Source: Eledone cirrhosa (lineage: Eukaryota). Taken from it: a stretch of DNA of 64,000 nucleotides. The position numbers and the translations under genes were made by a program. A model generated the notes under the pieces. The model saw nothing but the letters and a program-made list of their open reading frames with translations, was not told the origin of the DNA and did no database searches. The stretch lies in the NCBI GenBank assembly GCA_964016885.1, contig OZ024763.1, positions 28,582,001 to 28,646,000 on the forward strand, read 5' to 3'. Shown one piece after another: positions 1 through 64,000 of this stretch; the stretch's first letter is position 1; each line of letters begins with the position of its first letter.

Positions 1-15090: not shown

Positions 15091-15430
15091 TATTATTCAA
15101 AATATTAATAAATGAGGACGTTCATATAATCAAAATATGTTTTATTATATATATTTTGGAGGTACTGTGCTATTTTTTCAGTACGTCCTCATCAGATAAA
15201 ACATATAAATTGATGTATGACATACCTCAACTGTGTTGATGGTTCAATTTCAATTTCACTGCCAAGAGTGAAATTGAACCATCAACACAGTTGAGGTATG
15301 TCATACATCAATTCATGCATTTTATCTGATGAGGACGTATTGAAAAAACTACACAGTACCTCCGAAATATATATAATAAAACATATATTTTGATTATGTG
15401 AACGTCCTCATTTATTAATATTTTGAATTA
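15091..15430. mobile_element. ~160-bp-arm inverted repeat of a PLE pseudo-LTR-like sequence
   Basis: 15091-15252 is the reverse complement of about 15270-15430; HHR on both arms. Confidence 0.75.
15320..15381 (+). ncRNA. Type I hammerhead ribozyme motif
   Basis: ttttat-CTGATGA-gga...tcc-GAAA-tatata-TA-ataaaa. The minus-arm copy has GAAA mutated to AAAA. Confidence 0.8.
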
Positions 15431-15499
<69 letters not shown>

Positions 15500-15585
15500 G
15501 TTTAGGATTTACACATTTTTTCAAAAGAAATTGAAATAACTCATCTCGTCAATAGATTGTATAGAAGATTGTATATAAGTATGTT

Positions 15586-15637
<52 letters not shown>

Positions 15638-15701
15638 TATACATACATACATATATATAAAAAAAAAATATATATATACATATCTATATAAATATATATG
15701 G

Positions 15702-15744
<43 letters not shown>

Positions 15745-15795
15745 TATATATACATATCTATATATGGTTATATATATATATACATATACATATAT

Positions 15796-15846
<51 letters not shown>

Positions 15847-16477
15847 CATATATATATAAATATATATGGTTATATATATATTCAGACGAATAGAGACTTA
15901 CAGTCTGATCTGAATGTCTTGATAAATATTTCAAATAATGAAGTTGATAAATACATTGGACAGTTTCCAATATATTTATTAAATTTTAGGATGTGTGTGT
16001 ATATATATATATATATTATATATATTGTGCGTACCTATAATAATCAATACAAGGAGATTGGTTAAGCAGAAGTACGATTGAGAATATGTATATATACAAA
16101 CATACACACACACACATATATATTTATATATATATATATGTGTGTGTGTGGGGGGGGGGGTTGTGTGTGTTAAGTATTTCCGAAGAAAAAGCCAAGGAAT
16201 AAAGAGTGCTGTATGTATAATACAGAGGTATTTAATTAGAAGTGGACAACACAATATAACTAGTCCATTATCAAAGGTTTGCTCGTCGGATGAGCGAACT
16301 AGACGTTTGTCAATATCATCTATGGCCCTGAAACCCTGTTTCATTCGTATGAATTCGTCAAGAATGTTTGATAGTTTCATACGAATGAAACAATTCGAGT
16401 CATGTAGAACTCATATCTATATTAAATGACATATATATATATATAGGCATTTATAACCACACACACATACATATATA

Positions 16478-16735
16478 TGAAGGCGCATGGCTTAGTGTTT
16501 AGAGCATTGGGCTTGCAATCGAAAGGTTGTGAGTTCAATTCTCGAACCGGGTGATGTGTTGTTTCCTTGAGCAAGACACCTTATTTCACGTTGCTCCGGT
16601 TTAATCAGCTGTAGAAATGAGTACCGGCCTGCCCGCACAGCCAGTGGGATGGAGTTATCTTATGGCTAAAACAGCACGACGTGCTGTGCCCAGCAGCGCC
16701 GATTGCCGCCCGACAGACTGGTCGGTCAAGGTGAT
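16478..16735 (+). mobile_element. tRNA-derived SINE family 2
   Basis: tggcttagtg A box, gagttcaattc B box, ccttgagcaagacac...tttcacgttgctcc...ctgtagaaatgag central domain; minus copy at 50175-50425. Confidence 0.85.
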
Positions 16736-17024
16736 CAAGGTGATATATATAAACATACATGTGTTCGAATTTGCTAGGGTGAATACTGTCTAGTTGTTAC
16801 CAGGCGTTTTGCCCAAGATAGGTATGTTATTTTTCTTAATTTTTCTTAATTTAATATTTAAAGTTGAGGATAAGAAACTATATTGCTGTAGTTAGTATTT
16901 TTTCACCCTCGCAAATTCGGTCCTTACGATTCGAACACATGTACGTTTATATTAGTGTTCATCTCTCTTGTTTATTCAATTATATATAGTGTTGAACAAA
17001 CGAGCAACGGTGGTTGCTAGACAC

Positions 17025-17241
17025 TACGGCTTAATACGGGATGTTTGTTTACAAACACACCGAGCATTATAATAAATGTTCGGTGAATCCATACGTGCAT
17101 ATATATATGTGTGCATGTATGTATATATATATATACATACTACTGTACGTCTGTATATATATATGTATGTACGTGTACATACTTATATTTAAGTAACAGC
17201 CGTACTAAGAGTGGGAAATGAAATTTCGTTTCATTTTTTCC

Positions 17242-17245
<4 letters not shown>
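17025..17245. mobile_element. Family B dispersed repeat
   Basis: Matches 8356-8698. Confidence 0.7.
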
Positions 17246-17275
<30 letters not shown>

Positions 17276-17289
17276 CATACATACATACA

Positions 17290-17465
17290 GTCTTCTAGAA
17301 ATCTCGGATAAACCTCCTACATCCGGATATGTCTCCGTAAACAATAACTCTCTACTTGAGTGGGCCATGTTGTCCAAATCCTGATTTGAAAGACTTCGCC
17401 AGGTGGTGCTATTAAGTCAGAAATAGTCTGCGCCAATACTGGCCGAAAGGTAGCAAAGTTATGTA
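17290..17465 (+). mobile_element. CR1-group LINE 3' end fragment
   Basis: Encodes DKPPTSGYVSVNNNSLLEWAMLSKS* plus 3'UTR; homologous to the 21610-22380 element. Confidence 0.8.
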
Positions 17466-17730
17466 AGCTATCGACGTGAAGGGTAATCTGAAATTCTTTA
17501 GAAGTATGTTGGAATCTCAAACTTAGAGGACCGTAAGCTCAATGATTTGAGTAGTCGGCAAGAATTCCAGAGATAGAAAGATCGATTATCCGCGGTTACT
17601 GTTCAACTTTTCCAGTCCTTAAGGGTATTTTCTCTAATTTTCTAAACAGATATCTACTACAATCGATTCTTCTTAGTTATATTTTGCACGTGGGATTCCT
17701 ACATTTTCCTAAAGAATATACACAAGTCTG

Positions 17731-17825
17731 GGTCCTGACTCTTTTCCTGTTACCCACACCACTACCGTAAGTATCGAGTAATTTGGTGCGTTATGGTCCA
17801 CCTGGTATCTTACCACACCTTCTCT

Positions 17826-17882
<57 letters not shown>

Positions 17883-18060
17883 AATATATAGCAAAGGAAA
17901 GGAATTGTGGTAAGGAACCAAATGGACCATAACGCAACAGAGTACTCAATACTTAGGGTAGTAGAGTGGGAAATAAGAAAAAGTATGATATAAATAATTT
18001 AGTCCAGAAATAGCCGTCGAAACGGCTTAGCTCTGCCGCCGGGGTCATATTTTTTCCTAT
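17731..18060. mobile_element. Two family A fragments in opposite orientation separated by CA/TA repeats
   Basis: Tail on plus at 17731-17827; tail on minus from 17893, then agccgtcgaaacggc at about 18012. Confidence 0.65.
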
Positions 18061-18500
18061 ATATATATATATATATTATCTTCGTTTTTTCGTTCATTGC
18101 CAGAGAACGTCTCTATGCACCACCTAAGAGAACATTAGTCTACGACCTCTTTTATACCATAAACGTGGTTCTGTCTTTGCACGTAATTGTTTTTCACCGC
18201 TCCTATTAATGACGTATTATATTCGTTTTTTCCTGTTCTTTGCCAGCGAACGTTTCCACGAACCAAAGTATCGTCTTCCTGTCTTCCTCCGGTTGCAACG
18301 TTTTTTGAAATATCCAGTTCTGCGTTTACAGATTGACTTTGTTAGTTTCAGAAGATCCCGTTAAGGGTGAAAGCAGCGATTCTTTGCTTAAACTTTAATC
18401 TGTTATTTTAATAAATATTTGCTCTTCGGTTCTTATATATTTGATATATATTTTCCTTATCGAGCCCTCTCTGGATTTTAGTCTTCAATTTTACTATTAT

Positions 18501-18559
<59 letters not shown>

Positions 18560-18672
18560 AGGCGGATTGAGGCTCACAAGGGAACGGGGGAAGGCTTCAA
18601 GAACACTCTTTGTCCGTTCCCTTGTCGTTTAAATTTGGATTATCTTGGGAACGTAATCTTATTATGTAAGAA

Positions 18673-18747
18673 GCTGTCTGAGGAGGTCATGGCAATGGAT
18701 ACACAGAACCGTGTGGCCAATGTCATCATTGAAATATGTATCACAGC
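18673..18747 (+). ncRNA. Type I hammerhead ribozyme motif
   Basis: gctgt-CTGAGGA-long imperfect stem II-GAAA-tatgta-TC-acagc. Confidence 0.7.
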
Positions 18748-18811
18748 ATTATCAATAAAGGACTTTAACATCTGAAAATACTTCGCATTTTCTTATTCAA
18801 TATATATATAT

Positions 18812-18916
<105 letters not shown>

Positions 18917-18931
18917 CATATATATATATAC

Positions 18932-18962
<31 letters not shown>

Positions 18963-19528
18963 CATATATATATACATATATATATATACATATATATATA
19001 CATATATATATATACATATATATATACATATATATATATATTTCGTTTCTGAATTTGTTTAGCAAGATTCTTTATCTGAAATCGTGTGTTGAAACCGCTA
19101 TTTTTATACTTTGGGAGGGTCATGTTGCCAATAAGAAACACACGCACCAGTTGCTTTCACTTCAGTTTATTATATATTTATAAATTTACAAATTTATAAA
19201 TTTATAAATTTCTGGTTGGTTGGTTGGTTCCACAACCAGATATTTGTTTATATATAGTCATAGTCCTTTCGTCACACACTCTGTGACCTCTTCGGTGACT
19301 GGGGATTCCTTTCTTTGTTTCTGTGCCTCTCCTTTGTTCTGTCCTACGCCATTTTGTTTCTGTGTGTGTGTTGTGTGCTCAGTCTGCGCATGCGCCACAT
19401 CCGGGTGTCTGTGTGTGTTTATATTCATTTATCTATTTGTTTATTTATTTATTTACATGTTACTGGTTGGTTGTTTGTTCTATGTGTGTGTGTGTTTTCA
19501 TTTTGTCCTTAATTGTAAGTTGTGATGA

Positions 19529-20038
19529 GGCGAACTAGCCTACACATTTAGAAGGGCCCTAAATAAACATAAACTAAATATTGAGATAGTAGAAAGACCT
19601 GGTACCTCCGTAAAAACACTTATTAGCAAGACATACCCTTTTCAAAGACCCTCATGTATAGATAAGAAATGTATAACCTGTAAAATAAGCCCCCATATTA
19701 ACTGTAAAACGAGAAATGTAGTGTATAGCATAAGATGTACTGAAGGACAATGTAGAGACAAAAATATAGTGTACATAGGTGAGACTGCTCGTAGTATAGG
19801 GGAACGGATAAATGAACACTGGCGAGACCTTCAAGATAATAAAGAATCATCTGTACTCTACCAACATGCTAAGATAGAACACAAGGGTAAATTAGAGAAC
19901 ATAGAAATAAAAATAGAATCTACACACAGAAAAGATGCAATGTTTAGACAAATTACAGAGGAAATAAACATAAAAGAATTACAACCAAAATTAAATAGAA
20001 AATATGAGTGGAACAGCAACATCACAACTTACAATTAA
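19529..20038 (+). pseudogene. PLE C-terminal Cys-rich linker plus GIY-YIG endonuclease (Neptune-like) fragment
   Basis: Open frame GELAYTF...CIDKKCITC...CKTRNVVYSIRC...YIGETARSIGERINEH...H...H...E...PKLN. Confidence 0.9.
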
Positions 20039-20252
20039 GGACAAAATGAAAACACACACACACATAGAACAAACAACCAACCAGTAACATGTAAATAAAT
20101 AAATAAATAAACAAATAGATAAATGAACATAAACACACACAGACACCCAGATGTGGCGCATGCGCAGACTGAGCACACAACACACACACACAGAAACAAA
20201 ATGGCGTAGGACAGAAGAAAGGAGAGGCACAGAAACAAAGAAAGGAATCCCC

Positions 20253-20297
20253 AGTCACCGAAGAGGTCACAGAGTGTGTGACGAAAGGACTATGACT
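20253..20297 (+). ncRNA. Variant minimal hammerhead (CCGAAGA core) in pseudo-LTR
   Basis: agtca-CCGAAGA-g-gtcaca(gagtg)tgtgac-GAAA-ggac-TA-tgact; identical on minus at 19256-19300. Confidence 0.7.
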
Positions 20298-20473
20298 ATA
20301 TATAAACAACTATCTGGTTGTGGAACCAACCAACCAACCAGAAATTTATAAATTTGTAAATTTATAAATATATAATAAACTGAAGTGAAAGCAACTGGTG
20401 CGTGTGTTTCTTATTGGCAACATGACCCTCCCAAAGTATAACAATATATATATATACATATATATATATATAC

Positions 20474-20523
<50 letters not shown>

Positions 20524-20581
20524 GTATACATATATAAATATATATACATATATATATATATACATATATAAATATATATAC

Positions 20582-20630
<49 letters not shown>

Positions 20631-20637
20631 CATATAT

Positions 20638-20682
<45 letters not shown>

Positions 20683-20760
20683 CATATATATATATATCCA
20701 TATATATATATATCCATATATATATATATATACATATATATACATATTGCAAAACAAATA

Positions 20761-20802
<42 letters not shown>

Positions 20803-20920
20803 TATTTGTTTTGCAAGGTTTCTGATATGAAATCGTGTGTCGAAACAAATATTGTTATTTGGAAATCAATGTTTATCATTGATTAACCACCGGTTAAAAA
20901 TATATATATAAATATATATA

Positions 20921-21062
20921 TATAGTCTATCAGAGTTCTTTCGTTGCACATCTGCAACATCATCAGTGGTACTATTATGTTTCCTCCTATTGTATTGGAA
21001 ACATAGTAGTACCACTGATGATGTCACAGATGTGCAACGAAAGAACTTTGATAGACTATATA
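20921..21062. mobile_element. Fold-back palindrome with hammerhead motif on each arm
   Basis: ~64-bp arms; the minus arm reads CTGATGA-t-gttgca(gatg)tgcaac-GAAA-gaac-TC. Confidence 0.7.
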
Positions 21063-21153
21063 TATATACATATTTATATTTATATATTTTTCAAATAGAA
21101 GTCGAAGTTGAAAGGTATGTCGAATCTATCTATTTATAAGACTGTTTATATTG

Positions 21154-21219
21154 TATTTTGTCTGAAGAAGGTATAACATATTTTTAATATGATATCCCTG
21201 AAATATATATAATGAAATA
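21154..21219 (+). ncRNA. Type I hammerhead ribozyme motif
   Basis: tattttgt-CTGAAGA-agg...cct-GAAA-tatata-TA-atgaaata. Confidence 0.7.
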
Positions 21220-21361
21220 AATATGGTTTTATAAATATAGTTTCCATTTATTTAATATCGTAAATATACTCCAAATACTTGTTGAGTGCTTTTATATCAG
21301 TTATAAATATTTACTCGTTGTTAACGCAACAATTTAAATAAAACTTTGCATATTTATATCT

Positions 21362-21528
21362 ATATTTTTAACCGTTGGTCAATCAATGATAAACATTGAT
21401 TGCCAAATAAATTAACTATGGAGATATAAAATATACAGAAGCGAAAACTAGCCCGAATCAAACAATGACTGTGCTCGGTTATTATTTCTGGCAAAATGAT
21501 TACAATATGACCCTCCCCAAGTATAACA
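21362..21528. mobile_element. Second copy of the 1588-1752 repeat
   Basis: Colinear similarity including the atgaccctccccaagtataa end. Confidence 0.6.
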
Positions 21529-21557
21529 ATATATATATATATATATATATGATGATG

Positions 21558-21595
<38 letters not shown>

Positions 21596-21609
21596 CATCA
21601 TCATCGTTT

Positions 21610-22380
21610 ATAACTTTGAATAACTTTGAAATGTTTTGGCCAGTATTGGCCCAGGCCATGTCTAACTTAATAGCACCACCTGGCGAAGTCTTTCAATTCA
21701 GGATTTGGGCACCATGGCCCATTCGAGAAGAGAATTACTGTTTGCGGAGACATATCCGGGTGTGGGTGGTTTGTCCGGGATTACTTGGAGGAATTTGTCC
21801 AAAGACTTCTTGAATTTTGTGTGGTCAGTTTCTGTTTTGACCTGTCCTGGTATGATGTTGAAGAGAGCAGGGCCGATTGAGGTGAAATAATTATGCCGTA
21901 TTGTTGTTATGAGTTGCGATTTAGATTTTTGAATGGGACGGATAGCACGGGGCCCAAGCCTTGGGTGTATCTTGAAGGCGATGCCAACATCATTTGGGCA
22001 GTGATGATGGAACATTTTCCACATCATGCAGATAATATAACGCTCACGGCGACGTTGGAGTGAGTAAAGTTTCAGGTTTTCTAATCGACCCCAGTAGTCA
22101 AGGTCTGACATGCCATCTATCTTCTTCGTGATTGCCCTTTGAGGAGCTTCAAGTTTCATGATACTTTGTTTCGTGTGGGGAGACCACAGTGGACAACAGT
22201 ATTCAAGGTGTGGTCGGGCAAAAGTAGAGAAGAGAAGGATAATGGTGTGGGAATCTCTCGACTGGAAGGTTCTGAGGATCCAGGAACACATTCTGCGGCC
22301 ATGTCAACTTTGCTGCTTATATGCGTGGTCCAGCTTATGTTGCTGTCCACGGTTACTCCCAAGTCTCTGATGTTGTTAAT
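21610..22380 (-). mobile_element. CR1-group LINE ORF2 3' fragment (RT C-terminus, one frameshift) with short tandem tail
   Basis: IRDLGVTVDSNISWTTHI / RPHLEYCCPLWSP / YSLQRRRERY motifs; (ttcaaagtta)2 tail. Confidence 0.9.
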
Positions 22381-23418
22381 ATATCTTCTATGTGTCACCG
22401 TTTAGCCACGCTCCCACTGCATACTCCAAAAACTGAGACCAGTATCCTATAAAGTCGTTATGGTTTTTCAACAGACATACACACACACATGTTCATGTAC
22501 ATGTACAGAAATACACATACACACACACATACATACATGCACACGTACACAAAACACACATACACATATACATGTATTCGCACACAAATACACATACACA
22601 TATACACGTACACACACACACATGTACATGTACATAACCGCACACACATATACACATGTGCACGTACGTAAATACATACACATACCCACACAGATTTACT
22701 CGTACGCACATGCACACGTAGAGAAATACACCTACACACACATGTATACGTACACAAATATACATACATACTCACACACATACACATTCACATACACGTG
22801 TACACGTACACAAATACACATACACATACGTACACAACTACACACACGCATAGGCATACACACACACACACGTACGTACACAACCAAATACATAGACACA
22901 CACACACGTTATTGAAGAAATTTTTCGACATTTCCTGAAGAACCAATACAACAAAGAAACTTCATGGAACGTTGTTTATGATTTTTGTCTTGTTTGGGGC
23001 AGAAAAGAAACCCTAAACAAGACAATACAAATAAGTACCCTCACCCACACAACAACCTCACACTCGCCACCTTCGAAAAAAGGAAAGAAAAACACATAAA
23101 ACTCTCACAGAAAACTCTAACAAACAATCAGAAGAAAAATAAAACGTTTTCTTCTCATAGTTTATGACATTCCAAATCAGGAGAAGAAAAAAAAGGAGAA
23201 AATGAAAGTGAGAATTTATTGTTTAGAGAAAATCATTTGTAAGAGTATGGGGGGTATGGGGTTCGGTTAATCAAAGTACCCCACCCCTGCCTCAGCCCCC
23301 TTCTGTTGCTGAAAAAAAAATGAAGGACAACGGAAAATATTAAATCATTCTCCGAAAAATATGAAGAGAGGAAATGTTTCTAGCACAGAGACTATATAAA
23401 TTTATGGCCTTATTTGAT

Positions 23419-23508
<90 letters not shown>

Positions 23509-23779
23509 CCCATATATATACATATATACAAATATATATATATATGCATGTGTTAGTACAAGTGTATGTATTTACACACATATATATATATATAACTATC
23601 ATTGTTTCGTTGCAATATGGCCGACATATTTCAACAGTTGATTCTTCTGAGGAAACTGGCGAGTTGCCTCCAGTGAATTGACTGTTGAATGAACACATTG
23701 GTCGCTCATATTTCAATGGCTGCCTGCTTCATATTATATATACAGAAATACGCACACACACATACACACAAACACACAA

Positions 23780-23834
<55 letters not shown>

Positions 23835-23918
23835 TTTGCTCTACGGTCCTTATATATTTGATATATATTTATCCTTAACGAGTCGTCTTTGGATTTTAGT
23901 CTTCAAATTTATTATTAT

Positions 23919-23996
<78 letters not shown>

Positions 23997-24199
23997 GTCT
24001 AATTGTAGCTAAGATGCTTCCATAGGCGGTATGCTGGTTGACCACTCTATACTCCTACGGAGCAGAGTATTATTGAATAACAAACGAAAACTCAGTAACG
24101 CATCGGAACTCAATTTATTGTGTGTTACAATTGTTTCCCCGGCGAACATCATCTCCAATACCAGCATCAACACAGACACTCCTTCACCGCACCCAACCC

Positions 24200-25210
24200 A
24201 CCCCTACCACTACAAGAAAGGAGTAAAGAGGCCTTTCTGGAAATAGGTGTGGGTGGTGGTGGTAGAGTGGGGGTTCCATGTGGGGTCTGCAACCGCAACC
24301 AAACCCATGACAAAGGGTGACTGCAACCACCTCAATGCTAACAATAGAACAAATGTCAATCTTGAAATTTTTGGGGGATAAATACTAAGAATTCTAACCA
24401 AGGTTCCTTTCTGGAAATATTTGGGTGTTGTGGGAAGTTGAGGGCAGATCCCGCAGCCAAACTCATGAAGACAGGTAACTATTTGGAACCATGAACCTGC
24501 AAACTGTTCAACAAATGTCAATCTAGAAATATTTGGAGGGCAAACATCAAGAATTCTAACAAAGGGGTATTTCAGAAAATAGCTGGGGTTTGGGGATCAA
24601 ACTGGGGTCAGCAGCCAAACTCATTTAAAATGGTGGCTGCAACCACAATACTGCCAGCGGTACAACACAGGTCAATTTAGAAATTTTTTGGAGAGCAAAC
24701 ATTAAGAATTCTAAGAAAAGGGCCTTTCTCGAAATATGTGGGTGGTGTAGGGTGTTGAGGGAAGAGCCGGCAGTCAAACTCATGAAGAAGGGTGACTGCT
24801 TGGAACCACGATCCTGCAAACTGTATAACAAATGTCAATCTAGAAATTTTTTTGAGGGCAAACATTAAGAATTCTAACAAAGGAGTCTTTCAAAAAATAG
24901 CTGAGGGTTGGGGTCCATGGTGGGGTCCGCAACCGAACCCATGAAGAAGGGTGATCCCAAAAACCACACTGCCAAGGGTACAACAAATGTCCATCTAGAA
25001 TTAGGAATTCAAACAAAGGAGCCTTTCTAGAACTAGGTGTTTGTGTGTGGGGTGAAGTAGGGGCATCAAGGCGGAGGCTACTGCCAAACTGACGAAGAAA
25101 AAAAAAAGGGGGGGGGGTTACTTATTCTAACTGCAACAAACACACTGGCCCAATAGTACGACAAAATTTAAAACTAGAAAATTTCGGAGGACAAACATTA
25201 AGAATCCTAC
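24200..25210. repeat. Diverged ~160-bp tandem repeat (about 6 units)
   Basis: acaaatgtcaatctagaaattt...cattaagaattctaac at 24349, 24511, 24665, 24828, 24983 and 25161. Confidence 0.85.
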
Positions 25211-25534
25211 ACCGTCTTAATGGGAAGACGCAACGGATTGTTTCCGGACAGACAGTAGGAGAGACAGAGCGACAGTCTGACAGACAGACAGACATGATGC
25301 TTGTCTAAAGACATTTCCAAAGAATCAGATATATTAAAGAATACCCAAAGGCATGGAAATGTCTTTGGCCAATGCTTTGAGAGAGAATCGGTTTCTATTT
25401 AATTAAGGTATCTAGTGTATAATGGTATTACATTTTAATTGAACTAGCTCAGATTTGCTTTAATGCATCTATTTAGCGGTCTCTGTCGATCTACATATCT
25501 ATCCATTTATCGTCTTCTATTTAACTCTCTCGAC

Positions 25535-25585
<51 letters not shown>

Positions 25586-25633
25586 ATTTATATATATATA
25601 CATATATATATATGCATATATATATATATGTAT

Positions 25634-25664
<31 letters not shown>

Positions 25665-25705
25665 TATATGTATATATATATACATATATATGCATATATA
25701 TATAT

Positions 25706-25742
<37 letters not shown>

Positions 25743-25755
25743 TATATATATATGC

Positions 25756-25786
<31 letters not shown>

Positions 25787-25820
25787 CATATATATACATA
25801 CATATACACGTACACACATA

Positions 25821-25863
<43 letters not shown>

Positions 25864-25993
25864 TATATATATACATATATTTATATATATATATATACAT
25901 ATATACATATATATATACATATATATATACATATATATATATACATATATATATATACGCATATATATATATACACATGTATATATATATATG

Positions 25994-26031
<38 letters not shown>

Positions 26032-26168
26032 CGCATATATATATATATACACATATATATATATGTATACACATATATATATATACGCATATATATATAT
26101 ACACACATATATATATATACACACATATATATATACACATATATATATATATATACATATATATATAC

Positions 26169-26218
<50 letters not shown>

Positions 26219-26221
26219 GCG

Positions 26222-26252
<31 letters not shown>

Positions 26253-26265
26253 GTATATATATGCG

Positions 26266-26297
<32 letters not shown>

Positions 26298-26382
26298 TAT
26301 ACATATGCGTATATATATATGTATATATATATATATATATACATACATATATATATATACATATATACATATATATATATAC

Positions 26383-26415
<33 letters not shown>

Positions 26416-26747
26416 CATATGCGTATATATATATGTATATATATATATATATATACATACATATATATATATACATATATACATATATATATATACATAT
26501 ATATATATACATATATATATATACATATATATATATACATATATATATACATATATATATATACATATATATATATACATATATATATATACATATATAT
26601 ACATATATATATATACATATATATATATACATATATATATATACATATATATACATATATATATTATACATATATATATATATACATATATATACATATA
26701 TATATATACATATATATATATACATATATATATATACATATATATAC

Positions 26748-26794
<47 letters not shown>

Positions 26795-26856
26795 CACATA
26801 TATATATATATATATACATATATATACATATGTATATATATACATGTATATACATA

Positions 26857-26907
<51 letters not shown>

Positions 26908-26930
26908 GTATATATATACATGTATATACA

Positions 26931-26975
<45 letters not shown>

Positions 26976-27023
26976 ATATGTATATATATACATGTATATA
27001 CATATATATATATATATATATAC

Positions 27024-27104
<81 letters not shown>

Positions 27105-27109
27105 TATAC

Positions 27110-27154
<45 letters not shown>

Positions 27155-27159
27155 TATAC

Positions 27160-27210
<51 letters not shown>

Positions 27211-27233
27211 CGTACATATACATATATATATAC

Positions 27234-27278
<45 letters not shown>

Positions 27279-27378
27279 CATATTTATATATACATAGATA
27301 TATATATATATACATATATATATATACATACATATATATATATATACATATATACATATATATACACACATATATATA

Positions 27379-27409
<31 letters not shown>

Positions 27410-27553
27410 ACATATATATATATACATATATATATATACATATATAAATATACATATATATATACATACATATATATACATATATATATACATATATATA
27501 TATACATATATATTATACACACATATATATATATACATATATATAATAGATAT

Positions 27554-27585
<32 letters not shown>
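25535..27585. repeat. ~2-kb interrupted (TA)n/(TACA) microsatellite
   Basis: Direct reading; source of the 500-650 aa artefact ORFs. Confidence 0.95.
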
Positions 27586-27607
<22 letters not shown>

Positions 27608-28263
27608 CGAGTTGCAAAGAAAGATAGAGAGAGAGAAAGAGAGCGAGAATAAGAGAAAGAGAGAGAGAATGAGACAAAGTGAAAGAGAGAGAGAGAGAGA
27701 GAGAGAGAAGATAGAGTGAGATTAAGAAAGAGGAAGAGCGAGAGAGGAGGGGGGGTGAAAAGAAGCAGGGAGAGAATAAAAGAGATATGTATAATAAAGA
27801 GAGAATGATGATGTCAAGGACATACATAGGAAGATATCTGGGTAATCTCATCGCTGTGATCAGAGAGAACGCTGATAAACGAGATGTAGAAACGAGAATA
27901 TGCTCAAGATACTTATAAAGGTTATAACGCATTATATCTGGAGGCCAAGCCGTCGTAATGTTGCTGTGATATTAACTATGAGAGTTTAATTAAATTTCTA
28001 CTGAAGTCTTTTCAGTTCGATATAACACCATATACGTCTTGAACAATATCCCTCATACACTTGTTGTCTATTATTGAATGGTAGGGTATCACGGTGCAGC
28101 TTGTGTCTTGCAGCTTGTGTCTTGTGACGCTACAGTAAAGGTCTTTAGACTCAATACGTATTGCGTTTCTAAACGATCTCCGTTTCCATTTCTCCTGCTC
28201 CGCAACCCCTTTCATCATCTCATTGATTGTCAGTCACCATATCTCTCTCTCTCTCCCTCTCTC

Positions 28264-28329
<66 letters not shown>

Positions 28330-28380
28330 TGTAAATTATATAAATTACACAATTATCAAAGTTATGTTCAAATCATTTTA

Positions 28381-28436
28381 TTACTGACAATCGTTTCTTC
28401 CAAACTTTCGTTTGGGATCATCGGAGGATTAGTAAC
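28381..28436 (-). ncRNA. Variant hammerhead-like motif (CCGATGA)
   Basis: Minus strand: CCGATGA-tcccaaac(gaaa)gtttggaa-GAAA-cgattg-TC-agtaa; weak stem I. Confidence 0.5.
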
Positions 28437-28633
28437 GTTTGAACATATAATTAACTGAACAATTATATAGATACATATATATTGATGTTGTGAACAACAG
28501 TTTCGTATTTACAGATATACATATTTATCCAGGGAGTGTAACGCAAAGTTACTGTAGGTTCACCCAGGTGAGCACTCGATGTTTAGATTCACGTTTGTAT
28601 CGAAGTGCAGAGCTAGACTGAGTGTAATATGAT

Positions 28634-28822
28634 AATTGTTTCTACTTTCGGCACCAGGCCAGCAATTATCCCAGTGCATTACTGGTACTTTATTTATCGA
28701 CCCCGTAAGGCTGAAAGGCAAAGCGAACCTCGGCGTCATTTGAACTCAGATTATAAAGGCGCGTAACTCTATGCTGAAGCATGGCGTTCGACCTTCTACA
28801 GATACTGCCCGCCTTCACCGAC
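28634..28822 (-). mobile_element. SINE family 1
   Basis: Reverse complement of the 12811 family. Confidence 0.85.
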
Positions 28823-29248
28823 CAATAAACGTAATCACGACCACCACCTACCTCCACGTACCACCACCACCTACCTCCACGTACCAGCACCACCACCAAC
28901 AACATCGGCACCACCACATACCTACCAACACCACCATCTACCAGCACCAACATCACCACCACCACCAACACCAACGCCACCACCACATACCAGCACCACT
29001 ACCTACCGTTACCAAGAGCACCGCCACCACTACCACCACCACCACATACCAGCACCAACAACATCACCACCACCACCACCTACCAACACCACCACCACCA
29101 CGACCACCTAGCAGTACCACCACCACCACCATTACATACCAGCACCAACAACATCACCACCACACCACCACATACCAGCACCAACACCAACAAACATCAC
29201 CACCACCACCAACACCAGCTGAAATAAATAAACAACAACAGCAACAAC

Positions 29249-29302
<54 letters not shown>

Positions 29303-29629
29303 CAAAAACGAAACTAAAACAGTATATAAAAAAAGACACGAACAACTGCCCAAATGAAAAAGAGTTTTTGAAGTGTTGCTTGGAATTTTAATGGTAAATG
29401 AAGAATTTGAGAACCTGAAGCATCTTACTTGTTATTTATCGTAATTCATCGATATCTCCCTCTTAATCAGTAATTATCAACGTCATCGGCATCGTCATCG
29501 ATATGGACACCGTATTCGTCCCCTTCACCCTCATCAGCAAGATCTATCGATCTGTCTGCCCGTTTTTGTCCATCTATTCAGCATTTCTATCAAACTACCT
29601 ATCTAGCTACGTGGTCCTGTATCATTCTG

Positions 29630-29709
29630 TATCTATCTATCTATCTATCTATCCGCCATATGTCTTTGTATTGTCCCCTTTTCTTGTGCGCCCCTCTGGT
29701 AAATAAAGA

Positions 29710-29745
<36 letters not shown>

Positions 29746-29882
29746 CATCCATCAATTATCTATTTATGCATCTATCTATCTATCTTCTCGCTCTTTATCT
29801 ATCTATCTATCTATCTCTTTTACTCTTTTACCTGTTTCAGCCATCCGGCTGAGGCCATGCTGGGGCACCGCCCTATCGATAG

Positions 29883-29925
<43 letters not shown>

Positions 29926-29935
29926 CTCTCCCTCT

Positions 29936-29971
<36 letters not shown>

Positions 29972-30195
29972 TTATGCATCTATCTATCTATCCATCAATC
30001 TATCTATTTATGCATCTATCTATCTATCTTCTCGCTCTTTATCTATCTATCTCTATCTTTATCTTTCTATCTATCCTCTCCCTCTTTATCTATCTATCTA
30101 TCTCTATCTTTATCTTTCTATCTATCCTCTCCCTCTTTATCTATCTATCTATCTATCTATCCTCTCTTTCTTTATCTCTCTATCTCTCTATCTAT
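29630..30195. repeat. (TCTA)n-rich tract
   Basis: Direct reading. Confidence 0.85.
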
Positions 30196-30263
30196 CTTCT
30201 ATTTAGAGAGATGGTTATAGAAGGAAAGGAAGAGAGTAAGCGAGAAAGAGGAAAAAGAGAGAG

Positions 30264-30295
<32 letters not shown>

Positions 30296-30640
30296 TAGAG
30301 AGAAAGAAAGAAATATAGATCGTCATCGTCACAACCATCGTCACAGTCATCGTCGATAATCGTCATCGGTTATAATCATCGTCGTTGTCATCGTCATCGT
30401 CATTATAGTAGTTTTCAGGGTTAACATCATATTCTTCGTGGCCACCATAATCATCATCATCATCATCATCGTCGTCATCGTCATGGTAACCATTATCACA
30501 ATCATCATTAGCATCATAACCTCAATCATCACCATCACCATCGTCATCATCACACCGTTTGGTGTCCATGGTTACCATCACCACCATCATCGTCGTCTCC
30601 ATCTTCCTTTGTATCATCAACATCATCGTCATCATAGTTT

Positions 30641-30822
30641 TGATGCAGTATCGGTAGAGGGTCGGACGCCATGCTTTGCAGCATAGAGTTACGTCCCTTT
30701 ACGGACTGAGTTCAAATCCCGCCGAGGTTAACTTTGCCTTTCATCCTTACGGGAGTCGATAAAATAAAGTACCAGTAATGCACTGGGGTTATTGCTGGCC
30801 TTGTGCCAAACGTAGAAACAAT
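30641..30822 (+). mobile_element. SINE family 1
   Basis: B box gagttcaaatcc and conserved core. Confidence 0.85.
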
Positions 30823-30929
30823 TATAGTTTTGATGGTACTCATCACCGCCGCCGCCGCCGTCGTCGTCGTCATCGTCATCGTCATCATCATCATCATCAT
30901 GGTTATGGCCGTCGTTTTCACGGTTAGCA

Positions 30930-31170
30930 TTCTTCTTCTTCTCCTTCATCTTGTTCACCCACTTATCCTCAAAGAGTCGTGGGGGGCAGAGTCCTCAAAC
31001 ACTCCTTCCAGCGGGTCCTGTCAGAAGCAATCGTCTCCAACTGATCTGGCTGGACCCCCAAGCGGGACCAGCCAAGCTCATGGATGTTATCCAACCATCT
31101 TGCCCGGAGTCTATCCATGGGTCACGTGGCGGTAGGTTTTTGCTCGTGAAATCTGTCCAGCGATTGTTCT
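30930..31170 (-). mobile_element. RTE-clade LINE 3' end with (GAA) tail
   Basis: Minus frame RLRARWLDNIHELGWSRLGVQPDQLETIASDRTRWKECLRTLPP, typical of an RTE C-terminus. Confidence 0.75.
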
Positions 31171-31179
31171 AAAGTCTAA

Positions 31180-31470
31180 AGCCTGTCTTAAAGCCATGTA
31201 AGGCTCACTTGGCCGGTACTTATCCCGGTTTCATGGCGTGAAGCGACTGAGAGTACAAGATCCCCAACCCCCCACCCCCCACCCCCACCTGGACAGGATC
31301 ACAGTCCAACGAAGGATTAAACCCCCAGCTGTTGCTGGTATTTATTTTCAGCTGAGTATACTGGAACAACGTGAAATGAAGTGTTTTGCTCAAGAACACA
31401 ACACGCAAGGAATCGAACCCACGACATTATGCTCATAAGTCAAACACCCTTACCACTACGACCACCATAT
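31180..31470 (-). mobile_element. tRNA-derived SINE (family 2 head/core, different tail)
   Basis: Minus-strand ggttcgattcc B box, ttcttgagcaaaacacttcatttcacgttgttccag core. Confidence 0.75.
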
Positions 31471-31649
31471 TCGTTGGGTGGAGATAACTAGGTTGATTGG
31501 GTTCTTTCCCCGTTTTCATTGGTGGTGGTCAGGTAACATTTATATATACATGCATATGGATATATATATAGTGTGTGTGTGTATATATATGTATACATAT
31601 ATATGATGGCTGCCCCCTCGTTATCGAGTATGGTCATTGCACCAAAAAA

Positions 31650-31690
<41 letters not shown>

Positions 31691-31749
31691 TAACAATAAT
31701 AATAATAACAACAACAACAATAATAATAACGTCAACAACAACAATAATA

Positions 31750-31782
<33 letters not shown>

Positions 31783-31829
31783 CACCCACACCCACACACA
31801 TAAACATATCTATACACACACGATAGCAA

Positions 31830-32397
31830 CTAACAGCGCTGCGGTCGAATGTGGTTTTTTAGCACAGCCAATGATCTAAAATTACTTGCACAGAGTCGGC
31901 AACCAAAACATTCACTGGGAATAGCCAGCTGTGGTTGGAGTACGTTTGAGCCCTCCTGCTGATTTACATTCTCTACCACATGGTTGGCAAGCATGACGAG
32001 TAGCATCATGTACGTTTGAGCCCTCCTGCTGATTTACATTCTCTACCACATGCTTGGCAAGCATGATGAGTAGCATCTCCAACAGCAACCTGGTAGTCAA
32101 CCACTGGTCTTACTTTATGACTGCGAAGATGACTTTCGGGTCCAGCTTTGCTTAAGCAGAGTCTAGCACAGACGCTGCATGTCAGCGCCATAGGAGGACC
32201 CTCGCCGTCTGGAAGTGCAACAGCAATGCCCTTCCTCACATCCTTTACTTTCTCGTATGCGATTCGAGATGCCTCAAAGGCAACTTTCCCCTAATATACA
32301 GTCTTTCTCCATTTATTACGATCAGCAGCAACATTTTCCCATGTATCAGCAGAGATGTTAGCGTTTTTCAAGGAATCCTTATACCTCTTTTTTGGTA
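31830..32397 (-). mobile_element. RTE-clade LINE 3' end with C-terminal zinc-finger-like motifs (decayed)
   Basis: [10 protein letters not shown]...[12 protein letters not shown]; [13 protein letters not shown]...HLRSH; CQACGRECKSAGGLKR duplicated with a 70-bp period. Confidence 0.8.
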
Positions 32398-32522
32398 TGT
32401 GTGTATGTGTGTACATATATATATATATACATGTATACATACATATATATATATACATATATACATACATATATATATATACATATATACATACATATAT
32501 ATATATATACATATATATACAC

Positions 32523-32566
<44 letters not shown>

Positions 32567-32568
<2 letters not shown>

Positions 32569-33580
32569 AAGGCGGGTAAAATTCCCGAGATCCATGGACG
32601 AGTTCTCTCCAGCGGTCTCTGTCCCTCATTATCGCTGCCCTATCCTGCATCTCCAACAGACTAGTGTCTGTCCTTAGGGCATCAACATATGTTAACCTTG
32701 GTCTTCCTCTTCTTGTGTGTCCATGTAGGGGCTCCCAAAGGAGCACTGAGTGCAATGTCAACTCTGGATGTCGGTGAGCATGTCCAGCCAACCTCAGTCT
32801 CCTCTGTGTCACTTTTGAGCTGACTTTTGGGATGCTCCCATACAGCTCTGAGTTTTTCATCCTCAGTGTATACTGATTAATGTTCAGAGCCATCCTCAGC
32901 ATTCTCGTGTAGCACCCATCCACCATCTGAGTGAGTCTCTTGGTCAGTGTCCAAGTCTCAGACCCATACAGCTGCACAGACTCCACTACAGCAATGAAGA
33001 GGCTGATTTTCAGGTCTCTACGAAGGTCCGACTTCCACACCGATCTCAAGCTGTGATACGCCGCCCAGGCCTTGCTCTTCCTCTCAACCACATCATCTTC
33101 CGTATTCCCAATCTTTGCTCCCAAATACAGGAAGTCCTCAACCAATTCCAGCGGCTTCCCGCCTACATTAGTGATCCCCTCTGGCTTCTCAACATTCTCT
33201 ACCAGATATTTTGTTTTAGTCTCATTCATTCTCAGCCCCACACTCATCGACACAGTCTCAACCTCCCGCATCAAATCCTCTGCCTCCTTCACTGTATTTG
33301 TCACCAAAACTATGTCGTCGGCAAATTCAGCATCCGATACCTTTTTCGCCCCAACTCTCCTGCTCTGAGCCGGTGCTACAGTAAAGCCAGTGTCCTGGTG
33401 TTTCTCCAGTGCAAGGCGCATACAATAGTCCACTACGATGATAAAAAGGTAGGGAGCCAATGTATCTCCCTGGAGCACTCCAGCCAGTATCTCAAAGAAC
33501 TCTGTCATCCCATCAGGTGTAATGACTTGGGCTTTGGTGTTGGTGTAGAGCAGTGATATCAGGTCCACTATCCTCTTGGA
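32567..33580 (-). mobile_element. 5'-truncated RTE-clade LINE, uninterrupted RT C-terminal frame
   Basis: [32 protein letters not shown] and RRGRP motifs. Confidence 0.92.
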
Positions 33581-33596
33581 TATGTATACATACATA

Positions 33597-33637
<41 letters not shown>

Positions 33638-33711
33638 ACATATACATACATATATATGTATACATATATACATACATATACATACATATATATATATACA
33701 TATATACATAC

Positions 33712-33757
<46 letters not shown>

Positions 33758-34388
33758 ACATATATATATGTATGTATGTATATATATATGTATGTATATA
33801 TATATGTATGTATATATGTATATATATATGTACGTATATATGTATGTATATATATATGTATGTATATATGTATATATATATGTATGTATGTATATATATA
33901 TGTTTGTATATATGTATATATATGTATATGTATATACATATATATATACATATACATATATATACATATATACAAACATATATATATACATACATATATA
34001 TATACATATATACATACATATATATATACATACATATATACGTACATATATATATACATATATACATACATATATATATACATACATATATATATACATA
34101 TATACATACATATATATATACATATATACACACATATATACATACATATATACATACATATATACATACATATATATATATATACACACATATATATATA
34201 ATATATATATATACATACATACATATATATTATACATACATACATACATATATACATATACACATATATACATACATATAACATACATATATATATATAC
34301 ATACATATATACACATATATAGATACACATATACACATATACATATATTTATATACATACATATATATACATATACGTGCATATACAT

Positions 34389-34439
<51 letters not shown>

Positions 34440-34920
34440 CGTTGTATGAGATTATAATTATAGGTTGACTTAGGTGCGTTGGACGTTATATAATGCTTTG
34501 AGTAATGCTCTCTTTCAAATAATTATTCCTTTTTTCTTGTTGTTGCTGCTGTTGTTGTTGTTGTTGTCGTTTTGGGATTTTTTTTTTTTTTTTTTTTTCA
34601 GATAAAAAAGCTGATGCTGTGTCTTATTATAAAATGAATAAAAAAAATCATATGGTAGAGAGAGACGATAGAGGGGAGGCGGATAGAGAGAGAGTTATCG
34701 GATAGAGGGGGGGCGGATAGAGAGAGGAGTGATAGGTTAGCGAGGGGGGCAGATAGAGAGGGGGGATAGAGGAGGAAAGACTAGGTTTTCATGCTGGATA
34801 TTTTAATCCTGGAAGATTCGAAAGAACGAATGCAGAAGTGTTTAATTAGTAGAAGAAATCAAGGAGAAATTCATTTAGAAAGTGAAAAAAAAAAAGCAAC
34901 CAAACAAAATAAATAGCATC

Positions 34921-34951
<31 letters not shown>

Positions 34952-35217
34952 GCAACAGCAACGACAGCAAGAGCATCAGCAATAACTACAATAAATAAAC
35001 AAAGACTAAAGCCAAAGGAAGATCCCAAATTTATACTGCACATGCAAACACACTGCATATACACACTCACACGCATGTACACACACACACACACACACAA
35101 TAAAAATCACATGCACGCCCATACACACAAACAATAAACCATGCACGCACACACAAAACAAATATATATATATACATACATATACATATATATATATACA
35201 TATACATATATATATAT

Positions 35218-35573
35218 GTAGGTGAGTTTTATTGTAGTACAATAAAGTAATGCAGATATCGGATAAGAAGCACTCTACAGTTTGTAGGACTGGAGTATAC
35301 ATAATATATAAGAACAAAAGATGGTTAAAAGAGTTCCATGTATTTTACTTTTTACTCTCATCTCCTCCTCTTTTTCATCCTTTCCACCCCACCCCCCTCA
35401 AAATAAAATATTTTTCCAATATCACACATAAATCTAAAACTACTTTTCATATGTTGATTTAAAACTGCTCTATCCACAAGTGTTTTTAACCTTCATATCA
35501 TGTCTTCCTGTTTATCTGATGAAAACACAAATATTATTGCATGATGATATTTGTTTTTGAAATGCACATAATA
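35218..35573. mobile_element. Family C copy: inverted downstream segment plus sense segment ending at the HHR
   Basis: 35218-35347 is the reverse complement of about 9556-9688; 35443-35573 matches 9425-9557; HHR at 35511-35573. Confidence 0.75.
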
Positions 35574-35619
35574 TATATATATATATATATATATCTTATT
35601 ATCATCATTTTATACCCGC

Positions 35620-35808
35620 AATGGTGGATTGGCAGTATCGGTAGAGGGTCGGACGCCATGCTTTCTAGCATAGTTACGTCCCTTTACAGTCAGAGTTCAA
35701 ATCCCGCCGAGGTTAACTTTGACTTTCATCCTTACGGGCTCGATAAAATAAAGTACCAGTAATGTACTGGGGTAAATGCTGCCCTTGTGCCTAAAGTAGA
35801 AACAATTA
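35620..35808 (+). mobile_element. SINE family 1
   Basis: Same head and core as the 12811 copy. Confidence 0.85.
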
Positions 35809-36117
35809 ATATACCCGCAATGTTTTACCTGCGACTCAATAGCTTAATGCACTATATATATATGTATATATGTATAAAGATATGTATATATTTATTATAT
35901 ATATTTATACGTGATATATATTTATATATATACATGTGTGTTGTCCATGTGCATGTTTACATACATACATATATATGTGTATATATATGTACATATGTAT
36001 ATATATATATATATATATTTATATAGACATATATGTGTATATAATGTACATATGTATATATATATATATATAGACATATAGTGTATATATATGTACATAT
36101 GTATATGTATATATATA

Positions 36118-36691
36118 TACTGGTAACATGTATCCCAGTACAACCTGTGTCATGGTCGGATCGTTGGCGACTAAACTGGCAACCCCACCAGGTTTCTTGG
36201 TGAGGAGGGTGACTTTGGACATCCTGCAAGACTAAAACAAAACCTGTCAAAGGGCAAAGGAGCTCTTAAGAGGCAATGGCCATCCAAAATTACCGGAAGA
36301 GATGACCCCTTAGCCTTTGTCAAGGCAGAATTCTAGGAGAAGGAAAAACTTGATATAACACCTGAAACCCTGATGGTATCCAATGATGTTGACTTGTTCT
36401 TCTTTTTGGTAAATATCATCTTGGTTAAGAGAGTAGGACTGGCTTTGTGCGTGCTTTGCTCACTATAAAAGCTTCACGGCACAGGCATTGCTTTATATCT
36501 GAGATCTCTCGCACTTGTCGTCACATGGTACCATGGCCCAGCACTATTTGTCAATAATTGTCACAGGTGTAGTGTTTGTACAGAGTTTTCAAGTCGCTGG
36601 CTGACTAGAAGTCACACTCGTTCAGCGCATCGGTAGGGGTTCTCCTACATAAAGTAGTGGCCGTAGTCGAAAATGAGTTGGCAGCCACCAT
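36118..36691 (+). mobile_element. Family D element (RTE 5'UTR-like)
   Basis: Reverse complement of 9961-10550. Confidence 0.65.
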
Positions 36692-36692
36692 A

Positions 36693-36892
36693 NNNNNNNN
36701 NNNNNNNNNNNNNNNNNNNNNNNNNNNNNNNNNNNNNNNNNNNNNNNNNNNNNNNNNNNNNNNNNNNNNNNNNNNNNNNNNNNNNNNNNNNNNNNNNNNN
36801 NNNNNNNNNNNNNNNNNNNNNNNNNNNNNNNNNNNNNNNNNNNNNNNNNNNNNNNNNNNNNNNNNNNNNNNNNNNNNNNNNNNNNNNNNNNN
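36693..36892. other. Assembly gap (200 N)
   Basis: Run of N. Confidence 1.
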
Positions 36893-39800
36893 ATAATTCG
36901 AGTGAATGTGGAAATACACATATCGAATTAGAGTGCTCAATAGACATGTTAAAATAAAACAAAAGCTATTCATCACTCAATAGAATCGACAAAATATGAG
37001 CAATAAAATTAACCGGTGGATAGCTATGTCCAGAGCTAAATATATTAGAAAGATCGAGTATCGAAAAATCGGCGCACGAGTTAACGAAAAACGAAATCCG
37101 ATATGAGCGGCAGAGGGCTCAATAATTCAGATGAATCAGAGCTATAACTATCGTTAAAATACCGTCACATATAGAACAAGTCTACAATCAACCATACGAT
37201 TTAAAATCGATAAAGGAAGATTCGGGCCAAACAGATAAAAAATATCAATAAAACAATACGTCAATAATTTAAATGAATGTAAAATCATACCCGGACCCAC
37301 TAGAAAGGTGTTAAATCTAGCTTCATGGGTTTCTGTAAATCCTTAGACAGTACTCTATCAGCTCACATATAAATATAAAAGCCTACTAGAATAAGTGGAA
37401 AGGAGTTTACGTTGTCAACGAGTTTTATCCTGGCGGCAAAGGAGTCAACTAGCGGTGAAAAACGCACATGGCATTAGACAAGGGAGATGACCCCTATATC
37501 CGCGAAAATAATTCGAGTGAATGTGGAAATACACATATCGAATTAGAGTGCTCAATAGACATGTTAAAATAAAACAAAAGCTATTCATCACTCAATAGAA
37601 TCGACAAAATATGAGCAATAAAATTAACCGGTGGATAGCTATGTCCAGAGCTAAATATATTAGAAAGATCGAGTATCGAAAAATCGGCGCACGAGTTAAC
37701 GAAAAACGAAATCCGATATGAGCGGCAGAGGGCTCAATAATTCAGATGAATCAGAGCTATAACTATCGTTAAAATACCGTCACATATAGAACAAGTCTAC
37801 AATCAACCATACGATTTAAAATCGATAAAGGAAGATTCGGGCCAAACAGATAAAAAATATCAATAAAACAATACGTCAATAATTTAAATGAATGTAAAAT
37901 CATACCCGGACCCACTAGAAAGGTGTTAAATCTAGCTTCATGGGTTTCTGTAAATCCTTAGACAGTACTCTATCAGCTCACATATAAATATAAAAGCCTA
38001 CTAGAATAAGTGGAAAGGAGTTTACGTTGTCAACGAGTTTTATCCTGGCGGCAAAGGAGTCAACTAGCGGTGAAAAACGCACATGGCATTAGACAAGGGA
38101 GATGACCCCTATATCCGCGAAAATAATTCGAGTGAATGTGGAAATACACATATCGAATTAGAGTGCTCAATAGACATGTTAAAATAAAACAAAAGCTATT
38201 CATCACTCAATAGAATCGACAAATATGAGCAATAAAATTAACCGGTGGATAGCTATGTCCAGAGCTAAATATATTAGAAAGATCGAGTATCGAAAAATCG
38301 GCGCACGAGTTAACGAAAAACGAAATCCGATATGAGCGGCAGAGGGCTCAATAATTCAGATGAATCAGAGCTATAACTATCGTTAAAATACCGTCACATA
38401 TAGAACAAGTCTACAATCAACCATACGATTTAAAATCGATAAAGGAAGATTCGGGCCAAACAGATAAAAAATATCAATAAAACAATACGTCAATAATTTA
38501 AATGAATGTAAAATCATACCCGGACCCACTAGAAAGGTGTTAAATCTAGCTTCATGGGTTTCTGTAAATCCTAAGACAGTACTCTATCAGCTCACATATA
38601 AATATAAAAGCCTACTAGAATAAGTGGAAAGGAATTTACGTTGTCAACGAGTTTTATCCTGGCGGCAAAGGAGTCAACTAGCGGTGAAAAACGCACATGG
38701 CATTAGACAAGGGAGATGACCCCTATATCCGCGAAAATAATTCGAGTGAATATGGAAATACACATATCGAATTAGAGTGCTCAATAGACATGTTAAAATA
38801 AAACAAAAGCTATTCATCACTCAATAGAATCGACAAAATATGAGCAATAAAATTAACCGGTGGATAGCTATGTCCAGAGCTAAATATATTAGAAAGATCG
38901 AGTATCGAAAAATCGGCGCACGAGTTAACGAAAAACGAAATCCGATATGAGCGGCAGAGGGCTCAATAATTCAGATGAATCAGAGCTATAACTATCGTTA
39001 AAATACCGTCACATATAGAACAAGTCTACAATCAACCATACGATTTAAAATCGATAAAGGAAGATTCGGGCCAAACAGATAAAAAATATCAATAAAACAA
39101 TACGTCAATAATTTAAATGAATGTAAAATCATACCCGGACCCACTAGAAAGGTGTTAAATCTAGCTTCATGGGTTTCTGTAAATCCTTAGACAGTACTCT
39201 ATCAGCTCACATATAAATATAAAAGCCTACTAGAATAAGTGGAAAGGAGTTTACGTTGTCAACGAGTTTTATCCTGGCGGCAAAGGAGTCAACTAGCGGT
39301 GAAAAACGCACATGGCATTAGACAAGGGAGATGACCCCTATATCCGCGAAATAATTCGAGTGAATGTGGAAATACACATATCGAATTAGAGTGCTCAATA
39401 GACATGTTAAAATAAAACAAAAGCTATTCATCACTCAATAGAATCGACAAAATATGAGCAATAAAATTAACCGGTGGATAGCTATGTCCAGAGCTAAATA
39501 TATTAGAAAGATCGAGTATCGAAAAATCGGCGCACGAGTTAACGAAAAACGAAATTCGATATGAGCGGCAGAGGGCTCAATAATTCAGATGAATCAGAGC
39601 TATAACTATCGTTAAAATACCGTCACATATAGAACAAGTCTACAATCAACCATACGATTTAAAATCGATAAAGGAAGATTCGGGCCAAACAGATAAAAAA
39701 TATCAATAAAACAATACGTCAATAATTTAAATGAATGTAAAATCATACCCGGACCCACTAGAAAGGTGTTAAATCTAGCTTCATGGGTTTCTGTAAATCC

Positions 39801-42800
39801 TAAGACAGTACTCTATCAGCTCACATATAAATATAAAAGCCTACTAGAATAAGTGGAAAGGAATTTACGTTGTCAACGAGTTTTATCCTGGCGGCAAAGG
39901 AGTCAACTAGCGGTGAAAAACGCACATGGCATTAGACAAGGGAGATGACCCCTATATCCGCGAAAATAATTCGAGTGAATATGGAAATACACATATCGAA
40001 TTAGAGTGCTCAATAGACATGTTAAAATAAAACAAAAGCTATTCATCACTCAATAGAATCGACAAAATATGAGCAATAAAATTAACCGGTGGATAGCTAT
40101 GTCCAGAGCTAAATATATTAGAAAGATCGAGTATCGAAAAATCGGCGCACGAGTTAACGAAAAACGAAATCCGATATGAGCGGCAGAGGGCTCAATAATT
40201 CAGATGAATCAGAGCTATAACTATCGTTAAAATACCGTCACATATAGAACAAGTCTACAATCAACCATACGATTTAAAATCGATAAAGGAAGATTCGGGC
40301 CAAACAGATAAAAAATATCAATAAAACAATACGTCAATAATTTAAATGAATGTAAAATCATACCCGGACCCACTAGAAAGGTGTTAAATCTAGCTTCATG
40401 GGTTTCTGTAAATCCTAAGACAGTACTCTATCAGCTCACATATAAATATAAAAGCCTACTAGAATAAGTGGAAAGGAATTTACGTTGTCAACGAGTTTTA
40501 TCCTGGCGGCAAAGGAGTCAACTAGCGGTGAAAAACGCACATGGCATTAGACAAGGGAGATGACCCCTATATCCGCGAAAATAATTCGAGTGAATGTGGA
40601 AATACACATATCGAATTAGAGTGCTCAATAGACATGTTAAAATAAAACAAAAGCTATTCATCACTCAATAGAATCGACAAAATATGAGCAATAAAATTAA
40701 CCGGTGGATAGCTATGTCCAGAGCTAAATATATTAGAAAGATCGAGTATCGAAAAATCGGCGCACGAGTTAACGAAAAACGAAATCCGATATGAGCGGCA
40801 GAGGGCTCAATAATTCAGATGAATCAGAGCTATAACTATCGTTAAAATACCGTCACATATAGAACAAGTCTACAATCAACCATACGATTTAAAATCGATA
40901 AAGGAAGATTCGGGCCAAACAGATAAAAAATATCAATAAAACAATACGTCAATAATTTAAATGAATGTAAAATCATACCCGGACCCACTAGAAAGGTGTT
41001 AAATCTAGCTTCATGGGTTTCTGTAAATCCTTAGACAGTACTCTATCAGCTCACATATAAATATAAAAGCCTACTAGAATAAGTGGAACGGAGTTTACGT
41101 TGTCAACGAGTTTTATCCTGGCGGCAAAGGAGTCAACTAGCGGTGAAAAACGCACATGGCATTAGACAAGGGAGATGACCCCTATATCCGCGAAAACAAT
41201 TCGAGTGAATGTGGAAATACACATATCGAATTAGAGTGCTCAATAGACATGTTAAAATAAAACAAAAGCTATTCATCACTCAATAGAATCGACAAAAAAT
41301 GAGCAATAAAATTAACGGGTGGATAGCTATGTCCAGAGCTAAATATATTAGAAAGATCGAGTATCGAAAAATCGGCGCACGAGTTCACGAAAAACGAAAT
41401 TCGATATGAGCGGCAGAGGGCTCAATAATTCAGATGAATCAGAGCTATAACTATCGTTAAAATACCGTCACATATAGAACAAGTCTACAATCAACCATAC
41501 GATTTAAAATCGATAAAGGAAGATTCGGGCCAAACAGATAAAAAATATCAATAAAACAATACGTCAATAATTTAAATGAATGTAAAATCATACCCGGACC
41601 CACTAGAAAGGTGTTAAATCTAGCTTCATGGGTTTCTGTAAATCCTTAGACAGTACTCTATCAGCTCACATATAAATATAAAAGCCTACTAGAATAAGTG
41701 GAACGGAGTTTACGTTGTCAACGAGTTTTATCCTGGCGGCAAAGGAGTCAACTAGCGGTGAAAAACGCACATGGCATTAGACAAGGGAGATGACCCCTAT
41801 ATCCGCGAAAACAATTCGAGTGAATGTGGAAATACACATATCGAATTAGAGTGCTCAATAGACATGTTAAAATAAAACAAAAGCTATTCATCACTCAATA
41901 GAATCGACAAAAAATGAGCAATAAAATTAACGGGTGGATAGCTATGTCCAGAGCTAAATATATTAGAAAGATCGAGTATCGAAAAATCGGCGCACGAGTT
42001 CACGAAAAACGAAATTCGATATGAGCGGCAGAGGGCTCAATAATTCAGATGAATCAGAGCTATAACTATCGTTAAAATACCGTCACATATAGAACAAGTC
42101 TACAATCAACCATACGATTTAAAATCGATAAAGGAAGATTCGGGCCAAACAGATAAAAAATATCAATAAAACAATACGTCAATAATTTAAATGAATGTAA
42201 AATCATACCCGGACCCACTAGAAAGGTGTTAAATCTAGCTTCATGGGTTTCTGTAAATCCTTAGACAGTACTCTATCAGCTCACATATAAATATAAAAGC
42301 CTACTAGAATAAGTGGAACGGAGTTTACGTTGTCAACGAGTTTTATCCTGGCGGCAAAGGAGTCAACTAGCGGTGAAAAACGCACATGGCATTAGACAAG
42401 GGAGATGACCCCTATATCCGCGAAAACAATTCGAGTGAATGTGGAAATACACATATCGAATTAGAGTGCTCAATAGACATGTTAAAATAAAACAAAAGCT
42501 ATTCATCACTCAATAGAATCGACAAAAAATGAGCAATAAAATTAACGGGTGGATAGCTATGTCCAGAGCTAAATATATTAGAAAGATCGAGTATCGAAAA
42601 ATCGGCGCACGAGTTCACGAAAAACGAAATTCGATATGAGCGGCAGAGGGCTCAATAATTCAGATGAATCAGAGCTATAACTATCGTTAAAATACCGTCA
42701 CATATAGAACAAGTCTACAATCAACCATACGATTTAAAATCGATAAAGGAAGATTCGGGCCAAACAGATAAAAAATATCAATAAAACAATACGTCAATAA

Positions 42801-44521
42801 TTTAAATGAATGTAAAATCATACCCGGACCCACTAGAAAGGTGTTAAATCTAGCTTCATGGGTTTCTGTAAATCCTTAGACAGTACTCTATCAGCTCACA
42901 TATAAATATAAAAGCCTACTAGAATAAGTGGAACGGAGTTTACGTTGTCAACGAGTTTTATCCTGGCGGCAAAGGAGTCAACTAGCGGTGAAAAACGCAC
43001 ATGGCATTAGACAAGGGAGATGACCCCTATATCCGCGAAAACAATTCGAGTGAATGTGGAAATACACATATCGAATTAGAGTGCTCAATAGACATGTTAA
43101 AATAAAACAAAAGCTATTCATCACTCAATAGAATCGACAAAAAATGAGCAATAAAATTAACGGGTGGATAGCTATGTCCAGAGCTAAATATATTAGAAAG
43201 ATCGAGTATCGAAAAATCGGCGCACGAGTTCACGAAAAACGAAATTCGATATGAGCGGCAGAGGGCTCAATAATTCAGATGAATCAGAGCTATAACTATC
43301 GTTAAAATACCGTCACATATAGAACAAGTCTACAATCAACCATACGATTTAAAATCGATAAAGGAAGATTCGGGCCAAACAGATAAAAAATATCAATAAA
43401 ACAATACGTCAATAATTTAAATGAATGTAAAATCATACCCGGACCCACTAGAAAGGTGTTAAATCTAGCTTCATGGGTTTCTGTAAATCCTTAGACAGTA
43501 CTCTATCAGCTCACATATAAATATAAAAGCCTACTAGAATAAGTGGAACGGAGTTTACGTTGTCAACGAGTTTTATCCTGGCGGCAAAGGAGTCAACTAG
43601 CGGTGAAAAACGCACATGGCATTAGACAAGGGAGATGACCCCTATATCCGCGAAAACAATTCGAGTGAATGTGGAAATACACATATCGAATTAGAGTGCT
43701 CAATAGACATGTTAAAATAAAACAAAAGCTATTCATCACTCAATAGAATCGACAAAAAATGAGCAATAAAATTAACGGGTGGATAGCTATGTCCAGAGCT
43801 AAATATATTAGAAAGATCGAGTATCGAAAAATCGGCGCACGAGTTCACGAAAAACGAAATTCGATATGAGCGGCAGAGGGCTCAATAATTCAGATGAATC
43901 AGAGCTATAACTATCGTTAAAATACCGTCACATATAGAACAAGTCTACAATCAACCATACGATTTAAAATCGATAAAGGAAGATTCGGGCCAAACAGATA
44001 AAAAATATCAATAAAACAATACGTCAATAATTTAAATGAATGTAAAATCATACCCGGACCCACTAGAAAGGTGTTAAATCTAGCTTCATGGGTTTCTGTA
44101 AATCCTTAGACAGTACTCTATCAGCTCACATATAAATATAAAAGCCTACTAGAATAAGTGGAACGGAGTTTACGTTGTCAACGAGTTTTATCCTGGCGGC
44201 AAAGGAGTCAACTAGCGGTGAAAAACGCACATGGCATTAGACAAGGGAGATGACCCCTATATCCGCGAAAACAATTCGAGTGAATGTGGAAATACACATA
44301 TCGAATTAGAGTGCTCAATAGACATGTTAAAATAAAACAAAAGCTATTCATCACTCAATAGAATCGACAAAAAATGAGCAATAAAATTAACGGGTGGATA
44401 GCTATGTCCAGAGCTAAATATATTAGAAAGATCGAGTATCGAAAAATCGGCGCACGAGTTCACGAAAAACGAAATTCGATATGAGCGGCAGAGGGCTCAA
44501 TAATTCAGATGAATCAGAGCT

Positions 44522-44524
<3 letters not shown>
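36893..44524. repeat. 615-bp tandem array, 12 full units plus ~254 bp
   Basis: Unit starts at 36893, 37508, 38123, 38737, 39351, 39966, 40581, 41196, 41811, 42426, 43041, 43656 and 44271; only a few diagnostic differences. Confidence 0.98.
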
Positions 44525-44575
<51 letters not shown>

Positions 44576-44633
44576 TTATATTTATTTATATATATACACA
44601 TATCTGTGTATTAGACACACACACACACACACG

Positions 44634-44682
<49 letters not shown>

Positions 44683-45051
44683 ACATACATGTGTGAGTCT
44701 TTACACTTACGTACATGTCATCGATGTTAGACATTTAGATATCTAGATAATATAATACTACCCTTCATATACCCATATACTCGTAAACCCAGATATCTCA
44801 CACAGACACTCACCCCTATTTCTCAAGACCCTTTGTCTTTCTCTAACCACTGTCTCTCATTTTGGTCTACCTGTCAGTCATACTCCTGTCCAACAAATAA
44901 CTACCCTCCAATGTTAGCCATCAACATCAATTGCCAATCAATCTTAATATACCCCACTGTCAATCATCTACAAAAAATAATATATGGACGACATTTTTTT
45001 TTTTCTTTTCATTTCTTTCGTCGTTTGGAGATTTTCTCGTCGTGTGGGGAT

Positions 45052-45870
<819 letters not shown>

Positions 45871-46160
45871 CATGGGAATGCTCATTTAAATGTTTATATA
45901 TTGCAGAGTATTATGTGTTACAGTGTTATCCCGCGTTTAAATTTAAATGTATTTATATAATACACAGGATATGGGTGAGATCTTAAGAAATTTGGTACGC
46001 TATAGCCATGTAATATACCGTCGGTGTATATATATATATAACAAAACAATATATGCATATATATATTTATATATATATATACATATATATATATAATCGT
46101 ATAAGCACCACACACGTTTAGATATGCATGTGGGGTTGTGTATTCGTATATGTATATGTA

Positions 46161-46205
<45 letters not shown>

Positions 46206-46466
46206 GTGCGTGTGCATGTGAGTATATATATATATATATATATACACATACATACATACATGCGTATATGTACAAAACTGAATCTGTTTCTAAAAATTAA
46301 TGACTTATTTTCACCTTGTTTAGTATCGTCTGACTGGAAATGGCTGCCGGCAATTTAGCCAGGTTCTGAGAGAAAAATATTTATTCCAAATTGTATCCAG
46401 AGGGTCAGAATATTTGTCTTTGAATTCTTCCAGTGAATATTTTTCATCTTATTATTATTTTACCAG

Positions 46467-46505
<39 letters not shown>

Positions 46506-46658
46506 TTTCTCTGGTTTCGTTTTTCGGTTGGTTATATTTTTTGGATAATTTTGGAAATGTTTTTAAGAGCTTTTTTTTTTGTTTTCCATGTTTCGTTATG
46601 TGATGTGTCTTAATAATTTTACGGTGAAGAGAAAAGAGAAAAATGTATTTTTGGCTGT

Positions 46659-46714
<56 letters not shown>

Positions 46715-46731
46715 GCGTGTGTATGTATTGA

Positions 46732-46804
<73 letters not shown>

Positions 46805-47291
46805 ATGTATATCTATGTTTTTGTGTGTATGTATATATATATGTGTGACTATGTATGTATATATGTCTGTGTGTGTATGTATATGTATATGTATTTGTAT
46901 ATGTATGTGTATATTTATAGGAATTTGTCTGTTAACACTATTGAAGTATTTGAAGCGTTTGATGGTTTTTTAAAAAATATTATTTTATTTAATTTTGTAT
47001 TGTTTTGTTTTTATTTCAAAAAACTTTATTTGGGAATTAGTTCTTTGGCGGACATTTTGTATGTATATATATAATATGTAAATGCATGTAAAATACAGGA
47101 TGTGTATATATATATATATATGTGTGTGCTGGCGTATCTGTGTGCATATGAGTGTATGAATATATTAGCATGGGCATATATGTATGTCTGTTTTTATATA
47201 TGCCATGATGCACACACACACGCACGCACACACACACACACAGCACACACACACAATACACTCACATATAAACACACAGATACATCCCTCA

Positions 47292-47346
<55 letters not shown>

Positions 47347-47358
47347 TATAAATGAGTG

Positions 47359-47422
<64 letters not shown>

Positions 47423-47562
47423 AATGAGTGTATATGTATATATATATATATGTATGTATATATATACGTATATATATATATATATATATGTGTATATATA
47501 TATGTATATATATAAGGGGGCATATATATATGTAAATATATATATGTATATATATATATGTG

Positions 47563-47601
<39 letters not shown>

Positions 47602-47604
47602 GTG

Positions 47605-47659
<55 letters not shown>

Positions 47660-47662
47660 GTG

Positions 47663-47713
<51 letters not shown>

Positions 47714-47791
47714 GTATATATATGTATACATACATATATATGTATATATATATACATATACATATATATATATATGTATATATATATATAC

Positions 47792-47824
<33 letters not shown>

Positions 47825-48082
47825 CATATATATATACACACACATACACACATATATATATAACTATATATTTGTGTGTGCGTATGTGAACGTGAATACA
47901 TGTAAACATGTATGTGTGTGTGTGTGAACCTATGTGCGTGTGTGTGTGTGTAAATTCGCTTTAATGGAAATTCCTTTGGTTATAAACAGGATAATTTCCA
48001 TTGAAATTGATTGGTTCCACTAATGAGATTTGAAACCTAAACAAGAGAAACGGCGAACTCTCAAAATGGCGTCGTCATATTT

Positions 48083-48545
48083 ATTGTTGTAGTTGTTGTT
48101 GTGGTGGTGGTTTTGGGGGTTGTTGTTGTGGTGGTGTTGGTGTTGGGGTGGTGGGTGTTGTTGTTGTTGTAGTTGTTGTGGTGTTGGGTTGCTGTTGTTG
48201 TTGTTGTGTTGGTGGTGGTGTTGGGGGTTGTTGTTGTTCTTGTTGTGGTGGTGGTGGTGGTGTTGGGGCTTGTTGTTGTTGTGGTGGTGTCGGTGGTGGT
48301 ATTGGGGGTTGCTGTTGTTTTGTGGTGTTGGTGGTGGTGTGGTGGTGCGTGTTGTCGTTGTTGTAGTTGTTGTGGTGGTGGTGGTGTTGTTGGGGGTTGT
48401 TGTTGTTGGTGGTGGTGATGTTGGGGCTTGTTGTTGTTGTGGTGGTGTAGGTGTTGGTGTGGTGGTGGGGGTTGTTGTTGTTGTAGTTGTTGTGGTGGTG
48501 GTGTTGGTGGTGGTGTTGGGGGTTGTAGTTGTTGTTGTTGTTGTT
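48083..48545. repeat. GTT/GGT low-complexity tract
   Basis: Direct reading. Confidence 0.85.
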
Positions 48546-48677
48546 TCTTTCCGTTTTTTTTTACTTTCCATAAAAATAAATATGGCTACGGAATGTTACT
48601 GTCGGTCTGTGTGAGATTGTGTCTATATATGTATGTGACTGTATGTATAAATATATATAGAGAGAGACAGATATATG

Positions 48678-48735
<58 letters not shown>

Positions 48736-48824
48736 GTCAAAAATTGAACGGAAACAAAACAGAGAGGCAGTACGAACAAAGGTTTATTAGTTTCACGCTC
48801 TTGAGAGTGGGGTGGTGGTATATA

Positions 48825-48860
<36 letters not shown>

Positions 48861-48914
48861 TGTATGTATGTATGTATGTATGTATGTATGTATGTATGTA
48901 TATAGATAGATGGA

Positions 48915-48970
<56 letters not shown>

Positions 48971-49233
48971 TAAAAAGGAAAAAAAAATGCTGACAAATTT
49001 TTCCAAATGAAAAATAGTCTAATTAGGAATAAGTATAAGTATAAATTCAGTTTTGGTTTTAAGTTTTTACCGGTTGCGCATTTCTTATGCTTTTCAAAAA
49101 TAATTTTGGGATAGAGGGCTCGTGATTTTTGCTCATGTAGGTATATGTTTATATATCTATCTATATTTATGTAGCGTTGTATGTAAGTATGAATATAAAT
49201 ATATATATGTGTGTGTGTTTGTGTACATATGTG

Positions 49234-49276
<43 letters not shown>

Positions 49277-49360
49277 TAAAAACAGAAAGAAGGCAGAACG
49301 TTGTGCAAATTTGGAATATTAGTTTAACAATCATATATATATATATCTATATATATCTAT

Positions 49361-49922
49361 CTAAGGCGGGTAAAATTCCCGAGATCCATGGACGAGTTCT
49401 CTCCAGCGGTCTCTGTCCCTCATTATCGCTGCCATATCCTGCATCTCCAACAGACCAGTGTCTGTCCTTAGGGCATCAACATAAGTTAACCTTGGTCTTC
49501 CTCTTCTAGTGTGTCCATGTAGGGACTCCCAAAGGAGCACTGAGTGCAATGTCAACTCTGGATGTCGGTGAGCATGTCCAGCCAACCTCAGTCTCCTCTG
49601 TGTCACTTTTGAGCTGACTATTGGGATGTTCCCATACAGCTCTGAGTTTTTCATCCTCAGTGTATACTGATTAATGTTCAGAGCCATCCTCAGCATTCTC
49701 GTGTAGCACCCATCCACCATCTGAGTGAGTCTCTTGGTCAGTGTCCAAGTCTCAGACCCATACAGCAGCACAGACTCCACCACAGCAATGAAGAGGCGGA
49801 TTTTCAGGTCTCTACGAAGGTCCGACTTCCACACCGACCTCAAGCTGTGACACGCCGCCCAGGCCTTTCTCTTCCTCTCAACCACATCATCTTCCGTATT
49901 CTCAATCTTTGCTCCCAAATAC
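49361..49922 (-). mobile_element. RTE LINE 3' fragment, same family as 32567
   Basis: YLGAKI...REFYPP*, near-identical to the 32567 copy. Confidence 0.92.
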
Positions 49923-49966
49923 ATATATACAGGGTGTATATATGTATTTGCTCCCAAATATATATA

Positions 49967-50051
49967 CAGGGTGTCCTAAAAACATGTATACACACTTTAA
50001 TAGCATTCTAATAAATATTGCCTGTACAGGAACATTTTTTGGGAAGCCCTG
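49967..50051. mobile_element. Tc1/mariner-type MITE
   Basis: ta-cagggtgtcc...gggaagccctg-ta. Confidence 0.6.
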
Positions 50052-50110
50052 TATATATATTTGTATGTTTGCGTATGTGTATATATATAACATATATATA
50101 TATATATACG

Positions 50111-50152
<42 letters not shown>

Positions 50153-50174
50153 CGTATATATATATATATATATA

Positions 50175-50425
50175 TCAACTTGACCGACCAGACCGTCGGG
50201 CGCCATTCGGTGCCGCTGGTCACAGCACGTCGTGCTGTTTTAGCCATAAGATAACGCCATCCCACTGGCTGGGCGGGCAAGCTGGTACTCATTTCTACAG
50301 CTGAGTAAACTGGAGCAACGTGAAATAAACAACAAGGAAAACAACACATCACCCAGTCCGAGTATTGAACACACAACCTTTCGATTTCAAGCACAATGCT
50401 GTAACCACTAGGTCATGCGCCTTCA
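50175..50425 (-). mobile_element. SINE family 2
   Basis: Reverse complement of 16478-16735. Confidence 0.85.
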
Positions 50426-50430
50426 TATAT

Positions 50431-50680
<250 letters not shown>

Positions 50681-51113
50681 AAGTGTATCTATGTATATAT
50701 ATGTATGTATGTATGTTTACGAATATGCATGTATGTATGTATGTATATATATATATATGTCTGTATGTATATAGAGAATTAGCAATGTCTTTAGATGTTC
50801 TGATAAAATGCCTCACAGTCTTGTTCCGACTCTCTGAACTGTGAGTTCAAATCCCAGTGAGGTAGTTTGTCTTTTATGTTTTCTATGGAATGTAACCATT
50901 CCCCTACTGGGGTCAATTTTACCTCCATAAAACTTTGTCAATTCTACCCTTTTCACTCTCTCTCTCTTTATTTCTCTCTTTCTGTCCCTCTATCTCTCTC
51001 TGTCTCTGTCACTCATTCTCTCTCTCTGGGCTCCACCAGGGTTAAGGTACCCAAGAAATACCATATATGGCGATTGTGCCCATGCGACTCAACAAAGTGT
51101 TAAGGTTCATATA

Positions 51114-51157
<44 letters not shown>

Positions 51158-51311
51158 GTTATGTAATAAACAATGTAAAAAACTATTAAACTCTGTTACC
51201 TACATAGAGCACTCTTTTTTCCTGGACTTTTCCGACGGAATTACTTCATTCACACATATATATATTTATATATATATTCATATATATATATAGACATACG
51301 TACATACATGC

Positions 51312-51406
<95 letters not shown>

Positions 51407-51623
51407 AGGTAAAATGAAATAACGAAGCTAACTACACATTACCTGGGTGTGTGTTTCTTTTAACAGAGATAGATAGATAAAAAGAGTGGGGGGAGAGGGG
51501 GAGAGTGATAAAATTGTGCGTGTGTGTGTGTATGTTTGTGTGTTAGACTACCAGTATCTGTTAACGATTTGTGTATATACATGTCTGTCGTGAAGTGTGT
51601 GTATATATGTGCATGGATTTACG

Positions 51624-51660
<37 letters not shown>

Positions 51661-51667
51661 CTATATG

Positions 51668-51737
<70 letters not shown>

Positions 51738-51986
51738 TATGTATGTATGTATACATATATATGTATGTATATATATGTATGTATGTATACATATATATGT
51801 GTATATATATGTATGTATGTATACATATATATGTATATGTATATATGTATATATGTATATATATATATATGTATATATATAAATGTATATGTGTATATGT
51901 ATATGTATATATGTATATATATAAATGTATATGTATACATGTATATGTATATATATACATGTATATGTATATATGTATATGTATAC

Positions 51987-52021
<35 letters not shown>

Positions 52022-52084
52022 TATATAAGTGTATATATGTATATGTATACATATATATATATATATGTCTATATATATATATAC

Positions 52085-52128
<44 letters not shown>

Positions 52129-52174
52129 CTTATATATATATATACTTATATATATATATATATATATATATACT

Positions 52175-52245
<71 letters not shown>

Positions 52246-52807
52246 ACATGTATATGCATATATATATATGCATATATGTGTTATATCTCTATATATACAT
52301 ATATATATATGCATATATATGTGTCTATATATCTGTATATATAGGTATATGTATGTATATGGATAAAAATGCTTGCAGAAATAGTGATATATTACTTTCT
52401 TGTATTGAAGGGAGGTAATTTGCCACCAATGACTGGCGGCAAATAATCTGTACAGGTATGGGGTCTAGTGAGGTGGAGTGTGGTGTAAGGTCGAAAGATT
52501 ACTCCTTGTTGTTTATTAATATTGGATTGAGGTAATAAATATTCCATATTTATACATATTGGTATATATATATATATCAATATATATATATATATATATA
52601 TATAGGCTTGCTCGCTCTATTGTGTATATATATACATATATGTGTGTGTGTGTGTAAGTATATATATATATTTATATGTATATAATGTGTGTGTGTGTAT
52701 ATATATATATATATAATGTGTGTGTGTATGTGTGTGCATGTATATATGTATATATATTTATATGTATATAATGTGTGTATGTATATATCTATAATTATAT
52801 GTATAAA

Positions 52808-52896
<89 letters not shown>

Positions 52897-53187
52897 ATAA
52901 TATATATATAATATATATATATATGTAGAGAGAGAGGGAGATTTTATATGTTTGTTTATATGTGAATCTATCCCGACCCCCACACACACACACTCTCTCT
53001 CTCTCTCTCGTCTCTCTCAATATATATATCTACTCTTTCATTAAAAGTAATAATTATGTAATATAAAGCAATATTAAGTTTGATAATTATAAGTATATAA
53101 AATATTATCAATATTATAAAATATTAATATAATAATTATAATCAAGTTGAAACCGGTGACTATAGAAGCATTTAAATAATGTGGATA

Positions 53188-53220
<33 letters not shown>

Positions 53221-53443
53221 GTGTGTGGGTATAAACATTCAAATATTGTGGTTATTTATTTACATATGCATAGATTTATATATATATATATTTAAATGTA
53301 TATATATATATATATATATATTTAAATGTATAACCACAATATTTGAATTCCTATATACACACACACACACACACATATATATGTATATACATATACACTC
53401 ATATATATATTATATAATTTTATCTTTATGATTGTTCTATATT

Positions 53444-53484
<41 letters not shown>

Positions 53485-53499
53485 GTGTGTGTACATATA

Positions 53500-53530
<31 letters not shown>

Positions 53531-53544
53531 GTTCTCTTTTTCGC

Positions 53545-53591
<47 letters not shown>

Positions 53592-53593
<2 letters not shown>

Positions 53594-53815
53594 TCTACTA
53601 TAGTACTATAGTCACAAGGCCAGCAATTTTGGGGGAGGGGAAAATCGATTAATTCGAGCTCAGTGCATTACTGGTACTTTATTTTACCAACCCCTTAAGG
53701 ATGAAAGGCAAAGCTATCCCCTGCTGGATTTGAAATCAGAACTTAAAGGGCCATAACTGTATGCCGCAAAGCAGGTTGTCCGACGCTCTACCGATACTGC
53801 CAATCCACTGCCCTT
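53592..53815 (-). mobile_element. SINE family 1
   Basis: Reverse-complement head and core. Confidence 0.8.
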
Positions 53816-53919
53816 GAGATAGTAAGATATATTAAAAGAAGGATAGAAATAGATCGATATTGATATATTATAAATAGAAATTGTGAATTTTACTGCATTG
53901 GGTAAATAATTCATGAAAA

Positions 53920-56180
53920 AACAACAACACCAACAACAACAATCTTAACAACAATAACAACAACAGTAACAACATCAACAATAACAAGAATGAAAACAAC
54001 GTCAGCAGTCACTAACAACAACAACAACAACAACAGCAGCAGCATTAGCAGAGAGTACCAACAATAACAACAAAGACAACAATAATGACAATAACATTAG
54101 CAACAATAACAACAACAACCTTGGCAACAACAACAACAGCAACGTGAAAGACAATAACAATAGCAACAGCAACATCAGCAGAGACACCAAACAATATCAA
54201 CAACAACAACAAGAGTAGCAATAACAACAACAACAACACTAGTAGAGAGACCACTACCACCACAATACCACACCACCACCACGAACACTACAACCACAGC
54301 ATTACCAGAACCACCACCACAACGCCACCACCACCACCACAACACCAACACCACCACCACCACCACACCACCACCACCGCAAAACCACCACCACCTCCAC
54401 CACAACACCACCACCACCTCCACCACAACACCACCACCACCACACCAGCACCACAACCACAACACCACCAGCACCACATTAATACAACCACTACCACAAC
54501 CACCAAAACACTAATACAAACCACCACCACCACAACACCAGCAAAACCACCACAACCACCACTACAATCACGACACCACCACCACCAATACTACCACCAC
54601 AGCATTACCAGAACCACCACTACAATAACGCTACCACCACAACACCACCAGCACCACAACCATCACCAGCACCACAACTATCACCACAACACTACCACAA
54701 CATCACCAACACATGTACAACAACCACCACACCACCACCACCACCGCCACAACACTAACGCAACCACAACACCCCACCACCACCAACAACAACAACACCA
54801 CAACACTACTACAACAACAGCTAAACACCACACAGCTACCACCACAACAACACTAACACCACACCACCACTACCACAACAACACTACCACCACACCACCA
54901 CCACCACCACAACACTAACACAACCACCCCACCCCACCACCACCAACAACAACAACACCACAACACTACTGCAACAACAGCTAAACCACCACAACAACAC
55001 TACCACCAAACCACCACCACCAAACCACCACCGCCACCACCACCACCACCACCAACAACAACAACACCACAACACTACTACAACAACAGCTAAACCCACA
55101 CAGCTACCACCACAACAACACTAACACCACACCACCACTACCACAACACCACTACCACCACACCACCACCACCACCACAACACTAACACAACCACAACAC
55201 CCCACCACCACCAACAACAACACCACAACACTACTACAACAACAGCTAAACCCACAGCTACCACCAAAACACCACCACCACCACCACCACAACACCCCAC
55301 CACCACCACCACTACCACCACCACAACACTACTACAACAACAGCTAAACCCACACAGCTACCACCACCACAACACTACCACCAAACCACCACCACCACCA
55401 CAAGACCCCCCCCACCACCACCACCACCACCACCACAACACTACTACAACAACAGCTAAACCCACACAGCTACCACCACCACAACACTACCACCAAACCA
55501 CCACCACCACCACAAGACCCCACCACCACCACCACCACCACCACCACCACAACACTACTACAACAACAGCTAAACCCACACAGCTACCACCACCACAACA
55601 CTACCACCTAATCACCACCACCACAACACTACTACAACAACAGCTAAACCCACACAGCTACCACCACCACAACACTACCACCAAACCACCACCACCACCA
55701 CAAGACCCCCCCACCACCACCACCACCACCACCACCACAACACTACTACAACAACAGCTAAACCCACACAGCTACCACCACCACAACACTACCACCAAAC
55801 CACCACCACCACCACAAGACCCCCCCACCACCACCACCACCACCACCACAACACTACTACAACAACAGCTAAACCCACACAGCTACCACCACCACAACAC
55901 TACCACCAAACCACCACCACCACCACAAGACCCCCCCCACCACCACCACCACCACCACCACAACACTACTACAACAACAGCTAAACCCACACAGCTACCA
56001 CCACCACAACACTACCACCAAACCACCACCACCACCACAAGACCCCACCACCACCACCACCACCACCACCACCACAACACTACTACAACAACAGCTAAAC
56101 CCACACAGCTACCACCACCACAACACTACCACCTAATCACCACCACCACAGCACTACTACAACAGCAACAGCTAAACCCA
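53920..56180. repeat. CAA/CAC tract grading into a ~115-120-bp minisatellite (about 55310-56180)
   Basis: Recurrent caacagctaaacccacacagctacc and caagacccc anchors. Confidence 0.85.
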
Positions 56181-56456
56181 ATTACTCCTATTTGCTAATG
56201 TTTATAATCTAATCAAGTTTTATAGTGTTATGTGTTTTATATCTGTTTTATAACTGTTTTATATCTGTTTTCTTTCGGTTTTATTTCTGTTCTTTTCGTT
56301 TCCTTTTTACAACACTTAAGAAATATATGGCCGGCGGCTAACTTCATTCTAACAGCTTCAATATATATCACATTTGTGTGTGTATATATGTATATATGTA
56401 TATATGTATATATATATAAATACATATATACATACATATATGTATATATATATGTA

Positions 56457-56507
<51 letters not shown>

Positions 56508-56638
56508 AAATATATATATATATATGTGTGTGTGTATATATATATGTGTATATATTTCTAGATTTATATGTGTGTATGTTTATGTATATATATATATGAA
56601 TATATGTTTGTATATATATATATATGTATATATATATG

Positions 56639-56669
<31 letters not shown>

Positions 56670-56808
56670 GTATTTATATGTATATATATATGTATATATA
56701 TATACATATATATATGTATTTATATGTATATATATATGTATATATATATACATATATGTATGTATTTATATGTATATATATATATATATGTATATATATA
56801 TACATATA

Positions 56809-56849
<41 letters not shown>

Positions 56850-56898
56850 TTATATGTATATATATATATATGTATATATATATACATATATATATATG

Positions 56899-56969
<71 letters not shown>

Positions 56970-56970
56970 G

Positions 56971-57030
<60 letters not shown>

Positions 57031-57066
57031 CATATATATATGTATATATATATACATATATATATG

Positions 57067-57112
<46 letters not shown>

Positions 57113-57136
57113 CATATATATATGTATATATATATG

Positions 57137-57167
<31 letters not shown>

Positions 57168-57204
57168 GTATATATATACATATATGTATATATATATATG
57201 TATA

Positions 57205-60200
57205 TGAATATAGACATAGAATATTCGAAAATATTCTGTATGTTTATAATAAACATTTTGAAGACCTAATCGCTATAGAATAGAATACGTCACGTATTAC
57301 AATTAGATTCTCGACAAAAGCAAGGGAAGTAAATCTACGCGTTTCATTCTTATTAGAAATCGTCAGGACTACATATCCAGTGCTTTTGTCGAGAATGACA
57401 CAGCTAGAGACTTATAGAATACTTAGCTGTGTACAGGAACTGGTTTGAAAGAGCGGTTGCCGGTCCGGCAGAAATTAGAAATTGGAATAAATGCTCTGAA
57501 ATAGCGATATATATGTGAATATAGACATAGAATATTCGAAAATATTCTGTATGTTTATAATAAACATTTTGAAGACCTAATCGCTATAGAATAGAATACG
57601 TCACGTATTACAATTAGATTCTCGACAAAAGCAAGGGAAGTAAATCTACGCGTTTCATTCTTATTAGAAATCGTCAGGACTACATATCCAGTGCTTTTGT
57701 CGAGAATGACACAGCTAGAGACTTATAGAATACTTAGCTGTGTACAGGAACTGGTTTGAAAGAGCGGTTGCCGGTCCGGCAGAAATTAGAAATTGGAATA
57801 AATGCTCTGAAATAGCGATATATATGTGAATATAGACATAGAATATTCGAAAATATTCTGTATGTTTATAATAAACATTTTGAAGACCTAATCGCTATAG
57901 AATAGAATACGTCAGAGCATTTATTCCAATTTCTAATTTCTGCCGGACCGGCAACCGCTCTTTCAAACCAGTTCCTGTACACAGCTAAGTATTCTATAAG
58001 TCTCTAGCTGTGTCATTCTCGACAAAAGCACTGGATATGTAGTCCTGACGATTTCTAATAAGAATGAAACGCGTAGATTTACTTCCCTTGCTTTTGTCGA
58101 GAATCTAATTGTAATACGTGACGTATTCTATTCTATAGCGATTAGGTCTTCAAAATGTTTATTATAAACATACAGAATATTTTCGAATATTCTATGTCTA
58201 TATTCACATATATATCGCTATTTCAGAGCATTTATTCCAATTTCTAATTTCTGCCGGACCGGCAACCGCTCTTTCAAACCAGTTCCTGTACACAGCTAAG
58301 TATTCTATAAGTCTCTAGCTGTGTCATTCTCGACAAAAGCACTGGATATGTAGTCCTGACGATTTCTAATAAGAATGAAACGCGTAGATTTACTTCCCTT
58401 GCTTTTGTCGAGAATCTAATTGTAATACGTGACGTATTCTATTCTATAGCGATTAGGTCTTCAAAATGTTTATTATAAACATACAGAATATTTTCGAATA
58501 TTCTATGTCTATATTCACATATATATCGCTATTTCAGAGCATTTATTCCAATTTCTAATTTCTGCCGGACCGGCAACCGCTCTTTCAAACCAGTTCCTGT
58601 ACACAGCTAAGTATTCTATAAGTCTCTAGCTGTGTCATTCTCGACAAAAGCACTGGATATGTAGTCCTGACGATTTCTAATAAGAATGAAACGCGTAGAT
58701 TTACTTCCCTTGCTTTTGTCGAGAATCTAATTGTAATACGTGACGTATTCTATTCTATAGCGATTAGGTCTTCAAAATGTTTATTATAAACATACAGAAT
58801 ATTTTCGAATATTCTATGTCTATATTCACATATATATCGCTATTTCAGAGCATTTATTCCAATTTCTAATTTCTGCCGGACCGGCAACCGCTCTTTCAAA
58901 CCAGTTCCTGTACACAGCTAAGTATTCTATAAGTCTCTAGCTGTGTCATTCTCGACAAAAGCACTGGATATGTAGTCCTGACGATTTCTAATAAGAATGA
59001 AACGCGTAGATTTACTTCCCTTGCTTTTGTCGAGAATCTAATTGTAATACGTGACGTATTCTATTCTATAGCGATTAGGTCTTCAAAATGTTTATTATAA
59101 ACATACAGAATATTTTCGAATATTCTATGTCTATATTCACATATATATCGCTATTTCAGAGCATTTATTCCAATTTCTAATTTCTGCCGGACCGGCAACC
59201 GCTCTTTCAAACCAGTTCCTGTACACAGCTAAGTATTCTATAAGTCTCTAGCTGTGTCATTCTCGACAAAAGCACTGGATATGTAGTCCTGACGATTTCT
59301 AATAAGAATGAAACGCGTAGATTTACTTCCCTTGCTTTTGTCGAGAATCTAATTGTAATACGTGACGTATTCTATTCTATAGCGATTAGGTCTTCAAAAT
59401 GTTTATTATAAACATACAGAATATTTTCGAATATTCTATGTCTATATTCACATATATATCGCTATTTCAGAGCATTTATTCCAATTTCTAATTTCTGCCG
59501 GACCGGCAACCGCTCTTTCAAACCAGTTCCTGTACACAGCTAAGTATTCTATAAGTCTCTAGCTGTGTCATTCTCGACAAAAGCACTGGATATGTAGTCC
59601 TGACGATTTCTAATAAGAATGAAACGCGTAGATTTACTTCCCTTGCTTTTGTCGAGAATCTAATTGTAATACGTGACGTATTCTATTCTATAGCGATTAG
59701 GTCTTCAAAATGTTTATTATAAACATACAGAATATTTTCGAATATTCTATGTCTATATTCACATATATATCGCTATTTCAGAGCATTTATTCCAATTTCT
59801 AATTTCTGCCGGACCGGCAACCGCTCTTTCAAACCAGTTCCTGTACACAGCTAAGTATTCTATAAGTCTCTAGCTGTGTCATTCTCGACAAAAGCACTGG
59901 ATATGTAGTCCTGACGATTTCTAATAAGAATGAAACGCGTAGATTTACTTCCCTTGCTTTTGTCGAGAATCTAATTGTAATACGTGACGTATTCTATTCT
60001 ATAGCGATTAGGTCTTCAAAATGTTTATTATAAACATACAGAATATTTTCGAATATTCTATGTCTATATTCACATATATATCGCTATTTCAGAGCATTTA
60101 TTCCAATTTCTAATTTCTGCCGGACCGGCAACCGCTCTTTCAAACCAGTTCCTGTACACAGCTAAGTATTCTATAAGTCTCTAGCTGTGTCATTCTCGAC

Positions 60201-60420
60201 AAAAGCACTGGATATGTAGTCCTGACGATTTCTAATAAGAATGAAACGCGTAGATTTACTTCCCTTGCTTTTGTCGAGAATCTAATTGTAATACGTGACG
60301 TATTCTATTCTATAGCGATTAGGTCTTCAAAATGTTTATTATAAACATACAGAATATTTTCGAATATTCTATGTCTATATTCACATATATATCGCTATTT
60401 CAGAGCATTTATTCCAATTT
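57205..60420. mobile_element. Retrozyme-like array of 311-bp HHR-bearing monomers (about 2.3 copies on minus, 8 plus ~20 bp on plus)
   Basis: Period 311 (57206, 57517, 57828; 57913, 58224...60401); inversion at 57912-57914; (TA)n on both sides; one HHR per unit. Confidence 0.9.
58039..58082 (+). ncRNA. Minimal type I hammerhead (repeated at 58350, 58661, 58972, 59283, 59594, 59905, 60216; minus strand at 57329 and 57640)
   Basis: gtagtc-CTGACGA-t-ttct(aata)agaa-t-GAAA-cgcg-TA-gatttac; palindromic ACGCGT stem III; predicted cleavage after 58075. Confidence 0.85.
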
Positions 60421-60445
60421 ATATATGTATATATATACATATATG

Positions 60446-60491
<46 letters not shown>

Positions 60492-60841
60492 CACATATAT
60501 ATGTATATATACATATGTGTGTGAGAGAGAGTACGTGTTATTTGTGGGTATTACTGTCCGTGTGTTTGTGATTGTCTCTCCCTTATTATTCAATCTCTTA
60601 CCACTCCTCCAATGTTTATTTCCATACATAAATACGTACACATACATACATACATACATACAACACACACACACATACACACACATACATACATACATAC
60701 AACACACACACACATACACACACACACATACATACATATACACACAGATATTTTCATTTGAATCACTGCATATATCCACACAGATATTACCATCTGTGCG
60801 CGGATAGAAACTGCAAAATGGCGTTATTTTATATATATATA

Positions 60842-61413
60842 TAGAGAGAGAAGAGAGAGTGAGAAAGAGAGAGAGAGTGTGAGAGAGAATAGAGTGTGTG
60901 TTTGAGAGAGAGAGAAATGTGAGTGTGAGAAGGAGGGTGAGGGTGGAAGAGAGAGAGAGAAGAGAGAGTGAGAAAGAGAGAGAGAGTGTGAAAGAGGGGG
61001 TGTGAGAGAGAAGAGAGAGTGTGTTTGAGACAGAGAGAAGTGTGAGAAGGAGAGTGAGGGTGGGAGAGAGAAGAGAGAGAGAGAGATGAGAAGAGAGAGA
61101 AGAGAGTGAGAAAGAGAGAGAGAGTATGTGAGAGAGAAGAGACAGTGTGTGTGAGAGAGAGAGAAATGTGAGTGTGAGAAGGAGAGTGAGGGTGGGAGAG
61201 AGAAGAGAGAGATGAGAAGACAGAGAGAGTGAGAAAGAGAGTGTGTGAAGAGAGTGTGTGAGAGAGAAGAGAGAGTGTGTGTGAGAGAGAGAGAAATGTG
61301 AGTGTGAGAAGGAGAGTGATGGTGAGAGAGAGAGAAGAGAGAAAACAGAAGAGAGACGAGAGAGAAGAGAGAGAGGGAAAAGAGAGAGAGAGCGAAGAGA
61401 GAGAGAAGAGAGA
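60842..61413. repeat. GA-rich low-complexity repeat
   Basis: Direct reading. Confidence 0.85.
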
Positions 61414-61971
61414 GTAGAATGTTTCTGATTGTCTGTTTGTGTGTTTCTCGTTGCCATTCTCGAACTTCCGCTTAATGTCAGCCATTTTCTCGTCTTCTAA
61501 ACTCACATGTGAAGACATGTAGCCTAGTATTTAAGGTGCTGGACTTAGAATCATAGAGTGGCACCTGTCCGCAGGGGCCGTGTGGTGGCCAGCCTGTGGG
61601 CCACCATTTGCTCACAATCGTGAGAGAAGGGAAGGGCAGGAGAGAAGCTACCAGCAGCAGCAGCAGCACCGTCACCACCACCATAACAACAACACAACCA
61701 GCACCACAACCACTACTCCCACCACCACTACCACAACAAGAACACTACCAGTACCACCACAACAACAACAACAACAAAACCACCAACACCACCACCACAC
61801 CACTACCACCACGACGCTACCACCACCACCACCCCCAACACAACACCACAATACTACCACCATCACCACCACCACAACCACCACTACCACCACAACCACC
61901 ACATCACTACTACAACAACAGCTAAACCCACACCACTACCACCACTACTGTTCATCCACCACCACAACACT

Positions 61972-62530
61972 AGAGACAGTGACAGTGGGTTTGGTTCCTT
62001 TGTGTTGGACCTGGTGTGTATGAGAGATAGGGAGAGCTGGAGAGACAGTGACAGTGGGTGTTTGGTTCCTTTGTGTTCGGACCTGGTGTATATGAGAGAT
62101 AGGGAGAGCTGGAGAGACAGTGACAGTGGGAGTTTGGTTCCTTTGTGTTCGGACCTGGTGTGTATGAGAGATGGAGGCAGTGACAGTGGGTGTTTGGTTC
62201 CTTTGTGTTCGGACCTGGTGTATATGAGAGATAGGGAGAGCTGGAGAGACAGTGACAGTGGGAGTTTGGTTCCTTTGTGTTCGGACCTGGTGTGTATGAG
62301 AGATGGAGGCAGTGACAGTGGGTGTTTGGTTCCTTTGTGTTCGGACCTGGTGTATATGAGAGATAGGGAGAGGAGGAGAGGCAGTGACAGTGGGAGTTTG
62401 GTTCCTTTGAGTTCGGACCTGGTGTATATGAGAGATGGAGGCAGTGACAGTGGGAGTTTGGTTCCTTTGTGTTCGGACCTGGTGTGTATGAGAGATGGAG
62501 GCAGTGACAGTGGGAGTTTGGTTCCTTTGT
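61972..62530. repeat. Minisatellite of 72/60-bp units
   Basis: Unit starts 61975, 62044, 62116, 62176, 62248, 62308, 62380, 62440 and 62500. Confidence 0.95.
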
Positions 62531-62582
62531 TTGGTTCATCAAAATTGATGGCCTTGTGCCTATATAAGAAACCATTATAATT

Positions 62583-62770
62583 GTGGTGGATTGGAACTAT
62601 CGGTAGAGGGTAAGACGCCATGCTTTGCACCATAGAATTACGGCTCTTTACGGTCTCAGTTCAAATCCCGCCGAGGTTAACTTTGTCTTTCATCCTTACG
62701 GGGTCGATAAAATAAAGTACCAGTAATGCACTGGGATAATTGCTCAACTTTTGCCAAAAGTAGAAACAAT
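62583..62770 (+). mobile_element. SINE family 1
   Basis: Same head and core. Confidence 0.85.
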
Positions 62771-62796
62771 TCTGATTGTGTACATATTTTATCTAT

Positions 62797-62950
62797 CTAA
62801 GGCCGGTAAAATTCCCGAGATCCATGGACGAGTTCTCTCCAGCGGTCTCTGTACCTCATCATCGCTGCCATGTCCTGCGTCTCCAAAAGACTGGTGTCTG
62901 TCCTTAGGGCATCAACATAGGTCGACCTCGGTCCCCCTCTTCTAGTGTGT
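62797..62950 (-). mobile_element. RTE 3' fragment (family of 32567)
   Basis: Matches the terminal ~150 bp. Confidence 0.85.
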
Positions 62951-63443
62951 AGATGGGAAACGTGAAGATTTTCATTTGAATTTCCGTTATAATTGGTTTC
63001 TCTGATGCGATCTTTCCCATTCTCGGAGAAAACTATATTCCTAGAAGATGGAATCTGTAAAAACAGCTAGAAGATTCTGCCGTTGAATATTTTTGTAGCC
63101 TCTATGTACTCAAAGACTTTCTTTATATATGGTAGGTCCCGAAGGTAACGCCAGAAAATCGTCCACACAGCTTCGTCATCTAATAATCAATGACACAGTT
63201 GAAGATGTCGGAAAGTAGGGGAAGACACGCAGTCCTCTCTGACCATGTATAAATGTGACATTATGGCCGCATTGAAAGCTGCGAAGAAATTAAAGAATAA
63301 GTACGAACTTCACACCCTTGGCATTCTTCTAATATTGAAGTAAATAATATATATATATATATATTATCACTTCCATATACTGTGCCGATTGTGTTGTTAT
63401 TTCTGTTTACCTTTTACATGTATATATATATGTATACATGTAG

Positions 63444-63611
63444 GGGAGCCCCTACATGGACACACTAGAAGAGGAAGACCAAGGTTAACGTATGTTGATG
63501 CCCTAAGGACAGACACTGATCTGTTGGAGACGCAGGACCTGGCAGCGATAATGAGGGACAGAGACCGCTGGAGGGAACTCGTCCATGGATCTCAGGAATT
63601 TTACCCGCCTT

Positions 63612-63613
<2 letters not shown>
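63444..63613 (+). mobile_element. RTE 3' fragment (family of 32567)
   Basis: [12 protein letters not shown]...EFYPP* followed by (AT)n. Confidence 0.88.
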
Positions 63614-63656
<43 letters not shown>

Positions 63657-63659
<3 letters not shown>

Positions 63660-63765
63660 GGTGTTCAAAAAAATATATACAATCTTCGACAGCATGACAA
63701 TAAATAATAAATATTGGCTGTAGTAGAAGTAAACAAAGTGTATATACATTTTTGAGGATACCCTG
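63657..63765. mobile_element. Tc1/mariner-type MITE
   Basis: cagggtgttcaaaaa ... tttttgaggataccctg. Confidence 0.65.
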
Positions 63766-63781
63766 TCTATATGTGTATATG

Positions 63782-63842
<61 letters not shown>

Positions 63843-63850
63843 AAACGTCA

Positions 63851-64000
63851 AGATACTCGACGGCTGAGCTCTTGCCGTTTCAACGAGTGGTTCCAGTCTG
63901 GAACGATGTGTTGAAACAGCAAGAGCTCAGCCGTCGGGTATCGTGAATCTTTATAATATAAACATACTCTACTATCCCAAGTATCAAGTACTCTGTTGAG
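63851..64000 (+). mobile_element. Diverged family A fold-back element
   Basis: Palindrome gatactcgacggctgagctcttgccgtttcaac...gttgaaacagcaagagctcagccgtcgggtatc, then a ctctactatcccaagtatcaagtact tail. Confidence 0.65.

What the first reader, a model, noticed from the sequence alone, without database searches (positions are those of the whole stretch)
36893..44524. 615-bp hairpin-rich, strand-biased tandem array ending in (TA)n: possible second class of RNA-derived multimer
Seen: at least 12.4 near-identical, complex, non-coding units with an A-rich plus strand. Many short hairpins are separated by A-rich linkers (taattcga..atgtg/cacat..tcgaatta, tgagc/gctca, cgattt/aaatcg, accca-ctaga/tctag-tgggt, ctgt/acag, cgttg/caacg, tcct/agga, aggg/ccct, gcgg/ccgc). 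The array stops mid-unit at gagcTATA, running straight into (TA)n, like the HHR elements here. No canonical CTGANGA occurs on either strand. Inference: a structured RNA monomer copied as a concatemer by a TA-targeting retroelement, perhaps using an unrecognised ribozyme. An ordinary satellite is the alternative.
Basis: partly seen in the sequence, partly recalled or inferred. Interest (0 to 1): 0.72.

Follow-up and report, generated by a model that had tools for sequence, protein, structure and literature searches.

The report
Hidden-hammerhead retrozyme in TA repeats
This array is one of hundreds of scattered insertions of a young, protein-free repeat that carries an unusual version of a known self-cutting RNA motif (a hammerhead), and it was likely pasted into TA repeats by a Penelope-type retrotransposon enzyme copying a small RNA circle round and round.

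Summary
The array is real: 12.4 units of 615 bp, with its left end lost in a gap. It is not an ordinary satellite, and no new ribozyme class is needed. The genome holds 742 exact copies of one fixed (TA)n junction. Insertions run from 0.08 to about 18 units, with one fixed and one variable end. The RNA strand is the minus strand. Every full unit carries a type I hammerhead motif missed because its core is U3-A8 (UUGACAA). It has a 50-65 nt insert in loop II, a full helix III and one extra A in the core. The motif parses in 25 of 25 relatives at 52-100% identity, with compensatory changes in stem II. The fixed end lies about 250 nt from the predicted cut site. It shares its last 13 nt with a young Neptune-type Penelope element (7,350 junctions). 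Best reading: a non-LTR retrozyme copied by rolling-circle reverse transcription. Cleavage, expression and circles were not shown. The class, the U3-A8 core and the model are published, and the scan already found sister retrozymes in this genome. Verdict: new variant of a known kind.

The parts
36893..44524 (-). Multimeric retrozyme-like insertion, 12.41 units of 615 bp; the inferred RNA sense is the minus strand. It is a mosaic of two haplotype blocks with a switch inside one unit.
36693..36892 (.). 200-N assembly gap that hides the left (expected fixed, 3') junction
37289..37423 (-). Type I hammerhead motif of the first unit, repeated every 614-615 bp (12 copies, last at 44052-44186). U3 at 37418 (core UUGACAA), extra C, stem II with a long insert, extra A, G12 at 37333, helix III, stem I.
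37293..37294 (-). Predicted self-cleavage site (GUC|C), first unit
   Evidence: predicted by hammerhead numbering, not assayed
37223..37226 (-). CCCG arm, 68 nt downstream of the cut site, predicted to compete for the 3' strand of stem I (candidate off-switch)
37040..37052 (-). Internal priming motif (RNA ...CUUUCUAAUAUAU), the phase at which family insertions join (TA)n; identical to the last 13 nt of a young Neptune-type PLE
44521..44596 (.). Variable 5' truncation junction (TATA microhomology at 44521-44524) and the (TA)n target

Best explanation
The array is one of at least 742 dispersed insertions of a non-coding 615-bp unit that carries a variant type I hammerhead motif on its minus strand, and it was likely made by a Penelope-like element's enzyme reverse-transcribing a circular RNA monomer many times round into a nicked (TA)n repeat. 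Steps: (1) a tandem locus is transcribed (inferred; promoter unknown). (2) The hammerhead cuts at GUC|C to release monomers (motif and covariation shown; cleavage predicted). (3) Monomers are ligated into circles, where a downstream helix may hold the ribozyme off (inferred). (4) A GIY-YIG endonuclease nicks (TA)n, and the DNA end pairs with an internal AUAUAU about 250 nt from the cut site (fixed junction shown; enzyme inferred). (5) The enzyme runs 0.1 to about 18 turns and stops at random; the 5' end joins the target by short microhomology (lengths and microhomology shown). The likeliest helper is the young Neptune-type PLE that ends in the same 13 nt.
For: Polarity: 16 of 17 fetched arrays start at the same unit phase after (TA)n, the 17th abuts a gap, and right ends vary (these were top hits among the 20 scored of 336 candidates). 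The genome has 742 exact fixed junctions, control 0, and 1,431 exact internal junctions. In a positional sample of 50 insertions, 20 were under one unit, 11 had 1-2 units and 19 had 2 or more. 5' microhomology averaged 1.86 nt against 0.47 expected in 21 scored of 27 tried. Hammerhead: 25 of 25 units parse, with positions 3-8 as U-A 19, U.G 5, C.A 1. 98.4% of cells are paired; 4 of 8 stem II pairs change on both sides (21 cells against 5.7 +/- 2.4 shuffled); slid controls give 19-54%. The descriptor hit 0 of 3000 shuffles, and the isolated motif's lowest-energy fold is the hammerhead. Circle: insertions read through the unit junction in all subfamilies (16 of 20 in the most distant, read by eye). 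40 of 42 multi-unit rows are uniform at 10 diagnostic sites while arrays differ by 0-28 changes. Variants seen in no other sampled array are shared by all 15 units of L208 and all 9 of L217. The 311-bp array in this window, with a canonical-core hammerhead, has the same geometry. Helper: an RT plus GIY-YIG element with a CxxC linker, copies mostly 94-99% alike, a U3-A8 minimal hammerhead in its pLTR and 7,350 exact 3' junctions in (TA)n.
Against: No RNA evidence was obtained and cleavage was not tested. The core has an extra A between 11.1 and G12 that I did not find described. In whole-unit folds the active form costs 1-10 kcal/mol, and it is already disfavoured before the competitor arm is made (0.3-13 kcal/mol), so the off-switch is not clean. 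Frangieh 2024 (PMC11167929) found that a PLE primes internally on linear RNA, at a site not homologous to the target, and does not need hammerhead cleavage in vitro. Li 2026 saw cleavage in only 1 of 9 predicted retrozyme dimers. The unit shows no extended homology to any of 46 PLE loci tested. The candidate helper has inverted arms in some copies (L185, L189), whereas 0 of 50 sampled insertions were flagged with one (45 resolved). The window's own array mixes two haplotypes, which needs a template switch, recombination or an assembly mosaic. The descriptor was written after seeing the motif, and the distant subfamilies were found with the helix III words, so helix III invariance there is circular.
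Confidence: 0.7

Rival explanations
1. Same element and same helper, but the template is an uncut linear multimeric transcript of an existing array, primed internally; the hammerhead is slow, protein-dependent or a passenger.
For: PMC11167929 (parts 1-2 of 4 read): internal priming on linear RNA, hammerhead not needed in vitro. The active fold is disfavoured in whole units. A homogeneous master array would also give homogeneous daughters. The window array is a mosaic.
Against: Arrays reach 16-18 units and should shrink each generation. Unit-specific variants are not shared between sampled arrays. Array-wide private variants exist. The core and its pairings are kept across 52-100% identity.
Confidence: 0.2
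2. DNA rolling-circle element (Helitron-like) that inserts concatemers with one fixed end into TA repeats.
For: A fixed plus a variable end and tandem copies also fit rolling-circle DNA transposition (recalled). The minus strand reads CTAA|T at the junction, resembling a CTRR|T end (recalled motif).
Against: There is a conserved hammerhead with strand-specific G.U changes: 17 C-to-U cells opposite G in stem I. The junction lies inside the unit and shifts by a few nt between AU-rich sites in other subfamilies, whose ends lack CTRR. The 13-nt end is shared with a PLE.
Confidence: 0.05
3. Ordinary satellite DNA amplified locally by unequal crossing-over.
For: Tandem near-identical units; the plus strand folds like shuffles.
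Against: 742 dispersed junctions at one phase, 20 of 50 sampled insertions shorter than one unit, a conserved ribozyme motif. Local recombination may still explain the mosaic in this one array.
Confidence: 0.03

Closest known systems
Metazoan non-LTR retrozymes (Cervera and de la Pena 2020, PMC7229834: passages and Discussion read; Li et al. 2026, 10.64898/2026.07.22.740005: parts 1-3 of 5 read)
   Same: Non-coding low-GC tandem units, one type I hammerhead per unit, dispersed monomers to multimers, co-existing with PLEs. Unit length lies inside Li's 51-972 bp range. The circle-to-tandem-cDNA model is proposed there.
   Different: U3-A8 core rather than C3-G8, so canonical descriptors miss it. 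Long stable helix III instead of 1-2 bp. 50-65 nt insert in loop II. A conserved competing helix, whereas the 2020 paper predicts most animal retrozyme circles leave the ribozyme free. Longer than the 170-400 nt invertebrate circles. Expression not shown here.
PLE pLTR hammerheads (Cervera and de la Pena 2014, PMC4209133: parts 1-2 of 4 read)
   Same: U3-A8 covariant (about 1,300 hits in Schistosoma), extra nucleotide between 9 and 10.1, G10.1-C11.1, long helix II (7-8 bp), short helix I (4-5 bp).
   Different: Those metazoan motifs are minimal and dimer-dependent. This one has a full helix III (as reported for fungal and protist PLEs), a second extra A before G12, and sits in an ORF-less tandem unit.
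Neptune-type Penelope-like element of this genome (L180 family; clade features from Craig et al. 2021, PMC8557442, passages read)
   Same: (TA)n target, fixed end at an internal AUAUAU, identical last 13 nt, U3-A8 hammerhead upstream of the end, more-than-unit insertions.
   Different: About 5-kb coding unit, minimal palindromic helix III, 143 nt rather than 248 nt from cut site to end, inverted arms in some copies, no extended homology.
Poseidon element of Anolis (Frangieh et al. 2024, PMC11167929: parts 1-2 of 4 read)
   Same: Reverse transcription starts at fixed internal sites of the RNA; AT-rich targets.
   Different: There priming is at a non-homologous AC-rich loop at two sites. Here it is at a target-complementary AUAUAU and sampled insertions are single-armed.

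Membership tests
Type I hammerhead ribozyme | Core N3-U4-G5-A6-N7-N8-A9 with a 3-8 pair, G12-A13-A14, A15.1-U16.1, H17 | tested here: met
   25 of 25 parse; U3-A8 19, U3.G8 5, C3.A8 1. U3-A8 is a natural, active covariant (PMC3088659, passages).
Type I hammerhead ribozyme | Three helices around the core, stem I open | tested here: met
   98.4% of cells paired, compensatory changes in stem II, one-sided C/U changes in stem I; lowest-energy fold of the isolated motif.
Type I hammerhead ribozyme | No extra nucleotide between C11.1 and G12 | tested here: not met
   An extra A is present in 25 of 25 (the parse required it). It can equally be read as a 10.1.11.1 mismatch. Effect on activity unknown.
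Type I hammerhead ribozyme | Self-cleavage at NUH | not testable with these tools
   Needs an in vitro assay.
Type I hammerhead ribozyme | Match to an Rfam hammerhead model | tested here: inconclusive
   No ribozyme hit, but Rfam at gathering score also missed the canonical-core 311-bp array in the window.
Non-LTR retrozyme | Non-coding tandem repeats with a type I HHR in at least two consecutive units | tested here: met
   12 consecutive motifs; longest frame 66 aa.
Non-LTR retrozyme | Dispersed copies, no LTR/PBS/PPT architecture | tested here: met
   742 junctions; polar, truncated insertions without terminal repeats. PBS/PPT not searched separately.
Non-LTR retrozyme | Expressed as linear and circular monomeric RNA | not testable with these tools
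   Only contigs of runs of unknown or guessed kind were offered.
Non-LTR retrozyme | Co-existence with autonomous PLEs | tested here: met
   10,596 GIY-YIG candidates, 150 scored; RT plus GIY-YIG frames.
Non-LTR retrozyme | Sequence derivation from a PLE pLTR (Li 2026) | tested here: inconclusive
   Only a 13-nt shared end; no blastn or nhmmer homology to 46 PLE loci, a small sample.
Helitron-like rolling-circle DNA element | 5' TC and 3' CTRR ends with a subterminal hairpin (recalled) | tested here: not met
   The CTAA look-alike is absent from divergent subfamilies, whose junctions slide between AU-rich sites; no fixed second end.

The most novel reading that the evidence does not exclude
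An active monomeric hammerhead of an undescribed architecture (U3-A8 core, extra A before G12, structured domain in loop II) with a built-in conserved off-switch makes a stable 615-nt circle. A specific Neptune PLE copies that circle up to 18 times round from a 13-nt end it shares with its own RNA. That would be a direct, testable case of rolling-circle target-primed reverse transcription, and a sign that standard descriptors miss a layer of animal retrozymes.
Probability: 0.4. Interest if true: 0.62.

Novelty: new variant of a known kind. Interest (0 to 1): 0.4.

Why it matters
The circle-to-tandem-cDNA step for retrozymes and PLEs is proposed in the papers read (PMC4209133, PMC7229834) but not shown there. 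This family supplies a young monomer, a defined priming site, a predicted cut site 250 nt away and a named candidate helper, so the step can be tested in vitro. It also shows how a retrozyme escapes CTGANGA searches and Rfam. The class, the core swap and the model are known, and sister families were already noted in this genome, which limits surprise.

Tried and rejected
Rfam: no ribozyme hit. First hammerhead guess using CUGAUAGA just upstream of GAAAC: rejected, because CUGA is not kept in divergent subfamilies. A distant CUGAUGA in some subfamilies: rejected as the core, because it reads G/AUGAUGA in young copies and sits in a local hairpin. Hairpin, twister, HDV-like, pistol and hatchet ribozymes: compared by eye from recalled consensus features and dropped; no descriptor was run for them. 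Splice-site reading (YAG ... GURAG around the 46-nt core): cannot give a full-unit circle; kept as a side note. Expression: no RNA holder listed; one run guessed to be RNA held a 144-nt exact piece at depth 2.2; neither is evidence. A-to-G editing scars (lead from e1-8803865): no bias among the few array-wide variants (by eye). Two-armed insertions (lead from earlier notes): 0 of 50 flagged. Target-site duplications cannot be read in (TA)n. The RNAalifold consensus on the widest alignment was weak (-18 kcal/mol, gappy rows). Searches (time-out; errors) gave nothing. Literature searches found no description of this family; supplements and Repbase were not seen and may list it.
Full report
OBSERVATION. 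The array spans 36893-44524: 12 full units of 614-615 bp and a partial one, 0-9 differences apart, 12.41 units in all. Its left end abuts a 200-N gap. It is non-coding (longest frame 66 aa), A-rich on the plus strand, and has no CTGANGA on either strand. It ends at gagcTATA into (TA)n. The plus strand folds no better than shuffles (circle z -0.96, 14 of 80 as good); the minus strand does (z -2.45, 0 of 80; linear folds). Rfam finds nothing at gathering score in the window and no ribozyme at E up to 10. The host is a 3.0-Gb animal genome; that it is a cephalopod is my inference and the wording of earlier notes, not a result of a call.

A DISPERSED, POLAR FAMILY. The unit has 336 candidate places, 20 scored. 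Of 17 arrays fetched from these top hits, 16 begin at the same unit phase directly after (TA)n, one abuts a gap, and the other ends vary. The exact fixed junction occurs 742 times, control 0; the exact internal junction occurs 1,431 times, with arrays of up to 16-18 units. I took 50 of the first 52 junctions listed on contig C1 (the other two were). 20 were shorter than one unit, 11 had 1-2 units and 19 had 2 or more; none was flagged with an adjacent inverted arm (45 resolved, 4 ran off the fetched stretch, 1 ended at a gap). About 30 of the 45 variable ends run into (TA)n (read by eye). For 21 scored of 27 tried, microhomology averaged 1.86 nt against 0.47 expected. One fixed end plus one truncated end is the signature of target-primed reverse transcription (established knowledge). 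It makes the minus strand the RNA and the window's right end a 5' truncation; the same break recurs in L075 and L200.

THE HIDDEN RIBOZYME MOTIF. A word from a loose end led to a divergent subfamily (738 hits), and a core pattern to more. This gave units at 52-100% identity. RNAalifold exposed a long-range helix with compensatory changes, which proved to be stem II of a type I hammerhead. The layout is: stem I (ACYYG/CGGGU), core UUGA-N-A-A, one extra nucleotide, G10.1-C11.1 opening an 8-9 bp stem that encloses a 50-65 nt insert, an extra A, GAAAC, helix III and GUC|C. It parses in 25 of 25 units (U3-A8 19, U3.G8 5, C3.A8 1) and in all 12 full window units; the first spans 37423-37289 with the predicted cut at 37294/37293. 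On alignment A1 (20 rows), 98.4% of cells pair; 4 of 8 stem II pairs change on both sides (21 cells against 5.7 +/- 2.4); slid controls give 19-54%. Related rows inflate such shuffle tests. Stem I varies only by C/U opposite G, which works on the minus strand only. A descriptor written after the fact hit 0 of 3000 shuffles. Helix III words were used to find the distant subfamilies, so their invariance there is circular; the 5' core strand and stem II were not used. The isolated motif folds as the hammerhead (0.2-2.1 kcal/mol from the ensemble in 13 of 13 tested). In the whole circle the active form costs 1-10 kcal/mol. In the window unit a conserved CCCG arm 68 nt downstream takes the stem I strand with probability 0.83; the arm pairs in 19 of 20 rows. 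The active form is also disfavoured in most nascent folds lacking that arm, so the off-switch is a suggestion only.

WHY A CIRCLE. The fixed end lies 248 nt from the cut site, at an internal AUAUAU complementary to the target, and insertions read through the unit junction in every subfamily. Arrays are internally uniform: 40 of 42 rows at 10 diagnostic sites, while arrays differ from the reference by 0-28 changes (three arrays appear as two rows, and row L220 joins two separate insertions). Variants seen in no other sampled array are shared by all 15 units of L208 and all 9 of L217, and unit-specific variants are not shared between arrays. 'Private' is relative to 50 of 742 insertions. A linear copy of a uniform master could mimic part of this. 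The window's array is the exception, with two haplotype blocks and a switch inside one unit: a template switch, later recombination or an assembly mosaic. The 311-bp canonical-core hammerhead array at 57213-60420 has the same geometry.

HELPER. GIY-YIG matches abound (10,596 candidates, 150 scored). Among 16 long-frame loci, one family (L180, 181, 185, 188, 189, 192; mostly 94-99% alike) has RT, a CxxC linker and GIY-YIG, which fits Neptune or Nematis by the features in PMC8557442. It carries a minimal U3-A8 hammerhead in its pLTR and ends in (TA)n at the same last 13 nt as the young subfamily, with 7,350 exact junctions. Six of those 13 nt are forced by the TA target, and older subfamilies end differently. 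No extended homology was found to 46 PLE loci, L180's N-terminus appears frameshifted, and some copies of this PLE have inverted arms, which the sampled retrozyme insertions lack. The partnership is therefore likely, not shown.

WHAT IS KNOWN. U3-A8 is a natural covariant (PMC3088659, passages). In PLEs it comes with an extra nucleotide after A9, a long helix II and a short helix I (PMC4209133, parts 1-2 of 4). Non-LTR retrozymes and the circle-to-tandem-cDNA model are in PMC7229834 (passages, Discussion). Li 2026 (parts 1-3 of 5) links them to PLE pLTRs, gives units of 51-972 bp, and saw cleavage in 1 of 9 tested. PMC11167929 (parts 1-2 of 4) shows internal priming on linear RNA without need for hammerhead cleavage, which supports the main rival. 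Searches found no account of this family or of the extra A before G12; PMC13282606 (passages) does not mention ribozymes; supplements were not seen. The scan's index has no look-alike of this unit or of L069, but it lists many sister retrozymes in this genome, several with U3-A8 and mostly two-armed (unchecked AI notes).

VERDICT. It works like, and on the testable features is, a non-LTR retrozyme, with a variant hammerhead (U3-A8, extra A, large loop II domain, full helix III) and single-armed insertions. Shown: dispersal, polarity, target, motif conservation, array uniformity. Inferred: transcription, cleavage, circles, helper. No expression evidence was obtainable. Confidence in the circle model 0.7; new variant of a known kind; interest 0.4.

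Noticed in passing
window about 57213-60420: 311-bp tandem array with a canonical-core minimal type I hammerhead (CUGACGA, palindromic helix III), an inverted arm joined at about 57915 and a fixed end at an internal AUAUAU. It matches the 310-bp family in earlier notes.
   Followed up: partly
window about 19040-20445: 5'-truncated PLE with a GIY-YIG frame (19529-20038), an inverted pLTR arm and a 3' end in (TA)n; a different family from L180.
   Followed up: partly
window 37284-37290 (minus) and all subfamilies: A 5' splice-site-like GURAG/GUAWR begins 3 nt after the predicted cut site in every subfamily. The L180 PLE has GGUAAAG across its own cut site and a pyrimidine tract plus AG before its ATG, suggesting a 5' UTR intron.
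   Followed up: no
coded runs X2-X7: Four other coded organisms (B-E) hold near-identical units (0.50-0.65 of words); two runs show the head-to-tail joint. Close relatives or horizontal spread not resolved.
   Followed up: partly
G000 loci L051-L149: At least three older subfamilies (52-84% identity, units about 594-628 bp; 738, 134 and 159 pattern hits) with the same polarity, mostly short insertions.
   Followed up: yes
L032, L074, L123, L063, L073: Different retrozyme families are often inserted next to each other in one TA tract; in L032 and L074 a 311-family copy follows directly.
   Followed up: no
window about 32567-33560 and 49361-49975: Two RTE-like LINE reverse transcriptase fragments (recognised by eye).
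   Followed up: no
L182 (G000:C1:83812774-83816064): [quoted passage not shown]
   Followed up: partly

What the first reader, a model, noticed from the sequence alone, without database searches (positions are those of the whole stretch)
57205..57935. Inverted junction and clustered end points suggest rolling-circle reverse transcription with a template switch
Seen: the array flips orientation at a 3-nt TCA microhomology (57912-57914). The two outer ends (57205, 60420) and the start of the plus arm all map within about 45 nt of the monomer, around its internal catatatatcg tract and far from the HHR cleavage site. The plus arm is 8 units plus ~20 nt, and both flanks are (TA)n. Established: PLE insertions often have inverted 5' segments and microsatellite bias. 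Inference: a single insertion primed internally on a circular template at a TA target.
Basis: partly seen in the sequence, partly recalled or inferred. Interest (0 to 1): 0.75.

Follow-up and report, generated by a model that had tools for sequence, protein, structure and literature searches.

The report
Two-armed retrozyme primed from both strands
This is one young insertion of a 311-base repeat carrying a predicted self-cutting RNA motif, laid down as two back-to-back multi-copy arms whose outer ends fall at two fixed sites in nearly all copies examined, which likely records a Penelope-type reverse transcriptase copying one small, probably circular RNA from both strands of a DNA break.

Summary
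The inversion is real and is the rule for this family. All 22 two-ended arrays found by internal sequence are back-to-back, with one end at site A (about 131/140) and one at site B (about 166/168). Among 62 end pairs none is A/A or B/B. This matches the Penelope 'tail', shown in vitro to be two reverse-transcription start sites. Inner junctions are not clustered, so the plus-arm start at 148 is chance. Either arm can be longer, which rules out fold-back copying. Both arms share one haplotype in 74 of 77 arrays (6 by chance), and 16 carry a private variant in every unit. Best reading: twin priming on one RNA, usually a monomer circle copied for many turns; two arrays point to multimer templates. 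About one copy in five is single-armed (extrapolated). No RNA, cleavage, long-read or partner-element evidence was obtained. The scan already noted this architecture on other DNA of this genome.

The parts
57162..57204 (.). Left copy of a 43-nt target-site duplication, at the end of a long interrupted (TA)n tract
   Evidence: Identical to 60421-60463; only two occurrences in the window; 4 non-TA marks
57205..57914 (-). Arm A: 2.28 units of the 311-nt monomer, RNA sense on minus, from monomer 44 (junction) to 131 (site A, beside the AUAUAUAU tract); two hammerhead motifs, predicted cuts next to 57647 and 57336
   Evidence: exact extension; site A in other copies
57912..57914 (.). TCA microhomology at the head-to-head junction of the two arms
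   Evidence: microhomology of 2 nt or more in 38 of 57 clean junctions against 18% by chance
57912..60420 (+). Arm B: 8.07 identical units, from monomer 148 (junction) to 168 (site B); eight hammerhead motifs, predicted cuts after 58075, 58386, 58697, 59008, 59319, 59630, 59941, 60252
58037..58083 (+). First plus-arm minimal type I hammerhead motif (CUGACGA core, stem II, GAAA, self-complementary ACGCGU in place of a full stem III); repeated every 311 nt
   Evidence: Read from the sequence; no Rfam hit at the gathering score; cleavage not tested
60384..60420 (+). 37-nt 'tail' (monomer 132-168): present at the arm B end, absent at the arm A end; lies between the two inferred start sites
   Evidence: the same two sites at homologous positions in a sister family 210/311 identical
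60421..60463 (.). Right copy of the 43-nt target-site duplication, continuing as (TA)n

Best explanation
This is a single young insertion of a non-coding hammerhead retrozyme, likely made by a Penelope-like element's protein that primed reverse transcription from both strands of a staggered cut in (TA)n at two fixed sites of one RNA, probably a 311-nt circle copied for many turns. Shown by sequence: back-to-back arms, one end at site A and one at site B, a long duplication of the target, random microhomology junctions, one haplotype through both arms. Inferred steps: (1) tandem transcripts self-cleave and circularise; (2) a PLE endonuclease nicks both strands tens of nt apart, leaving 3' overhangs; (3) one 3' end starts at site B with only 1-3 nt of pairing, the other anneals to the AUAUAUAU tract at site A about 30-35 nt upstream; (4) both polymerases read the same template in the same direction, so the rear one must displace the other cDNA, as in multiply primed rolling-circle synthesis; (5) the two cDNA 3' ends join by microhomology and the gaps are filled. 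A minority of insertions used multimeric templates or lost one arm.
For: Architecture: 22 of 22 two-ended arrays found by internal sequence are minus-then-plus with one A end and one B end. C1, first 198 Mb: 62 divergent end pairs = 31 AB + 31 BA, no AA or BB. Genome-wide exact counts: 1230 B ends, 1411 A ends, 12,580 internal units. End class does not follow haplotype (74 arrays; concordance 0.51 vs 0.58 null for B, 0.59 vs 0.59 for A), so ends are made anew, not inherited. One template: same haplotype in both arms in 74 of 77 arrays, 6.1 expected, 33 haplotypes; 16 arrays carry a variant fixed in both arms and seen in no other of the 77. Monomer bottleneck: minor substitutions 3.7e-4 per base within arrays against 1.2e-2 between arrays; 80 of 86 occur in a single unit. 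No template end at the cut: arm 5' ends within 10 nt of it in 4 and 0 of 89 (5.7 expected each); 952 of 954 unit joints are one of four recurrent forms. Both primers start in the same unit: L089 and L077 show the same variant order from both outer ends. PLE link: two start sites bounding a 30-40 nt tail, both strands nicked and extended in vitro (PMC11167929). GIY-YIG elements of this genome also end in (TA)n at two sites 37-38 nt apart (L173 and L189 vs L178 and L191). A sister family uses homologous sites.
Against: No RNA, circle or cleavage data exist for this family in my calls. No autonomous element sharing sequence with the monomer was found among 30 RT loci and 30 GIY-YIG loci. L077 and L089 cannot come from one monomer circle without a lock-step switch, and L118 fits non-overlapping, L1-like twin priming on a linear multimer. 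In 20 loci picked for having only one pattern-matched end, 7 are single-armed and 1 is cut by a gap. In the older sister family one locus is A/A, one B/B and several are single-armed or complex among 29. Frangieh et al. saw no difference in start site between strands in vitro and found uncleaved RNA to be the main substrate. The duplication is readable in only 5 of 82 arrays, two of them in periodic tracts. Arm lengths are only weakly correlated (rho 0.21).
Confidence: 0.62

Rival explanations
1. Same two-site twin priming, but the usual template is a linear (or large circular) multimer transcribed from a parent array, with no rolling around a monomer.
For: L077 and L089 need an ordered multimer; L118 fits adjacent non-overlapping copying. 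In vitro the uncleaved RNA was the main substrate. In Li et al. 2026, 8 of 9 tested Xenopus dimers did not cleave.
Against: Copying multimers passes on within-array variation and can only shorten arrays. Within-array variation is about 30 times below between-array divergence, 16 arrays have private variants in every unit, and 46 of 60 testable minor-variant rows are not shared in register.
Confidence: 0.2
2. Dual priming: each strand copies its own RNA molecule, both from one dominant source locus.
For: A homogeneous source array would give identical circles, so shared haplotypes need not mean one molecule; it avoids strand displacement. The L118 arms differ in part.
Against: It does not explain why every one of 62 pairs has one A end and one B end, nor the matching register in L077 and L089; 33 haplotypes are in circulation.
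Confidence: 0.1
3. One reading: one reverse transcriptase rolls, then switches onto its own cDNA (or self-primes at a hairpin, as Arkhipova et al. 2013 proposed for PLE inversions) and makes the second arm.
For: A few junctions have both arms starting at nearly the same position, some at the palindrome near 81-95 (L044, L062, L105, L109).
Against: Either arm may be longer (39 vs 50); the distance between the two junction positions is uniform (KS p=0.78); the variant order in L089 matches from the outer ends, not mirrored at the junction.
Confidence: 0.04
4. Short inverted insertions were expanded later in place by unequal crossover or slippage (the route Li et al. 2026 discuss), or the array is an assembly product.
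For: A few long arms share a variant between non-adjacent units (L066, L062, L067, L051). No shown record bridged this window's own junction.
Against: Only 6 of 86 minor substitutions occur in more than one unit; both inverted arms share the haplotype; junctions are unique per locus, ends are fixed and a target duplication is present. Contigs of a public run hold other minus-to-plus junctions of this monomer (table 5; table 7).
Confidence: 0.04

Closest known systems
Metazoan non-LTR retrozymes (Cervera and de la Pena 2020, PMC7229834: passages and Discussion read; Li, Clavereau and Pollet 2026, 10.64898/2026.07.22.740005: parts 1-3 of 5 read, supplements closed)
   Same: Non-coding tandem unit of about 300 nt, low GC, type I hammerhead in every unit, dispersed arrays; circle-templated tandem cDNA and PLE mobilisation are proposed there.
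   Different: The text I read describes neither back-to-back arms nor fixed end sites. Li et al. discuss local amplification by unequal crossover and call the mechanism open. RNA circles and cleavage were shown for their families, not for this one.
EN+ Penelope-like element insertions (Craig et al. 2021, PMC8557442, passages; Arkhipova et al. 2013, PMC3846280, passages; Frangieh et al. 2024, PMC11167929, parts 1-2 of 4)
   Same: Inverted 5'-truncated copy at one end, 30-40 nt tail at only one end, microsatellite or AT-rich targets, two adjacent internal start sites, both strands nicked and extended.
   Different: No ORF. Both arms are multi-unit and overlap in template. One strand uses site A and the other site B without exception in 62 pairs. 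Site A has up to 8 nt of pairing with the target, whereas in vitro initiation was described as non-homologous. The readable duplications are 31-58 nt against 8-10 nt in the rotifer examples.
L1 twin priming and dual priming (as described in Meyer et al. 2010, PMC2837659, passages)
   Same: Second nick primes internally on the RNA; two opposed cDNAs joined with microhomology inside a target duplication.
   Different: In L1 the two cDNAs copy separate stretches with an internal deletion and the first primer uses the poly(A) end. Here both start about 35 nt apart at fixed internal sites, cover the same sequence many times, and the inversion is the usual outcome.

Membership tests
Non-LTR retrozyme | Tandem non-coding unit of 150-450 bp with low GC | tested here: met
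   311-nt unit, about 35% GC, no ORF of 150 aa inside the array
Non-LTR retrozyme | Type I hammerhead motif in every unit | tested here: met
   Core motif in all 10 places in the window, 469 exact 41-nt matches in the genome; read by eye as a minimal type I fold; Rfam gathering search gave no hit
Non-LTR retrozyme | Self-cleavage of the RNA (monomer or dimer) | not testable with these tools
   Needs in vitro transcription
Non-LTR retrozyme | Expressed as linear and circular monomer RNA | tested here: inconclusive
   No RNA holder listed; no test was possible
Non-LTR retrozyme | Dispersed copies with target-site duplications longer than 4 bp | tested here: met
   Over 1200 ends of each kind; 43-nt duplication here; readable in 5 of 82 arrays vs 0 of 600 shuffled pairs
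PLE-mobilised insertion | Inverted 5'-truncated copy at one end | tested here: met
   22 of 22 arrays chosen by internal sequence; single-armed copies also exist
PLE-mobilised insertion | 30-40 nt tail at only one end | tested here: met
   Ends 131/140 vs 166/168 (26-37 nt apart); 0 of 62 pairs AA or BB
PLE-mobilised insertion | Shares its terminal (pLTR) sequence with an autonomous PLE | tested here: inconclusive
   No shared sequence in 30 RT loci and 30 GIY-YIG loci, a small share of 36,382 and 10,596 first-look candidates
Autonomous PLE | ORF with RT and GIY-YIG endonuclease | tested here: not met
   No ORF in the insertion
L1-type twin priming | Two arms copy non-overlapping parts, with the junction next to the second priming site | tested here: not met
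   Junctions are not enriched near site A (18 of 89, 14.6 expected); the register matches from the outer ends in L077 and L089; only L118 suggests this pattern

The most novel reading that the evidence does not exclude
A Penelope protein dimer holds one small ribozyme-made RNA circle, gives each nicked target strand its own start site (A or B), and two reverse transcriptases chase each other round the circle by strand displacement for up to tens of turns. Satellite-like arrays are thus born whole, and this two-strand, two-site priming is the general cause of the inverted-plus-tail structure of Penelope elements.
Probability: 0.5. Interest if true: 0.8.

Novelty: new variant of a known kind. 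Interest (0 to 1): 0.62.

Why it matters
How retrozymes spread and why Penelope insertions are inverted with a one-sided tail are both described as open in the papers read. More than a thousand very young copies of one small unit act as a natural experiment. They tie retrozymes to PLE machinery by insertion footprint rather than by co-occurrence, argue against self-priming and local amplification, and name the exact RNA, start sites and target for a reconstitution with a purified PLE protein. A reverse transcriptase that makes multi-turn cDNA from an RNA circle at a nicked target would also be of technical interest.

Tried and rejected
Rfam gathering scan: no hit. Pfam on two PLE fragments from L114: no hit. 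Partner search: the C-rich RT family (L133-L162) and the GIY-YIG loci (L163-L192) share no terminal sequence with the monomer; the one strong match (L164) is an inserted sister retrozyme. Expression: no RNA holder listed. Window junction in public runs: no shown record bridges it in X1, X2 or X6 (one sample, contigs only), and X21 laid nothing, so there is no verdict. Empty alleles were not tested. My early impression that junctions pile up in the tail region vanished with 89 arrays. Arms ending at the ribozyme cut: not enriched. Ends inherited from a parent copy with read-through into TA: rejected, since end class is independent of haplotype. A-to-I editing scars: 8 A>G vs 5 T>C among 30 rare fixed variants, no clear signal. 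Dropped from counts: L033 (contig end), L072 and L114 (assembly gaps), L110-L112 (longer than one fetch) and single-armed loci from the two-arm tables; 12 arrays without full coverage of both arms from the haplotype test; L089, L118, L115 and L088 from the substitution rate; L211 (overlaps L194).

Full report
Observation. The stretch 57205-60420 is built from a 311-nt unit. With position 1 set after the predicted hammerhead cut, the minus arm runs from monomer 44 to 131 (2.28 units) and the plus arm from 148 to 168 (8.07 units); they overlap in TCA at 57912-57914, and the seven cleavage-to-cleavage units are identical. Each unit holds a CUGACGA core, stem II, GAAA and a self-complementary ACGCGU, which I read as a minimal type I hammerhead; Rfam gave no hit. 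A 43-nt sequence with four non-TA marks flanks the insertion on both sides (57162-57204, 60421-60463) and occurs nowhere else in the window. This is one insertion with a target-site duplication.

Family. The genome holds 12,580 exact matches to an internal 60-mer, and 1230 and 1411 exact matches to the two kinds of end joined to TA. I fetched the arrays listed by two internal-sequence searches. Of 23, one is cut by a contig start; the other 22, the window included, are all minus-then-plus, with one outer end at 122-140 (site A) and the other at 159-173 (site B). In the first 198 Mb of C1, 100 A hits and 84 B hits form 62 divergent pairs: 31 AB, 31 BA, no AA or BB; 38 A and 22 B hits stayed unpaired. 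Of 20 unpaired loci fetched, 11 are two-armed with an end variant, one has a stub of a B arm, one is cut by a gap and 7 are single-armed, 6 of them of type A. By extrapolation about one insertion in five is single-armed. Most of the 89 two-armed arrays parsed were chosen by their ends, so their end counts (A: 131 in 52, 140 in 24; B: 166 in 65, 168 in 14) describe the classes and do not test clustering.

Junctions. Junction positions are spread round the monomer (chi-square p=0.06 and 0.29), the distance between the two arm starts is uniform (KS p=0.78), and arm A is longer in 39 arrays and arm B in 50. So the plus-arm start at 148 is chance, and a fold-back on the enzyme's own cDNA does not explain most copies. 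Of 57 clean junctions, 38 have 2 nt or more of microhomology, against 18% by chance (p=6e-16). The other 32 show extra bases; many are monomer-derived, and some are only a nearby substitution that stopped my exact extension. The duplication is readable in 5 of 82 arrays (31-58 nt; 0 of 600 shuffled pairs); most targets are pure TA.

Template. In 77 arrays with both arms fully covered, 74 have the same haplotype in both arms (6.1 expected; 33 haplotypes), and 16 carry a variant fixed in both arms and seen in no other array of the 77. Minor substitutions run at 3.7e-4 per base, 80 of 86 in one unit only, against 1.2e-2 between arrays. A new variant that fills every unit of both arms needs a one-monomer bottleneck, which a circle gives directly. 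Arm 5' ends avoid no region and do not favour the cut site, and 952 of 954 joints across the cut are one of four recurrent forms, which argues against jumping between linear monomers. End class is independent of haplotype, so ends are made at each insertion. Three arrays are mixed. In L089 both arms read two units of one haplotype and then another, counted from the outer ends; in L077 one variant sits at the same distance from both outer ends. These show that both primers start in the same unit and copy the same stretch, but they also need a multimeric template or a lock-step switch. L118 fits adjacent, non-overlapping copying. Elsewhere 46 of 60 testable minor-variant rows are not shared in register.

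Replicates. A sister family (306-nt unit, 210 of 311 identical) ends at homologous sites. Among 29 loci found by internal sequence, about 13 are clear A/B pairs, about 9 are single-armed, one is A/A, one B/B and the rest are complex or truncated (counted by eye). GIY-YIG elements in the same genome end in (TA)n at two sites 37-38 nt apart, the upstream one beside an ATAT tract (2 loci each). None shares sequence with the monomer, so the partner is not identified. Contigs of public run X1 hold minus-to-plus junctions at other monomer positions, but no shown record bridges this window's own junction.

Literature. Cervera and de la Pena 2020 (passages and Discussion) propose circle-templated tandem cDNA with PLEs as the strong candidate. 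Li et al. 2026 (parts 1-3 of 5) link retrozymes to pLTRs by phylogeny, discuss local amplification and leave the mechanism open. Craig et al. 2021 and Arkhipova et al. 2013 (passages) describe the inverted copy and the one-sided tail; the latter explains inversions by self-priming. Frangieh et al. 2024 (parts 1-2 of 4) show both strands nicked and extended and two start sites bounding the tail, with no strand difference in vitro. Meyer et al. 2010 (passages) define twin and dual priming for L1. Five searches turned up no paper describing two-armed retrozyme arrays; the library lacks most subscription papers and I saw no supplements. That PLE reverse transcriptases lack RNase H and that multiply primed rolling-circle synthesis works in vitro are recalled, not from a call.

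Earlier scan notes. I fixed my reading before looking. Several unchecked notes on other DNA of this genome reach the same view for this and other families. They are not independent support. One prompted my editing test, which gave no clear signal.

Verdict. The feature is real and general. It is a non-LTR retrozyme inserted with a Penelope footprint; two-strand priming at two fixed sites on one RNA is well supported, and a monomer circle as the usual template is likely but rests on sequence inference alone. New variant of a known kind; interest 0.62.

Noticed in passing
window 36893-44524: Tandem array of a 615-bp unit, 12.4 copies, 99% matches, starting at an assembly gap (36693-36892) and ending in (TA)n; my hammerhead pattern did not match it.
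   Followed up: no
window 14375-14483: Short back-to-back pair of fragments of another hammerhead-like repeat, beside (TA)n; similar motifs occur in L114, L126, L143 and the L068 flank.
   Followed up: no
L164 2430-2870 and L193-L222: Older sister retrozyme family, about 306-315 nt, with the same A and B end sites and a perfectly kept TCGCTATTTCAGAGCA between them, a candidate protein-binding site.
   Followed up: partly
runs X3, X4, X8: 20 runs coded as 18 organisms in 17 studies hold 59-89% of the monomer's words. The three laid from other organisms each give one clean 340-nt contig (depth 7-365), against a variant-rich cloud in X1. Trace contamination, diet, relatives or horizontal spread cannot be told apart here; raw reads X21 from the organism of X8 laid nothing on a 93-nt stretch.
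   Followed up: partly
L133-L162; L114 1067-3860: Young, C-rich PLE family (RT, zinc finger, GIY-YIG; many copies 95-100% identical; 36,382 first-look candidates). The L114 copy is followed by a hammerhead-like motif and a (TA)n end.
   Followed up: partly
L067 1599-1870: 272 nt of unrelated GC-rich sequence captured between the two arms.
   Followed up: no
L132 6340-6970: Single-armed insertion whose 5' side carries an inverted duplication of neighbouring DNA (seen by eye).
   Followed up: no
L110 and L111 (G000:C1:97461501-97476482): One insertion with a B arm of about 45 units and an A arm of 2.9 units, the longest seen.
   Followed up: no
window 24295-24913: Diverged 163-bp tandem repeat, about 3.9 copies.
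   Followed up: no
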